Source: Candidatus Poribacteria bacterium | GTDB lineage: Bacteria; Poribacteria; WGA-4E; WGA-3G | Length of the DNA: 64,000 nt | Direction of reading: 5' to 3' | Assembly (NCBI GenBank): GCA_965205015.1 | Contig: OZ242029.1 | Coordinates: forward strand, 2,080,001 to 2,144,000 | Shown here: positions 1 through 64,000 of the stretch, piece by piece | Layout: each line of letters opens with the position of its first letter | How positions within the stretch are numbered: the first letter of the stretch is position 1 | The notes under the pieces: generated by a model | Database searches by the model: none | Told to the model about the DNA's origin: nothing | Seen by the model: the letters and a program-made list of their open reading frames with translations, nothing else | Translations under genes and position numbers: made by a program

Positions 1-2
1 AG

Positions 3-221
3 CTCGGATTACAATTTGAGCGTTCGATGCTGTCTTGGGAGGCGGGTGGAAATCCTGCCGACGGTGTATGGGCACCGTATTGGTATGAGAACGTGCATCG
101 GAGCACAGGGTTCGCGCCGTATCGCCCAAAATCGGAGCCGTTTCCGACCGAATTGGAGTCGGTTTTCGCGGTATGTTTGGCGTATTACGAGGCACTCTGT
201 AAGGATGCGATTCGCCCGTAG
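3..221 (+). CDS. C-terminal fragment of sulfotransferase-like family protein (runs off window start)
   Basis: Open frame from position 3; MLSWEAG...DGVWAPYWYENVHRSTGF is typical of this family's C-terminus. Confidence 0.65.
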   Translation, partial: LGLQFERSMLSWEAGGNPADGVWAPYWYENVHRSTGFAPYRPKSEPFPTELESVFAVCLAYYEALCKDAIRP

Positions 222-241
222 CCACCACAGAAAATTAGTGC

Positions 242-270
242 TTGACATCCAGTTCCTACTTCTGTATAAT
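242..270 (+). promoter_or_regulatory. sigma70 promoter for ORF 291
   Basis: TTGACA-17bp-TATAAT, followed by GGAGG and ATG at 291. Confidence 0.8.
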
Positions 271-290
271 ATGATAAAGGGAGGATTTCC

Positions 291-728
291 ATGGCGAATC
301 ATTTCAACGACCTACTGCTACAGACCTTAAAACAGGTAAACGTCCGGCTGGATCGTCTTGATGGGCGCATGGACCGTCTTGATGGGCGCATGGACCGCTT
401 GATGGAGACCAAAGCGGATCAGACAGTCCTTGACGCGACCAACGAAAAGTTGGATGCGCTTAGCGAAAAACTTGACACGAAAGCCGATAAGGCAGACCTT
501 GATGCCCTTAGCGGAAAGGTGGATGCGCTTAGCGAAAAACTTGACACGAAAGCCGATAAAGCGGACCTCAACGCGACCAACGAAAAGTTGGATGTCCTTA
601 GTGGAGATGTTAAGGATCTTGGGCACCGTATAGACCGTATTGAGGGTGGGATCGGGACCCTGAAATGGTTCATTGGGGCTGAAGTCGCTGTCATCGGCGT
701 GATTCTCGCCTTCATTAAAGCGTGCTAA
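291..728 (+). CDS. Coiled-coil repeat protein with C-terminal TM helix (Bdr/DUF1640-like)
   Basis: Strong RBS; tandem DRLDGRM and LDALSEKLDTKADKAD repeats; hydrophobic C-terminus. Confidence 0.7.
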   Translation: MANHFNDLLLQTLKQVNVRLDRLDGRMDRLDGRMDRLMETKADQTVLDATNEKLDALSEKLDTKADKADLDALSGKVDALSEKLDTKADKADLNATNEKLDVLSGDVKDLGHRIDRIEGGIGTLKWFIGAEVAVIGVILAFIKAC

Positions 729-732
729 TCTC

Positions 733-3654
733 CTACCGATCGTCTTCCGCCATCTTCTCAAGAATCTGTTCAAGGAGCCGATCACTATCGGCTTCCCGCT
801 TACGGTATTGTTGGACTAACTCCGCCAACGTTGACGACTCCTCACCATTCACCGGCGTTTCGCCATTCGTCGGGATCCCCAACAGCAACATATCCAACGC
901 CTCATCAAACGTCTGCGCCTGCACCGCCTCGAGCTCATTCGATCCCGCCTTCAGGACCACCATCTCTAACTTCGGACGCCGCGGCTTATCGTCATCGCCA
1001 TCTTCACCCTCCGGCTTCTTCGCTTGCAGGTAAATCGCCTCGAGATAGAACAGTGCGTCCTCAATCGGGATAATCAGTAGATTGCCCCGAATCACATCGC
1101 TCGTGGTTTGCCAGCCGCGCTGTTGATCGCCGGTTTTTTTGTTAATATCGTCCTCGACCTGTGTCGGTCCGGCGACCCCTGCGTTCTCAGGAAGCACATA
1201 AACGATCCGCTCACCGTAATGGGGTTGATCACAGCGGGCGACCATCCACGCCTTCAACTGCTTCTCGCGGTCCCGCGGCGCGAACGGGATCATATTCACA
1301 AACTCGATTTTCTCCTCACCCGGCAACTTCAGCATAGCGTAGTAGGGCATCATCTCCTGATCCGCTTCCGAGGAGTAATACGCCTCTTTCGGTATCGACC
1401 ACGGGTTCGTATCGTCATAAAAACCGCTCGCTTGCCGATAATAATCGCCGTAGAGTCGCGCTTGAATCCGGGTCAGGTAATCGGGGTACCGCAAGTGCGC
1501 TGCCAGCCCCTCCGGCATTTCCGATAGCGATTTAAAGAGATTTGGAAACGCTTTCTGGTAGGTCTGCATCACGGCTTCATCCGCCTCATTTTTCTTAATG
1601 GCATAGAAATCCACCGCACCCGTATAAGCGTTGACGACAGCGACACCGGCATTCCGGATGTAGTTGAACGTATCGAAATCCGGTTCCTCATATAACGCAC
1701 TGTCTGTCAGTTGCGTCTTATCGTCCACATACATCTGGGCGTTCGGGTGATACCGGCTCGTCACATAGAAGTCAATGATCCAATACAACTGTTCGTTGTT
1801 AATCACGATATACGGGTCAGGGTCGTAGTTCAGGAAGGGGGCTATATAGGAGACCCGGTCTTTAACGAGACGGTCATTTCGGCGGGTGCCGATCCTTCGA
1901 CGGAACATGATGCGGCTCTCTGGGGTCAACTTCTCCGAGATAAGGATGGGGAGGAAATCGAATCGGAGGGCGAAACAGAGACGGCGGAACCAACCGCCTA
2001 AAGGCACACCCCCGTCACCCTGGTAAGTATGCTGCATCCATTCAGGTATTTCTGGTGCTGCGACACCGGCGGGGCTTTCGGTATCCACGGTGCGATCGGC
2101 ACGATTCGCAGCGCGGTCGGTGTTGACAATCATGTAATTGCGGATCATCTCCCCGTAGTAAATCTGCGGATATGCGACCTCGAGTTCTTCGTATTCACTC
2201 ACGATTGGCGTATCCTTGACCCAAAGTTTCGGTAACCCTTCGCCAACGAACTCGTTCACGGGTGCGACACACACGCCATACCCGTGCGTAAAGGAGCGGA
2301 GATCCGTTTTCAAGCGATCCCAGCCCGTAATATCGTCGTTGGGATCAATTTCACGGGCGGCTATCAGGACCTGCCGATATTCACCGTCGACTGTGTATCT
2401 ATCGACATCGGTATAGGGGTGGAAATTGTAATGCGGCTTAATCTGCCTGTCTCGGAGCGCCTCATACAGCACGCGTCGATCCCAAATCTGGATATTGCTC
2501 TTGACCTCGGCGTTCTCCGTTATCATCTCCAGCGTTGCGATGCCAGGTGCTTGGTCGACCCTCACGATCTCATTGAGATCAAAGGCGCGACGCGTCTCTT
2601 CAATATGCCGCTGTAGATACCGTCCCTCTTTGAGAAACGGCTCCACACGCATCCGCACGGTATGGAGTCCCAACGGATATACGTGAATCAACAGCACATA
2701 ACTCAATCCCCAGATGGCGCCAGTCGCATACCATAACAACCGTTTCCGCCAGAACATATTCGCCACGATAACGATCGCGACGCCTATCAGCACACCGCAA
2801 TAAAGTTTCGTGGCACCTGCGAGGTGAAAGTCGACGTAAAATAAGCCGTGGAGGGTCCGCAACCCATTCGTCAGGGGTTTCGTATAGACTTTGTCCCAGA
2901 GGTTCACATAACTCCGCCACCCCCCGACGAGCAGAAGCAACAGCCATAAAACCGAACCGTGGAAGATGATATGTCGCTTCACACGTGCCATTGTATGTGC
3001 GTCTCGACGGTAATAGAAATGATACAGCAACCCAACGACAACACAGGTTACCCACAGCATTATCTCTATCCAGAGGCTCACCCATCGGTGGAGCGGGAAA
3101 CTGAAGAGATAGAAATTCCGGTCCATCCCGAAATGGAGGGACCCGTCCGCTGCTACCGACTCGGGCTGGTTCAAGTACCGAAGCACGATATCGTCCAAGA
3201 GGAGCATCGGTCCTGCGAGCAGGAGTGCCGCAACCAGCGTGATACAGATGACCATTCGATGGAAAGAGAAGGTCTGCGTATGTGTCCACCGCCGAAACTC
3301 GCGGGATTCTGGACACAATATATGTGCGATCGCCGTGTTAGCGTTCATAAATCCAGCGGCGACGATGAAACAGACACCAAAGATACCCCATCGGACCTTC
3401 TGGAATCCCCAGAACGCATCGGCGTATCCGACGTGTTCGAACCAGAGGTGTTCTGTATAGAGATGCGCCAAGGGGATGAAGCAGCTGAGCGCGATGAACG
3501 CGCTGAGTGTCCAGAGCAGATACGCTTGTAATTTGTTATGAACACCGCGCCGCCAGTAACCGCTCCGTCGGTACCGAAGGATGCCCCATATTAAGGTAAC
3601 ACCGATAAGGAGTGTACTTAAAAGTAACTGTGCAATGGCAAGGTCTGCTGTCAT
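733..3654 (-). CDS. UPF0182 family membrane protein
   Basis: 973 aa; multi-TM N-terminus; DVDRY, THGYG, FNYIRN, VIRGNLLIIP motifs; AGGAG RBS. Confidence 0.85.
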   Translation of the reverse strand: MTADLAIAQLLLSTLLIGVTLIWGILRYRRSGYWRRGVHNKLQAYLLWTLSAFIALSCFIPLAHLYTEHLWFEHVGYADAFWGFQKVRWGIFGVCFIVAAGFMNANTAIAHILCPESREFRRWTHTQTFSFHRMVICITLVAALLLAGPMLLLDDIVLRYLNQPESVAADGSLHFGMDRNFYLFSFPLHRWVSLWIEIMLWVTCVVVGLLYHFYYRRDAHTMARVKRHIIFHGSVLWLLLLLVGGWRSYVNLWDKVYTKPLTNGLRTLHGLFYVDFHLAGATKLYCGVLIGVAIVIVANMFWRKRLLWYATGAIWGLSYVLLIHVYPLGLHTVRMRVEPFLKEGRYLQRHIEETRRAFDLNEIVRVDQAPGIATLEMITENAEVKSNIQIWDRRVLYEALRDRQIKPHYNFHPYTDVDRYTVDGEYRQVLIAAREIDPNDDITGWDRLKTDLRSFTHGYGVCVAPVNEFVGEGLPKLWVKDTPIVSEYEELEVAYPQIYYGEMIRNYMIVNTDRAANRADRTVDTESPAGVAAPEIPEWMQHTYQGDGGVPLGGWFRRLCFALRFDFLPILISEKLTPESRIMFRRRIGTRRNDRLVKDRVSYIAPFLNYDPDPYIVINNEQLYWIIDFYVTSRYHPNAQMYVDDKTQLTDSALYEEPDFDTFNYIRNAGVAVVNAYTGAVDFYAIKKNEADEAVMQTYQKAFPNLFKSLSEMPEGLAAHLRYPDYLTRIQARLYGDYYRQASGFYDDTNPWSIPKEAYYSSEADQEMMPYYAMLKLPGEEKIEFVNMIPFAPRDREKQLKAWMVARCDQPHYGERIVYVLPENAGVAGPTQVEDDINKKTGDQQRGWQTTSDVIRGNLLIIPIEDALFYLEAIYLQAKKPEGEDGDDDKPRRPKLEMVVLKAGSNELEAVQAQTFDEALDMLLLGIPTNGETPVNGEESSTLAELVQQYRKREADSDRLLEQILEKMAEDDR

Positions 3655-3740
3655 GGTGAATCGTCTCCTTGTAAAACATTATAGCATAGGTACGCTGGAA
3701 TCCGCAAATTTGGCAATTCGTCATTCTGACAAAAAATTAT

Positions 3741-4044
3741 TTGACAAAAAACATCTGTTACGCTATAATTAATACCAATACAACCGCAAAAACGCCGAAA
3801 TACGCGTTTTTCGCACCCTGATGAAAGAAAATACTTGACAAAAATACCCGATTTCTGTAAAATTGCAAATATGCGAAAAAGATGTTGACTTTTTTTCGTA
3901 ACTATTTTACAATTATAGGTGTTAATAAAGGGCATAGAAAACATGGAGTCCCCACTCCTCGCCAAAAACCGAGAAGCGGAACGCTCCAACACCACATACG
4001 TTTTTCAAGAAAAATTTGACAAAAGACGCAACTTAAGATACAAT
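3741..4044 (+). promoter_or_regulatory. Four co-oriented consensus sigma70 promoters
   Basis: TTGACA/TATAAT 3741-3769; TTGACA/TAAAAT 3835-3863; TTGACT/TACAAT 3885-3913; TTGACA/TACAAT 4016-4044; all with 17-bp spacers. Confidence 0.75.
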
Positions 4045-4115
4045 ATTAACGAACGTGTCTCTTAGGGGCGTAAGGATTGGGAAAACCTAACAAGATTCTC
4101 AAAACGTATTTACCC

Positions 4116-4468
4116 TTAACACTGTTTATACAAGCGGTTTGGCGCAACCGATAGCGATGTCCCTACACCGCTGTAAATCGAGGACCCCAAACCCAAATTT
4201 CCAAGCGTGTTTTGAAAAAATACCAACTACCTCGGTAGGGACGGTTTCCGAACCGCACTGGATTTTGGCAACACGCACTCAAGGTTAGTTCAGAATAGAT
4301 TTCATCCCTGAAAAATCTATTCTTGCTGTTTGATACAGAAGCACACGATGTGATGTGTGCGGGGGCACTTATCCCTACTGCCCCGTGATTGTTGATAAGA
4401 ATGTTTTTTAGTTTGATTTAAATGGAGGAACATTAGTAATGTTCTATCGTCAATGGACACTTTCCTTA
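4116..4468 (+). repeat. ~350-bp structured leader block, copy 1 (copy 2 at 7635-7984)
   Basis: Near-identical direct repeat with several hairpins, ending in GGAGG and ATG 4439. Confidence 0.85.
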
Positions 4469-4622
4469 ACAAGTTTACTTTTAATAGAACTTACGCAGCT
4501 TGCTCATTTTCGTGCGATCTTTGGTTCATAGTAGCGCAATGGCGCAAGTCGCGTGTGGACTTGCGGGACAATGCGCCTGCTTGTGTTCTAAACAATCAAT
4601 TTCGTCGTGGAATCTAAATTTG

Positions 4623-6031
4623 CTAAAGTTTGGACAATTTTAAAGAATTAAGATGTTTGAAAGCAGAAAAGCAGGTATCCTTTCATAAACATACCACTGT
4701 TTTGAAAGGAAGGCAAAAATGCCCCTGCTTCTCCACTTAGAAAGTATTGTATCGGATTTTCGTCATTTGTTCAATCAACAAAACTTTGCGCTTTTTCAAG
4801 CATTTATTTTTGGGTTTATGACTCAACCGCCTGGAGGCAGCCTGACGCACCTGTATCAGTCGAGTGGATCCGCGACACGCTATTGGTCGTTTCCGAAGTT
4901 TCTTTCCCGGGGCAAATGGGATACCGATGCGGTTGCTGCGTGCCTGATGAAAAGGCTCCAGGGCGTGTTTGCCGACTGGGTTTACGTCTATGATGCCACC
5001 AAAGCCTTGAAGACGGGTAAAACCCAATGGGGTTTACATTTTTTCCGCAACTTCAGTTATCACGGTAAACATCGCGTGAATCAATCAAAGTTTCACTTCG
5101 GACACGAGTTTGGGGCATTAGGTTTACTCTGCGAGACAGCGGCAGATTGGTTGCTGTTTCCGGTCTGGGTGAAACTCATTGCACCTCAGACGCTCCGGGA
5201 CAAAGGTGATGCGGTGTTGAAACGTATCTGTTCGAAGATCCCCCGGGGGTTGATCCTCTTTGATAGAGGGTTCTGCCGCCGCAAAGTCTTTGAAATGCTC
5301 TTGGAACTCGGACATCATCTGTTGTGTCGTGCGAAGTCAAATGCGGTGTTTTATCGTTTACCGAAACGTCCCAAGCGCCCCCAGCGCGGGCGTCCGAAGA
5401 AATATGGAGACCGTTTGAACATCCAACGCTTACGGTATCAAGACGTTTGCATCCTGGAAAAAACGTATCAGGTCGCCTCAGAGGTCGTTCGGACGAAAAT
5501 GTGTCCGACAGACGTCCGACTCGTCGTGATACGCACCCGAGTCAAACCCTCAAAACCGTATCGGTATTTCTGTGTCTTTACAACAGATATGACCTTGGAG
5601 CTCCCGAAGATCGTTGAATACTACCGGCAGAGGTGGCAGATAGAAACAGCGTTTCGAGATGCGAAGCAGCATTTCGGATTTGATGCCTATCGGGTCAAGT
5701 CTCGCAAAAGCATCAATCGCTTCGTGCAGCTGAGTTTCGTCGCAGCTTCGCTGACGAAGTTGGTCTTCTTGAAGTTTGGGTCTCGGCATCCCTCGGATCG
5801 CGTGAGCGTCAAAGAGGTCTGCGAGCATCTCGGGATTCACTGGTATCATCCGAGGCACCTGACGCAAGGGTTACGGGTCGCTTATTTACAGTCGCACCTC
5901 AGAGCGTTGGAATATTCTGCGAGTTCCCAAGAAGAGACCAACTCACAGAATATTCATCCCATATCTGAACACGATACCACGCTACCTTTCGACAAAGCAG
6001 CTTGAAACTTACAATATTGTCCAAACTTTAG
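4623..6031 (+). mobile_element. Insertion sequence, IS4 superfamily (IS701/ISH3-like)
   Basis: Perfect 16-bp terminal inverted repeats CTAAAGTTTGGACAAT; 8-bp target duplication TAAATTTG (4615-4622, 6032-6039). Confidence 0.92.
4719..6005 (+). CDS. DDE transposase
   Basis: YDAT, FDRGF and YRQRWQIETAFRDAK (YREK-type) motifs. Confidence 0.92.
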   Translation: MPLLLHLESIVSDFRHLFNQQNFALFQAFIFGFMTQPPGGSLTHLYQSSGSATRYWSFPKFLSRGKWDTDAVAACLMKRLQGVFADWVYVYDATKALKTGKTQWGLHFFRNFSYHGKHRVNQSKFHFGHEFGALGLLCETAADWLLFPVWVKLIAPQTLRDKGDAVLKRICSKIPRGLILFDRGFCRRKVFEMLLELGHHLLCRAKSNAVFYRLPKRPKRPQRGRPKKYGDRLNIQRLRYQDVCILEKTYQVASEVVRTKMCPTDVRLVVIRTRVKPSKPYRYFCVFTTDMTLELPKIVEYYRQRWQIETAFRDAKQHFGFDAYRVKSRKSINRFVQLSFVAASLTKLVFLKFGSRHPSDRVSVKEVCEHLGIHWYHPRHLTQGLRVAYLQSHLRALEYSASSQEETNSQNIHPISEHDTTLPFDKAA

Positions 6032-6327
6032 TAAATTTGCGTAAGTCCTGTTTAATATTGGTGTTTGCGTTGATTGCGTCTCCCACTATGGCGCAATTTG
6101 ATGTGACGCTCACGGCGGATCCCGTCAATAAGGTAGAGGTTGCGGATCCGTCAGTTACCCTTGCTACTTAGGGGTTTCACGGTATTTTGTAGGATCCTCT
6201 CTACAAATGTCGCCCCTACGGGGCTTGGTCTATATTCGACCTGATCTTCTCCATATAGGTATCATATCGAAAAAATAGTTGGGATTTAGGCCAAACCCCT
6301 TGTGTAACGTGAGTTTGAAAAAAATCG

Positions 6328-6356
6328 TTGATATTTTCCGGGATCCCATATATAAT
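6328..6356 (+). promoter_or_regulatory. sigma70 promoter, probably producing a leaderless rpn mRNA
   Basis: TTGATA-17bp-TATAAT, then only 6 nt before ATG 6363; no Shine-Dalgarno. Confidence 0.65.
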
Positions 6357-6362
6357 ACGAGT

Positions 6363-7244
6363 ATGGCACACTTCGATGAGCTGTTCAAACATTTGGCGGA
6401 TTACGCCCCCAATCCACTCGCGGCCTTAGCACTGAATACATCAAACGTGGAAGTCGGGGCTCCGCTGAACACCGAGCAAGCCACGGTTAAGATGCATCAC
6501 AGCGATATGACGTTTCAGATCTGGCTGCCTGACAAAAAGGAGAACGCCATTCTCCATATAGAGGCACAAACCGACGAGAGCCGCGAGAAACCGATGCCAC
6601 TCCGGGTTCTGATGTATTCCAGTTTTCTGGCGCACCAGCATGAGAAAAATGTCTATTCCGCAGTTTTCTATCTTCGTCCGCCTGCGGGACAAACAGACTC
6701 AGGATACTACGAGTATGGAGACGAGGTAATGGGTGGCTTACGGTTGAAATATAATGTCATCCGTATGTATGAGTTAGAAGGCGAAGGGTTCTTAGATCGC
6801 AGTGTTGTAGGGCTCCTACCGTTCACACCCTTGATGCGGCCCCCTTCTGGGATGACTTCTCAAGCTTGGGTGGAAACGTGTATAGAGACGACAAAATCCG
6901 CCCCGGTAGACCGTCAGACGCGGGGGACGTTATTATATACGCTCTCGGTTTTTGGAGCGTTAGTGCATCCGCCTGAACTTTTTCAGGATCCAGTATTGGA
7001 GGCAATCATGCAAGAATCTCCTATTTACGAACGCGTGATCCAACGCGGCATAGAACAAGGAGCGCGCCAAGCGATGATTGAGAACATCTTAGCAGTCCTT
7101 CGTGCGCGGTTCACAGATGTCGATGTCAGCGTCCTGATCCCTAGGCTTCAAGCGATTGAGGATCTCAACCGTCTCAAGCGGTTGAATCTCACTGCTTCCT
7201 TAGTCAATAGTTTCCGCACATTCCAAGAAGATTTCGATGCATAA
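6363..7244 (+). CDS. Rpn-family (PD-(D/E)XK) nuclease/putative transposase, copy 1
   Basis: HSD...LHIEAQ, MPLRVLMY, MQESPIY...GIEQG motifs; start taken from the identical copy at 8061. Confidence 0.8.
   Translation: MAHFDELFKHLADYAPNPLAALALNTSNVEVGAPLNTEQATVKMHHSDMTFQIWLPDKKENAILHIEAQTDESREKPMPLRVLMYSSFLAHQHEKNVYSAVFYLRPPAGQTDSGYYEYGDEVMGGLRLKYNVIRMYELEGEGFLDRSVVGLLPFTPLMRPPSGMTSQAWVETCIETTKSAPVDRQTRGTLLYTLSVFGALVHPPELFQDPVLEAIMQESPIYERVIQRGIEQGARQAMIENILAVLRARFTDVDVSVLIPRLQAIEDLNRLKRLNLTASLVNSFRTFQEDFDA
7008..7244 (+). CDS. Putative intragenic small protein (RpnS-like) of copy 1
   Basis: In-frame ATG preceded by GGAGG at 6998-7002. Confidence 0.55.
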   Translation: MQESPIYERVIQRGIEQGARQAMIENILAVLRARFTDVDVSVLIPRLQAIEDLNRLKRLNLTASLVNSFRTFQEDFDA

Positions 7245-7247
7245 CAG

Positions 7248-7343
7248 GTAGGGGTAGGTCTTGTGCCTACCCCGCTGTAGGGGTTTCCTAACCTCGTCGC
7301 TTTGCCTACCCCGCTGTAGAGGTTTCCTAACCTCGCCGCTTTG
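7248..7343. repeat. REP cluster with 2 x 39-bp tandem repeat
   Basis: TGCCTACCCCGCTGTAGRGGTTTCCTAACCTCGYCGCTT at 7264 and 7303; GTAG-hairpin motifs. Confidence 0.75.
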
Positions 7344-7387
7344 TGCGAAACCGGTCTTGTACCCACCCTCAGGAATTGCGAAAAAAT

Positions 7388-7635
7388 TTGACAAAAAATA
7401 CAGCCTACGATATAATATATCGGCGAAGAGGGTATCGCCTAACGACATCCGCTTGCTGACCGCCGATGGACCGACAGCCATCTACACATTATTTTTGAAG
7501 AAAAATTTGACACCATACCACAAATGTGGTATAATAATTACAGAATTGTGGTAAAATAGGCTTCTGAATTCTGACGTGGGCAGCACCCTATACCACAAAA
7601 AAGGACTTGACTTTTTTTCGTAACTCGTTTACAAT
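7388..7635 (+). promoter_or_regulatory. Three co-oriented consensus sigma70 promoters, one overlapped by a palindrome
   Basis: TTGACA/TATAAT 7388-7416 and 7507-7535; TTGACT/TACAAT 7607-7635; palindrome ATACCACA-AA-TGTGGTAT at 7515-7532. Confidence 0.75.
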
Positions 7636-7984
7636 TAACAACGTTTATACAAATGGTTTGGCGCAACCGATAGCGATGTCCCTACACCGCTGTAAATCGA
7701 GACCCCCAAACCCAAATTCCCAAGCGTGTTTGAAAAGATACCAACGACTTCGGTAGGGTCTCTCACCCAACCGCACTGGATTTTGGCAACACGCACTAAG
7801 GTTAGTTCAGAATAGATTTTATCCCTGAAAAATCTATTCTTGCTGTTTGATACAGAAGCACACGATGTGATGTGTGCGGGGGCACTTATCCCTACTGCCC
7901 CGTGATTGTTGATAAGAATGTTTTTTAGTTTGATTTAAATGGAGGAACATTAGTAATATTCTATCGTCAATGGACATTTTCCTT
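7635..7984 (+). repeat. Structured leader block, copy 2 (start codon mutated ATG>ATA)
   Basis: Direct repeat of 4116-4468. Confidence 0.85.
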
Positions 7985-8014
7985 TTCACAGTTGATATTT
8001 TCCGGGATCCCATA

Positions 8015-8065
8015 TATAATACGAGTATGGCTATAATACGAGTATGGCTATAATACGAGTATGGC
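8015..8065 (+). repeat. 3 x 17-bp tandem repeat TATAATACGAGTATGGC
   Basis: Units at 8015, 8032, 8049; a single unit in copy 1 (6351-6367). Confidence 0.95.
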
Positions 8066-8969
8066 ACACTTCGATGAGCTGTTCAAACATTTGGCGGATT
8101 ACGCCCCCAATCCACTCGCGGCCTTAGCACTGAATACATCAAACGTGGAAGTCGGGGCTCCGCTGAACACCGAGCAAGCCACGGTTAAGATGCATCACAG
8201 CGATATGACGTTTCAGATCTGGCTGCCTGACAAAAAGGAGAACGCCATTCTCCATATAGAGGCACAAACCGACGAGAGCCGCGAGAAACCGATGCCACTC
8301 CGGGTTCTGATGTATTCCAGTTTTCTGGCGCACCAGCATGAGAAAAATGTCTATTCCGCAGTTTTCTATCTTCGTCCGCCTGCGGGACAAACAGACTCAG
8401 GATACTACGAGTATGGAGACGAGGTAATGGGTGGCTTACGGTTGAAATATAATGTCATCCGTATGTATGAGTTAGAAGGCGAAGGGTTCTTAGATCGCAG
8501 TGTTGTAGGGCTCCTACCGTTCACACCCTTGATGCGGCCCCCTTCTGGGATGACTTCTCAAGCTTGGGTGGAAACGTGTATAGAGACGACAAAATCCGCC
8601 CCGGTAGACCGTCAGACGCGGGGGACGTTATTATATACGCTCTCGGTTTTTGGAGCGTTAGTGCATCCGCCTGAACTTTTTCAGGATCCAGTATTGGAGG
8701 CAATTATGCAAGAATCTCCTATTTACGAACGCGTCATCCAACGCGGCATAGAACAAGGCATGGAACAAGGCACGCGAGAAAGTCTAATAGAAAGCGTTCT
8801 TGAAAATTTGGAAGTCCGTTTCCAGGTCGCGAACTTGCAAGCCGTGCGTGCCACCCTTGAAAGTGTTGAAACGTTGCAACAGCTGCGGCAGTTACGCCGC
8901 GAATCGCTGCAAGCACCGAGCCTTGACGCGTTCCGACAGGCTTTGGCACGAAACATTTCACCAAAATAA
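8061..8969 (+). CDS. Rpn-family nuclease/putative transposase, copy 2
   Basis: Protein identical to copy 1 through ...QRGIEQG, then a different C-terminus. Confidence 0.8.
   Translation: MAHFDELFKHLADYAPNPLAALALNTSNVEVGAPLNTEQATVKMHHSDMTFQIWLPDKKENAILHIEAQTDESREKPMPLRVLMYSSFLAHQHEKNVYSAVFYLRPPAGQTDSGYYEYGDEVMGGLRLKYNVIRMYELEGEGFLDRSVVGLLPFTPLMRPPSGMTSQAWVETCIETTKSAPVDRQTRGTLLYTLSVFGALVHPPELFQDPVLEAIMQESPIYERVIQRGIEQGMEQGTRESLIESVLENLEVRFQVANLQAVRATLESVETLQQLRQLRRESLQAPSLDAFRQALARNISPK
8706..8969 (+). CDS. Putative intragenic small protein (RpnS-like) of copy 2
   Basis: In-frame ATG preceded by GGAGG at 8696-8700. Confidence 0.55.
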   Translation: MQESPIYERVIQRGIEQGMEQGTRESLIESVLENLEVRFQVANLQAVRATLESVETLQQLRQLRRESLQAPSLDAFRQALARNISPK

Positions 8970-9034
8970 CACTCAGTGCCGCACCGCATTCAAGGCGATC
9001 GGTATGTTATCCGCCGCCGCAGAATCCCTTCCGC

Positions 9035-9385
9035 CTACCCAGGCCCATTTTGCGGCACGCCGGGAGGCGGTTCCGTGAACGTCTCACCCCGCGCCTCGGC
9101 TGCGGTGCGCCGGGCATGCCATGCCGCGATCTCTTGATACGCTTCGGCTTTTCCTTCAGTAATACCTTCGGCTTTCCCTTCAGCAATACCTTCAGTAATA
9201 CCTTCAGCAATGCCTTCGGCTTTCCCTTCCTCTTTCGCGGCTTGAATCCGCTTTTCTTGTCTTGCTAAATACCAATCCGACAGTAACATCAGCAGATCTA
9301 TGCCTCCTGCTATCATTCCAACCAAAGTTACCCCAACCGGGATAAAATTTGAGGGAATAAGTCGTTTATGATTTAAAAAACGCAC
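9035..9385 (-). CDS. Hypothetical TM + EG-repeat protein (possible real start at ATG 9289)
   Basis: Paralog of 14662 and 31801; 12-bp tandem EG(I/K)(A/T) repeats; GGAGG upstream of internal ATG. Confidence 0.6.
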   Translation of the reverse strand: MRFLNHKRLIPSNFIPVGVTLVGMIAGGIDLLMLLSDWYLARQEKRIQAAKEEGKAEGIAEGITEGIAEGKAEGITEGKAEAYQEIAAWHARRTAAEARGETFTEPPPGVPQNGPG

Positions 9386-9391
9386 TTTTTC

Positions 9392-9568
9392 TTACGGATG
9401 CCCCTCAAGATGTCGGTCTATTCGTTGATTTATGTTCCGAATCTCTGTTTCAAGTCTTGCAATATCATCTTTGGTTGCAAATCTAAATGACCTTAGAAAC
9501 GTTGCAACAGAAATAATCATAATTATTCCAGAGAATACGACTGTTAGAATGACTGCCCACTGTGGCAT
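9392..9568 (-). CDS. Small membrane protein, 58 aa (not in ORF track)
   Basis: AAGGAGG RBS; MPQWAVILTVVFSGIIMIISVATFLRSFRFATKDDIARLETEIRNINQRIDRHLEGHP*. Confidence 0.7.
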   Translation of the reverse strand: MPQWAVILTVVFSGIIMIISVATFLRSFRFATKDDIARLETEIRNINQRIDRHLEGHP

Positions 9569-10179
9569 GATCTCAAACCTCCTTTTATGGAATTTTTAAG
9601 GTTTCCACTCTTTTCAAAACGTCCTCCATCAAATTAAAAATAGAATAACACATACCCACTGGCGTGTCAACGCAAAAACTGCGATTCTACACTTTTTTCG
9701 CGAATTATGCATTATTTTTGCATAATTACGCAATTTATTGTATTTTAATTTGATAAATAACGTATAATAAGATATAATTGTATATTACAGGGATAAAACG
9801 CAATTTTATGATAGTTTTTGCGTTGAAAAGCAGTTTTTTGCATAATTAAGCAATATCAGAAAATCAATGTTCAGTTTTGAGGAAGCTTGGAAGCACAGGA
9901 AGCCTGGAAGAAACACCGTATCCGCGATCTTCCACCCCTCCGATCTTCCAACGCTCCAACCCACTTGCGGGGGTTCCCTTACCCTATGAAAAAGGAGGGG
10001 AGACCCCACCCTACAAAACTCGGATAAGCACACAACGAAACGAACAGACAGCGAGGCACGCGTGCGGGTTTCCCCACCGGCGCCCGCGCAAAACGGATGA
10101 AACACCCCTAATAAAGGGGGCAAGGGAGGTTAATTCCCGATCACATCCGAAAAAAATCGAAAGAGAGGTATATATTTTC

Positions 10180-13100
10180 ATGAACACCTTAACAACACGA
10201 AAAATTGTCCTCGGCATACTGATAACACTCGTCTTGGCGTTCAGCGTGCAGGGCACCGCAGACGCGTATGAGTTAACAAAAAGCACAAACCCTATTGCTC
10301 TCCTACCTATCCCCTCATCGGGGACAACATCAGAACAGAGCTTCACCTTTAAGATCAAATTTACTAAAGCTGAGGGTGAGGCTGATGATACTAGCACCAC
10401 TGATGTTAGTAACGATGCTAAGTACGAAGTAGCCATTGACACAGTCCTTGGTCTCAATATTGAGAATCTTACAGTAAGTGGTCTCACAGATACGGACACG
10501 GTTGATGGTACAGCGACCGTGGATCCTCCTTCTCGCGCCAGCACTTATACCGTTACGGTGAAATATACTTTGGATGGTCCTAGTGATGGTCTTGGTGAAA
10601 AGGATTTTGATGTTTCTACAATTTCGGATATTACGCTTATAGGTGGTGGGAATCCAGTGTACACGGCTTACGGTGTCCGGCCTCCTCAGGATGTGATAAA
10701 TCTTGAATTCGCTGCCGCATCTGATGATGTAGAGATCGGCTACTCTAACACAAACAATCAGTTCTACTTGGATCAAGAGGTTTCGGTTACTTTAGAAGCA
10801 CTTGACCATGGGGATGATACCTTTATGGGCGATGATGGTGAGGCTGATACGCCCAGCCATGTCCTTGTTGAATTTCAGAGGATCTGGGGTTCTGGAACCC
10901 TTTACGAAGATCTGGATGATGATTCTACCACACTCGATCCCGGCAGGAGACTTACAACTACAGCGAAGGCAGTTACCGACGGAACCTCCTATGTAGCAAA
11001 GGTCAGGTTACGGATGGGGAGGGGGAGCACCATAATCCGGGCATCCATTCGTGGTGCAAACACCGCCTTGCCTCGCAACACGCACGACATTACCTATTTC
11101 TATGGAGGCATTACGCCCAAGAAGGTTTCTGGTGAGGATCAGATAGCAACCGCTTCCACGCAACTTGCCGAACCGCTCGTTGTTGAATTCCGAGATTGGT
11201 ATCCCAACCCCTCATCTGGGACCGCTATTCGTAATCAAGAAATCGACTTCACTACTTCTGGCGGAATGTTCAGACCTCACCCTGACAACCCAGATCTTAC
11301 TTCTGGTACTGTTACATATCCCGCAAGCACCATCAAAGTAAAAACCGATAACAGTGGTCAAGCCAAAGTTTACGGTGTGTTGGGGACAGCTGGGTCTGCG
11401 ACCACTTTTACAGCGACACTTACTGGCACCTCCCATACAGCAGAATTTAGCTTTACACCTCAAGCGGCAGCGGATGCAGCAAGTATAGAGATAGATGACG
11501 GTGACGGACAAACCGGAGTCGAGAAAAACCGACCCGCGCCTGATCCCTTAGTTGTTATCGTGCGAGATACGTATGGTCTGCCAAAGTCCGGTGAACGAGT
11601 CACATTTAACACGGACAGCGGATTGTTATTAGATCCTCTTAGTGCTGACCCCGGGACCATTACGCCGCCAGGAGCTCCGGGAGATACCGCTCGACCCGAT
11701 CCAACTACTCAAAATAGGGCTGTCTATACTGATAACACCGGCAAAGCTTCAATCAGATACAATGTGGGTAATACATCAGGAGCGAAGACAGTTCGTGCGA
11801 GTATTAGAAGTGGTATTCAACAGGTAGTTTTTAACATCAACGGCACAGGAAGTTCCGGGGACAGCGGAGACGATGATGGCGATGATGAAGAACCCACCAT
11901 CACAAGAACCCTGGATATTGACGTTTCAGGCAGTGGGAGTACGCGCGAGGTTACGGTGACAGCACTGCAAAACGGGGTTTCACAGCGAGCCATCTTTGTC
12001 GAGCTGAGGGTTTCAGGCAGTGGGGCGTCGCTTTCACGGACCAGCGGCGGGACCCCCTTAGAAAGCACGCTCACGCTACCGCAAACGGCAGGCACATATA
12101 CCCTCAGAGCCTCAACGACTGCAGATTATACAACAGCTACAGAGGATGTTACCAGAACCCTCCCCGGTTCCCTCTCACTGGGAGAAATCGGTGCGCGAGC
12201 CGCAAACGGCGGGCAAGCCATTCAGGTGACCGTCCGAGAAGCAAACGGTTCCCTCGCCAGCGGTAGTGTTACCGTAACCCTCAGCGGTGTCGTCAACAGA
12301 ACTGTCACCACCACGAATGGCACCGGCAGAGCACAGGTCGTGCTACCCACCACGGGCGGCTCTGTGGTTCTCAGAGCTACGGGGTATAACGACGGTTCCT
12401 ACACATTCCCTGCGGGCGGACAAACGGCGACGACCACGACAGACACCACCACGACAACCACCACAACTACGACAGTCGAAGAGACACAGCCTGAACCCGC
12501 CAGCATCAGAGTGAGCGGTCCCGCGAACCGCAGTGGGACGGTGGATACGCAGATCGATGCACCGCTCCTCGTCCAGGTCCTCGATGCGGACGGTGATGGC
12601 GTAGAAAATGTGCGCGTCATTTTCCGTGTCCGAGAAGGACGGGGACGGCTCTCACAACGCGGCAACGGACGTGCGATCGCCGTCCAGACGAATTCCGACG
12701 GCCATGCCCGTGCCGACTTCACGCCACTGAGTGATGGCACGATCACGGTTGAAGCAGAGGTAACGGGTGTCACGCGAAAGGTTACTTTCACCATCACGAC
12801 AGACGACGCAGCACCGACAGGAGCAGCGAGCGTCGGGACCTATACTGTTGGTGACAGCATTTCGGCATTAGCGTCGGGATTCCCGAGTGAACTCTCGGGT
12901 GCCTCCTTCCAGAGCCGTGGCGGACAACGCATCTTTACCTTCAGCAATAAAGGCAAGATTGTGCAAGGGGGTATCACGTATACCTGCTCGTCTGTAGACG
13001 GATGCACAATCCAAGGGCAGCGCGTTACCAAAGGCACGATTGAAGCGACAAGGCCTGGTACTACACCCCCCAGCACTGGCACAAGAACGCCCAGCACAGG

Positions 13101-14592
13101 GGATACGCCCAGTACGACTGTGAATCCTGTCCTAAATGCCGCTGTTGACACAGCGAGTCGGTCGCCGATGTTGTGGGTCAGTGGCGGTAAGATTTACGCC
13201 CTCGTGGGTTCTGAGGTGAAAGTGTTCATATCGGGCGTTGAAAACGCCATAAACCTCGCCATCGGTGGGGGTAAAGTCTACTGGACGGCGAAGACGAGTG
13301 ATACACACGGGACGCTGAACAGTGCGAATCTTGACGGTACAGGTGCCAAAGAACTGCGGTCCTTGTGGGGTGTGCCGAGAGGCATCGCCGTAGACACCGC
13401 CGGTAGCAAACTCTATTGGGTAGATGCCGCGAACCGACTCCAAAGTTCGAACCTCGAGGGGTTGAATATCGAAAACGTGCTTCGCAATCTCTCGGATCCA
13501 CAAGATGTCGTCTTAGCCGGTGGCAATGTGTATTGGATCGGAAATGGGTCGGGTACAGACACGCTTTCGTTTATCACCCTCTCAGATCCGAAGAAAGTCA
13601 TACATCCTGTCGCAGCCACATCCGGGACTTATGGGGGACTTGCGATCGCAGGTGGGAAGGTCTACTGGACAGAGCAGACGAGTGATACCCACGGGACGCT
13701 GCACAGTGCCAACCTTGACGGAACAGGTGTCGCAGAACTCCGGGATGACCCCATATGGGGTGCCCCAGTCGGCATCGCCGTGGACACTGCCCGGAGCATG
13801 CTCTACTGGACGGACGCTGTCGGTAGGCTCCAACGGTCGAACCTCGACGGGTCAGGGATCCACAATGTCGTCAAGGGGTTAGGACTTCCAGGGGACATGG
13901 TCCTCAGTAACAACATTACCGCACCTATAGGAACCGCATCTACGACGACATCCAAGACCTCGACGACCGGCTCCAACAAATACGATATCAATGCCGACGG
14001 GACGGTGGATAGCAAGGATTCTGATGTGCTGATCGTCGCCGTCGCCGCTCGGATCACCGATGCCAAGTACGATGTCAACGGAGATGGAAAGGTCGACATC
14101 AATGATGTCGTCGCCGTCACCGCCAATCGGGACAAGGGGACGGCGAGTGCGCCGGCACTCCTCGGTACGAAGTTAGGGTCCGTTGAGGTCGAGCGGCTCC
14201 AGGAGCAAATTGACCTATTGATTGCAACAGGCGATCGCTCACCCGCCGCAATGCGGACGTTAGTGTATCTCCAGCAGCTCATCGTCATGGCGCGTCCCGA
14301 AAAGACGCAGCTCTTGGCGAACTATCCGAATCCGTTCAACCCTGAAACCTGGATTCCGTATGAGTTGGCGACAGACACGGACGTGCGCATCACGATTTAC
14401 AACGCCCAAGGCATTGTCATCCGGACGTTGCATCTCGGACAGCAATCCGCCGGGTATTACACCGATCGCCAGCGTGCGGCGTATTGGGACGGTCGGAATG
14501 CCCTCGGCGAGCAGGTCGCGAGTGGCATCTATTTCTACCAGTTCGAAACCGACGAAATGTCGTCCCTGCGCAAGATGCTGATTTTGAAGTAG
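10180..14592 (+). CDS. Large secreted protein: Ig-like domains, Thr-rich linkers, YWTD (LDLR class B) propeller, dockerin-like repeat, T9SS-like/FlgD C-terminal domain
   Basis: GAGG RBS; signal peptide MNTLTTRK...TADA; KVYWT/LYWTD repeats; YDINADGTVD/YDVNGDGKVD; LLANYPNPFNPETWIPY. Confidence 0.85.
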   Translation: MNTLTTRKIVLGILITLVLAFSVQGTADAYELTKSTNPIALLPIPSSGTTSEQSFTFKIKFTKAEGEADDTSTTDVSNDAKYEVAIDTVLGLNIENLTVSGLTDTDTVDGTATVDPPSRASTYTVTVKYTLDGPSDGLGEKDFDVSTISDITLIGGGNPVYTAYGVRPPQDVINLEFAAASDDVEIGYSNTNNQFYLDQEVSVTLEALDHGDDTFMGDDGEADTPSHVLVEFQRIWGSGTLYEDLDDDSTTLDPGRRLTTTAKAVTDGTSYVAKVRLRMGRGSTIIRASIRGANTALPRNTHDITYFYGGITPKKVSGEDQIATASTQLAEPLVVEFRDWYPNPSSGTAIRNQEIDFTTSGGMFRPHPDNPDLTSGTVTYPASTIKVKTDNSGQAKVYGVLGTAGSATTFTATLTGTSHTAEFSFTPQAAADAASIEIDDGDGQTGVEKNRPAPDPLVVIVRDTYGLPKSGERVTFNTDSGLLLDPLSADPGTITPPGAPGDTARPDPTTQNRAVYTDNTGKASIRYNVGNTSGAKTVRASIRSGIQQVVFNINGTGSSGDSGDDDGDDEEPTITRTLDIDVSGSGSTREVTVTALQNGVSQRAIFVELRVSGSGASLSRTSGGTPLESTLTLPQTAGTYTLRASTTADYTTATEDVTRTLPGSLSLGEIGARAANGGQAIQVTVREANGSLASGSVTVTLSGVVNRTVTTTNGTGRAQVVLPTTGGSVVLRATGYNDGSYTFPAGGQTATTTTDTTTTTTTTTTVEETQPEPASIRVSGPANRSGTVDTQIDAPLLVQVLDADGDGVENVRVIFRVREGRGRLSQRGNGRAIAVQTNSDGHARADFTPLSDGTITVEAEVTGVTRKVTFTITTDDAAPTGAASVGTYTVGDSISALASGFPSELSGASFQSRGGQRIFTFSNKGKIVQGGITYTCSSVDGCTIQGQRVTKGTIEATRPGTTPPSTGTRTPSTGDTPSTTVNPVLNAAVDTASRSPMLWVSGGKIYALVGSEVKVFISGVENAINLAIGGGKVYWTAKTSDTHGTLNSANLDGTGAKELRSLWGVPRGIAVDTAGSKLYWVDAANRLQSSNLEGLNIENVLRNLSDPQDVVLAGGNVYWIGNGSGTDTLSFITLSDPKKVIHPVAATSGTYGGLAIAGGKVYWTEQTSDTHGTLHSANLDGTGVAELRDDPIWGAPVGIAVDTARSMLYWTDAVGRLQRSNLDGSGIHNVVKGLGLPGDMVLSNNITAPIGTASTTTSKTSTTGSNKYDINADGTVDSKDSDVLIVAVAARITDAKYDVNGDGKVDINDVVAVTANRDKGTASAPALLGTKLGSVEVERLQEQIDLLIATGDRSPAAMRTLVYLQQLIVMARPEKTQLLANYPNPFNPETWIPYELATDTDVRITIYNAQGIVIRTLHLGQQSAGYYTDRQRAAYWDGRNALGEQVASGIYFYQFETDEMSSLRKMLILK

Positions 14593-14661
14593 GACGGAAC
14601 TCCGATTCCCGACGGACTGGCTTCGGCTCTCGGAAACCACCGGTGAAGAGGTTTTCGTTTA

Positions 14662-14952
14662 ATGATACCCGCTTTGCTGGCGGTTTCCGAATTTATCCCC
14701 TTTGGCGGGGCATTAATCGCAATGATAGTAGGAGGTATTGACATCATGATGTTACTGTCAGATTGGTTCTATGATAGACGGGAAAAACGTATTCAGACTG
14801 AAAGAGAAAAAGCCAGAGAAGAAGGGAGAAAAGAAGGTTACGCAGAGGGCTATGCAGCTGCAAAAGCAGAAAACGTTTCTACCGATAATGAGTCCCTTCA
14901 TTCGCCATTGAAACCTTCGAATGCTCCACCAAAAAATAAAGAGAATCCTTAA
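14662..14952 (+). CDS. Hypothetical TM + EG-repeat protein (possible real start ATG 14746)
   Basis: FIPxG...GGIDxxMLLSDW...EKRIQ...EEG shared with the 9035 ORF. Confidence 0.6.
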   Translation: MIPALLAVSEFIPFGGALIAMIVGGIDIMMLLSDWFYDRREKRIQTEREKAREEGRKEGYAEGYAAAKAENVSTDNESLHSPLKPSNAPPKNKENP

Positions 14953-15061
14953 TCCCAGCGGCAGCATCCTGTAGGTGGAACCTCCGATATTCTACGGAGA
15001 TGTCGGCCCGCTGGGGCTAATGCCTTGCTCTCTCCCCCCCAAAAAATCCGAAAATTACCCC

Positions 15062-15091
15062 TTGACGGCATCCCCCAAAATGTGCTATACT
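15062..15091 (+). promoter_or_regulatory. sigma70-like promoter
   Basis: TTGACG...TGcTATACT (extended -10) upstream of ATG 15125. Confidence 0.55.
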
Positions 15092-15124
15092 AAAATCATA
15101 AGAAAAATCAACAGGGGGGTCCGT

Positions 15125-16954
15125 ATGAAATCCTATCTACTCACGCTATGCCTTGTCCTCGCATTACCCTTCGCGGGACACACGGCATCCGAATATACAA
15201 TTACAAAAAAACACCGCGTCATCCAAGAGGCATCCGCACACCCGAGCGACGTTCCCATCGGTACACAAATTTCACGCCTCACCTTCACGACACTCCATGG
15301 CGATACACACAATTTAGACACCCTCACCGCACAGGGACCCGTCGTTTTCACGTTCCTCGCAACCGAATGCCCCGTCGCACAACGCTATACGATGCGCCTG
15401 AAACGGTTGCACGCCGAATTCGCACCGCAAAATACCACCTTCGTTGCAGTCTATGCCAACGAAAACGATTCTGAGGACGACGTAAGGCACTACATCGCCA
15501 AGGCAGGTGCTCCGTTCCCTGTTGTAAAGGACACAACCGGCAAACTCGCACGTGCGCTCGGCGCAACTATGACCCCACAGGCTGTTCTCGTTGATACAAC
15601 CCGTACAATTAGCTACCGCGGTGCCATTGACGATAACCGCTACGAGCCACGCGTCAAGCACCACTACCTGCAAGATGCGCTGCTCGCAACACATACAGAT
15701 ACCCCGATCCCCGTGCAAGAGACACCGGCGTTCGGATGCACGATCCATCTCCCCGAAACGGATCTGCCTACAGAGATTACCTATAGCCAGCACATCGCAC
15801 CGATCCTCCAGAAGAATTGCCAGACGTGCCATCGACACGGCGAAGTCGCACCCTTCACACTCACCGATTACGGTGATGCAAAGGCGTGGGCAACCGAAAT
15901 CGCTGAATACACACAGGCACGTCTCATGCCACCGTGGAAACCCGCGCCCGGCTACGGCGACTTCAAGAACGAACGGCGACTCACAGACACCGAAATCCAG
16001 AGAATCGCAGCGTGGGTGAGAGCCGGTGCACCCGCTGGCGATCTTGAAGCCGTGCCACCCGCACCTCAGTTCCCTGAAGACTGGGCACTCGGGGAACCCG
16101 ATTGGATCGCTGAGATGCCGGTCGAGTATGAGATCGAACCCGAAGGCGAAGACGAATATCGGCAATTCATTATACCCACCACCTTTGAGACGGACATGTA
16201 CGTTCAAGCCGTTGACGTGCAACCCGGCAATCGGAAGACGGTCCACCACGTCATCGCCTACTTAGACGTGAACGGCGAAGCGCGTAAACTCGACGCCCAG
16301 GACCCGAAGCCGGGCTATGTTACGGAGGGGACAGGTCCAGGGTTTGATAGTGCCGGGACGGTCGGCGGTTGGGCACCGGGCGTTACGCCGTTAGTCCTAC
16401 CCGAGGGGGTCGGGTATCTCTTACCGAAAGGTGCCGACATCGTCATGCAGGTGCATTACTATCGCACGGGGCATCTCGAACGGGATCGTTCGCGGTTGGG
16501 GTTATACTTCTCCAAAACAGCGGAAACCACCAAATTACGTATCGGAGACGCCATCAACAGCGATTTCGTTATCCCTGCGGGTGAAAATTGGTATGAGGTT
16601 TTAGCCTCCGAAACGTTCAAGAAAGACGTTTACCTGTTAGCGACGATGCCGCACATGCACCTTCTCGGACGCGACATGCGTCTCGTCGCCATAACGCCAT
16701 CCGGTGAGAAACACGACCTCATCTGGATCCAGGATTGGGATTTCAATTGGCAGGATGCCTACCACTATCGCGAGCCGCTCTTCTTCCCGGCTGGCACCCG
16801 TGTCGATCTCGTCGCGCATTTCGATAATTCCGCAGAGAACCCAGCGAACCCGCACGATCCACCGATCCCGGTCGGTTGGGGCGAAAAAACGACAGACGAA
16901 ATGTGCATCGGATTTCTATACTACGTCAAAGCCAGCGAATTTTCACCTCGATAG
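15125..16954 (+). CDS. Redoxin + c-type heme + copper type II ascorbate-dependent monooxygenase-like protein
   Basis: Signal peptide; TECPVA redoxin; CQTCH heme motif; VHH, QVHY, PHMH and DEMC copper-ligand motifs. Confidence 0.8.
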   Translation: MKSYLLTLCLVLALPFAGHTASEYTITKKHRVIQEASAHPSDVPIGTQISRLTFTTLHGDTHNLDTLTAQGPVVFTFLATECPVAQRYTMRLKRLHAEFAPQNTTFVAVYANENDSEDDVRHYIAKAGAPFPVVKDTTGKLARALGATMTPQAVLVDTTRTISYRGAIDDNRYEPRVKHHYLQDALLATHTDTPIPVQETPAFGCTIHLPETDLPTEITYSQHIAPILQKNCQTCHRHGEVAPFTLTDYGDAKAWATEIAEYTQARLMPPWKPAPGYGDFKNERRLTDTEIQRIAAWVRAGAPAGDLEAVPPAPQFPEDWALGEPDWIAEMPVEYEIEPEGEDEYRQFIIPTTFETDMYVQAVDVQPGNRKTVHHVIAYLDVNGEARKLDAQDPKPGYVTEGTGPGFDSAGTVGGWAPGVTPLVLPEGVGYLLPKGADIVMQVHYYRTGHLERDRSRLGLYFSKTAETTKLRIGDAINSDFVIPAGENWYEVLASETFKKDVYLLATMPHMHLLGRDMRLVAITPSGEKHDLIWIQDWDFNWQDAYHYREPLFFPAGTRVDLVAHFDNSAENPANPHDPPIPVGWGEKTTDEMCIGFLYYVKASEFSPR

Positions 16955-17050
16955 GTGTGGTTTTTAACTGTACCATGGGTGTCAATTTGGGGATTTTTAA
17001 ACCGGTTTAGCGAGGGCAGATTTATAGAATCGGATAGAAATAAAGCAATC

Positions 17051-17613
17051 AGCCCTATAAGGGCGGCATGTTTATAGAATGTGCTCGTAAGTTCAAATCA
17101 GCCCTGTAAGGGCGGCATGTTTATAGAATGTGCTCGTAAGTTCAAATCAGCCCTGTAAGGGCGGCATGTTTATAGAAGCGGGTATATCAATATATTTAGC
17201 CCTGTAAGGGCGGCATATTTATAGAAGCGGGTATATCAATATATTTAGCCCTGTAAGGGCGGCATGTTTATAGAATGTGCTCGTAAGTTCAAATCAGCCC
17301 TGTAAGGGCGGCATATTTATAGAAGCGGGTATATCAATATATTTAGCCCTGTAAGGGCGGCATATTTATAGAAGCGGGTATATCAATATATTTAGCCCTG
17401 TAAGGGCGGCATATTTATAGAATGTGCTCGTAAGTTCAAATCAGCCCTGTAAGGGCGGCATGTTTATAGAAGCGGGTATATCAATATATTTAGCCCTGTA
17501 AGGGCGGCATGTTTATAGAATGTGCTCGTAAGTTCAAATCAGCCCTGTAAGGGCGGCATGTTTATAGAAGCGGGTATATCAATATATTTAGCCCTGTAAG
17601 GGCGGCATGTTTA
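17051..17613. repeat. REP array: 11 x 49-bp units plus a terminal partial repeat; 29-bp constant repeat with two alternative 20-bp spacers
   Basis: AGCCCTGTAAGGGCGGCATRTTTATAGAA + A (TGTGCTCGTAAGTTCAAATC) or B (GCGGGTATATCAATATATTT); order AABBABBABAB. Confidence 0.92.
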
Positions 17614-18087
17614 CGAAGCGTATTCATCGTTTTCAGATTCAAAAACATATTTCGTATCATAATCAACACCAAAAAGATCAAGAAGTTCTAAATATTCTTC
17701 ACGAAACGTCTTTTTTGAATGATGCTGTTCTTGGTTTTTGATGTACCTCGCAACGGCATCCAATTGAGAATGAGAATATGAAAAAGCCGAAAAGCCCTTC
17801 TGCCATTCAAACCTTCCCACAACCCATCGCTTTCGGTTAATGAATCTCGACGAATTTGCTTTAATATCCCTCACCAAATCAGTCAATGCTCCTTCTGGCG
17901 CGAGCCCAATAAGGATATGGATATGGTCGGGCATGGAATTAATTTGAATCACCTTCTGTTTTTTGTTCGTGATGATACCTGTGATATAGCGATGGAGTTC
18001 ATCTTTGTGTTCTTTCGGAAGCAGGTATTGTCTGCCTTTAACAGCAAAAACGATATGTACGTAAAGTTGGGTATAGGTATTTGGCAT
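17611..18087 (-). CDS. tnpA: IS200/IS605-family Y1 HUH transposase, probably REP-associated (RAYT/TnpA-REP)
   Basis: YVHIVF, MPDHIHIL (HUH), WQKGF, YIKNQEQHH; flanked on both sides by the same hairpin repeat; no tnpB. Confidence 0.88.
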   Translation of the reverse strand: MPNTYTQLYVHIVFAVKGRQYLLPKEHKDELHRYITGIITNKKQKVIQINSMPDHIHILIGLAPEGALTDLVRDIKANSSRFINRKRWVVGRFEWQKGFSAFSYSHSQLDAVARYIKNQEQHHSKKTFREEYLELLDLFGVDYDTKYVFESENDEYAS

Positions 18088-18134
18088 GGATTAAAGAAAT
18101 CTCCTTGTAATTTTGATCAACATATAGATTCTAT

Positions 18135-18306
18135 GACATGCCGCCCTTACAGGGCTATATGTATAGTAATCCGTTTTTCTATAAACATGCCGTCCCTACG
18201 GGACTAAAGATGTTGTTGAACAGTGCATCGTTAATTGCCTTCAGTGCCTGCGCTGTATATCCCTACGGGACTAAAGATGTTGTTGAACCCCGTTTCTATA
18301 AACATA
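18135..18306. repeat. Inverted REP copies upstream of tnpA
   Basis: ACATGCCGCCCTTACAGGGCT, CTATAAACATGCCGTCCCTACGGGAC and a 29-bp direct repeat at 18194/18260. Confidence 0.75.
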
Positions 18307-18415
18307 CCGATTGCTGATTGCTATCTTGTGGGAGGAATTTCAAACCCGACTCCCCAATCCTGCCAATCCGTAAAACCTGATTACCGACCGCTGACTGCCG
18401 ATTGCCGATTGCCAT

Positions 18416-19648
18416 CTACACCAACGACGCCACCGTAACCTGCTCCAAACACTCACGCTGAGCCTGCTGCAGCGTTCCCAACACACGCGCACCCGACTCA
18501 GACGATATGCCACGCACAAAATGCGTCGTCATCTCACCCTCAACCGCATCCACAAGCGTTGCCAGCGTAATATCCTCTAACGCACACGCCGGGAGGTACC
18601 CATCCGTATCCCCTTCAACCTCATAGATTAACCCTGCCGCCTTGAACCGTTCAAAACTCTGATGCACAACCTCTGCCGAAACCCCCGAACGCACAACCAC
18701 TTCTTCTGCCAGACAGGCACCTTCGCCTTTCGCGAAACGCTCCGCAACAATCAGAAACAACGCAATGACACCGGAAGCGTTCAGATAGCCGTTGGACGCA
18801 TAGGAAAACCGCCGGCTCGTAACGTCCTGCTGACGGAAATGCTGGACAGAATTCGAGACCTCCGCACCGAGCAGAATCACCACCCATGCGACATATATCC
18901 AGATAGCAAAGGTAATCAACATCGCCAGTGCCCCGTAGATATCGCTATAGTTCTGCCATAGCAACTCAAGGTAACGCCCAAAAGCGATCCGGGCGATCTG
19001 GAAAAGCGTCCCGGCGACGAGGGTACCGAGCAGTGCCGCACTCCACTTTACAAACGTATTCGGCATCGCAATGTACATCAGGAAAAAGAGGCAATAGACC
19101 AGCACCCATGGGAACACATGACCGAACACCCAGTTAGTAGCCGTCGAAAAAAAGAGCCAAATCAGCAGCGGGCCCACGGAGAGTAGTGTATAGAAAACGG
19201 CGTATTTCTGGAACGCTTGCACCACCGGCAACCGTCGCCGCGCCCCCCAAATGTCGTTAAAATGCTGTTCCACCGACATGAATAGCATCGTCGAGACCAG
19301 CAGAAACAGGAGGAACCCGCCGACACTCAGCCCACCCAGATTTCTATTGGCAAATCCTGAAAGTTCTGATACAATTTCCTCAGCACTATAGCGCGGCAGG
19401 AAGTTATCACGGAGCACCGCGATTAACGGCGAATTGCCATCTTCCACAACACCAAACGTTTTCAGCAAAAACAGCGCAACCGCCGACAACGGTACAAGAC
19501 AGAGCAGCGTGTTAAACGCCAATGACGATGCCTGCTGGAGACATTTATGCCCCATGAATTGATGCCAAACGTTCACGCCGAGACGCAAAACAGACACCCG
19601 CGCATCGCGAAAGTATCCCTCATATTTTTCGGAAAGGTTGTGTATCAT
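18416..19648 (-). CDS. YihY/BrkB family inner-membrane protein with C-terminal winged-helix
   Basis: ASSLAFNTLL, FNDIW, IYGALA, WIY...ILLGAE; C-terminal GYLPA...ITL. Confidence 0.85.
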   Translation of the reverse strand: MIHNLSEKYEGYFRDARVSVLRLGVNVWHQFMGHKCLQQASSLAFNTLLCLVPLSAVALFLLKTFGVVEDGNSPLIAVLRDNFLPRYSAEEIVSELSGFANRNLGGLSVGGFLLFLLVSTMLFMSVEQHFNDIWGARRRLPVVQAFQKYAVFYTLLSVGPLLIWLFFSTATNWVFGHVFPWVLVYCLFFLMYIAMPNTFVKWSAALLGTLVAGTLFQIARIAFGRYLELLWQNYSDIYGALAMLITFAIWIYVAWVVILLGAEVSNSVQHFRQQDVTSRRFSYASNGYLNASGVIALFLIVAERFAKGEGACLAEEVVVRSGVSAEVVHQSFERFKAAGLIYEVEGDTDGYLPACALEDITLATLVDAVEGEMTTHFVRGISSESGARVLGTLQQAQRECLEQVTVASLV

Positions 19649-19717
19649 CAGTTTTTGCTGGTGAGGTTTCCTAACCTCGCCGAGTTTTTTCGGAAAGGTT
19701 GTGTATCATTATATCTT

Positions 19718-20419
19718 ATGACAGACTCGAAACCAGATTTGATTTCACGCATAAAACGCAGACTTAGACAAACCCCGTTCTTATCTTACCTCATCGGATG
19801 CCCCTATCCTGCCCCACGCTGGCATCGATGTGTCAGAAAACGGCTCCGGCACCTCGGTCCCGACGCGAAAATCTTGGATCTCGGTGCCGGCCATCGCCGC
19901 CGCGCCCCAAACGTCATCAACCTCGACATCGAGATAACGCCTGAAGTCGATATTGTCGCCGATGGACACTTTTTGCCATTCAGCGACCATACCTTTGATG
20001 CCGTGGTCTCTGAAGCCGTCCTTGAACACGTTCGATCGCCGGATCTCGTTGTCACGGAGATCTATCGTGTGCTGAAACCCGGGGGATATATTTGCCTCGC
20101 GCTCCCGTTCCTACAAGGCTACCACGCCTCTCCTCACGATTATCAGCGATGGACAGTCCCCGGCATTGTTCACCTCTGTGCCGCCTTCTCTGAAATTGAG
20201 AGTGGTCCCTGCGCCGGTCCGACGACCGCTTTGCACTGGATCTGCCGAGAATACATCGGATTGGTGTGTTCGTTCGGGAGCCTACTCCTCGCGAAAACAA
20301 TCTCTCTTATTGTCGGGTGGTTGACGTTTCCACTCCTACTTTTAGATCTACCACTCTCCCTCCATAAAGATGCCCACATTTTGGCATCAGCCGTCTATTT
20401 TGTCGGGAGAAAGCCGTGA
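19718..20419 (+). CDS. Class I SAM-dependent methyltransferase
   Basis: ILDLGAG, LPF.D..FDAV, VLEHV, RVLKPGG. Confidence 0.85.
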   Translation: MTDSKPDLISRIKRRLRQTPFLSYLIGCPYPAPRWHRCVRKRLRHLGPDAKILDLGAGHRRRAPNVINLDIEITPEVDIVADGHFLPFSDHTFDAVVSEAVLEHVRSPDLVVTEIYRVLKPGGYICLALPFLQGYHASPHDYQRWTVPGIVHLCAAFSEIESGPCAGPTTALHWICREYIGLVCSFGSLLLAKTISLIVGWLTFPLLLLDLPLSLHKDAHILASAVYFVGRKP

Positions 20420-20531
20420 GCATGTGTGTTTTTCGTATTATATAGTATCTTCTTATGAAATGTCAAAAAAAAACGGCGAGGTTAAGAAACCTCGCCAGCA
20501 AGAAAATTAGAATATTGATCGGAGTCTTACG

Positions 20532-21050
20532 CTATTGGAACGTAATCTTCTCCGCTTTCGCTTTCTCAAGCAAACTCCGAACAATCTCAAGCGTCAGTTT
20601 GGAGAGTTTTTGCGAAAATTCGGCATCTGTAAGCGTCCGGTACCGTGAAGGTTGCGATCCCGTAATCCGTTCGCTTGCAATCATCAGTGCGTTTGACACG
20701 AGCGGTATAGGCACTTCAAGCAGAGACGTCGTATCTGGAACAGGTTCCGAAATCGGTGCAGGGGCTGTATCTGCTGTTTCACCGGCTAAAAAACTTTCGC
20801 GCCGCGAATTAATTTCGTCTAACACCTGCTGCGCGGCGACTTGGTGTGCAAATCTTTTTGAACCAGGAATCGGATCAGGCGTCTCATGGACCCGATCTCC
20901 ATAAGACACCGTTACCTGCCATTGTGGGGAATCCGCCGGTCCGAGTTGCGTTTCCGTGTAAGTCGGGGGGCGTAGCCCGCGTTCCTGGCAATATTGAATC
21001 AAAAGCCCTTTATAATTTTCCGATGCCTCGCCAGTAGCCAAATCTGCCAT
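20532..21050 (-). CDS. Stand-alone double-stranded RNA-binding domain protein
   Basis: NYKGLLIQYCQ...PTY...GSKRFAHQVAA; GGAGG RBS before ATG 21050. Confidence 0.7.
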   Translation of the reverse strand: MADLATGEASENYKGLLIQYCQERGLRPPTYTETQLGPADSPQWQVTVSYGDRVHETPDPIPGSKRFAHQVAAQQVLDEINSRRESFLAGETADTAPAPISEPVPDTTSLLEVPIPLVSNALMIASERITGSQPSRYRTLTDAEFSQKLSKLTLEIVRSLLEKAKAEKITFQ

Positions 21051-21069
21051 GTATCCCTCCTCAAGCGAT

Positions 21070-21309
21070 TTACCGAGTGTTACCACCGCCACCACTATAA
21101 AACTGTGGACGTTCACCGCCCATTCTACGGGGTTTCACCTTCCGCTGTCGTTTCATCTCAATTCTGCGTCGTTTCTCGCTCGGCTTCTCGTAAAAGCTCC
21201 GCTTTTTTATTTCTGTGACGATACCGGCTTTTCCACACATCTTCTTAAAGCGTGCCAGGGCGCGATCAAACGCCTCACCTGAATCGACACTCACTTCTAC
21301 TTGAACCAT
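21070..21309 (-). CDS. rpsU: 30S ribosomal protein S21
   Basis: ALARFKK...AGI...[10 protein letters not shown]. Confidence 0.92.
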
Positions 21310-21356
21310 TTTTTTAAGCCTCCATTAGAATTTAAAGTTAAAAAAACACTTCATAA

Positions 21357-21385
21357 ATTATATCACATCCCACACCCAATGTCAA
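21357..21385 (-). promoter_or_regulatory. sigma70 promoter of rpsU
   Basis: TTGACA-17bp-TATAAT on the minus strand. Confidence 0.8.
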
Positions 21386-21515
21386 ATATTTCTTTGGTAT
21401 TTGGTACTGACTCTTATTAAAAATTTCTTGCGATGAACTCAAAACGGGTGTATAATTAAGAAAGAATTGGAACTGGTGAGACAATTCGCGAACCGGATCC
21501 CAATAAACTTTTGCT

Positions 21516-21704
21516 ATGAAGGTTAGGCAACTCATTAAAACACTTCGAGAAGATGGGTGGTACCTTGAACGGACGCGAGGCAGTCATCGACAGTTTAAAC
21601 ACCCAATCAAATCTGGAACCGTGACGGTTTCCGGAAATATGGGTTTAGATGTTCCCAAGGGCAGACTCAATAACGTTCTAAGGCAAGCCGGTCTCAAGGA
21701 GTGA
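21516..21704 (+). CDS. hicA: HicA family toxin
   Basis: DGW...RGSHRQFKHP...VTV. Confidence 0.88.
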   Translation: MKVRQLIKTLREDGWYLERTRGSHRQFKHPIKSGTVTVSGNMGLDVPKGRLNNVLRQAGLKE

Positions 21705-21717
21705 GGTGGAAAAAATT

Positions 21718-21960
21718 ATGGAATACGTCGTGATTTTTGAAAAAGGAGAAAACAGTTACGGTGCTTCTGTTCCCGATCTCCCTGGATGCATCGCTGTCGG
21801 TGAGACAATGGAGGCGGTCAAGGAATTAATTGCCGAAGCCATCCAATTCCATATTGAAGGGCTACGGCAAGACGGGGATGTTGTGCCACAACCCTTATCG
21901 AAATTACCTGTGCAAAGCGACCCTAATGTATCATCAGCGTTAATCACAGCACAGACTTAA
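21718..21960 (+). CDS. hicB: HicB family antitoxin
   Basis: YGASVPDLPGCIAVGET...EAIQFHIEGL. Confidence 0.88.
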   Translation: MEYVVIFEKGENSYGASVPDLPGCIAVGETMEAVKELIAEAIQFHIEGLRQDGDVVPQPLSKLPVQSDPNVSSALITAQT

Positions 21961-21963
21961 TGA

Positions 21964-22728
21964 GGCAGCGCCATCTACGAAATCATCATCCTCTGCTTCG
22001 GGGCATGGCTCACGGGGGTCAGCAAAGCCGGTTTCGGCGGGGGCATTGGGATGATCGTCGTCCCCATGTTCACGCATTTCCGTAGTGCTCGAAACGTCAT
22101 CGGATTAATGCTTCCGCTCCTGTTCTCAACAGACATCTTCTCGCTTTTCCACTACTGGAAGCGGTGGCATCGCCAAAGCGTCACACGACTCATCCTCGGC
22201 TCCCTACTCGGTATCACCGTCGCCAGCCTGATTTTGAAGGACATCTCTGATGTCCATCTAAAAAAGGTCATCGGCGGCATCGCCTGTCTATTTGCGATAT
22301 TAGAATTCCTGCGTCCGTATTGGCAACCTTTACTCAGAAATTCCGAGCAACCCGTCCAAACAGCACTCCAATTCAAGACCTGGCAAGGACTACTTGCAGG
22401 GATATTTGCTGGCGCATTCTCAACCCTCGCGCACATGGGCGGACTCGTCGTCGTCATGTACCTACTTCCACAACGTTTGGGCAACAATGCCTTCGTCGCA
22501 ACCACAACCGCCACCTATTTCCTACTCAACTTCATCAAAATTCCATTCTATTTCCAGTTACAACTTTTCTCTTTTGAGATTCTGATTGAAGCATTCGCGC
22601 TGCTTCCGTTCATCGGATTAGGTGTGCTAACAGGTATCTCGCTCAACAATCGCGTACCGGAGCTCCTCTTTTCAAGGATCGTCCTTTTCTTCCTCTTCGC
22701 GACCGGTGTGCATCTTCTGTTGACTTGA
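21964..22728 (+). CDS. Sulfite exporter TauE/SafE family protein (start uncertain)
   Basis: Frame open from 21964 with GVSKAGFGGG; HMGG, LNFIKIP; multi-TM; first ATG only at 22051. Confidence 0.8.
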   Translation, partial: GSAIYEIIILCFGAWLTGVSKAGFGGGIGMIVVPMFTHFRSARNVIGLMLPLLFSTDIFSLFHYWKRWHRQSVTRLILGSLLGITVASLILKDISDVHLKKVIGGIACLFAILEFLRPYWQPLLRNSEQPVQTALQFKTWQGLLAGIFAGAFSTLAHMGGLVVVMYLLPQRLGNNAFVATTTATYFLLNFIKIPFYFQLQLFSFEILIEAFALLPFIGLGVLTGISLNNRVPELLFSRIVLFFLFATGVHLLLT

Positions 22729-22866
22729 AATATATCCGAAAATCCCCTATAATATACACCACAACAAAACAGATGAGGTTTTAACACAATGTTACCGCCT
22801 ACCGCTGGCGAGGTTTCTAACCTCGCCTATCTTCTAAACAACAAAAATAGATGAGGTCTTAACACA

Positions 22867-23853
22867 ATGAGCTTAAAATGGGGGGTATTAGGCGCAGGCA
22901 GCGTCGCACAACGCAGAGCAATGCCAGCGATTAAAAAAGCAGACCAGGCAGAACTCCACGCCTTGCTTTCACGCGACGCGACGCGGGCAGAACGATTGGC
23001 AAGGGAACACGGAGCAGCCCATGCCTACACCACCGTCGAGGCACTCCTCGCAGACGATGCACTTGACGCAATCTACGTTTCAACACCCGTTCACCTACAC
23101 TGTGAGCAGGTAATCGCCGCCGCGGAACGCGGCTTGCATGTGCTGTGCGATAAACCGCTGGCACTCACACCACAAGAATGTACAGAAATGATCGCTGCTT
23201 GTGAAACAAACGGAGTCCATCTGCAAGTCTGCTTCCTTTTCCGCTTTCACTCCTGCTTCCAGCAGATCCGAGCGTGGGTAGACGCTGGACGTTTCGGCAC
23301 CATAGTCCATGGGCGTATGCCATTTCTCAAACAGTACCAACTCACGCCAGGCGAATGGCGAGCGCAACCAGAAAAGGGCGGCGGCGGATGCTTCATGGAC
23401 CTCGGTCCCCATAGTGTAGATCTACTCCGCTACCTCATCGGCGAGGTGAGTGCCGTCAGCGCGTTTTACAACACGACTATCCAAGACACCACTGTCGAAG
23501 AAACCGGGGGCATCCTCATGCGCTTTGATAACGGCGCACAAGCTTTCACTGACCTCAGTTTTTCAGTGCCACAGTGCGATATCGTTTTAGAACTCTACGG
23601 CACAGAGGGCACCGTTTGGGTCTACAACGACGACGGTTGGAAAATCAAAACCTACTTTGACGACGAACAGCAATTAATCCCCTCACAATACGAGGACCTG
23701 TATCAATATCAATTTGAGCATTTCGCAGCATGTGTACACGAAAGTGTCGCACCCATCACAACCGGAAATGATGGGTTAAGAGCAAACGAAATTCTTGCCG
23801 CCGCATATCGCGCAGGAGAGACCGGACAGATGGTGCCGTGTCCCGCAGCATAG
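22867..23853 (+). CDS. Gfo/Idh/MocA family oxidoreductase
   Basis: GVLGAG, HVLCDKP, GGG..MDLGPH. Confidence 0.9.
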   Translation: MSLKWGVLGAGSVAQRRAMPAIKKADQAELHALLSRDATRAERLAREHGAAHAYTTVEALLADDALDAIYVSTPVHLHCEQVIAAAERGLHVLCDKPLALTPQECTEMIAACETNGVHLQVCFLFRFHSCFQQIRAWVDAGRFGTIVHGRMPFLKQYQLTPGEWRAQPEKGGGGCFMDLGPHSVDLLRYLIGEVSAVSAFYNTTIQDTTVEETGGILMRFDNGAQAFTDLSFSVPQCDIVLELYGTEGTVWVYNDDGWKIKTYFDDEQQLIPSQYEDLYQYQFEHFAACVHESVAPITTGNDGLRANEILAAAYRAGETGQMVPCPAA

Positions 23854-23883
23854 AATGGCGAACGGTTTCCGATAGCCATACTA

Positions 23884-24020
23884 TGCCAAAATGGCACAGT
23901 ATCCTCCAAATCCATTTTCGGATACGACAAATTGTCACGGCAGAAACCCTGCCAAAATGTCACGTTCTTCCGTCTAACCCTGACGATATGGCAGTTTTAG
24001 AGATTGGCACGAAAATTGCT
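23884..24020 (+). promoter_or_regulatory. sigma54 promoter with four upstream palindromic boxes
   Basis: TTGGCACGAAAATTGCT at 24004-24020; TGMCA-N3-TGKCA-like boxes at 23884, 23925, 23950, 23981. Confidence 0.75.
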
Positions 24021-24130
24021 ACTGTATTTCGTAGGAGCGAGTTTTACGCTCGACGCTTCTGTATTTGTAGGAGCGAATTTCACTCGCGATTCACAATTTT
24101 CACGCCATACTCAAGGAGGAATGCAGCGAC

Positions 24131-26064
<1,934 letters not shown>

Positions 26065-26080
26065 ACCCTGAGTAACCAAG

Positions 26081-26111
26081 AAAGGCGAGGTTTCCGAACC
26101 TCGCCTTTTTT
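26081..26111 (+). terminator. REP-type hairpin with U-tract, likely groEL terminator
   Basis: AAAGGCGAGG-TTTCCGAA-CCTCGCCTTTTTT. Confidence 0.7.
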
Positions 26112-26135
26112 CTGCGAATAACCGATAACTGACAA

Positions 26136-27263
26136 CTATTTTCCCAAAAACCGTTCGCACTCCCGAAGCACAGTCGCAACCGCAATCGTGTGCATACACG
26201 GCGAGGTCCCATCCGCAAGGGCTTGGCACCCATATTCAAACCCCAAATTGAGACACGGACTACACGGTATCCGCGCACGCACAATACTCGCCTGACGACT
26301 CCAAGGACCCCATTGCGCAAAATTCGTAGGACCATGTACCCCGATAACCGGCGTGCCGACTGCTGCCGCCAGGTGCATCGGACCACAATTACCGCTCACG
26401 ACCAACGTCGCATCCGCGAAAAGAGCGGCGAGTTGATTGACATCTGTCCGTCCGGCGAGTACGACGGCTCGATGTTTCGTCCGCTCGGCGATCTCTTCAG
26501 AGACCGCCACCTCATCGGGCGCGCCTGTCAAAACGATCTGCGCCCCATACTTTGCAACGAGGGCATTCGCCAGTGCTACATAGCGTCCCTGTGGCCATTG
26601 CCTGCGAGGCTCGCCGCGTCTGCCTGCCTCTGGATGTAACACAATCAGCGGTTTCTCCAGCGAGATACCCGCTTCTGCCAAAACTTCGCGCACCCACATC
26701 CGTTCCGTTTCACGCCACCAAACCTCAAGTCCAAGTTCTTCGACTGAACAGTTCAGTTGCGCCGCAAGGCTCAAAAAGTTACGAACCTCATGCCGTCCGT
26801 GGACGTGCGGCACCGTCTCCGTGAACAGGAAATGACGGTACTCTCCCTGCGTCGAAAACCCCAGCCGCATCGGGGCACCCGTCGCGTAAGCCAGCAGCGC
26901 GCTCAATCGGGGCCAATGCTCTAAGTCGATTGCCCAATCAAAACCTTCGCGACGCAGCAGCGAAATCAACCGACCTTCCGGTTTATGGAAAGTGATACGT
27001 CTGTCAATATACGGACACGCCGCTAAATAATTGAGGTTCGTCGGGGACGCCAATATCGTGACTTCGGCATCCGGAAAGGTATATCGAATCGCCCGAAGGG
27101 TGGGGATCGCCAAGATTGTGTCACCCAAAGCAGAGAGTTGAATGAAAAGAATCTTTTTCGGGGTAGGTATTGTCGGTGCCCGCTTAGAAAATAGACGCAG
27201 CAGCAGACAAAGTGGGATACCGAGGTATCGGTCTAAATGCTGTTGAAGCCGAGTTGACTGCAT
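26136..27263 (-). CDS. Glycosyltransferase family 9 (heptosyltransferase-like)
   Basis: LSALGD, GPMHLAAAVGTP..GVHGPT. Confidence 0.88.
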   Translation of the reverse strand: MQSTRLQQHLDRYLGIPLCLLLRLFSKRAPTIPTPKKILFIQLSALGDTILAIPTLRAIRYTFPDAEVTILASPTNLNYLAACPYIDRRITFHKPEGRLISLLRREGFDWAIDLEHWPRLSALLAYATGAPMRLGFSTQGEYRHFLFTETVPHVHGRHEVRNFLSLAAQLNCSVEELGLEVWWRETERMWVREVLAEAGISLEKPLIVLHPEAGRRGEPRRQWPQGRYVALANALVAKYGAQIVLTGAPDEVAVSEEIAERTKHRAVVLAGRTDVNQLAALFADATLVVSGNCGPMHLAAAVGTPVIGVHGPTNFAQWGPWSRQASIVRARIPCSPCLNLGFEYGCQALADGTSPCMHTIAVATVLRECERFLGK

Positions 27264-27385
27264 AATGGATTCTCTATCCAAGCGCGGTAGGTATTGAAGG
27301 GACTGTCGGTGGTTGACAATTGGTAGGCGAGGTTTGAAACCTCACCAGCGGCGGTGAGGTGTTTTGTGTCTTGGAGAGTGCCCAC

Positions 27386-28006
27386 TTATTTTTCGGCTTT
27401 ACTATAATTCGCGTAACCGTACAACTCAATTTCCGCAATCTTCGCGAGTGCCGTTGTCGGTCCTGTTATATAATAGCGGAGAGGTCCACGCCGCACCTGT
27501 CCCTCTTGGATTTCCAAATTTTCGCGTCGTATTTGGACGTTCTCGCGTCTCCGAGCGGCATCCTCCGTCGTCCGATGCACGATCAATTTAATGCCCGTTG
27601 TCGTAACCGCTTTATTAAGACGGACATCGATGATCGGAGCCTTATTACTCCGCTTGTCATAAATTTTATCCCACTCGCCGCGCGAGTTATACGCCATCAA
27701 CTCGAACGCTTCCAAATTTGTCGAGTGAATCACAATCCGATAGACCGACCGCTTCTCCGGTAGATAAATAATCGCCTCCGACGGAATATCAATATCGGTA
27801 TCGGCACTGCCCGACCCTTTTTTACGTTGGGATTGTCCAATCGTCTCAGGTTTGCCATCAATGATTGCTGGGTCGCTGGCGGTTACACCCGGCGAGAGGG
27901 CGTAGTTCTCACTCCACTGCTGAGCGAGATTACAACCGTAGTATAGACACATCACCCCCAATAACACGGCTACGTGCCCGCTGCATGATCTGAATTTAAC
28001 ACGCAT
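27386..28006 (-). CDS. Hypothetical lipoprotein
   Basis: LYYGC lipobox-like sequence; coupled to the upstream gene. Confidence 0.6.
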   Translation of the reverse strand: MRVKFRSCSGHVAVLLGVMCLYYGCNLAQQWSENYALSPGVTASDPAIIDGKPETIGQSQRKKGSGSADTDIDIPSEAIIYLPEKRSVYRIVIHSTNLEAFELMAYNSRGEWDKIYDKRSNKAPIIDVRLNKAVTTTGIKLIVHRTTEDAARRRENVQIRRENLEIQEGQVRRGPLRYYITGPTTALAKIAEIELYGYANYSKAEK

Positions 28007-29058
28007 TATTGCCTCCGACGGACGCTATTTGCCTCAATTTGATTGAGAATGTCCTCTTTCGTCAATCGACGCACCTTGAAATGCAATTTCCGAAAAAAGG
28101 GCACCAAATCCTCACCCGCTGCTTCGTTAAAATAATAAACCAAAAAACTGGTCTTCATCGTCCCCGCCAGTTTTTGATGCAGACCATCTCGTTCCATCAA
28201 CCGAAAAACCCTGATATAAAAATCTGTACCGTATCGCTCCCACAACTCAGCAACAAGCGTGTAGGCATATCTATAGCGCCAATGCGTCAGCGGATTGTTT
28301 TCAGTATGCCCCGCCCAACTCTCCAATTGATTCACACCATCAAGATCGACTCGCAGATTTCCCTCAAGACTATCAAACTTCGGATGTGTCCCACCTTTCG
28401 CATATTCCGTCTGAATCAGGACAGCAATGCCTTCTGAGAACCATACCGGTAAAAAATAGATATTCGTAAAGGCATGGGTCAGTTCATGGACGCGCACGCC
28501 ATGTTTTTCGTACATCCGTATTGGGAAATCCATCTCAATACCTCTGATAACCTTTACATAGCGTCCATCTGCCTGAATACCTGAACGATAGTCCGTGCGC
28601 GTAACTGCTGAGAGGTTACTGCCCCTATAGAGGTGATGCAGTGTCACGTGAATCTTATGCTTCGGTTTAAAACCGAAAAGTTGATTCATTGCGTCGTAAA
28701 GACTTTCCATATAACCGAGCGCGCTTTCCGCGAATTCCCACCGTTCCTTGACCTCGTCAAAGTCTGCAAGAACTCGTAAGTCTTCAGCAAATTTGAGGGT
28801 ATAGTGATCGCTCTCACCGCGCAGGGCGTCCGGATGGATTTTAATCGTCGCCTGCGAGGGGCTGAGCATGAGCGATGTGGCATTTCGTTCTTTGAGGATC
28901 CGTTCCTCGCGCCGTTGCTGTGCTTCCTTTAACGCAGTGCAACCGCTGAAAATAAACATCAACACAAGTGGCACAAACACGACTCGCGTTCGCATTGAGT
29001 TATAGAAGGAGCGACTGAAAACCGCACCAATGAGGTACAATCCGCCTCTATATTTCAC
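28006..29058 (-). CDS. Putative zinc metallopeptidase (gluzincin-like) lipoprotein
   Basis: HELTH followed by PVWFSEGIA; IFSGC. Confidence 0.65.
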   Translation of the reverse strand: MKYRGGLYLIGAVFSRSFYNSMRTRVVFVPLVLMFIFSGCTALKEAQQRREERILKERNATSLMLSPSQATIKIHPDALRGESDHYTLKFAEDLRVLADFDEVKERWEFAESALGYMESLYDAMNQLFGFKPKHKIHVTLHHLYRGSNLSAVTRTDYRSGIQADGRYVKVIRGIEMDFPIRMYEKHGVRVHELTHAFTNIYFLPVWFSEGIAVLIQTEYAKGGTHPKFDSLEGNLRVDLDGVNQLESWAGHTENNPLTHWRYRYAYTLVAELWERYGTDFYIRVFRLMERDGLHQKLAGTMKTSFLVYYFNEAAGEDLVPFFRKLHFKVRRLTKEDILNQIEANSVRRRQ

Positions 29059-29069
29059 GATATTCCCCT

Positions 29070-30437
29070 CTAAAGCGGCACTGCCTTAGACGTATCACCG
29101 ATGCGTCGCATGGTAATGTCCTGTTCGACGGTTGGGTCAGGCAGTCCAGTTTCGGCGAGTCGGCGTTGCAGAAAAGCCGCCATATCCGCTTTCAAACGCG
29201 CAACGACATCATCCGCCTCTTCAGCCAGATTATAAACTTCATCAGGATCCTCTTCAAGATCGTAGAGTTCCAGATCCGGTGTCCCGTAAACGGCAGACGT
29301 GCCACCGGTTTCAACAATCAATTTCCACTTCTGGGTTTGCCACCCCCGCTTTTTCATCCACCCGCACTCTGTAAGATAGACCGACGCCGTCGTCCCATCG
29401 TTCGAGTTATTTTCCATCAAGGCGCGTAGGCTGGTACCTTCCATCTTCTCACGCGATGCCACAGCCGTCAACCCCGCATAATCAAGGAGGGTCGGGGCAA
29501 TGTCGGTAAGACGGACAAGACCGCCAAGCCGTTGGCCTTTAGGAAGAAGTGTCGGGCAGTGAACGATTAATGGCACGTGGCAATTCGTCTCATAGAGTCC
29601 ATGATGATCATACCAGAGTTCATGTTCATCGAGTTCCTCACCGTGATCTGCGGTAATCATCAGGAGCGTCTCCTCGAGTTGCCCGCAATCGTCCAAATAT
29701 CGGAACAATTGCGCCAGGCATGCATCCATATAAGCGATTGAGGCATCGTATTGCGCGTTCACGTACCGCCTGTCCGTCCAGAGCCGTTTCTTCGCGATGT
29801 TGTCCGGATCCGATGCGTCTGGCGTGCACATCCATTGCCGAAAATAGTCCGTAAAAGGTTCGCATGCGTAGACGGCATCCATGCTTCGATTGTTCGGGTC
29901 ACATTCGTCCCCGCTATAAAACATCCGTTCAAACGGCAACGGTGGAAGATACGGCGTGTGCGGATCCCAATAGTGAAGGAAAGCGAACCAAGGTTTATCC
30001 TGTGCCTGCGCCAGGTCTAAAAGTTCAATCGCCGTTTCGTTAACCGCCTCCGCCTTCCGAGCATTGCGGTAACCCGTTTCCCATTGGTAGCCGCGATACT
30101 GCGCTTCAGGAAAACCACGCTGAAACCAGCGTCCCAAGTTGTCCGCAGCAACCGTGAAGTAACCCGCTTCACGCAGCAGCTCAGGAGCCGTCTTCGTGTC
30201 CGTTGCCAAGTTGAGCGTCCCGCCCTGTGTAATGATTTGGTGGGACAAGACATCCTTACCCGTGAACATCGTCGTATGGGCAGGATGTGTCGGAATATGC
30301 GGGCTGATACACTTCTCAAAAAGCGTCGCCTTCTCTGCGAGAGCATCGAGGTGTGGCGTCGTCAGGTTGCGATGCCCGTAACAACTCATGCTCGATGCCC
30401 GTAGCGTATCTAACGAGATGAGGATGATATTACGCAA
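29070..30437 (-). CDS. Sulfatase/alkaline-phosphatase superfamily hydrolase
   Basis: TTG start after AAGGAG; SLDTLRA, PTHPAH, DPH, TADHGE, ELYDL..DP.E. Confidence 0.85.
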   Translation of the reverse strand: MRNIILISLDTLRASSMSCYGHRNLTTPHLDALAEKATLFEKCISPHIPTHPAHTTMFTGKDVLSHQIITQGGTLNLATDTKTAPELLREAGYFTVAADNLGRWFQRGFPEAQYRGYQWETGYRNARKAEAVNETAIELLDLAQAQDKPWFAFLHYWDPHTPYLPPLPFERMFYSGDECDPNNRSMDAVYACEPFTDYFRQWMCTPDASDPDNIAKKRLWTDRRYVNAQYDASIAYMDACLAQLFRYLDDCGQLEETLLMITADHGEELDEHELWYDHHGLYETNCHVPLIVHCPTLLPKGQRLGGLVRLTDIAPTLLDYAGLTAVASREKMEGTSLRALMENNSNDGTTASVYLTECGWMKKRGWQTQKWKLIVETGGTSAVYGTPDLELYDLEEDPDEVYNLAEEADDVVARLKADMAAFLQRRLAETGLPDPTVEQDITMRRIGDTSKAVPL

Positions 30438-30459
30438 AAATTCGGCTCCTTTCCCAAAA

Positions 30460-31605
30460 CTAATCCCCTGCCGCAACATCTGCTGAGGACACTTGTGCCG
30501 CACGGATCGCCTCACAGAGATAAGTGATCCCCTCAGGGATGTCATCCACATGGCAGTAAGCGTACGCCAATCGGATCGCCTTTACAGGTGCACTCGCGTA
30601 GTGGAAAGCACTTCCGTTACTATATCCGACCCCTTTTGCCGAGGCGAGTTCCTGTAACTTGTTGAGATCCGTGGTCTCCGGCAGATCTATCCACAGGAAA
30701 AGTCCACCACGGGGGCGCGTCCATGTACAGAGATCGCTGACGTGCTGCTCAAGCGTCTCCACCACTGCGCGACATTTCGCACCCACCGCCGCATTCGTTT
30801 TCACGAGGTGCGCTTCCAAGTGTTCCATAAAGAATTCAGCAACGATGGCACTCGCCAACGCACTCGTCCCACCGTCCCAGCGGTTCTGGTGAATTTGTCC
30901 CCAATAAGGCTCCCTCGCCACAAAATATCCTTGACGAACACCTGCCCCTAAAATCTTGGAGAAAGTCGCAATGAAGATCACCCGATTCGAGGTATCCAAC
31001 TTAAAGAGTGAAGCCGGTGTGGGTGTCGATGTAAAGTCAATGTCGCCGTAGCAATCATCTTCAACGATGCGTGTATCGTACTCTTCCGCTAAGGCTAACA
31101 TCCGATGACGACGCTCCAGTGAGAGAATCGCACCTGTCGGATTCTGGTGGTTGGATGTCGTATAGATGAACGATGGACGGATATTCTGGCGTTTGAGTTC
31201 CGCAAGTTTTGCCGCCAGTGCATCCATATTCATGCCATCGATATAGTCCATCGGCACACCGACGATATTCGCCTTGAAGTGCCGCATGATCCCCAAAGTG
31301 CCGCTGTAGGTATATTCTTCTGTCAGTACCGTATCGCCGGGATTAATCAACGTCCCCAGGACCAATTCCAGTGCCTGCATGGAGCCTGAGGTAATTGAGA
31401 TGTTATCTATCGGCAGCGGGACACCTTCACGTCTCTCAAATCGCATGGATGCCAGTTCCCGCAATCCCTGGTAGCCTGATTCACCCGGGTAGTTGACCAG
31501 ATCGCCGCCCAACTTACGGAGCGCCTTTTCACTCGCAGCAATTAACCCTTCCGTCGGGAATGTGTACGGATCCGGACGCCCACCTGTAAAACCAAAGTCT
31601 TTCAT
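30460..31605 (-). CDS. PLP-dependent aminotransferase class I/II
   Basis: HQNPTG, EDDCY, TFSKILGAGVR. Confidence 0.88.
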   Translation of the reverse strand: MKDFGFTGGRPDPYTFPTEGLIAASEKALRKLGGDLVNYPGESGYQGLRELASMRFERREGVPLPIDNISITSGSMQALELVLGTLINPGDTVLTEEYTYSGTLGIMRHFKANIVGVPMDYIDGMNMDALAAKLAELKRQNIRPSFIYTTSNHQNPTGAILSLERRHRMLALAEEYDTRIVEDDCYGDIDFTSTPTPASLFKLDTSNRVIFIATFSKILGAGVRQGYFVAREPYWGQIHQNRWDGGTSALASAIVAEFFMEHLEAHLVKTNAAVGAKCRAVVETLEQHVSDLCTWTRPRGGLFLWIDLPETTDLNKLQELASAKGVGYSNGSAFHYASAPVKAIRLAYAYCHVDDIPEGITYLCEAIRAAQVSSADVAAGD

Positions 31606-31800
31606 GATATACTCCTTCTTCGCAGATTCCACATAAATGCATTATAACAGACTCGCTGAAAAAAGGCAACACCGAAAAACATACTGAATTTCGTTTTTCG
31701 TTGCTACAGGAAAGCCTATATGCTATAATGGGTAGACACCACGTGACAATAATAATTGCAAAGTTTGGTGAGAGATAAAACATGCGGGTTGGAGGTGCCC

Positions 31801-32223
31801 TTGAAAGCATTTCTGCGCAAACATCGAGAATTTTGGAAAACAGGAAAAACGAACTTTGCCCTTACCATAGGTTTGATACTCGGGAGCCTCTTTTTAGGCT
31901 ATGCCGTCTATCAAGAAATGAATGCCGGATGGAAAGGGTATAAATCGTTACGTATTGTACTAACGGACACATCAGTATTTATCCCTGTTGGTGGATTAAT
32001 TGCTGGTATTTTAACGATCATAGGAGATTTAATAATGTTATGGTCAGACCGATCGGAGAAACGGATTCAAGAAGCCGCTGCGGAAGCCGCTGCGAAAGCC
32101 AAAGCCGAAGGTATTAAAGAAGGCAAAGCGGAACTCGCGCAAAAGGTGCTCGCTTGGAACCTCCGCAGAATGGAAGCGGAAAGGAAGGGCGACCCTTTTT
32201 ACGAACCCCCGCCAACCGAGTAG
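31801..32223 (+). CDS. Hypothetical 2-TM + EG-repeat protein
   Basis: GGAGG + TTG start; longest member of the 9035/14662 family; ends EPPP like 9035. Confidence 0.65.
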   Translation: MKAFLRKHREFWKTGKTNFALTIGLILGSLFLGYAVYQEMNAGWKGYKSLRIVLTDTSVFIPVGGLIAGILTIIGDLIMLWSDRSEKRIQEAAAEAAAKAKAEGIKEGKAELAQKVLAWNLRRMEAERKGDPFYEPPPTE

Positions 32224-32247
32224 TACACAACCCGAAGAATAACGAAA

Positions 32248-32727
32248 ATGGTGACCGAGAATCCATTCCCAAATCTCACCTTTGAACCGATGCGCTCGTG
32301 CCATCTTCAGGACGTACTAAAAATCGAAAACGAGTGCTTTGAGGATCCTTGGAGCGAAACCTACTACACATTGTCGCTGAAGCGACCCCGGTCGTATGAA
32401 CACTTTTACGTGGCTCGACGCGAGGACACCATCGTCGGTTACATTGTGTTCAGTATTCTCCATGAAGAGGCACACATCCTGAATCTCGCGGTACCGGTTG
32501 CCTATCGGCGACAAGGCATCGCCAAATACCTGCTCGCCTCAGCCTTAAAAATGATACACACACAGGACGGCCGCCAGGTTTTCTTGGAGGTCGCCGTCAG
32601 CAATCTACCTGCGCAGTATCTCTACCGGCAGTTCGGGTTCCGCATCTGTGGCATCCGAAAAAACTACTACGGACGCTCTAAAGACGCTTACGTTTTCCGA
32701 AAAGGAGAAGAAACGCATGCTGTTTAA
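32248..32727 (+). CDS. rimI: Ribosomal-protein-alanine N-acetyltransferase
   Basis: F.DPWS, HILNLAV, RRQGIA, FLEV..SN, RKNYY. Confidence 0.88.
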   Translation: MVTENPFPNLTFEPMRSCHLQDVLKIENECFEDPWSETYYTLSLKRPRSYEHFYVARREDTIVGYIVFSILHEEAHILNLAVPVAYRRQGIAKYLLASALKMIHTQDGRQVFLEVAVSNLPAQYLYRQFGFRICGIRKNYYGRSKDAYVFRKGEETHAV

Positions 32728-33496
32728 TTTATTGAGCCAGACCTTTTCAGCAACGACGAACCTGTCGCTCTCAACCCGCCGACAGGAAGCACGGACAGTC
32801 GGCAGAAACGGTTGGCGGGTCATTGAAGAAGAGGTCAACTGGAACACCTCCGAAACCGCCATTGTTGTTGTTGATATGTGGAACGAACACTGGTCCTGGG
32901 GCGCAACAGAACGTGTGAACGTGATGGCACCCCGGATGAACATTGTACTCGGCCGGGCACGAGAGCACGGTATACAGATTATTCACGCCCCGTCCGACAC
33001 AATGGACTTCTACGAGGCACATCCGGCACGCCGTGCCATCTTAGAACTCCCCCACGCCGACACACCCTCCGAACGCGAAATGCCTGACCCGCCCCTACCC
33101 GTTGATGCTTCCGATGGGGGCTCAGATACCGGCGAAACTGATGGTTACAAAGCATGGCACCGTCAGCATCCAGCCATTGAAATCTCTGATATAGACGCCA
33201 TCAGTGACAACGGGCAGGAGGTTTACAACCTACTGAATCACAAAGGTATTCAGAACATTATCTTCATGGGTGTCCACACCAATATGTGCGTCCTCGGACG
33301 TTCCTTTGCAATTAAACAGATGGTGCGTTGGGGGGTCAATGCTGTTCTCGCACGGGACCTCACCGATGCGATGTACAACCCGTTCAAACCGCCTTACGTC
33401 AGTCATGAGGCGGGCACGCAATTAATCATTGAATATATTGAGAAATTCTGGTGTCCCACAATCTTGAGCGGCGACTTGACGACACCTAAGGTTTGA
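32717..33496 (+). CDS. Isochorismatase/cysteine hydrolase family protein
   Basis: TAIVVVDMW, GVHTNMCV; AAGGAG RBS. Confidence 0.8.
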   Translation: MLFNLLSQTFSATTNLSLSTRRQEARTVGRNGWRVIEEEVNWNTSETAIVVVDMWNEHWSWGATERVNVMAPRMNIVLGRAREHGIQIIHAPSDTMDFYEAHPARRAILELPHADTPSEREMPDPPLPVDASDGGSDTGETDGYKAWHRQHPAIEISDIDAISDNGQEVYNLLNHKGIQNIIFMGVHTNMCVLGRSFAIKQMVRWGVNAVLARDLTDAMYNPFKPPYVSHEAGTQLIIEYIEKFWCPTILSGDLTTPKV

Positions 33497-33512
33497 TGTT
33501 TCCGCATACAAA

Positions 33513-33547
33513 AAATGCCCACGGTAACGAGAAGACCGCGGGCATTT
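33513..33547. terminator. Bidirectional hairpin between convergent genes
   Basis: AAATGCCCACGGT...ACCGCGGGCATTT. Confidence 0.55.
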
Positions 33548-33563
33548 AATTTCGATGTGTTCC

Positions 33564-34211
33564 TTATTGACGGTTGTCTTTCAGCGCACCCCACGTTGTC
33601 GTGAGTTTCGCCTTCGGATCTACAGCAGTACTCACAGCCGGCACGACCTCTAAAGCACTGAACATCGCATTCAGATCGCCTGCACCCGTCTCCGCGTTTC
33701 CTGCAAAGTGGAGATCAAGCGTGCCGTCGCTGACTTCAATCCCGGCATACGTTTTAATGTCAATCTCGTCTTTGCCCGGTGTCACGTAAAGCGGCTCAAC
33801 GTTCTCCTCTTCGATGAAAATATCATAACCGCGGTTGTTCGGAGACCAGTGCTCCCCGACGAGATAGGTAACATCAAAAGTGCCATCACCCGTTTTAAAC
33901 TGATACTTAACAGTATCAGGGAATCTTGCCCAACTGACGGCGTAGAAGAGTTCCACATCATAACCAGCATCTTCTGCTTGGGCTTGTGCATCCGCTGTCA
34001 AGGTTGCGACTTCAGCGACACGGGGCTCCAGTTCAGTCCAACCGCCCCATGCTTGGTCCGTCTGCTGCGCGCCATTCCAAACACGTCCCTGTGAATCCGT
34101 AAAGTCATCTGATTTGCCACCCCTCACCCGAAATTCTTCAGCCGGTAGCGACACCGGAACGGCGAGAATTCCCAGAAAAACGGCAACCATCAAAACACTC
34201 AAGAATCTCAT
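33564..34211 (-). CDS. Secreted malectin-like protein with AVDPxxKLxTTWGxLK tail (Lys-poor paralog)
   Basis: Signal peptide; GG...FTDSQGRVW, R.YDIFIE, V.DG.LDL.F, SALEV. Confidence 0.7.
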   Translation of the reverse strand: MRFLSVLMVAVFLGILAVPVSLPAEEFRVRGGKSDDFTDSQGRVWNGAQQTDQAWGGWTELEPRVAEVATLTADAQAQAEDAGYDVELFYAVSWARFPDTVKYQFKTGDGTFDVTYLVGEHWSPNNRGYDIFIEEENVEPLYVTPGKDEIDIKTYAGIEVSDGTLDLHFAGNAETGAGDLNAMFSALEVVPAVSTAVDPKAKLTTTWGALKDNRQ

Positions 34212-34232
34212 CAAAATGCCTCCATCTCTTCG

Positions 34233-34880
34233 TTAATTTCGCTCCCCTTTCAGAGCCCCCCATGTCGTAGCGAGCTTCTGTTTCGGGTCAACGGCTAATA
34301 CAGGGGTGACCTCTATTGCACTGAACATAGCGTTCAGGTCGCCCTTGCCAGTTTTCTGATTGCCAGCAAACTCAAGGCTCATCACTTTATCTTTCACCTC
34401 AATGCCCTCATATCGCTTAATATCTATCTCATCCTTACCGGGGGTGACATAGAGGGGCTCGACGATCTCTTCTTCAATGATAATGTCAAAGCCACGGTTA
34501 TTAGGCGACCAGTGTTCACCCACAAGATAGGTGACATTAAAAGTGCCTTTACCGGTATTCAGATCGACCTTGACGACATCAGGGAACTTTGCCCAGCTCA
34601 CAGCATAGAAGAGTTCTTCATCGTATCCTTCTTTCTTTGCCAGTTTTTGGGCATCTTTCGTAAGGTTTCGGACTTCAGCGATACGAGGCTGTAGATCGAT
34701 CCATCCGCCCCACTTCTCTTTCTCGTTTTGTCCACCGTGCCAGATACGGCCATCGGAATCTTTAAAATCCTCCACTTTGCCGCCCCATACCCGAATCTCT
34801 TCGGCTGAACTCGCATCGTGGACAATCGTTACCGCAACATATACGGTAAGCAAAACAACGAAAAATAAAATCCGTCGCAT
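34233..34880 (-). CDS. Secreted malectin-like protein with the same tail (Lys-rich paralog)
   Basis: Colinear paralog of 33564; GGAGG RBS. Confidence 0.7.
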   Translation of the reverse strand: MRRILFFVVLLTVYVAVTIVHDASSAEEIRVWGGKVEDFKDSDGRIWHGGQNEKEKWGGWIDLQPRIAEVRNLTKDAQKLAKKEGYDEELFYAVSWAKFPDVVKVDLNTGKGTFNVTYLVGEHWSPNNRGFDIIIEEEIVEPLYVTPGKDEIDIKRYEGIEVKDKVMSLEFAGNQKTGKGDLNAMFSAIEVTPVLAVDPKQKLATTWGALKGERN

Positions 34881-34900
34881 GTTTTCCTCCTGATTGTAAT

Positions 34901-34996
34901 TATGGTAAATTCTATAATTACTTAGACATCAGATGACGGACAGGTACAAGACCGGTTTCCCTACAAGATGTCTATTTGTTTTTTGAATTCACCCTA
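34901..34996. mobile_element. ~96-bp MITE-like element containing a GTAG-REP
   Basis: Reverse complement is homologous to the 38266-38535 unit; TATGGT.../...ACCCTA ends. Confidence 0.55.
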
Positions 34997-35144
34997 AAAT
35001 AAGAAATGAACCTACATTAAAATTAAGAATAACACATCCGCGTCACAATTGCAAGGTTTTCATCTCACTTCACACTACCTTCCCGCTGGCGAGGTTTGTA
35101 ACCTCGCCACTGACTGCCGACTGCCCATTACTGATGGCTCGATA

Positions 35145-36752
35145 TCACTCCGAGGGCTCAACCACAACAATCCGCTGGTTCGCTCGCACATCGGTCAACG
35201 TTTGCACAATGCCACTCGGCCACTGAATAACAATTTGATCGACGTTTTCGTGATGCCCAAGTCCAAACTCGACATCAATACTGCTCTGAGAAAGATAACT
35301 GTCCCCAGCTGTCACCTGCCGAATCTGATGAAGGTCGCCAGCACGCACCTTCACAAGTGCCCCAACACCGTCCCGATTGCTCACGGTGCCGACCGTGTGA
35401 ATCTGAAGCCACTGCTGTTGGTTCCCACCGTCGTTTCGGAGCAACATCGGCTTCCCACCACTATTGACGATAAATACGTCTAAATCCCCATCGGCATCGT
35501 AGTCCGCAACGGCGACCCCTCTACCAACCCCGTATGAATTAAATTCCCGAAGTCCGACAGCGTCAGAAATATCAGTGAAGGTGCCGTCCCCAGTGTTCTG
35601 GAGAAAAACATCCGCTTGGCCATGAGCTTCCCACGAAGCCGGATCGATATGCCCCGCCGAAAAGAAGAGGTCCAGGTCCCCATCGTTATCCGCATCGAAC
35701 AACACAGTCCCCCAACATGTTTTACCGAGTCCCGACTCAAAAACACCACTCTTTGCCGAAACATCCATAAAGGTGCCGTCCCCGTTATTTCTGTAGAGGA
35801 CATTGTTTTCATCTAACCAGTTCGTAACAAAGAGATCCAAATCGCCATCGGCATCGTAATCGCCCCAACTGATGCCCATACCACTCCGTATATCACCCGT
35901 GCGGCTCCTCGCATCTGGACGGTTCGTATTCGTGAATGTTAACTCGCCGTCATTGCGATAGAGGATATTCTGGTCGGTATCATTGGCAAGATACAGATCC
36001 AGATCGCCATCAGCATCGTAATCCGCCGCGGCAACACCGAGTGTCAGGTGAAATCCACCATTCACCTTGGCAGCATCCGTAATGTTGATGAAACCGCCGT
36101 CTCCCTTATTTAGATAGAGAACGTTCGCCTGTCCGAAGAAATCATACGGGAAAAAGACTTCATCCCCTTGCGGAACTTTGGTATATTCAATATAGTTGCC
36201 GACGTACAGGTCGAGATAACCATCATGATCGTAATCACCCCAAGCGATCCCCGCCCCGAAACCATCGTGACCGATACCACCGGCTCCGGACGAAAAGCGT
36301 TTGAAAGTTCCATCGCCGTTGTTCCGATAGAACAGGTTTGCCTTATAGTTCGTGACGTAGAGATCGGCATCACCATCGTTGTCATAATCTGCGAAGGCAC
36401 ACCCCATTCCCCAACCGGTATCGCCGACGCCAGCCGTATCCGTTACATCGCTGAAAGTGCCATCACCGTTGTTCCGATAGAGCGCGTTTTTCGGGAACAC
36501 CGCGTCCGATGCCGGGCGTACCAAAGCACTGTTGGCAATGTAAAGATCTAACTTCCCATCGTCGTCGTAGTCGCACCACGCCGCACCCGAACCGACGAGT
36601 GCAGGCACTACACGCAAGTCTATACCACCGGCGTGCTCGAAATGAATGCCCGCTTGTTCAGTGACATCCACAAATCGAATATCAGATGCATAACTGCTGA
36701 AAATAAACGTAAGACTCAAGACTGCAATAACGTCTCGCAACCGATTGTACAT
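35145..36752 (-). CDS. CRTAC1-like FG-GAP repeat / ASPIC-UnbV protein
   Basis: Repeated DYDxDGDLDLY and LYRNNGDGTF; NRDGVGA.V, SYLSQ, FGLG, WPSG. Confidence 0.9.
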   Translation of the reverse strand: MYNRLRDVIAVLSLTFIFSSYASDIRFVDVTEQAGIHFEHAGGIDLRVVPALVGSGAAWCDYDDDGKLDLYIANSALVRPASDAVFPKNALYRNNGDGTFSDVTDTAGVGDTGWGMGCAFADYDNDGDADLYVTNYKANLFYRNNGDGTFKRFSSGAGGIGHDGFGAGIAWGDYDHDGYLDLYVGNYIEYTKVPQGDEVFFPYDFFGQANVLYLNKGDGGFINITDAAKVNGGFHLTLGVAAADYDADGDLDLYLANDTDQNILYRNDGELTFTNTNRPDARSRTGDIRSGMGISWGDYDADGDLDLFVTNWLDENNVLYRNNGDGTFMDVSAKSGVFESGLGKTCWGTVLFDADNDGDLDLFFSAGHIDPASWEAHGQADVFLQNTGDGTFTDISDAVGLREFNSYGVGRGVAVADYDADGDLDVFIVNSGGKPMLLRNDGGNQQQWLQIHTVGTVSNRDGVGALVKVRAGDLHQIRQVTAGDSYLSQSSIDVEFGLGHHENVDQIVIQWPSGIVQTLTDVRANQRIVVVEPSE

Positions 36753-36902
36753 TCAAATGCCTCTCAGACCTAACTCGCACTGTATTGACATTATACACGA
36801 AACCGGGGGGCAGGTGTATCTTTATTTCTTCTCCACTCCCTGCTAGCGAGGTTTCCTAACCTCACCAGCCTAATCACTGACAACTCACAACTGAGATTTT
36901 AG

Positions 36903-36931
36903 TTGCAATTATACTAAAAATGTGTTAAAAT
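36903..36931 (+). promoter_or_regulatory. sigma70 promoter for the HNH-rnpA operon
   Basis: TTGCAA-17bp-TAAAAT with TGn extension. Confidence 0.6.
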
Positions 36932-36977
36932 TCATAAGAGTTAATGTGGTTAAAACCAATTGTCTAAGTTAGAGGGC

Positions 36978-37496
36978 ATGCCAGTGGAAATATCTGTCTT
37001 AGTACTTAACGCCAGCTACGAAGCAATCAACGTTTGTAACCTCAGGCGCGCTATGAAAATGGTTTTTAAAGGCACAGCACAGACTGAAGAAGTCTCTGAT
37101 ATTGAGATTCATTCACCCAGTGCCGCGATGAAAGTCCCACATGTAATTCGATTAGTAAATTACGTCCACGTCCCGCGCAGCGTCGTCAAGTTTTCACGGA
37201 GGAATGTTCTCGTCCGGGACCAGTATACATGCCAATACTGTCATAGCGAGTTCCCAGCAGCACACCTCACGATGGACCATGTGATACCCCTCTCTCGCGG
37301 CGGGGAAACAACCTGGGAGAACGTCGTGACAGCCTGCAAAAAATGTAATAACAAAAAGGGCAGTAAAATGCTCTATGAAACACGATTCAAACTGCAACGT
37401 CAGCCGAAAACGCCCTCAATTTTAACCTATTTGCAGCTCAATCGTCATTTTCGAGGGTGTCACCCGTCGTGGAGAAAATATCTGTATATCAACTAA
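36978..37496 (+). CDS. HNH endonuclease (McrA-like)
   Basis: VLVLNASY, RD.YTCQYC, TMDHVIPLSRGG, WENVVTAC..CN..K. Confidence 0.9.
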   Translation: MPVEISVLVLNASYEAINVCNLRRAMKMVFKGTAQTEEVSDIEIHSPSAAMKVPHVIRLVNYVHVPRSVVKFSRRNVLVRDQYTCQYCHSEFPAAHLTMDHVIPLSRGGETTWENVVTACKKCNNKKGSKMLYETRFKLQRQPKTPSILTYLQLNRHFRGCHPSWRKYLYIN

Positions 37497-37499
37497 ATC

Positions 37500-37853
37500 A
37501 TGCAAGATCCGAAAAAACTGAAAAAACGTTGGGAATTTCAGCGTGCTTATCAGAAGGGCAGTAAGTATTGGAATCGCTACTTTGTTATATACGTCTTCCA
37601 CACCCATTTCAATAACCTCCGATTGGGAATAACCGTCAGTAAAAAAGTCGGAAAAAGCGTTCAGCGGAATCGAGTCAAAAGACTCATTCGCGAAGCGTTT
37701 CGGCAGTTGCGCCCACAAATAAAAACTGAATACGACATCGTAGTCGTCGGAAGAACACCAGCCTGTCGACTCACGTGCCAAGAAGCAAAAGATGGATTGT
37801 GTCACCTCTTTCGGAAAGCATCTATTTTGAACACGCCAGATCGAAAGCGTTGA
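37500..37853 (+). CDS. rnpA: Ribonuclease P protein component
   Basis: RLGITVSKKVGKSVQRNRVKRLIRE. Confidence 0.95.
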   Translation: MQDPKKLKKRWEFQRAYQKGSKYWNRYFVIYVFHTHFNNLRLGITVSKKVGKSVQRNRVKRLIREAFRQLRPQIKTEYDIVVVGRTPACRLTCQEAKDGLCHLFRKASILNTPDRKR

Positions 37854-37944
37854 AAAACGGTTAGCGACTTACAGACAGTAATCAGGAAAAAAGGATTCAA
37901 GAACTCACGCAGGAAATAGAAAGGCTGAAACAGATTGTAAACCC

Positions 37945-38241
37945 ATGAGGGATAGAGGCGTGCCACATTGTAAGCACTGCGAAGAAGGTATAAACCAAAA
38001 TAGAAACCGATGGATACGCAATAAGTTGAGCGGAACCGTGATACTTCTACAAGCCATCCACTTTTATCGACGCTTTATTTCGCCGTGTTTGCCACCGTCC
38101 TGTCGATTTTATCCGACCTGCTCGCAATATGCCCTTGAAGCGTTAAAACGCTACGGTGCGCTCAAAGGGTGCTGGCTAACAATTAAACGACTTTCAAAAT
38201 GTCACCCTTACCATCCAGGAGGCTTTGACCCTCTAAAATAG
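37945..38241 (+). CDS. yidD: Membrane protein insertion efficiency factor
   Basis: [10 protein letters not shown]...[11 protein letters not shown]; start uncertain. Confidence 0.92.
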
Positions 38242-38265
38242 CAGGACAAACTTCAATAATGAATA

Positions 38266-38535
38266 TATGGTGAACTATAAAAATACGTTTACGTCTTGTA
38301 GGGGCACCCCTTGTGAGTACCACAAACACGCTAATCACAATGTCTACAGTAATTCTAAAATCCACCTACGTTTACGTCTTGTAGGGGCACCCCTTGTGGG
38401 TGCCATAAACACGCTAATCACAATGTCTACAGTAATTCTAAAATCCACCTACGTTTACGTCTTGTAGGGGCACCCCTTGTGGGTGCCATAAACACGCTAA
38501 TCACAATGTCTACAGTAATTCTAAAATCCACCATA
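38266..38535. repeat. MITE-like element with 3 x 83-bp internal tandem amplification
   Basis: Units at 38284, 38367, 38450, each with GTAGGGGCACCCC; ends TATGGTGAA / TCCACCATA. Confidence 0.85.
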
Positions 38536-38572
38536 GTTAAAAGACACAAAAAATGAGGAGCATCTAATCTCG

Positions 38573-40408
38573 ATGGGAGCACGTTATATTCTTGCATTGG
38601 TTCTAATGATCGCAGTGATGATCGGATGGAGCCTATTTTTCGGCAAACGTTTTGCCCCGCAACCCGATGCACCAGAAACGACCGAGACACCGGCAGCATC
38701 CAGTCCAAGTGAAACACAATCGGACACCGCGACACCGGGAACACTCGAGGGAACCGATATGTCCGTCAGTTCCGACCTCTGGACACCGGTTGAGGAAAGG
38801 CCAGACGATGCGAAAGTCAACGTCCAAACCGATAACTACACTGTTGTTTTTAACGAAAAACTCGCAATCGCTAAACAGTGGCAATTAAATCACTTTCCAG
38901 ACAGGACGGACGCCGACAAAACCCCTTTGGACCTGATTCCTGAAAACGCACTCAACTGCCTCGCACTTCGGTTCGGCAATTCGCAGCTCCAACTCGATTC
39001 ACTCCGTACCAGATGGCAGGCTAACAAATCCGAAATTAATATCACAAACGGACAAAATGCTGACACACTCATCTTCACGGCACCCATCGGAGAAAAATTA
39101 CAAGTCGCAAAGCAGTTCACCTTCAATCCCGACAGCTACTTCGTTGATATGACGCTCACCTTCCAAAATGTCTCTGACGAACCGCTGTTTATGGGGGAAA
39201 CCGAACCCGCAAACGGATACCAACTTCAATGGGGACGAGGTATCAATGCCGATCTGCTCCCACATGAAAAGAAGAGCGGCAAACGTGGACGACGGGGCAG
39301 TGAAGGCGCAAAGGCTTATATAGGTGAGGACAAACCCAGGCGTGAACTCAAATCTGAACAGACGTTAGCCACTGTGCTCTGGGCGGGCATGGACAGCCAG
39401 TACTTCAGCGCAGTGATGATTCCAGATCCCCAGCTTGCCGCGACATATAAATTTATAGAGGCACCACAGGCAGATGTTACAACTAACATCACTGTCACCG
39501 CACCAACAGAGACCGCCGCACTCGTCGTCCCCAGTTTTTATCTCCCAGCGCAGCAGAGAAGGACGGATGTTTTTCGGCTCTACGTTGGTCCGAAAGACGA
39601 TACAATCCTAAAAAGTATACAGGCACCGAATGCACCTGAAAACCCAGTGCGCCTCTCAAAAATCATTGACTTTGGATTCTTCTGGCCCCTGGCATGGGGA
39701 ATGCTCTGGATATTCAAAGGCTTGCACAATATCTTTGGAAACTACGGCATCGCGATTATCCTCCTGACCGCTTTGGTGAAGATCATCTCATACCCCTTCA
39801 CACGCAAAGCACATAAATCTATGAAGGAGATGCAGAAACTTCAGCCCCAGTTAGTGGAATTGAAGGAGAAATACAGGGATGACCCACAGAAACTCAATCG
39901 CGCGACGATGCGACTCTACAAGGAACACGGCGTCAATCCGTTAGGGGGCTGTATACCATGGCTTCCGCAAATTCCGATTTTTTGGGCACTCTTCGCACTT
40001 CTTGGAAGTGCCGTGGAACTCCGGGGGGCACCTTTCCTTTTATGGATCGATGACCTTTCTGCCCCCGACACTTTAATCGAACTGCCTTTTACGATTCCAT
40101 TGATTGTCACGCAAATAGATGCCATCCGCCTATTGCCTATAATAAACGGGTTGACAACCTGGCTCCAACAAAAATTCGTCGGCAACATGGCACCAACAAC
40201 GGACAACATGCAAGCGAAATTAATGCAGTTTATGCCCCTCATTTTTATCTTCATCTTTTATAACTGGGCATCCGGATTTGTGTTGTATTGGTTGTGTAAT
40301 AACGTTTTCACGATAGCACAACAATACCTACAAAACCGAAGCGAGACTGACGAGGGTCCATCCACACCAGCAGATACAAAAAAAAGGAACAACGCCAAAC
40401 GGAAGTAG
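38573..40408 (+). CDS. yidC: Membrane protein insertase YidC
   Basis: YVGPK, IDFG, GNYGIAII, GVNPLGGC, FLLWIDDLS.PD, LYW. Confidence 0.95.
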   Translation: MGARYILALVLMIAVMIGWSLFFGKRFAPQPDAPETTETPAASSPSETQSDTATPGTLEGTDMSVSSDLWTPVEERPDDAKVNVQTDNYTVVFNEKLAIAKQWQLNHFPDRTDADKTPLDLIPENALNCLALRFGNSQLQLDSLRTRWQANKSEINITNGQNADTLIFTAPIGEKLQVAKQFTFNPDSYFVDMTLTFQNVSDEPLFMGETEPANGYQLQWGRGINADLLPHEKKSGKRGRRGSEGAKAYIGEDKPRRELKSEQTLATVLWAGMDSQYFSAVMIPDPQLAATYKFIEAPQADVTTNITVTAPTETAALVVPSFYLPAQQRRTDVFRLYVGPKDDTILKSIQAPNAPENPVRLSKIIDFGFFWPLAWGMLWIFKGLHNIFGNYGIAIILLTALVKIISYPFTRKAHKSMKEMQKLQPQLVELKEKYRDDPQKLNRATMRLYKEHGVNPLGGCIPWLPQIPIFWALFALLGSAVELRGAPFLLWIDDLSAPDTLIELPFTIPLIVTQIDAIRLLPIINGLTTWLQQKFVGNMAPTTDNMQAKLMQFMPLIFIFIFYNWASGFVLYWLCNNVFTIAQQYLQNRSETDEGPSTPADTKKRNNAKRK

Positions 40409-40426
40409 GACCATCCTGAAACCGGT

Positions 40427-40520
40427 TAGGACTTACGCAGCGCCCTGTGCTGGCGAGGTTTCAAACCTCGCCAGCGGTGTGTGAACTGTGGAGTATCACC
40501 TGCAAATTGCGTAAGTCCTG
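40427..40520. mobile_element. 94-bp MITE carrying a REP hairpin
   Basis: TAGGACTTACGCA / TGCGTAAGTCCTG ends; 5-bp target duplication CCGGT. Confidence 0.85.
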
Positions 40521-40577
40521 CCGGTAATAGATCAGCAATTACCTATGAAAGCAATCATGTGAGGAGGGTATTAACCT

Positions 40578-41201
40578 GTGCAGCACTACATCGAAACTGA
40601 AGGTGATACAGTGGAGGAAGCAATTGAACGCGCCCTTACGGAACTTGAGGCAACTCGCGATCAGGTCACCATTGACATCGTCAGTGAACCTACGAAAGGG
40701 ATTTTGAACTTCGGTGCTAAACCCGCGAAGATTCGCGCAACGCTCAAACAGGATGTCTCTTCCGCACCGGAGACAATCTTAAAGGAAATGCTTAACCGGA
40801 TGGGAATCGACGCAGAGGTTGAATCGAATTTTGTTGACGGAAGCACACACCTCAATATCGTCGCCGACAGTCCCGCCCTGCTCATCGGGAAACACGGACA
40901 AACCCTCGATGCAATCGAACGTTTGCTTAATTGTATCGTCAACAAAGCCTCGCTTGTAAAAAGACGCGTTTTCGTCAACACAGAGGGGTATCGAGAACGC
41001 CGAGAAGAACGACTCGTTGAAATGGCACACCAAGTCGCTGAAAAGGTCAAGTATACTGACCGGGAAGTCGTCCTCGCACCGATGTCCGCACGCGATCGCC
41101 GTATCATTCATGTTACCTTAAAGGGAGACGAGATCGTGTCTACCTACAGCCAAGGCGAAGGTGAAATGCGACGCGTCGTCGTCACAACGCAACAACCTTA
41201 A
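40578..41201 (+). CDS. jag: RNA-binding protein Jag/KhpB/EloR
   Basis: Jag_N TVEEAI; KH LIGKHGQTLDA; R3H RRIIH. Confidence 0.92.
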   Translation: MQHYIETEGDTVEEAIERALTELEATRDQVTIDIVSEPTKGILNFGAKPAKIRATLKQDVSSAPETILKEMLNRMGIDAEVESNFVDGSTHLNIVADSPALLIGKHGQTLDAIERLLNCIVNKASLVKRRVFVNTEGYRERREERLVEMAHQVAEKVKYTDREVVLAPMSARDRRIIHVTLKGDEIVSTYSQGEGEMRRVVVTTQQP

Positions 41202-41276
41202 AAGGGTTGTCAGTTGTTGGTTAAGAGGCTTTCGTTTAACAAACGCCTCTTGTAACCGATAACCGATAACTATTTT

Positions 41277-42665
41277 ATGAATTTCCACGATACAATTGCA
41301 GCCATCGCAACAGCACGCGGTGAAGCCGGCATCGGCATCGTCCGAGTGAGTGGTGACCTTGCCCTACCGATTGCCACTGAATTGTTCCGATCACCGCGCG
41401 GTGTGTCTCCCACAGAACTGTCAACGCATACCCTTACATACGGGCACGTCATAGATACAAACGCATCCGATGAAGTTATCGACGAAGTGCTACTCGGTAT
41501 TATGCACGCACCCAACACATATACCGGTGAGGACATCGTCGAATTTAACTGCCACGGCGGAATCGTAACACTCACGGCGGTGTTGGACTTGGTGCTGAAG
41601 AGCGGAGCACGGGTCGCCGAACCCGGAGAATTTACAAAACGTGCTTTCCTCAACGGAAAACTGGATTTAGCACAAGCGGAAGCAGTCGCCGAACTCATCG
41701 CCTCAAAAACAGAGCTCAGCCGAAAGATCGCTATAGACACACTCGCTGGAAAACTCTCTGATACTGTAAATTCCCTCAGCGATCGACTTGCTGACTTGCT
41801 CGCAGAAATTGAAGCTTCCATCGACTTCCCCGAGGAAGATCTGGATTTCATGAAGGTGGAAACGCAACTTGAAGCGGCGCATGCTGTTCAGAACGACTTA
41901 ACGACACTGCTTGACACTGCCGACGAGGGGAGAATTATCACAGAAGGGGTCAAGGTCGCTATACTCGGAAAACCGAACGTCGGAAAATCGAGTCTGCTCA
42001 ATGCGCTCGTCGGTACGACACGTGCAATCGTTACAGACATACCCGGTACAACGCGCGATACAATTGAAGAAACGATTAATGTTAACGGTATCCCGTTGAA
42101 ACTTATTGATACCGCCGGGATTCGACAGACAGATGATTTTGTAGAACAACAGGGTGTTCAACGGAGCAAAGCGGTGATTGACAGTGCAGAGCTGCTGCTC
42201 TTGATGTTCGATGCTTCGCAATCTCTGAACAACGCGGATCTCGAACTCTTACAGACAGCGCACTCCACCGCGGCAATTCTTATTCTCAACAAGGTGGATC
42301 TACCAGTTGTGACACCGCCAACGACATTACTTATGCACTCTCCTAAAAAGCGGATTGTCGAGACAGCGATTCCTGAGGGCAAAGGACTTGATGCACTAAA
42401 GTCTATGATCTGTGAGGAATTGATTGGAGGGGAATTAGGCGTCGGTGAATCGCCGATTCTGACAAACGCTCGCCACCAAGAAGCGCTCCGACGCGCAAGC
42501 GAGGGACTCAATTATGCGATAGAGAGCCTCGAAAATGGTATGCCTCCTGATCTCGTCGCCGTCGATCTGCGAATTAGTTTGGACGGTCTCGGAGATATCG
42601 TCGGTAAAACGACAACTGAAGATATTTTGGATAGGATCTTCTCTCAGTTCTGCGTCGGAAAATAA
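41277..42665 (+). CDS. mnmE: tRNA modification GTPase MnmE
   Basis: DTIAAIAT, GKPNVGKSS, GTTRD, DTAG, FCVGK. Confidence 0.97.
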   Translation: MNFHDTIAAIATARGEAGIGIVRVSGDLALPIATELFRSPRGVSPTELSTHTLTYGHVIDTNASDEVIDEVLLGIMHAPNTYTGEDIVEFNCHGGIVTLTAVLDLVLKSGARVAEPGEFTKRAFLNGKLDLAQAEAVAELIASKTELSRKIAIDTLAGKLSDTVNSLSDRLADLLAEIEASIDFPEEDLDFMKVETQLEAAHAVQNDLTTLLDTADEGRIITEGVKVAILGKPNVGKSSLLNALVGTTRAIVTDIPGTTRDTIEETINVNGIPLKLIDTAGIRQTDDFVEQQGVQRSKAVIDSAELLLLMFDASQSLNNADLELLQTAHSTAAILILNKVDLPVVTPPTTLLMHSPKKRIVETAIPEGKGLDALKSMICEELIGGELGVGESPILTNARHQEALRRASEGLNYAIESLENGMPPDLVAVDLRISLDGLGDIVGKTTTEDILDRIFSQFCVGK

Positions 42666-42759
42666 AAAAGTGAGAACTTTTATCGTGATTGGGTGTGTCT
42701 ATTTCCTGCAGGCGAGCAGTGGGAATCATTCTGGACACAACATCACAAAGGAGTGAGTC

Positions 42760-42960
42760 ATGTTGGGAGCAAAACAACAGTGGTGCCCGCGATGCCAAAG
42801 ACACGTACAAACAGAGCAGAAGCAATCCTACATCGGCAGACAGAAAGAGCTCGTCAGAATTGTTATTACCTGTTTCAAGTGTCGGACAACACTGTCGAGT
42901 AAAACAACCAGCGCAGCCGCGCTTGAGCAGAGCGGAGAAGCGGTACCAACGCAACAGTAG
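42760..42960 (+). CDS. Small zinc-ribbon protein
   Basis: AAGGAG RBS; CPRC...CFKC. Confidence 0.6.
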   Translation: MLGAKQQWCPRCQRHVQTEQKQSYIGRQKELVRIVITCFKCRTTLSSKTTSAAALEQSGEAVPTQQ

Positions 42961-43042
42961 TGCCAATGTGCAATAATACTGCTCAAATGAATGAAATCGT
43001 AAGTAAAATTAAGGCGTTATTAAACAAAAAAGGAGAAGACTA

Positions 43043-43957
43043 ATGTTTAATTCTGTTTTCCGCCGCGTATCACTCGGGGTTCTGCTCCTGATGGTCGGCA
43101 CAGTTCCCGCGCTCATCGCGAGCGAGGAAGTTAAATGGGAAAAGACCCTTGAGGACAGCATGGCGAAAGCCGAGAAGACCGGCAAACCGATGATGATGGA
43201 TTTCTATACCGATTGGTGAGGGTTCTGTAAGCGGCTGGATGCCGAAACGTTTACGGATGCACGCATTATCGAGCTCTCTGAAAAGTTTGTCCCCGTCAAG
43301 GTAAATCCCGAAGATAAGAATTATCCACTCAATGAAGAGACGCGAAGTCGCTACGGGGTCACTGGTTACCCAGCAGTCCTGTTCGTCAGTCCAGATGGAG
43401 GGCTCATTGAAAAGGCTTCAGGATTTCTCACGCCGGAACAGTTTTCACCGATTATGAAAAATGCTTTGGCTAAAGAGGAAACCTTTTCGAAGAAACTTGA
43501 TGCACTGAAGAAGAAACCGGACGATGCCAAACTCAACGCGCAGGTCGCGCTTACCTACATCGAACGGAATCAGCTTGAAAAAGCAGGCGCCTTCAGTGAA
43601 AAAGCATTTGAGCAGGATCCGAAAAACCGCACCAAACTCATTCCCGACCTGCACAACCAATTGGGACTCGCTTACGGCGTACTGCTTGAGCAAGCTATGC
43701 CTGAAAACACCGAAGAGGCGGAGGCGTACTTTGAAAAGGCTGTCTCTCACTTCAAAACCGTCATAGATGTCTACCCGAAAAGCAAGGCACATGAACCCGC
43801 CCAATACTATCTCGGTGTGACATACGCCATCAAACGGAATTTTGAAGAGGGGATCGCCGTGCTTGAGAAGTTATCCCGCCATGCAAAGGACGAGAACATC
43901 AGGCAGGACGCCGAGGCGATGCTGGAATGGGTCAAAGATCGGGCGAGTTCCAACTAA
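43043..43957 (+). CDS. Secreted thioredoxin-fold + TPR selenoprotein (Sec at TGA 43217-43219), 304 aa
   Basis: AAGGAG RBS; signal peptide; KPMMMDFYTDW-TGA-GFCKRL; GYP cis-Pro loop; in frame with ORF 43454. Confidence 0.85.
43220..43258 (+). promoter_or_regulatory. Bacterial SECIS-like hairpin
   Basis: TCTGTAAG/TTTACGGA lower stem; CGGC-TGGAT-GCCG upper stem with its loop starting after 16 nt 3' of UGA. Confidence 0.65.
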
Positions 43958-43989
43958 CAATCTCTGGTAGGTGCGGTTCTAAACCGTAC

Positions 43990-44700
43990 CTACACCACCA
44001 ACGCCGAGACCTCCTCTGCAGTTAGAAGTCTATACGCTCCAGGCGGCAGATTCCCTAACCACAAATTACCAATTCGGATCCGCTTCAAACGGATTACCGG
44101 GTGTCCCACGGCTTTAAACATTAAACGTACCTGCCGTTTCTTGCCTTCGTGAATCACGACCTCAAATTTCGTTGACGTGCCGTCCTTACTGACTCTTAAA
44201 CGCTTGACTTGCGCCGGTGCCGTTGTTCCGCTCGGAATCGTAACACCCTGACGCAACCGTTGAACCGATGCGTCCCGCGGCACACCCTTCACCCACGCGA
44301 GATAACTTTTCTCTACTTCGTGACTCGGATGGAGCAGCCGATATGCAAAGTTTCCATCGTTTGTAAAGAGAAGGAGTCCTTCGGTCTCCAAGTCCAAGCG
44401 TCCAACAGGATAGATGGTATCGGGCAGGTCTGCGACGAGATCCATGACGGTAGGTCGTCCGCGTTCATCGCGGCGCGTCGTTAAGCATCCTGCGGGTTTG
44501 TTAAGCATCAGGTAGGTGTGTTCTGCTAACGGTTCAACCCGTTTTCCCTCAAATTCAACAACATCGATTTCCACATCAATCGGGTGTCCCGGAACCAAAA
44601 TGGGTTCGCCGTTGACGGTGACAGCCCCATCTCGGATGCTCTTTTTCACCGACCGACGCGAGGCGATTCCTGAAGTAGCAATATACTTTTCAAGTCTCAT
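43990..44700 (-). CDS. rRNA pseudouridine synthase (RsuA/RluB family)
   Basis: S4 domain; YPVGRLD..TEGLLL.TNDG; EGKKRQVR. Confidence 0.92.
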   Translation of the reverse strand: MRLEKYIATSGIASRRSVKKSIRDGAVTVNGEPILVPGHPIDVEIDVVEFEGKRVEPLAEHTYLMLNKPAGCLTTRRDERGRPTVMDLVADLPDTIYPVGRLDLETEGLLLFTNDGNFAYRLLHPSHEVEKSYLAWVKGVPRDASVQRLRQGVTIPSGTTAPAQVKRLRVSKDGTSTKFEVVIHEGKKRQVRLMFKAVGHPVIRLKRIRIGNLWLGNLPPGAYRLLTAEEVSALVV

Positions 44701-45338
44701 TGTTCTATGTGCCAACCCTTTTCCGTCGCGATGCGCCTCAGCTGCTTATCCGGATTGACAGCAACCGGATACCCGAACAACGCCAGTTTATGTGCATCCG
44801 TGTGATGATTTCCGTATGCATAGGAAGCACTCAGGTCAAACCCATATTCAGTTGCGAGTTGCTGAGCGAGTTTCGCTTTATTTTCCGCAAAAGGGTGCAG
44901 TCCGATGCGTTGTCCTGTAAATTTTCCATCGACCACTTCCAATTCGTGAGCGACCATCATATCGGTTTGAAAATGATCATGAAATGGTTGAACCAGGAAC
45001 GACAACGAACCCGACATGAGAATAACTGTTCGTCCTTCACTGCGATGGGCATGGATCAACTCAGAAATGTGGGGCGCGATACTCGCACGCAATCGGTCAA
45101 CAAAACAGTGGTGGGCAATCTTATGGATGTGATTCTCTGCTAAACCGCGGAGATAGATTTTGTTAGATTTTGCCACTGGTAAGGACTTAACCTTCAGAAA
45201 ATTGGCGGTCCACGCAAGTAAATTCGATATGGGGATCTCGCCTTGGTTCAACAGATACGTCAAAAAAATCTGCTCTGAGGAGAGACGGATGATCGTGCCA
45301 TCTAAGTCGAAAATGGCACATGTTTTAGGTTCTGTCAT
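44697..45338 (-). CDS. HAD-IB family hydrolase
   Basis: FDLDGT, MSGS, YAYGN...D, AVNPD. Confidence 0.85.
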   Translation of the reverse strand: MTEPKTCAIFDLDGTIIRLSSEQIFLTYLLNQGEIPISNLLAWTANFLKVKSLPVAKSNKIYLRGLAENHIHKIAHHCFVDRLRASIAPHISELIHAHRSEGRTVILMSGSLSFLVQPFHDHFQTDMMVAHELEVVDGKFTGQRIGLHPFAENKAKLAQQLATEYGFDLSASYAYGNHHTDAHKLALFGYPVAVNPDKQLRRIATEKGWHIEQ

Positions 45339-46087
45339 GTTGTCTGTTGTCCTAACGCACGTCGATAGGCTTTCACAGCGGCTTCCATCCCGATATAAAG
45401 CGCATCCGCCATGAGATGGTGGCCGATGGAGACTTCAAGGAGCCCCGGTAATTTCTGCATCAACGGGAGGTTTTCAAGATTCAGATCGTGTCCAGCGTTG
45501 ACGCCAAGCCCTAAATCTGCTGCTTTCATCGCCGCAGTTTCCAATAGGGCAAATTCATGTTCAATTTCCGAATCTGTCTGTGCCATCGCGTAGGGCGCGG
45601 TATAAAGCTCAATTCGGTCCGCCCCGATGTCGCGTGTCCTTGCTATCTGGTCCACGTCGGTTCCACTAAATAGACTCACACGGATATCCGCATTTTTCAA
45701 CGCTTCGATGATCGGTTTCAACAGATCACCATCTTTACGGATATCCCAGACGGTGTGGCTTGTTATTTCACCTACGACAACCGGAACGAGCGTGCATTGT
45801 GTCGGTTTTGTCCGTAGCACCCTATCAATGAGGTCGGGTCTCGGATCGCCTTCGATGTTGTATTCAATATTGGGTGTTTTTTGGGTATTGATTTCTATTA
45901 ACCGGTCAGCGATGTCCTGTACATCTGTTGGGGTGATATGACGCTGATCCTCGCGCGGGTGCACAGTAATGCCCTGCGCACCAGCGGCGACGCAGGTATC
46001 GACAGCCGTGAGAACATCAGGAATATCACCACCTCGGGAGTTTCGTAATGTTGCGATCTTGTTGACATTTACACTTAACGCTATCAT
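45335..46087 (-). CDS. pdxJ: Pyridoxine 5'-phosphate synthase
   Basis: ATLRNSRG, ITVHPREDQRHI, IELYT, NAGHDL, EVSIGH. Confidence 0.95.
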   Translation of the reverse strand: MIALSVNVNKIATLRNSRGGDIPDVLTAVDTCVAAGAQGITVHPREDQRHITPTDVQDIADRLIEINTQKTPNIEYNIEGDPRPDLIDRVLRTKPTQCTLVPVVVGEITSHTVWDIRKDGDLLKPIIEALKNADIRVSLFSGTDVDQIARTRDIGADRIELYTAPYAMAQTDSEIEHEFALLETAAMKAADLGLGVNAGHDLNLENLPLMQKLPGLLEVSIGHHLMADALYIGMEAAVKAYRRALGQQTT

Positions 46088-46117
46088 TTTTTCTCCATAA
46101 AGGGTTACGCGAATTTC

Positions 46118-46723
46118 TCACACTTTTTGAGCGACCATGTTCGTGAGGATACCGAGAATTTTGTCACATTGCGCGATTTGATAGATTGTCAAGTCAACAT
46201 GCAGGCACTTTTCCGCTAATTTAAGGAATAGCCAGTCTGTGCCGGAAGTGACAGCACCATAAATGCAAGGAATGTTGTTTCCTTTTTCTGCGTTAAAGCG
46301 TTGAGCGGCGAGCATCTCAGCGACGCATTGTCCGAGCCCGCCGATCAAATCTTCTTTCTTTGCTTCGACAAGAACAATGACGGGAGCATCTAAGACAATT
46401 TGTCCTGGCGACAAACTGACCAAAAAATCACACACGCCTATCAAGTCATTTTCGGCATCAACATTGAAGTCTATCCCGGAAAAGAGACTAATTCGATCTT
46501 CTGAAATTTCGCGGAGTTCAAATAGCACGTCGGAGACAATCAGCTCCGAACGGGCTTTCTCTGTCCCGATGGCAGTTGCTAACGGCACTTTTTTTGCGAG
46601 TTCCGTTGTGAAATACGGGCGCGGTGTTACAGGTTCGCTTTCAGAAAATAGACCGACCGATTCAATCTTCTCCAGTTGAAAGGTTGATAGTACTTCCGCT
46701 AATGTAAAGTTGCTATAAGCCAT
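46118..46723 (-). CDS. Hypothetical PD-(D/E)XK restriction-endonuclease-like protein
   Basis: EKARSE, CDF, VEAK, GQCVAEM, YGAVTSG..W. Confidence 0.65.
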   Translation of the reverse strand: MAYSNFTLAEVLSTFQLEKIESVGLFSESEPVTPRPYFTTELAKKVPLATAIGTEKARSELIVSDVLFELREISEDRISLFSGIDFNVDAENDLIGVCDFLVSLSPGQIVLDAPVIVLVEAKKEDLIGGLGQCVAEMLAAQRFNAEKGNNIPCIYGAVTSGTDWLFLKLAEKCLHVDLTIYQIAQCDKILGILTNMVAQKV

Positions 46724-46788
46724 TTGGATCCCTCCTTTCGCGAATCGCAGCGTGATTGTTCAAAAAAAACGCGATCCATCCATGCCTT

Positions 46789-48210
46789 TTACGGAAAAAT
46801 GCCCAGTTGCATATAGGATTTCGCAATTCTATGAATAGCATTGATATACGCCGCCGTCCGATAATCCACGGCACTGTTTTCGCTGATGTGCTGCATCCGG
46901 GTTTCACGTATCTCCTGATAGGCGTTTATCATCGTATCCTGAAGACCGGAGTTCACCAAATCTTCCTCATCTGCACCATGCATGAGTTCACGTTCATCGT
47001 CTGAAAATGTATAACCCGTCGCCTTCTCAACAGCACGACGCATCACGTGTTGCGTTTGGTCCTCAAACCGTTTGCCGAGCCTCCCAAATTGGACATGCGA
47101 CAGATTCCGAAGCCACTCGAAATAGGAAACGGTGACACCCCCGGCGTTGAGGAACGTGTCCGGTATAATCATGATATCCCGTTTTTGGAAAATTTCATCA
47201 GCAGCGGGGGTTGTGGGTCCGTTCGCAGCTTCAGCGATAATGGCCGCTTTGATTCGGGGCGCGTTTTCTATTGTGAGTTGATTCTCAAGTGCCGCGGGGA
47301 TCAGAATATCACAGGCTAATTCCAGACCATCGGTCGGATTCTCAATGCGCTCAGCACCCGGATACTCGCGGATGGATCCGGTTTCCGCACGATGCATGGC
47401 AACTTTTTCGACATCAAATCCGCGCGGATCATAGATACCCCCATTTCGCTCGATAATCCCAATGACGCGTGCATCCGCCTCCATCAGAAACTTCGCAGCA
47501 TGATAACCGACATTACCAAACCCTTGGACAATGATACTTTTTCCGTGTAAACCCGGGGATAGTCCAAGTCGTTTCATATCCTCTGCGAAACTACAGGCTT
47601 CTTGTAAACCGAAGGCGACCCCGCGTCCTGTAGCGCCTTTCCGCCCGTGAATCCCATTTTGTTCGATCGGCTTGCCTGTTACACACGCAATGGCATTGAG
47701 CTTATCAGGTGCCATTGTGATATACGTATCCAAGATCCACGTCATTTCGGTTTCACTGGTCCCAAAATCAGGTGCCGGCACGTCTACGCCCGGTCCAATG
47801 TAATTCTTCTGGATCAGTTCATACGTATAACGACGCGTAATGCGCTCCAATTCACTTTCTGAATATTCGCGTCTATCGAGTTGAATGCCCCCCTTAGCAC
47901 CACCGAACGGTACATCAACAAGCGCGCACTTGTAGGTCATGAGTGCCGCAAGTGCCATTATCTCGTCCTCGTTCACGAGCGTACTGTAACGGATGCCTCC
48001 TTTTGTCGGAAGACTGTGATGGCTATGCTCCGCGCGCCAGCCATGAAGGGTTTGGATGGTTCCATCGTCCCGTTTTATTGGAAATGTGAAATGGCAGGAG
48101 TTATTACATATCTTTATCTGCTCCAAAAGTCCGCGCGGATAGTCGGTGAACCGAGCCGCTTTGTCAAAATCCTTGTTCACTTTCTGAAAAAACGAGAAAC
48201 TTTCTGTCAT
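46789..48210 (-). CDS. gdhA: Glu/Leu/Phe/Val dehydrogenase (glutamate dehydrogenase)
   Basis: KGGIRY, PFGGAKGG, DVPAPD, QGFGNVG, NAGGVTVSYFEW. Confidence 0.93.
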   Translation of the reverse strand: MTESFSFFQKVNKDFDKAARFTDYPRGLLEQIKICNNSCHFTFPIKRDDGTIQTLHGWRAEHSHHSLPTKGGIRYSTLVNEDEIMALAALMTYKCALVDVPFGGAKGGIQLDRREYSESELERITRRYTYELIQKNYIGPGVDVPAPDFGTSETEMTWILDTYITMAPDKLNAIACVTGKPIEQNGIHGRKGATGRGVAFGLQEACSFAEDMKRLGLSPGLHGKSIIVQGFGNVGYHAAKFLMEADARVIGIIERNGGIYDPRGFDVEKVAMHRAETGSIREYPGAERIENPTDGLELACDILIPAALENQLTIENAPRIKAAIIAEAANGPTTPAADEIFQKRDIMIIPDTFLNAGGVTVSYFEWLRNLSHVQFGRLGKRFEDQTQHVMRRAVEKATGYTFSDDERELMHGADEEDLVNSGLQDTMINAYQEIRETRMQHISENSAVDYRTAAYINAIHRIAKSYMQLGIFP

Positions 48211-48316
48211 GATATTTAACCTGAATGTAGGAACGGGCGAGGTACAAAGACCTCGCCCTGTAATAATTTAGGCTAACAATAGGAGCGTCTAAAAACTTTG
48301 CCTTGGAAGGCCAGAT

Positions 48317-49177
48317 CTAACGGTGGCGAATGAATTTTTGAAGGCGGGCATCCGCCTGAACTTCGCCGACGTATATATCGCCGTGCGAATCCAACCAAAT
48401 ACCGTGCGGACATGCCATAAATTCACCGGGGACGCTGCTGCCGCGTTCACTGCCCCATTGGGAGACAACCTCACCCTCCAACGTCATGATTGTGATACGT
48501 TGGTCCAGTTCAGCAATATAGACGAGTTCCTCTTCGTCGATGTAGATTGTGTCTGGATGCGCCAAACCACCCCATTCCTCGATGTATTCGCCGTCAAGGG
48601 TGAAAAATTGGATGCGATTGTTTTCCCTGTCAGCGACCATGAGTCTATTGCGCGGATCGACCCTGACACAATGCGGGAGGTCAAACTCACTCGGACCTGT
48701 ACCCGGCTGTCCCCACGATTTAATCAACTCACCCTCGGGCGAGTATTTGTGGACGCGGGCGTTGCCGTAACCGTCGGTGATGTACATTTCACCCTCGGGT
48801 CCGATTGCCAAATCCGTTGGCTTATTGAAGGGTTCACCCTCCGCACCGGGGACATCCGGCGTGCCGAGCGTCATCAGCAGTTCACCATCCGTAGAGAACT
48901 TCCGCATCACGTGCGTGTCCCGTTCTGTACAATAAATATTGTCATCGGCATCGATGAAAATCCCGTGAGCATCCTTGAGAATGTCATCTCCCCAAGAATC
49001 AAGGAAGTTGCCGTCCCGATCGAAGACGACCATCGGATGTTCGCTGCGACTGTAAACATAGACGCTGTCCTGTGAATCAACAGCAACAGCGGGGACCCAA
49101 CCAAATTCCCAACCCTCTGGAAGTGTCCACCAATCTTCTTGCACAGTATATTGATGTGTACCTTGTCCATAAACCAT
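48317..49177 (-). CDS. NHL-repeat protein (PAL-like)
   Basis: FNKPTD, DGYGNARV, FDLPH, ADRENNRIQ. Confidence 0.85.
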   Translation of the reverse strand: MVYGQGTHQYTVQEDWWTLPEGWEFGWVPAVAVDSQDSVYVYSRSEHPMVVFDRDGNFLDSWGDDILKDAHGIFIDADDNIYCTERDTHVMRKFSTDGELLMTLGTPDVPGAEGEPFNKPTDLAIGPEGEMYITDGYGNARVHKYSPEGELIKSWGQPGTGPSEFDLPHCVRVDPRNRLMVADRENNRIQFFTLDGEYIEEWGGLAHPDTIYIDEEELVYIAELDQRITIMTLEGEVVSQWGSERGSSVPGEFMACPHGIWLDSHGDIYVGEVQADARLQKFIRHR

Positions 49178-49248
49178 AAATTTTCTCCCTACTCCAAAAT
49201 GAATTGGTGTCTAATTTAGCAGGTTCATCGCGATTTCTCAAGAAAAAT

Positions 49249-52200
49249 CTACTCGACAAGGATCTGATTGAAAAGCGCACGGGTCGTCTCTGTCCATTTT
49301 CCGTAGTCCTGTAAAAATGCCTCTGCAGCGGGTGTATCGTTGCTTCCGGTGTATCCGAGACGGCGTGCCAACTGTCCCAGTTCCGCACGATTTTTTGGAA
49401 GTGCGTCCAACGCCCGATCGTGAACAATACGGAGGGCGTTCTCGACGCGTCTCAGGAATTGATACGCTTCCCCTAATCCGTCACGCTGTGCCTCCGTCAG
49501 CACTCCAATTTTGTGCAATCTCTCAATTGCGAGCGGTGTATTTTGCACACGCACAGAGGTTTCTCCACCACCATGCACCAATTGAAGGGTTTGGACAACA
49601 AATTCTATATCCACAAGTCCGCCGTATCCTGACTTGACATTAACTGTCGAAGTTGGCGCTTTGCCGCCCCTTCTCCGCCGAGTAGATGTTCTTCGAGTCG
49701 CTTGTGCTTCTTTCCGCTGGCGTGTATGCACAATCTTGGCGATCTCCTCAGATGTTAGAGCATCCCCATAACAGAAGGTGTGGGCGATTTCCAAAAACTG
49801 GTTGCCGAGATGTTCTATGGCTCCCGCGACAACGCGAGCACGCGTCAACGCCTGGCGTTCCCAAACCTCCGCGGTGTTATCGTAGTAATTCTGGTATCCT
49901 GCCAACGGTAGCGCAATCGCACCCCCTGTCCCGTGTGGACGGAGCCGTAGATCGACTTCATAGATGCTCACCCCGTTTCCAGCAAGTCGGTTTACTAACT
50001 CCAAACCAACGGCTGAGAAGTATTGCACATTCGGCATGCCTTTTGTCGTCTCACCATCTGCCGAGTAGACGTACATAACGTCTAAATCCGAACTGAAATT
50101 CAATTCACGTCCACCGAATTTACCCATTGCAATGATCGCGAACGTTACCGGTGTTCCATCGGGAGCAAGTGGCGTGCCGTGTGCCTCGCGGAGTTCCGCC
50201 TCGATTTCTGGATGAATGGCTTGCAAAGTGGCTTCGGCTAAATCAGAGAGCTCTTGTGTCGTATCCGGCAAGGTCGCGTTCCCAAGGATGTTCCGTAAGG
50301 CGATACGCCAAATCTCGTCATTCTTATACCGTCGCAACATAGGCAACATCCTACCTTCAGGTGCCTGCTGGACCACCTGTAACGCCTCCGTTTGTTTCTC
50401 AGCGAGTGTCTTTGAGCGTTCTATCAACGTAGGGACCGTCAGTAGATCAAAGAGTTCAGGACTTGCGATGAGCATATCTGCGAGATATAAACTCGTGCCA
50501 CAGACACGCGTAAGCACTTCGAGTGTTGAAGGTTTTTCAGCGAACATCGTGTAGTAGCTGCTTCGCGCACCCACTTTATCCGTAAATGCTGAGAGGTAAC
50601 GAAGTGCCATGTCCGGATTTGGGGAGTCACGCAAAACATTCAGGAGCGTCGGCGCGAGTTTAAAGAAAGTCCGCCGCACACCCGGTGAGAATTGAATACC
50701 ATCCCCACCGTTCGCAAGTTGTCTTAAGAGACGCTGCGCATTTCTTACGTTTTCAAAACGGAACGTGCTCAAGAAAGTCTCTAATTGTTGCGGATCCTCT
50801 TCGGAAAGTAGAACAGCGATGTCAAGTCCATCTTCAGACTGGATCGAAGTCGCAGTGATCGTCTTAAAAATAGCGCGCACTTGTTCGGTGTGAACACGAT
50901 AGTCTTCTCGAAATGTCTCCAAGGCATCCGTTTCTGCCGTGTGCTGATACCCGACGCGCTGAGCAAGTTCTCGTTCCTCAGTTTCTTTCTCTGGGACGAG
51001 GTAACGCTGCTGATCCGCCTCAATTTGGATGCAGTTCTCAACGGTGCGTAAAAACCGGTAGGCAGCCATGAGCGCGTCCGCATCCGCCACGCTGAGGAGT
51101 GTGCTCTCTTTTAATGCCGCGAGTACTTCTAAGGTATTGTGTGAACACAATGACTTTCGCTTGGCACCGTGAATCATCTGCAGGCACTGGACAGTGAATT
51201 CAATGTCACGGATACCCCCCGGACCGAGTTTTACATGTTTTTCCAGAGTCTCACCTTCACTGACGAGCCGCTCCTCTATCCGTGCTTTAGTGCGTCGGAT
51301 GTCTGCCTTAATCTCGGTGAGCGTCACGCCATCTAAGTAACGCTGATAGACAAACGGCTGAATCATGCGAATGAACTCATCGCCAAACGCCATATCCCCG
51401 GCGACAGGACGCGCTTTAATTAAAGCTTGACGTTCCCACAAGTCGCCCCACCCTTCATAGTAACTCTCGTAACTCTCCATCGAACGGATGATGACACCTG
51501 CACTACTTTCCGGACGCAAGCGGATGTCAACACGAAAGACGTAACCCTCCGGGGTGATCTCACTCATCGCCTTGATGAGAAATTCACAAAAACGTGAAAA
51601 GTACTCGCTATTGTCAGTCCCCATATCGGTCCGTGCATCATCCGAATACACAAAAATAAGGTCAATGTCGGAACTGAAGTTGAGTTCATAGCCACCTAAC
51701 TTTCCCATCCCGATGATAGCGAAACGACACGGGGCAGTGCCTTCTTCATTGAGCGGTGTCCCGAACTTCGGTTTCATGATCTGATCGCGCCCGATTTCGT
51801 AGCAGTGTTGCAGCGCAGCTTCTGCCAAATTGCTCAATTCTAACGTCGTTGTCTCAACATTTGCCACCTTAAGCAGATCGCGCAGTCCGATACGGAGCGT
51901 TTCCCGGCGTTTGTATCGCCGCAAGATGCGGAGTTTCTGCTCTACCGAAGCAAACCGTGAGATGGATTGCTTAAGCTCCTGATACATCATCGCGGAGGTC
52001 TTCTGTGTCTCCATCACATCCGGATCGATAATATCATAGAAATATTCAGGCGTCCGAATGAGGATCTCGGACAAATAGGTGGACGCACCGAAACTTAAGA
52101 GGACGGGACGTATGAGAGGCTGCGCATCTCGCAGCAGATGATAGAGCGATTTGCGATTAAACGATGCCGCTGCAAAACGTGAAAAACGATTTAAAGCGGC

Positions 52201-52416
52201 TTCGGGGTTGGGTGAGTCTATAGCGGCTTTCAACAAGGGGATGACGAGGTCGGCGAAGCATGTTTGAAGGTCTGTGTCGTCGGTGGTGAGTTCTTGAAGG
52301 CTTCGCACTATAGATTCGTTATCTACACCACCGGCTCTATCGGCAGCGTTGGATAAAATCCGGTGAATTTCTTCTCTCTGATGTTGTGGGAGCGACAATT
52401 CTGTGTAATCTATCAT
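49249..52416 (-). CDS. glnE: Bifunctional glutamine synthetase adenylyltransferase/adenylyl-removing enzyme
   Basis: Two MGKxGG.ELNFSSD.D motifs; RVD.RLRP; WERQAL. Confidence 0.95.
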   Translation of the reverse strand: MIDYTELSLPQHQREEIHRILSNAADRAGGVDNESIVRSLQELTTDDTDLQTCFADLVIPLLKAAIDSPNPEAALNRFSRFAAASFNRKSLYHLLRDAQPLIRPVLLSFGASTYLSEILIRTPEYFYDIIDPDVMETQKTSAMMYQELKQSISRFASVEQKLRILRRYKRRETLRIGLRDLLKVANVETTTLELSNLAEAALQHCYEIGRDQIMKPKFGTPLNEEGTAPCRFAIIGMGKLGGYELNFSSDIDLIFVYSDDARTDMGTDNSEYFSRFCEFLIKAMSEITPEGYVFRVDIRLRPESSAGVIIRSMESYESYYEGWGDLWERQALIKARPVAGDMAFGDEFIRMIQPFVYQRYLDGVTLTEIKADIRRTKARIEERLVSEGETLEKHVKLGPGGIRDIEFTVQCLQMIHGAKRKSLCSHNTLEVLAALKESTLLSVADADALMAAYRFLRTVENCIQIEADQQRYLVPEKETEERELAQRVGYQHTAETDALETFREDYRVHTEQVRAIFKTITATSIQSEDGLDIAVLLSEEDPQQLETFLSTFRFENVRNAQRLLRQLANGGDGIQFSPGVRRTFFKLAPTLLNVLRDSPNPDMALRYLSAFTDKVGARSSYYTMFAEKPSTLEVLTRVCGTSLYLADMLIASPELFDLLTVPTLIERSKTLAEKQTEALQVVQQAPEGRMLPMLRRYKNDEIWRIALRNILGNATLPDTTQELSDLAEATLQAIHPEIEAELREAHGTPLAPDGTPVTFAIIAMGKFGGRELNFSSDLDVMYVYSADGETTKGMPNVQYFSAVGLELVNRLAGNGVSIYEVDLRLRPHGTGGAIALPLAGYQNYYDNTAEVWERQALTRARVVAGAIEHLGNQFLEIAHTFCYGDALTSEEIAKIVHTRQRKEAQATRRTSTRRRRGGKAPTSTVNVKSGYGGLVDIEFVVQTLQLVHGGGETSVRVQNTPLAIERLHKIGVLTEAQRDGLGEAYQFLRRVENALRIVHDRALDALPKNRAELGQLARRLGYTGSNDTPAAEAFLQDYGKWTETTRALFNQILVE

Positions 52417-52626
52417 TTTCTTTCTCCTCTCTATGCAGTGCTACGATTAATCTTATTTTCGCATATTTTTCCGCCTATTGCAAACCAATTTCTCAAGCAT
52501 TACGGACATTCATCTCTCCTGTACGAGGGAACTCCGATTCCTGACTGACTGCCACTAAAATCGTGCTTGCTATTAACATTACGCTGTGCTAACATATCAG
52601 AAAAGTTTCAAAGGAGACATATAACC

Positions 52627-53499
52627 ATGTTTAAACTCGGCGTTATCAACGACGAAGTTTCACAAGACTTCGCCACCGTTGTCAATTTTGTAAAAGAATT
52701 CAACCTACACTCCATCGAAATTCGCTCTGTCTGGGACAAACTCCCGCATGAACTCACCGATACCGACATCGACGAGATGAAACGCTTACTCGACGGCACC
52801 GACATCGAGATTATCGGAGTCGCATCCCCGTTCTTCAAATGCGATATGGACGATGCCGCGGAACGCAAAGAGCATCTTGATATACTCAAGGGGTCCATAC
52901 GGACGGCAAAGGCGTTTGATGCCAATCTCATCCGAACCTTCGTCTTCTGGGACACCGGTGAAACTGAGGAACGGTGGGACGAGATTATCGCCGCCTACGA
53001 TGAACCGCGCAGAATGATAGACGGCGAAGGCATTGTCCTCGGCATGGAAAACGAATCCACGACCTCGCTCCGGACCGCTAAACTTACAGCGGAATTTATC
53101 GAACAAATTGATTCTCCGAACATCCGCGGTATCTGGGATCCTGCCAATGAAGCGCACGCAAAAGGTGGCGAAACCCCGTATCCCGATGCCTACAACCGTA
53201 TGAAACCGACGATGATTCACGCACATCTCAAGGACGCAGGTCCAAACCCCGATACGGGTGAAATAGAATCTGTTCCCGTCGGCGAGGGTATCATTGACTG
53301 GCAAGGGCAACTGCAAGCCCTCATTGACGACGGCTACGAAGGACATCTCTGCCTTGAGACGCATTGGCGACCCTCACTGAAAATTGACGAAGCCATCCTC
53401 AACCGTCCAGCAGGTCAAGCATTTTCCGAAGCCGGTGAGGAAGCCTCACGCATCTGTACCCAAAACTTACTGGCGATGATCGAAAACTTAAAACAGTAG
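52627..53499 (+). CDS. Sugar phosphate isomerase/epimerase (AP endonuclease 2 TIM barrel)
   Basis: MENE, WDPAN, HLKD, LETH; AAGGAG RBS. Confidence 0.85.
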   Translation: MFKLGVINDEVSQDFATVVNFVKEFNLHSIEIRSVWDKLPHELTDTDIDEMKRLLDGTDIEIIGVASPFFKCDMDDAAERKEHLDILKGSIRTAKAFDANLIRTFVFWDTGETEERWDEIIAAYDEPRRMIDGEGIVLGMENESTTSLRTAKLTAEFIEQIDSPNIRGIWDPANEAHAKGGETPYPDAYNRMKPTMIHAHLKDAGPNPDTGEIESVPVGEGIIDWQGQLQALIDDGYEGHLCLETHWRPSLKIDEAILNRPAGQAFSEAGEEASRICTQNLLAMIENLKQ

Positions 53500-53509
53500 G
53501 CGATATCCA

Positions 53510-54595
53510 ATGAAAATCAAAGCAGTTCGGACATCCCTTTACGACATCCCACCCGAAGTTGAACGCGTCGATGCCATTCAAACTTTCGTCTCTATGGAAT
53601 TTCCCTTCATCGAGATTGAAGACGCGGATGGTGTTGTAGGAACCGGTTTCTCTTACACGATCGGCAAGGGTGGAGAAGCGATTAAGCAGACGATGGATGC
53701 CTACCTCACACCTATCCTCCTTGAAGAGGATGCCTCCAACATCGACCGGATTTGGAATCGGATGTGGATGGAGACACACTGGGTTGGCAGAGGTGGCATC
53801 GTTGGTTTAGGTATGGCAGCGGTAGACATCGCCCTCTGGGATCTCATGGCAAAGCGCGCAGGCGTGCCGCTCTACCAACTCCTCGGTGGCGCAAGATCCG
53901 CTGTCCCCGTTTACAATACAGATGGCGGGTGGCTACACCTTTCCGAGGCGGAACTCGTTAGGCAATCCGTGGAATTTGTGGAGCAAGGCTTCAAAGGTAT
54001 CAAGATTAAGGTCGGACGAGACAGTCTCCACGAAGACGTGGCACGCATCTTCGCTGTCAGAAAAGCGATTGGGCAGGACCCGTATCTCATGATTGATGCC
54101 AATATGAAGTGGAACGCCCGAGAAGCCATTCAACTCGCCTGTCGTGTTGAAGACGCAGACCTCTTCTGGTTTGAGGAACCGATCGAAGCAGACGATGTGG
54201 CCAGTCATGTCACACTGCGCGAGAAAACGACGATTCCGATCGCTATTGGTGAGACGATTTATAATAAATACGTCTTTAAAGAATACATTGCACAGGGCGC
54301 GGCGGATATTATACAAGCTGACGCTGTCCGCGTCGGTGGTATCTCTGAATGGATGAAGGTTGCACACATGGCGGAATGCTTTGGGCTCTCCGTTTCACCA
54401 CACTTCCTGATGGATTTACACGTTCATCTCTCTGCTGCTGTGCCGCACTCGCTTTTTGTTGAATATATTCCTTCACTTGACCCGGTCCTTGACGATACCT
54501 TAACACTCAGAGACGGACACTTTTCGCCGCCTGAACGTCCGGGGCACGGCATTCTGTTCAACAAACAGAAACTCGCACCCTATCAAATATTTTAA
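53510..54595 (+). CDS. Mandelate racemase/muconate lactonizing enzyme family protein
   Basis: AVDIALWDL, KIKVG, DAN, WFEEP, GE, PGHG. Confidence 0.9.
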   Translation: MKIKAVRTSLYDIPPEVERVDAIQTFVSMEFPFIEIEDADGVVGTGFSYTIGKGGEAIKQTMDAYLTPILLEEDASNIDRIWNRMWMETHWVGRGGIVGLGMAAVDIALWDLMAKRAGVPLYQLLGGARSAVPVYNTDGGWLHLSEAELVRQSVEFVEQGFKGIKIKVGRDSLHEDVARIFAVRKAIGQDPYLMIDANMKWNAREAIQLACRVEDADLFWFEEPIEADDVASHVTLREKTTIPIAIGETIYNKYVFKEYIAQGAADIIQADAVRVGGISEWMKVAHMAECFGLSVSPHFLMDLHVHLSAAVPHSLFVEYIPSLDPVLDDTLTLRDGHFSPPERPGHGILFNKQKLAPYQIF

Positions 54596-54874
54596 GCTTT
54601 CCTTGCGGTTAAACAACGCGGGTTTGAACTTTGGTGTCCCTTTCTTAAAATCCGCCCTCCATTTCATTACGGACTGCGGTTTTGATGGCATGAATGCCTT
54701 GGATTTGCTATGATTAGATTAACAAAGACGGCAGCCTGCAACAATACGCAGAAACACCCCGCTGAATGCCACACGCGCATTCAGCGTTGATTCGCAAAAA
54801 CACGCAGGCGGATTTGAGTAGAACCCTTTGATAAACCAATCACCTGATTTAACGTCTTGCGAGTAATTAAAAAT

Positions 54875-55585
54875 ATGAAACTTGAAAACCGTATCGCGAT
54901 TATCACAGGCGGCGGACGCGGCATCGGTCGCTCAACCGCCTTAGCGTTTGCCAGAGAAGGCGCAGACATCGTCCTTGCCGCGCGGACTGACACCGAGATA
55001 ACCGCTGTCGCCGAAGAAGTGAAACAACTCGGCAGACGTGCGCGCGCCATCAAAACCGATATCCAATTGAAAGCGGATGTTGATGCCATGGTCGCCCAAA
55101 CACTTGACACCTTCGGTAAGGTAGATATCCTTGTCAACAACGCGGGTGTCGCAATCCACAACCCCATTCCGAAGATCCGAGAAGAAGATTGGGACCTGAC
55201 GATGGCAGTCAATCTCAAAGGCGTATTCCTCGGCACACAAGCCGTTTTCAGCCACATGTGCGAGCAGAAGTACGGACACATCGTCAATGTCTCCTCAGTC
55301 TCCGGCAAATCTGGGCACGTCAACGGCGGCGCGTATTGTGCCTCTAAATTCGCCGTTGTTGGATTCACCGAGACAACGAACAATGAGGGCAGACCCCACG
55401 GTGTAAAAGCCTCAGTCGTCTGTCCCGGTCCTGTCGATACCAAGATGCGCCGTGATAACCATCCAGACGATGTGATTGAACATCTCACACTCCCAGAGGA
55501 TGTCGCAGATCTCATCCTATTTCTGGTGACGCAGCCACCCCGCGCACACACGCTTGAAACCGTTATCCGAACGCCCTTGATGTAA
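54875..55585 (+). CDS. SDR family oxidoreductase
   Basis: TGGGRGIG, NNAG, YCASK. Confidence 0.9.
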   Translation: MKLENRIAIITGGGRGIGRSTALAFAREGADIVLAARTDTEITAVAEEVKQLGRRARAIKTDIQLKADVDAMVAQTLDTFGKVDILVNNAGVAIHNPIPKIREEDWDLTMAVNLKGVFLGTQAVFSHMCEQKYGHIVNVSSVSGKSGHVNGGAYCASKFAVVGFTETTNNEGRPHGVKASVVCPGPVDTKMRRDNHPDDVIEHLTLPEDVADLILFLVTQPPRAHTLETVIRTPLM

Positions 55586-55591
55586 ATTTGT

Positions 55592-56353
55592 ATGTTTATT
55601 GACTCACACGCACACATCCAACTTTCCCAATTTGACCGGGATCGCGACGCACTACTAAAACGCGCCCACGACGCCTCAGTCTCCCATGTTCTTGTTATAG
55701 GGTTTGACAGGGAGACCAGCCTCGGGGCTGTAGAATTGGCGGAGCAACACACGCATATCTATGCCACCGTCGGGATGCATCCGCACGACGCAAAAGATCT
55801 GACTCCCGATGTGCTAAAGACTTTCCGCGAACTCGCCACACACCCGAAGGTGATCGCACTCGGTGAAATGGGGTTAGACTATTACCGCAACCTCTCGCCG
55901 CGTCCAGTTCAAAAAGATGCGTTTGAAAAACAGTTGGACCTCGCCGAGGAGATGCAAATGCCCATTGTCATCCACAATCGCGATGCCTACATGGACATTC
56001 TCCCCATTCTGGAAGTACGGCAAGGAAAAATCCAAGGTGTATTGCACTGCTTTACCGGCGATGTCGGATTAATGCACAGGAGTCTTGACATCGGTTTTCA
56101 CATCGGTATCGGAGGGATTGTAACATACCCGAATGCCAAAGAGGTCCAAGCAGTCGCACGGGAGGTGCCTGCAGATAAACTGTTGATAGAAACCGATTGT
56201 CCGTGGCTGACACCGCAATTTCGCCGCGGCAAACGGAATGAACCGGCTTATGTCCGTGCTGTAGCAGAAAAGATTGCCGAACTTCGCGGTGCCACTATAG
56301 AAACAATCGGTGAAATAACAACCCAAAATTTTCACAAACTTTTTAGATGTTAG
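55592..56353 (+). CDS. tatD: TatD family hydrolase
   Basis: DSHAH, GMHPH, GEMGLDY, HCF, ETDCP. Confidence 0.92.
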   Translation: MFIDSHAHIQLSQFDRDRDALLKRAHDASVSHVLVIGFDRETSLGAVELAEQHTHIYATVGMHPHDAKDLTPDVLKTFRELATHPKVIALGEMGLDYYRNLSPRPVQKDAFEKQLDLAEEMQMPIVIHNRDAYMDILPILEVRQGKIQGVLHCFTGDVGLMHRSLDIGFHIGIGGIVTYPNAKEVQAVAREVPADKLLIETDCPWLTPQFRRGKRNEPAYVRAVAEKIAELRGATIETIGEITTQNFHKLFRC

Positions 56354-56389
56354 CGACAAACTATAGCTTCCGCTACTGGAGACGTTGCC

Positions 56390-57214
56390 ATGAAACGAAA
56401 TAACCGGTTATTGATCGCAAAGCACACATTACACAAAGCGGTCCCCATTCTTTGTTTCCTACTTTTTTGTCTTCCACTGACAGTGTTTTTCGGTTGTGGT
56501 GCTATAAGTGCGGTAAAGGCTCCCTTTGAAATGGCGGGATTCATGAAGGGGATGGTAGCACAACTTGGAGAACGAGAGGCGTTCTTGATAGAATCTGCGG
56601 AAAAGCCTTTAACGGAAAACCAAGAAAAACTCTTAACGCAACTTCTCGAAGAAAAGGAGGGTTTGGATATGGTTTTGTCGAGTCAACCGTATTTGACATA
56701 TCTTGAAGAGCAGGACGGCACAGCCTATAAGGATTATCCGACTTATCTTGCCGAGGTTCCCACCACTGAACAGAAATCGACCACCCTATTGATGCTTAAA
56801 GAGATTCTTCCACCAGAGGCAACGGATACGCAAATCCAAATCTGTACAGATTTCTATTTTGAATTCTGTGAACTGATCGTGAATGAACCGGACATTACCT
56901 CCGATTCCGAGGAGATGGAAGCATTCATGAAGATACACCTGATTGATCCGTTAATGGATACGTATTCATCAAAAATGTCCACTTCCGATGCGATTAAAGT
57001 CATGAAGATGGGTGCGGTACCGAGTGGTATGGCGCCGCTGGATACAGAGGTATTTCGTAAAATCTGGCTTAAGCAGCTGAAAGCTTACGGTTCTCGGGAA
57101 GGTCTTCTACGCTGTGCGATCTCGACCCCTGACGAATTTGCCCTCATCCGTTCGTTTTTTGAGGACGCTGCCGCCCTTGAAAAATGGATTCGGCTCCCAC
57201 CTAAACAGGAGTGA
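56390..57214 (+). CDS. Hypothetical lipoprotein
   Basis: GGAG RBS; hydrophobic leader ending FFGC. Confidence 0.6.
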   Translation: MKRNNRLLIAKHTLHKAVPILCFLLFCLPLTVFFGCGAISAVKAPFEMAGFMKGMVAQLGEREAFLIESAEKPLTENQEKLLTQLLEEKEGLDMVLSSQPYLTYLEEQDGTAYKDYPTYLAEVPTTEQKSTTLLMLKEILPPEATDTQIQICTDFYFEFCELIVNEPDITSDSEEMEAFMKIHLIDPLMDTYSSKMSTSDAIKVMKMGAVPSGMAPLDTEVFRKIWLKQLKAYGSREGLLRCAISTPDEFALIRSFFEDAAALEKWIRLPPKQE

Positions 57215-57224
57215 TTCCTGATAT

Positions 57225-58340
57225 ATGAAGCGTCTGAATCTCCGTATGTATGCGATGGTGCTTGCCCTCGTCTGTGTTTGGGTGATTTTCACACTCCTGA
57301 CCGGCGGCACCTTCCTCAGCACTCGGAACCTGTCCAACCTTTCTCGCCAAGCCGCGGTCACCGCCATCCTTGCCGTTGGCATGACCTTGGTCATCGTTTC
57401 TGCGAATATTGATCTCTCTGTCGGCTACGGTGCCGGATTGCTCGGTGCCATTGCAGCGATTGTACACGTCTGGTGGGGACAACCGATCCTCGTGACGCTC
57501 ATCGCTGTCTTAGGTATCGGGATTCTGATGGGGGTGATGCAAGGTTACCTTGTGGCGTATCAGCGAATCCCAGCGTTTATCGTCACATTAGGTGGATTTT
57601 TGGCATATCGCGGCTTGATGTTAGCGTTTACCAAAGGTGAGACCATCCTACTCCCAGACAATTGGCTCAAAGCCATCGGGAACGCCTATCTCTCGTCAGC
57701 ACTCGGATGGGGACTCATGGCCGTTGGATTAGGGGTCAACGGCTACCGCTTTTACCGGCAGCGAACCGCCCAGCGCCAATACAGTCCTGAGCAAACATCC
57801 TTGCGAACTTTCCTATTGAAGGTCATTGGAACATCTGCACTCATTGTAGTGTTCATCTCCGTGATGAATGCTCACAAAGGAATTCCCTTTCCAGTTTGCA
57901 TTCTATTTGGATTAGCGTTCATATTCCATTTTATCGCGAACCATACCCGTTTCGGGCGTTATGTGTATGCAGTCGGTGGAAACGCCGAAGCGGCGTATCT
58001 CTCCGGGATCAACGTCCGCGGGATTACGCTACGGGTGTTTGCAACCATGGGAGCGTTAATGGCGATCGCTGGCGTTGTTATGACGGCACGGGTCGGGAGT
58101 GCCAGTCCAGAAGCCGGACGCCTGTTGGAATTAGATGCCATTGCTGCGTGTGTTATCGGCGGTGCCAGTTTAATGGGCGGACGCGGGAGCATCTTCGGGG
58201 CAATTTTAGGCGCGTTCGTCATGGAAAGCCTCAACAACGGAATGAGCATGGCGAACATGGATGCCTCGTGGCAAGACATAATCAAAGGGATTGTGCTCGT
58301 CGCTGCCGTCGGATTTGATATGGCATCCCGGCGGCGATGA
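57225..58340 (+). CDS. Sugar ABC transporter permease (XylH/GguB-like)
   Basis: IDLSVG, IPAFIVTL, GRYVYAVGGN..AA.LSGI, ELDAIAA. Confidence 0.9.
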   Translation: MKRLNLRMYAMVLALVCVWVIFTLLTGGTFLSTRNLSNLSRQAAVTAILAVGMTLVIVSANIDLSVGYGAGLLGAIAAIVHVWWGQPILVTLIAVLGIGILMGVMQGYLVAYQRIPAFIVTLGGFLAYRGLMLAFTKGETILLPDNWLKAIGNAYLSSALGWGLMAVGLGVNGYRFYRQRTAQRQYSPEQTSLRTFLLKVIGTSALIVVFISVMNAHKGIPFPVCILFGLAFIFHFIANHTRFGRYVYAVGGNAEAAYLSGINVRGITLRVFATMGALMAIAGVVMTARVGSASPEAGRLLELDAIAACVIGGASLMGGRGSIFGAILGAFVMESLNNGMSMANMDASWQDIIKGIVLVAAVGFDMASRRR

Positions 58341-58464
58341 CAGTTTTCCTGCCACAAGCATCGTCCACGAAATTTCGCTATTCACAAAAAATTTAAACCT
58401 TTTTCCCAAAAAATCCCCTCTTTAAATCAAATCTAATTGGGCAAATCTTACTGGGAATTTATCC

Positions 58465-61400
58465 ATGCGATACGATTCATCAACCTACACAGACCTGACA
58501 GATGAAGAACTCATTCAGCTTGTGCGAGATGGGGATGAGGCGGCGTTTGCCCAACTCGCAGCCCGGCACAGCTCCAGAATTTGGCAGCTGGTGGTTTTAA
58601 ACTCCCGTCAGATCCGCGATGCTGAAGAAATTTTTCAAGATATCTGGGTAGCCGTCTGGGAAAACATCGGCGGCTTACGCGAGGTCAGCAGTTTCGGTGC
58701 TTGGCTCAGGAAGATAGCTTACACCACCTGTAGGAGATATTACACCACCAACTCGCACACAAGGGGTGAAATCCTTCAAAGTGCTGAACAACTCGCTGAA
58801 ACCATCGATCGGGATGTGCTTGCCCGTTTTCGTGAAACCGAACTTCGATCGGCTGTAACAGAAGCCGTACATGACCTTCCAGAGAAGGTGCGCACTGTCG
58901 CAGTGCTGTACTACTTAGAGATGTGGACGATCAAAGAGATTGCAACCGAGCTGGGTTTGGCGGTTGGCACCGTCAAGACAAGACTCAGCCAAATTCGAGC
59001 ACTTCTGCGCGAGGAATTTGGCGTTGAAGAAATTAAGAGGGGAAGAACTATGGCGCATCAAAAAGAGGTATCCAGACCGTCACGGGACAAAACTAAGGTC
59101 TTCGGTGTCGGCAACGCAGGTGGCAACGTTGTCAAACAAATGATTGGATCCGGTTTAAAGGGCATTGAATTTTACGCTGTGAACACAGATTTAGCAGCAC
59201 TCCGCACGTGCGATGGGGCAACACAGGTACAAATCGGTGCTGAAACTACCCAAGGACTCAGTGGGGATGCAAACCCTGAAATCGGCAGGAGAGCCGCTGA
59301 AGAGGACCTGGAAACGCTCAACGCCGCCGTTGCAGACGCTCGTATGGTTTTTGTTACAGCGGGCATGGGGGGTGGAACGGGAACAGGTGCCGCTCCGTTA
59401 ATCGCATCCATCGCTCGAGAGCAGGGCATTTTAACGATAGGTGTTGCGACACTCCCACTTGATGCCGAGGGGCAACGCCGCGCTGAACACGCAGAACTGG
59501 GACTCCATGAACTCCGAGAAAGCACCGATGCCGTTATCGTGATCCCGAATCAGCGGCTTCTTGATACTGTGGATACAGAACCCGCGGCGAGCGACGTGTT
59601 CCGGATGAGCGATGAAACCGCGTTACTCGGCATTAAAAGCATCTCTGATATTATTATGGAGTCCGGCGAGATTACCATTGATTTCACCGATATAGAGGGT
59701 ATCATGAAGGATGCTGGCACGGTGTTGATGGGCATAGGGCAAGCATCCGGTGAAAACAGAGCGCGAGTCGCCATGGAAAACGCTATCGCCTCACCACTGC
59801 TGGACGGGAACAACATCGGGAGCGCAACTGGGCTGATTGTTAATATTAGTGCCACACCAGACTTTATAATGAATGAATTGGATACGGCGATGCGCGTTCT
59901 CCAAGACACAGCATTTGACGCACAGATTATCTTTGGACTCGTCTATAGAGACGACGATCCTGAACCTGCAGGCACGGTTTATGTCACTATCCTCGCCGCG
60001 GGAATTGAGGCACAAAGCGGACCTGCTGTCGCACCCTCCACCCAGCAGCGGGGGAGCTCTCCCGGAGGCGGCGCTCGCGTCTCGTCTACAACCACGTCCG
60101 AATTTGTTCATCTGCACAACCATAGCGAGTATAGCATGCTCGATGGTGCCTGCCGTATTCCAGATATGGTGGACTGGGCAGTTGAGAATAGTGTTCCTGC
60201 TGTCGCACTCACCGACCACGGAAACATGTTCGGCGCATGGGAACTATACAGCAAGGCAACAGAGGCAGGAGTCAACCCAATCATCGGTTGTGAGGTATAT
60301 ATCGCACAGGGGGGTCGACAGACGCGTGGGCAGGAGCAGGAAGATCCTTATCACCTCACGCTGCTCGCCGAAGATGCAACCGGTTACCGAAATCTCTTGG
60401 AATTGGTATCCCTTGGATACACAGAGGGCTTCAATCGCAAACCGCGCATCGACATGGAAATCTTACGTGAACACCGAGACGGGATTATCGCCCTAACGGG
60501 ATGTATCCAAGGACAGGTGCCACAGCTCCTGTGTGCAAATCGGCGCGACGAAGCGGTTCAGAGCTTCAAAACGTTGATGGAGATAATGGGGAATCAGAAC
60601 CTCTATGTTGAGCTGCAAAACCACTACATCGACCAGGAGCTCAAAGCGTATCCGGTGATGGTGCAGCTGGCAAACGAGTTCAATCTTCCGATCGTCGGCA
60701 CAAACGATTGCCACTACCTTCGCAAATCAGATCACGGGATGCACGACGTCCTCCTCTGTATCCAAGCGAAGAAGACTATCAACGATCAAGAGCGGCTCCG
60801 CTATGATAACCACTTCTACTTCAAAAGCGTTGATGAGATGCGAGAGGCACTGAAGGATTACCCGCCGGAGGCTATCAGTAACACGCTTGAAATTGCGAAT
60901 CGGTGCAACCTCGAACTCGACTATCAACAGGATCCGATGCCGAAATACGGGGTCCCCGAAGGACATACACACGATAGTTATCTGAAGGAATTGTGCTACC
61001 AAGGGTTACGTGAAAAATATGGTGAACTCTCCGAACCCATCCAACAACGGATCGATTACGAACTGGATGTCATTAGACAAGGAAACCATGCCAACTATTT
61101 TCTGATTGTGGCAGATTATGTCAACTACGCCCACAAACAAGGCTACCCGCTTTCCGCCCGCGGTTCTGCCGCCGGCAGTCTGGTGCTATACGCACTCGAT
61201 GTGATTGGTTTCAATCCGATGGATCACGGTTGTCTGTTTGAACGATTTTTAAACCGTGAACGTCTCAGTACTCCGGATATTGATATAGATTTCGCCGACC
61301 GCGCACGTGAACATGTAATTGCGTATCTCGCGAGGAAATACGGCGCGGATTCCGTCAGTAAAGTCGCTACCTTTGCGACATTGGGTGCGAAAGCCGCTAT

Positions 61401-62556
61401 CAAAGATGTCGGTCGCGCGCTTGACGTGTCTCTCGAAACTGTCGAAAAGTTGACAGGGCTCATTCCGAGTATTCCGTATATCACGCTTGATGAAGCCTTG
61501 GAACAGGTTCCCGAATTTCAGGCACTCGCTGAACTCCCCGAAAATACGGAGTTGATTGAGCTTAGTAAAGCAGTTGAAGGTATGAAACGACACGTTTCCA
61601 CTCACACCTCTGCAATTGTCGTTTCGGACGGTCCGTTGACGAATTACGTACCACTGTTCAAGGATAGACATGACCAAATCGCGACACAGTTTGAAGGGGA
61701 AACCGTCGAAGATGTCGGTATCGTCAAATTTGATTCCCTCGGCTTACGGAGTCTCACTGAAACGCACGATTGTCTTCAGATGATTGAAGCGAATCGCGGC
61801 GTCAAAATTAAACTGGAAGATATCCCTTTTGGCGATAAGGAAACCTATTCGCTGGTTAGCAAGGGACTCATCGCTGGTTTATTCCAGTTAGCAGCTTCCC
61901 CCGGCATGTATCGGGTTGTCACTGAGCTTAAACCTGACAACTTTGAGGAATTCTGCGCGATTATTGCCCTCTATCGACCAGGTCCTATAGAAAATGGGGA
62001 TATGCAGTGCTACATGGACCGCAAGAATGGGCGGCAGCCCGTGGAATATATACACCCCTCACTTGAGAGCACACTCAAAAGCACTTACGGTGTATGCCTC
62101 TATCAGGAGCAGGTGATGCAGATTGCTCACGATATGGCAGGCTTTACGCTCGCTGAAGCGGACATACTCCGCCACGCGATCGGCAGAAAAATGGATGGGA
62201 AAAATGAGGCGTTACTTACGGCACAGCGTGAGAAATTCGTTGAGGGCGCAATAGAAAAGGGTTTTGATAAAGAAGAGGCTGAAAGGGTATTCGAGTCGCT
62301 TGAACCTTCTGCACGTTATGCCTTTAACAAGGCGCATGCCGTCGCCTACTCAATGTTAGCGTATCGCATGGCTTATCTCAAAACGCACTATCCGCACGAA
62401 TTTATGGCGACAATGATGATGGGTGAGGCAGACGATTCAGCAAAAATTGCCTACTACCGAGAGGAGTGTGAAGAGCTCTCTAACTTCTTAGGTGTAAGGA
62501 TCGATCCGCTTCCGCTTGCCGCGCAATCCCACGACGCCGCTGGCGAGGTTTCCTAA
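58465..62556 (+). CDS. Fusion: ECF sigma factor (~58465-59022) + FtsZ GTPase domain (~59090-60010) + truncated DNA polymerase III alpha (~60097-62556)
   Basis: DAEEIFQD/FGAWL/GTVKTRL; GMGGGTGTGAAP, IPNQRL; HLHNHSEYSMLDG, PDIDIDF, KFDSLGL, YAFNKAH; no stop codon across junctions. Confidence 0.9.
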   Translation: MRYDSSTYTDLTDEELIQLVRDGDEAAFAQLAARHSSRIWQLVVLNSRQIRDAEEIFQDIWVAVWENIGGLREVSSFGAWLRKIAYTTCRRYYTTNSHTRGEILQSAEQLAETIDRDVLARFRETELRSAVTEAVHDLPEKVRTVAVLYYLEMWTIKEIATELGLAVGTVKTRLSQIRALLREEFGVEEIKRGRTMAHQKEVSRPSRDKTKVFGVGNAGGNVVKQMIGSGLKGIEFYAVNTDLAALRTCDGATQVQIGAETTQGLSGDANPEIGRRAAEEDLETLNAAVADARMVFVTAGMGGGTGTGAAPLIASIAREQGILTIGVATLPLDAEGQRRAEHAELGLHELRESTDAVIVIPNQRLLDTVDTEPAASDVFRMSDETALLGIKSISDIIMESGEITIDFTDIEGIMKDAGTVLMGIGQASGENRARVAMENAIASPLLDGNNIGSATGLIVNISATPDFIMNELDTAMRVLQDTAFDAQIIFGLVYRDDDPEPAGTVYVTILAAGIEAQSGPAVAPSTQQRGSSPGGGARVSSTTTSEFVHLHNHSEYSMLDGACRIPDMVDWAVENSVPAVALTDHGNMFGAWELYSKATEAGVNPIIGCEVYIAQGGRQTRGQEQEDPYHLTLLAEDATGYRNLLELVSLGYTEGFNRKPRIDMEILREHRDGIIALTGCIQGQVPQLLCANRRDEAVQSFKTLMEIMGNQNLYVELQNHYIDQELKAYPVMVQLANEFNLPIVGTNDCHYLRKSDHGMHDVLLCIQAKKTINDQERLRYDNHFYFKSVDEMREALKDYPPEAISNTLEIANRCNLELDYQQDPMPKYGVPEGHTHDSYLKELCYQGLREKYGELSEPIQQRIDYELDVIRQGNHANYFLIVADYVNYAHKQGYPLSARGSAAGSLVLYALDVIGFNPMDHGCLFERFLNRERLSTPDIDIDFADRAREHVIAYLARKYGADSVSKVATFATLGAKAAIKDVGRALDVSLETVEKLTGLIPSIPYITLDEALEQVPEFQALAELPENTELIELSKAVEGMKRHVSTHTSAIVVSDGPLTNYVPLFKDRHDQIATQFEGETVEDVGIVKFDSLGLRSLTETHDCLQMIEANRGVKIKLEDIPFGDKETYSLVSKGLIAGLFQLAASPGMYRVVTELKPDNFEEFCAIIALYRPGPIENGDMQCYMDRKNGRQPVEYIHPSLESTLKSTYGVCLYQEQVMQIAHDMAGFTLAEADILRHAIGRKMDGKNEALLTAQREKFVEGAIEKGFDKEEAERVFESLEPSARYAFNKAHAVAYSMLAYRMAYLKTHYPHEFMATMMMGEADDSAKIAYYREECEELSNFLGVRIDPLPLAAQSHDAAGEVS

Positions 62557-62563
62557 CCTCGCC
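62537..62563. repeat. REP hairpin; representative of about 10 dispersed GGCGAGGTT-N-AACCTCGCC copies
   Basis: Similar copies near 19660, 20476, 22807, 26084, 27326, 35088, 36846, 40452, 48236. Confidence 0.85.
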
Positions 62564-62601
62564 CTTAGGGGGTATAGGTAATTCTAAAATCTGCTATAAG
62601 A

Positions 62602-63963
62602 CTATTTCGCCAGATTTCGTGCCTTTTTGAACTTCTCTTTAGCGAATTGTCCCCAGTCCTTGATTTTTTCGTTGCGGACAGTCGGATCCTTCCAGTCGCT
62701 ACGTGCCAGGTGCATCGCTTCTTCTTCGGTGATTGGCATCTTCGTTAAAACCGCAATCGCTGCTTCGCGTTTCGCCGGGTCCTTACACTTCCGGATTGCC
62801 TTCCATGCGTTGACGAGATCTTTATGCGAATCAATAATTAAAACACCAAAGAGACCGTTGACAACATCCCATCGCTTACTGCCTTTATCTGGGTTGTATT
62901 GGAACGGGGTTCCCTCCATAGTGAATGGATTTGGGACGGTGCATCGCTCGCCTAATTTGTCATAAAGTGTTGGTAGTACACTTGCACGGTTTAAACCACC
63001 CTTCCATTGAGGTCCATCTGGATCAGTATCGCGGAGCATCCAGAGTTTCTGGGCATCTTCCGATAAAACGAATTCAAGGAACTTTTGTGCGACAGGCATG
63101 TTCGGTGCCCCTTTGAGGATTGCAATAGGATCCGCATTGATGACCGCGCCATCGGCGGGAACAACATATTTGATCTTATCCGCACCGACAACCGCAATTT
63201 GGCCGTAGGCATAAAAATCAATTGCGAGTCCATAAATGACCTGTCCGGCGACGACATCTGTCGGAATAGCGTTCGCACCAGCGGAGAAGCCGCGAACATT
63301 ACCTCCAAGTTTCGTCAGGAGTGCGAACCCTTCGTCCCATCCGAGCGTTTGAAGGATAATCTCATACACCATATGCGCCGAACCACTCTCTCTTGGGTCG
63401 GCGGCACCAATTTTACCGAGCAACGCCACATCACCCAAATCCCGCCATGTCGTGACTTTCGGAAAACTGAGCATTTCACGTAGCTCTTCATTGTACATGA
63501 TGCCGAAACTTGATAACGCCGCACCGTACCACTGATGTTTGGCATCGTAGAACGGGATACCTTGAAACGATTGCGTCATCTGTGCCAGTTGCGTCTCAGG
63601 GAGTTTGTAAGCGTTCAACCAACCGTTATTTGAAAGGCGGAGATAATTGTCAGTGCCACCCCCAAAGAAAATATCGACACCAATGCCATCTGGCACGCGC
63701 TTAAACTCCGATTCAATGAACCGATAGTTGGAAGAAGTGCCACCTACATCTCGCCAGTCAGTTTTGACAGTTCTACCCGTTTGTTCCTCATACCATTTCT
63801 CGAAATTATTTCCAAACTCCGTCTCAATTCCCTCTGGATGTGGCGAAATAATGATAAGTTCGTCCTGTGCAAACGAAATAGGCGGTAGTACCAAAAGACA
63901 GAATACAATCCCCCATGTCACAAGAGATACGCTGCAACATCTGAGGGGTTTTAAATAGGACAT
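62602..63963 (-). CDS. ABC transporter extracellular solute-binding protein (Fe3+/AfuA-like family)
   Basis: Signal peptide; IISPH, DIFFGGG, ADPRESGS, DPIAILKGAPN. Confidence 0.8.
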   Translation of the reverse strand: MSYLKPLRCCSVSLVTWGIVFCLLVLPPISFAQDELIIISPHPEGIETEFGNNFEKWYEEQTGRTVKTDWRDVGGTSSNYRFIESEFKRVPDGIGVDIFFGGGTDNYLRLSNNGWLNAYKLPETQLAQMTQSFQGIPFYDAKHQWYGAALSSFGIMYNEELREMLSFPKVTTWRDLGDVALLGKIGAADPRESGSAHMVYEIILQTLGWDEGFALLTKLGGNVRGFSAGANAIPTDVVAGQVIYGLAIDFYAYGQIAVVGADKIKYVVPADGAVINADPIAILKGAPNMPVAQKFLEFVLSEDAQKLWMLRDTDPDGPQWKGGLNRASVLPTLYDKLGERCTVPNPFTMEGTPFQYNPDKGSKRWDVVNGLFGVLIIDSHKDLVNAWKAIRKCKDPAKREAAIAVLTKMPITEEEAMHLARSDWKDPTVRNEKIKDWGQFAKEKFKKARNLAK

Positions 63964-64000
63964 ATTTTTCACGCTCCTTTTTGACACGGAGTAATACTGA

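Follow-up and report, generated by a model that had tools for sequence, protein, structure and literature searches.

The window, a 64,000-nt stretch of a Candidatus Poribacteria contig (OZ242029.1, positions 2,080,001 to 2,144,000), carries near its end a gene that reads under translation table 11 as a single frame of 1363 amino acids, with an ATG start and no internal stop codon. Its product joins, in order, an extracytoplasmic-type (ECF) sigma factor with regions 2 and 4, the entire globular domain of FtsZ and ~800 residues from the start of DnaE. Pfam places Sigma70_r2 at residues 34–97, Sigma70_r4_2 at 130–181, Tubulin at 211–369 (138 bits) and FtsZ_C at 418–515, followed by PHP at 549–720 (186 bits), DNA_pol3_alpha at 838–1093 (278 bits) and DNA_pol3_finger at 1097–1266. 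The open frame and the Pfam and NCBIfam domains agree with an earlier sequence-only reading of this DNA, which had described an uninterrupted sigma–FtsZ–DnaE fusion, and the motifs it listed (GGGTGTG, ITIDFTD, PLDAEG, PDIDID and KFD) are all present in the translation. As that reading also held, the gene lies outside any dcw or replication operon in the window; its neighbours are metabolic and transport genes (sugar and other metabolism, TatD, an ABC permease, a solute-binding protein, an SDR and an enolase-family protein). No anti-sigma gene adjoins it, either in the window or in 27 compared loci, and a 274-aa upstream ORF with no Pfam match occurs in only 11 of these 27.

Table 1 Features of the fusion gene and its upstream region (positions in the window).
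Feature	Position	Strand	Basis
Promoter-like motif TAAACC-N18-CTCTTT, T-run ahead	58394..58423	+	Exact window match; conservation
5' leader, two diverged copies of a ~13–14-nt unit (AAATCTAATTGGG-like)	58429..58459	+	Upstream-region alignment
Complete ORF	58465..62556	+	1363 codons + stop
ECF sigma module, residues 1–190 (region 2, 34–97; region 4, 130–183)	58465..59034	+	Pfam, NCBIfam
In-frame Shine-Dalgarno-like purine run (AAGAGGGG) then ATG (Met196)	59035..59052	+	Orthologue conservation
FtsZ module, residues 199–526: GTPase and C-terminal domain	59059..60042	+	TIGR00065, Pfam Tubulin and FtsZ_C
Variable Ser/Thr/Pro/Gly-rich FtsZ–DnaE linker	60043..60096	+	Alignment; pLDDT ~30; no Met
DnaE module, residues 545–1338: PHP, palm, thumb, fingers	60097..62478	+	Pfam, NCBIfam, alignment
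Lineage-specific tail and stop codon, at fingers/beta-binding domain boundary	62479..62556	+	C-terminal alignment

The N-terminal module is an ECF (group 4) member of the sigma-70 family. It exceeds the Pfam thresholds for Sigma70_r2 (29.9 against 24), Sigma70_r4_2 (42.7 against 25.7) and Sigma70_ECF (23.3 against 21.1) as well as the NCBIfam cut-off for TIGR02937 (79.1 bits against 42.9), and neither Pfam nor NCBIfam finds a region 1.1 or region 3 in the fusion protein. In an AlphaFold2 (AF2) model its helices fall at residues 13–93 and 107–184, and its sole invariant cysteine is C89. With a C-terminal extension of ~1170 residues and no neighbouring anti-sigma gene, the protein has the layout of a one-component ECF. 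The AF2 model (pTM 0.58) places only a disordered linker (pLDDT < 50) between sigma and FtsZ, and because it shows no confident contact between the two, autoinhibition by docking is unsupported.

The second module is FtsZ by its equivalog score (314.6 bits on NCBIfam TIGR00065, ftsZ, against a cut-off of 295.2), by its G-box, kept in 55/55 orthologues, and by the T7-loop aspartates, which are found in 51/55 and 54/55 orthologues and are both present in the window. It is modelled with a pLDDT of ~90. The T7 and T5 sequences of the window are minority variants, as the orthologue consensus is the canonical INVDFAD (N in 40/55) for T7 and PFD[SF]EG for T5. The C-terminal peptide that docks FtsA/ZipA is missing from fused FtsZ, which instead passes into the variable linker, where dN/dS is above that of the domains, and then into DnaE; the canonical FtsZ of Poribacteria has a classic peptide of the FtsA-binding type at its C terminus. 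We rejected the fused copy as the cell's division FtsZ, as its neighbours are unrelated to dcw and a separate FtsZ scores higher (~391 bits) in 5/5 genomes.

The DnaE module begins just past the first three residues of canonical DnaE, to which it is 74–79% identical in related genomes (63% against one divergent copy). It is a DnaE catalytic core, with PHP, palm/thumb and fingers and with the catalytic aspartates, whose alignment columns are kept in 47/47, 45/47, 47/47 and 47/47 sequences, and it scores 938.9 on NCBIfam TIGR00594 against a cut-off of 434. The sequence-only reading had the PHP metal ligands intact; the residues checked, the N-terminal HxH..E motif, are conserved (49–53 of 50–53) and the Pfam PHP match is full-length, so the claim stands for that motif. 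The DnaE equivalog models fall below their cut-offs (973 against 1260; 959 against 1002) and align only at positions 3–800 of ~1146–1151, so the match is truncated. A full-length equivalog was rejected from the alignment with the canonical copy, in which fused DnaE ends ahead of the clamp motif. The Qxx[LM]F-type clamp motif, OB region and C-terminal, tau-binding region of canonical DnaE all lie beyond the end of both the short fused forms, such as that of the window, and the long ones, and the proposal that both housekeeping modules have lost their docking parts is thus borne out. At least five distinct short tails, representing at least five independent stops, end at the one boundary between the fingers and the beta-binding domain, and the long forms continue for ~70 residues through the HhH domain. 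The DnaE part has been cut back or lost repeatedly, as sigma–FtsZ forms retain just remnants of the DnaE N-terminus at their ends and sigma–FtsZ–PHP forms also exist; some lineages can therefore do without it.

Three unrelated housekeeping families joined in-frame in an uncultured organism are suspicious a priori, and could reflect an assembly chimera or a sequencing error that erased stop codons. To this explanation, now refuted, we assign a negligible probability. The combination of sigma, Tubulin, PHP and DNA_pol3_alpha domains is found in 115 of the 120 protein clusters listed (several sources; full-length identity 55–95%), all three parts share one frame at 47 Poribacteria genome loci, and of 150 genomes from the phylum at least 50 have the fusion, complete chromosomes of 4.8–6.7 Mb among them; altogether, well over 100 clusters and genomes show the architecture. 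The junctions are spanned without a single difference by contigs from two studies, one from run X1 covering 58300–61237 and one from an independent study (run X4) covering 59019–60186. The chromosomal place is constant, with identical upstream synteny in 27/27 loci compared. The fusion is a genuine, vertically inherited chromosomal gene of sponge-associated Poribacteria, and its FtsZ and DnaE modules are paralogous to the ftsZ and dnaE of the same genome: a canonical FtsZ (426–448 aa) and a canonical full-length DnaE (1180–1189 aa) are encoded separately in 5/5 complete genomes. Every module is under purifying selection. The sigma module is the most constrained (dN/dS 0.05–0.09), and the FtsZ (0.16–0.20 against 0.07–0.11 for canonical FtsZ) and DnaE (0.08–0.15 against 0.04–0.06) modules are about twofold more relaxed than the canonical copies. 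None of the findings that the sequence-only reading had named as grounds against its proposal turned up: the junctions are real, the fusion recurs in relatives, the canonical genes are separate and dN/dS is 0.05–0.2 rather than the ~1 of neutral debris.

Upstream of the gene, the promoter-like motif has an ECF-type layout, with an 'AAC' −35-like element and a C/T-rich −10-like element; 0.22 matches would be expected in the window at up to one mismatch, and no sigma-70-type promoter matches upstream of the fusion gene. The motif is kept upstream of orthologues, including clades of 55–60% identity, a recurrence that is circular in that the pattern was built from fusion genes. Across 10 genomes it has 35 exact matches, against 8 for a reversed control; 16 precede genes of the sigma family and 3 precede MacB-like permease genes that are orthologous to one another, and of all these only the paralogue and MacB-like matches are independent, the MacB link coming from 3/10 genomes with the exact-match pattern. 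The AAATCTAATTGGG-like leader unit is present in one to three copies among orthologues and also stands ahead of the start codon of paralogues.

A second conserved signal lies at the sigma/FtsZ junction. The ATG there is found in 55/55 orthologues and is preceded by a Shine-Dalgarno (SD) core in 44/55 under a strict definition and in 55/55 under a relaxed one, compared with 4.6% (strict) and 10.4% (relaxed) at 1734 other internal Met codons. By the strict definition, just 4/55 orthologues have an SD ahead of the first start codon. The junction SD and ATG also occur in paralogues with other C-terminal modules. From this conservation, Met196 is probably an internal translation start giving a sigma-less FtsZ–DnaE protein, a product that the sequence-only reading did not foresee. 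Both Met and SD are missing at the FtsZ/DnaE junction, and the link between these two modules is therefore obligate.

The sigma module belongs to a tight ECF family that has a common sigma module, promoter motif, leader and junction and in which the C-terminal module is swappable. Used as a query, the module retrieves only 24 clusters at E ≤ 1e-30, followed by a gap to generic ECFs (≤39% identity). Other housekeeping domains do sit on this sigma N-terminus, a question raised by the sequence-only reading: the paralogues carry FtsZ, the FtsZ N-domain, DnaE/PHP, the DnaN clamp, PurC once, and also WD40 repeats. Among the 120 clusters listed for the sigma family, 45 are sigma–FtsZ, 30 sigma–tubulin domain only, 38 sigma–DnaN (34 with the full three-domain DnaN, 4 with domains II and III), 6 sigma–FtsZ–PHP and 1 sigma only; the PurC fusion is a singleton, with no further case among them. 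Partial modules such as DnaN domains II and III or the FtsZ GTPase domain presumably retain their known ligand pockets. The frame is open across the sigma/module junction in every orthologue and paralogue examined, down to ~45–55% identity. Stand-alone DnaN is present in two to four copies per genome, the sigma–DnaN gene of one genome (G004) has a second SD and ATG at the DnaN start, and ABC exporter genes neighbour the family in one cluster.

We found no description in the literature of such a sigma–FtsZ–DnaE fusion, and the paper that reclassified ECF sigma factors (PMC7826278) mentions FtsZ, tubulin, WD40 and Poribacteria nowhere in its main text. ECF groups with regulatory C-terminal extensions do exist, including WD40 in ECF57 (PMC8999054; PMC7826278). 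Like ECF41 (SnoaL-like), ECF42 (TPR) and ECF57 (WD40-like), the fusion has regions 2 and 4 only, a long extension and no neighbouring anti-sigma gene, its promoter layout suggests autoregulation, and its paralogues carry WD40 propellers of the kind described for ECF57. It differs in that its extension consists of an almost entire FtsZ and two thirds of a DnaE (DnaN in sisters), with catalytic sites kept, and in that its AF2 model shows none of the extension docking described for ECF41/42 (PMC8999054). ECF57 is defined by WD40-like repeats and by a pair of conserved cysteines that links sigma2 to sigma4 (PMC8999054); the fusion protein departs from this definition, with no WD40 by Pfam and only the single invariant cysteine in its sigma module.

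A physical tie between a promoter-specificity factor and a component of the replisome, through which transcription can be made dependent on replication, has precedents in phage T4 late transcription, which uses the sigma-like gp55 with gp33 and the sliding clamp gp45, and in phage Mu, which uses the host beta clamp (PMC2988020, PMC7892883, PMC12867686). These systems are viral and non-covalent, acting through clamp-binding peptides, whereas the fusion is covalent and resides on a cellular chromosome. Its partners are FtsZ and a DnaE without the clamp motif, and DnaN appears only in sister genes. Plant NLR integrated decoys follow a guard/decoy logic in which a copy of the pathogen's target sits inside a signalling protein. 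The Poribacteria family likewise combines one signalling module with different target-like modules, but shows no sign of an arms race (dN/dS 0.1–0.2), and the only non-sigma gene found behind the motif encodes an ABC exporter permease. In clusters for DnaN inhibitors of the griselimycin/mycoplanecin type, an extra DnaN copy confers self-resistance by target duplication (PMC10817943). The poribacterial genomes also hold extra replication paralogues (the stand-alone DnaN copies plus sigma–DnaN), with ABC exporter genes nearby in the one cluster, but truncation leaves the fused copies unable to take over from the essential proteins, and neither the window nor the 27 compared loci show a biosynthetic gene cluster adjoining the fusion gene.

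We hypothesize, with about an even chance of being right, that the fused copies are the sigma factor's built-in input, or bait, domain, whose state would gate the sigma factor and so drive its own promoter and a MacB-type exporter gene. The C-terminal module would replace an anti-sigma factor or a WD40 extension as input, binding ligands of the genuine proteins (FtsZ subunits, GTP, primed DNA, dNTPs or partners) or inhibitors of these. Its occupancy or assembly state would then set whether the flexibly linked sigma joins RNA polymerase, and active sigma would turn on its own promoter and at least one MacB-type ABC exporter gene. Sigma-less FtsZ–DnaE from the internal start could co-assemble with the full-length protein via FtsZ, much like a co-expressed anti-sigma factor. 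The signal could be physiological (the state of replication or division) or hostile (an antibiotic, toxin or phage inhibitor). Several observations run counter to a bait: the internal SD and ATG could make separate FtsZ–DnaE the main product and the covalent link incidental, the kept catalytic residues hint at a role for enzymatic activity that a pure bait would not require, the AF2 model lacks a confident sigma–FtsZ contact, and the DnaE part has repeatedly been lost or shortened.

A rather unlikely alternative is a fused operon with a functionless link. An ancestral sigma gene with translationally coupled genes behind it would have lost its stop codon, and the modules would still arise chiefly by initiation at a ribosome-binding site of their own, as additional paralogues under sigma control, for example spare or inhibitor-tolerant ones; the read-through fusion would be tolerated without being used. 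The invariant junction SD and ATG, the second such pair at the DnaN start in G004 and the scarcity of a strict SD at the first start codon all favour it, as do the multiple stand-alone DnaN copies, which make target duplication common in these genomes, and the self-resistance precedent (PMC10817943). However, neutrality predicts frequent stops and frameshifts at a junction that is open in all cases examined, the FtsZ/DnaE junction lacks a start signal of its own, and modules that are without a docking peptide or clamp/tau binding, or are reduced to half an FtsZ or a two-domain DnaN, cannot replace essential proteins.

It is quite unlikely that the modules instead act as tethers, carrying sigma into the divisome or replisome (to FtsZ filaments, primer ends or the DnaN clamp on DNA) and coupling transcription positively or negatively to these machines. 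All of the recurrent modules do come from the replisome or divisome, DnaN is often fused with all three of its domains, the FtsZ catalytic and assembly residues are kept, and T4 and Mu offer a precedent (PMC2988020, PMC7892883, PMC12867686). Yet fused DnaE is without the parts for a replisome hold and fused FtsZ without its membrane-anchor peptide, the FtsZ N-domain forms (30/120) and two-domain DnaN forms (4/120) cannot make normal filaments or rings, and the WD40 members do not fit. Very unlikely is a cell-cycle brake, in which truncated FtsZ, DnaE and DnaN would act as dominant negatives: firing of the autoregulated sigma would let them poison the anchoring of the Z-ring and the assembly of the replisome and so slow or arrest growth, whether for dormancy, to control symbiont growth or in abortive infection. 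Assembly and catalytic surfaces that outlast the docking parts, a positive-feedback promoter layout and an internal start that could yield high levels of sigma-less modules speak for a brake, but it leaves the covalent joining to their own sigma unexplained and accommodates neither the WD40 members nor a MacB-type exporter target.

The variety of modules and the lack of an adjacent anti-sigma gene fit a one-component sigma factor with the C-terminal module as its input domain, and to this extent the one-component bait sensor proposed by the sequence-only reading is partly supported; the modules may also be decoys for inhibitors from phages or toxins, as it proposed as well. The fusion family points to a novel route by which gene control could be linked to the replication and division machinery.

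The fusion gene is a single open frame that encodes an ECF sigma factor, FtsZ and a truncated DnaE, and Pfam finds domains of all three parts in its translation. The frame is open throughout under table 11, so an alternative genetic code was rejected. The sequence-only reading had described one uninterrupted 1363-aa ORF carrying GGGTGTG, ITIDFTD, PLDAEG, PDIDID and KFD and had placed it outside any dcw or replication operon; every one of these motifs is in the translation, and the flanking genes are unrelated to either kind of operon. With the NCBIfam ftsZ model TIGR00065 the FtsZ module scores 314.6 bits (cut-off 295.2), and the DnaE module matches the first ~800 of ~1150 positions of the NCBIfam DnaE models and no more. 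Base composition is even along the whole gene; no terminator-like site was found within it, no sigma-70-type promoter matched upstream of it, and no anti-sigma gene adjoins it. A self-cleaving or intein-based layout of the kind found in the split DnaE of cyanobacteria was rejected because the tail behind the fingers domain is short, lineage-specific and stop-terminated, with no further DnaE piece downstream. A few kb upstream, the window also holds genes for a GlnE-type adenylyltransferase and an NHL-repeat protein, both ordinary and part of a neighbourhood conserved in close relatives only.

Features of the fusion gene, its surroundings and related sigma fusions
Feature	Location	Description	Source
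Fusion gene	window 58465-62556 (+)	1363 codons, ATG start	translation, table 11
Sigma70_r2	residues 34-97	fusion protein	Pfam
Sigma70_r4_2	residues 130-181	fusion protein	Pfam
Tubulin	residues 211-369	fusion protein	Pfam
FtsZ_C	residues 418-515	fusion protein	Pfam
PHP	residues 549-720	fusion protein	Pfam
DNA_pol3_alpha	residues 838-1093	fusion protein	Pfam
DNA_pol3_finger	residues 1097-1266	fusion protein	Pfam
Promoter-like motif	window 58394-58423	TAAACC-N18-CTCTTT behind a T-run	
Leader repeats	window 58429-58459	between motif and start codon	
Junction ATG	window 59050-59052	Met196	
Upstream neighbours		xylose-isomerase-like TIM-barrel protein, enolase-superfamily enzyme, short-chain dehydrogenase, TatD, ABC permease	
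Downstream neighbour	opposite strand	solute-binding protein	
GlnE-type glutamine synthetase adenylyltransferase	window 49249-52416 (-)	1055 aa	
Sigma paralogue, three-domain DnaN clamp		583 aa	Pfam
Sigma paralogue, FtsZ GTPase domain alone		~408 aa, 4/5 genomes	Pfam
Sigma paralogue, WD40 propellers		866-894 aa	Pfam
Sigma paralogue, HTH domain		311 aa	Pfam
Sigma paralogue, complete SAICAR synthetase (PurC)	L073:5816-7306 (+)	496 aa	Pfam, 242 bits
Sigma-FtsZ gene of the same MAG	L073:7480-9141		
Second-family sigma-DnaN	L146:5687-7405 (+), genome G003	similar 574-581-aa frames in genomes G001 and G002	
Longest fused form, protein P0077	L018:10001-15232 (+)	1743 aa	
Sigma-FtsZ-N-domain protein	L142:1475-2701 (-)		
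Sigma-less WD40-like protein	L144:17-1978	adjoins MacB-like gene in G001	
Motif upstream of gene for protein with signal-peptide-like N-terminus	L157 (G115:C1:3900535)		

The architecture is widespread among Poribacteria. A word-indexed search through 5.8 billion proteins brought up 288 relatives of about the same length; among the 120 matches listed, 115 combine sigma, Tubulin, PHP and DNA_pol3_alpha and cover 99-100% of the query at 55-95% identity. Some of these relatives lie on contigs of 4-6.7 Mb, and their source names read 'cell division protein FtsZ' or 'DNA polymerase III subunit alpha', Candidatus Poribacteria. Scanning one genome per species turned up 75 loci, of which 73 carry a Poribacteria title and 4, belonging to two MAGs, the title 'uncultured bacterium' only; all three parts share a single open frame at 47 of the 75. 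Taxonomic spread of the sigma-family clusters was read from record titles and source names. Within the phylum of one fusion-bearing genome, at least 50 of 150 genomes hold an open frame of at least 1340 aa that starts with sigma-FtsZ, a lower bound given 293 further matches beyond those listed. The upstream gene order is identical at all 27 loci compared, including clades in which the fusion is just 57-64% identical, and the downstream solute-binding gene is common to 19 of them. The sequence-only reading called for reads across both junctions, and contigs from public sequencing runs bridge them: one from X1 spans 58300-61237 and one from X4, another study, spans 59019-60186, each with 0 differences from the window. 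An assembly chimera is excluded by these contigs together with the recurrence of the architecture across clusters and genomes, and the probability that the fusion is an artefact of assembly or sequencing error is practically nil. X20, the only RNA-library run, yielded short contigs at ~86-90% identity that represent relatives or paralogues rather than expression of this gene; one of them crosses the sigma/FtsZ junction, and as all runs are contigs, starts and levels are unreadable.

Five complete related genomes (G001-G005), reached through the loci, were used to compare fused with canonical copies. As the sequence-only reading had asked, separate canonical ftsZ and dnaE genes were sought, and both exist in all five: FtsZ as an open frame of 426-448 aa (~391 bits, against 307-337 bits for the fused FtsZ of the same genomes) and DnaE of 1180-1189 aa. 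A fused DnaE accompanies the canonical one in four of these genomes, the fifth having a 554-aa sigma-FtsZ only, and a third, half-length FtsZ match occurs in four. The fused FtsZ and DnaE are paralogues, not the housekeeping genes. The DnaE part of the window is 74-79% identical to canonical DnaE (63% to the divergent copy at locus L074) and 62-88% identical to other fused copies; for the FtsZ part, identity to the canonical protein is 57-62%. Fused DnaE starts at the fourth residue of the canonical protein. The claim that docking parts are gone also stands: canonical FtsZ ends in the classic conserved peptide that fused FtsZ lacks, and the clamp-binding-type motif, OB region and C-terminal region of canonical DnaE all lie past the stop of the fused forms.

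The fusion gene is a conserved, selected, chromosomal gene. Among close orthologues, pairwise Nei-Gojobori dN/dS amounts to ~0.05-0.13 for the sigma module, 0.13-0.32 (mostly ~0.2) for FtsZ and 0.07-0.23 for the three DnaE parts, with higher values of 0.2-1 in the two linkers; distant pairs are saturated at synonymous sites and give unreliable values. Compared over the same pairs of genomes, the first 820 residues of canonical DnaE show 0.04-0.06 versus 0.08-0.12 for the fused copy, and canonical FtsZ 0.07-0.11 versus 0.14-0.21; constraint on both modules is therefore clear, though about twofold looser than on their originals. The residues that we take to be catalytic, from E. coli FtsZ and DnaE, are largely kept: the FtsZ G-box in 55/55 aligned orthologues, the T7 aspartates in 51/55 and 54/55, and the polymerase aspartates in 47/47, 45/47, 47/47 and 47/47. 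The T7 loop had been read as variant; ITIDFTD is indeed what the window encodes, but it is a minority form, Thr replacing Asn in 3/55, and the family consensus is canonical. In some close pairs the synonymous distances disagree between modules, as in loci L031 and L032 (0.10 for sigma, 1.09 for FtsZ, 0.18 for PHP), which points to recombination within the gene and suggests that modules or alleles may be swapped between strains; in the pair L010 and L024 these distances likewise differ several-fold from module to module.

The fused modules have a history of repeated truncation. Long forms of 1420-1441 aa extend through the helix-hairpin-helix domain, and short forms of 1341-1363 aa, the type found in the window, stop right behind the fingers and carry tails of at least five kinds; truncation at this single domain boundary therefore happened several times independently. 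The clamp motif lies beyond the end of every fused form. One lineage carries a long form with ~320 residues past the HhH domain (P0077), a tail in which Pfam has no match past HHH_6. Sigma-FtsZ forms of 553-561 aa (stop-to-stop frames of 554-574 aa) still have remnants of the DnaE N-terminus at their ends, one retaining ~75 DnaE residues, and 6 of the 120 matches listed in the size-restricted census described below end in or behind PHP; loss of the DnaE part is therefore secondary and happened more than once. Sigma-FtsZ of 594-630 aa, at 43-47% identity, occurs in a separate group of genomes. A FastTree of 69 DnaE rows does not resolve how two fused clades (of 12 and 36 rows) and the canonical copies connect at its centre; one origin of fused DnaE is possible. 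The tree has no outgroup and leaves out L081-L094 except L086 (duplicates of earlier loci) as well as rows in which fewer than 700 residues align. Two sigma-FtsZ-N-domain proteins, those of L142 and P0126, have a C-terminal stretch like the first DnaE residues (Ser-Glu-Phe-His); such proteins may be deletion derivatives of a sigma-FtsZ-DnaE ancestor, with chance as another possible source of the likeness.

The fusion gene belongs to a family whose members share sigma, promoter and junction and differ in the module attached to them, chiefly a replisome or divisome protein or WD40. A search of the five genomes with the sigma module returned paralogues at 53-75% identity. Against 1.8 billion cluster representatives the module gives just 24 matches at E <= 1e-30; their full-length members are at least 48% identical, followed by a gap to ordinary ECFs at no more than 39%, and they include sigma joined to DnaN domains II-III, directly to PHP, to full FtsZ and, several times, to WD40. 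In a census of proteins of 272-868 aa, the 120 matches listed of 295 comprise 45 sigma-FtsZ, 30 sigma with the tubulin domain only, 38 sigma-DnaN (4 without the first clamp domain), 6 sigma-FtsZ-PHP and 1 sigma only. Sigma-PurC, with no second case among them, is a singleton that arose recently or may reflect faulty assembly of its MAG, where it lies directly upstream of the sigma-FtsZ gene. A second, unrelated ECF family, ~33-36% identical to the sigma module, is also fused to a full three-domain DnaN. At L146 the order is MacB-like permease, sigma-DnaN, two ABC-2 permeases, sigma-FtsZ-N-domain and MacB-like permease. Besides sigma-DnaN, G001-G005 each have 2-4 stand-alone DnaN genes (368-406-aa frames), some in tandem; G001 additionally has a 461-aa frame with a partial DnaN match.

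Upstream of the fusion gene, the leader behind the conserved motif carries a ~13-nt AAATCTAATTGGG-like unit in 1-3 tandem copies, conserved upstream of both orthologues and paralogues. Ten complete genomes hold 35 exact matches to the motif, compared with 8 for a reversed control. As the pattern was derived from genes where it was then found, the 16 of 35 matches just upstream of genes with the same N-terminal sigma module are partly built in; another 3 precede orthologous MacB-type permease genes (MacB_PCD and FtsX) in three genomes. In the L157 product, the start of the WD40 region resembles that of the sigma-WD40 paralogues. At the sigma/FtsZ boundary an in-frame ATG is present in 55/55 orthologues, preceded at a distance of 5-15 nt by a Shine-Dalgarno-type purine run despite variable encoded residues. 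A strict core (GGAG or GAGG) occurs there in 44/55 and a relaxed core in 55/55, related sequences rather than independent events, against 4.6% and 10.4% at 1734 other internal Met codons of the same genes and a strict core in 4/55 at the annotated first start. This arrangement spans the whole divergence of the family and all paralogues, and suggests an internal translation start that would yield a sigma-less FtsZ-DnaE alongside the full-length protein; at the FtsZ/DnaE junction neither Met nor SD was found. An AlphaFold2 model of residues 1-545 (71 aligned sequences; mean pLDDT 76.8, pTM 0.58) shows sigma2 (helices 13-93) and sigma4 (~125-184) with moderate confidence, a confident FtsZ fold (209-512, ~90), and disorder in the sigma-FtsZ linker (187-205) and the tail (517-545); the domains are good, and the model carries no information on sigma/FtsZ contacts. 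The predicted product is an ECF sigma with flexible linkers and paralogous, truncated FtsZ and DnaE whose catalytic residues are intact.

What we say of the function of the fusion family is throughout inferred from sequence. As a general reading, it is an even call whether the C-terminal module serves as the input domain of its sigma. ECF57-like sigmas have a WD40-type extension according to a review (PMC8999054), and the module would take the place of such an extension as the sigma's input. The sigma would activate its own promoter and, from the link seen in three genomes, a MacB-type exporter gene, and the sigma-less product of the internal start may modulate the full-length protein. Within this reading the signal could be hostile, an inhibitor of FtsZ, DnaE or DnaN acting on the bait, or physiological, such as assembly state, GTP/dNTP or primed DNA, and we consider the two about equally likely. 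A hostile signal is somewhat favoured by the exporter target, by the exporter-rich surroundings in which sister genes lie, by the number of DnaN copies and by bare ligand-pocket domains having been kept; the conserved catalytic residues and low dN/dS lean towards a physiological one.

The most specific version, a family of integrated-bait sigmas whose FtsZ, DnaE and DnaN copies would sense antibiotic, toxin or phage attack and switch on an exporter and possibly other protective genes, is rather improbable as it stands. Much the same doubt attaches to the idea that the gene is a fused operon whose linkage has no function. A tether model, like T4 gp55-gp45, is unlikely, and a dominant-negative brake on the cell cycle seems more unlikely still.

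An ECF sigma with a C-terminal extension is a known kind of protein; the FtsZ/DnaE nature of the extension appears to be new. Such an extension is absent from the main text of the ECF reclassification paper (PMC7826278), whose supplements may mention it, and from the portions consulted of the review of non-canonical ECFs (PMC8999054). Searches of the literature on Poribacteria FtsZ/ECF, ECF extensions, sigma decoys and sigma-clamp fusions, ECF supplements excepted, found nothing on such fusions. Annotators should treat with caution the public names 'cell division protein FtsZ' and 'DNA polymerase III subunit alpha' on sigma-fusion genes. With a candidate promoter motif in hand and one or more candidate target genes identified, the input-domain hypothesis is directly testable. 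ECF sigmas are a major signalling device of bacteria, and it is not settled how those lacking an anti-sigma factor get their input. In this family a single sigma scaffold has acquired, again and again, copies of the replication and division proteins of its cell as the C-terminal domain and kept them under selection across the phylum, in uncultured sponge symbionts that live amid many bioactive compounds. If the modules are inputs, this would be a new principle, a sensor built from a copy of what it monitors, and the replisome and divisome, or the inhibitors that act on them, would have a direct link to transcription. If true, the bait or decoy reading would likewise be a new principle for bacteria, and integrated-bait sigmas would parallel, in bacteria, the decoys integrated into immune receptors of plants.
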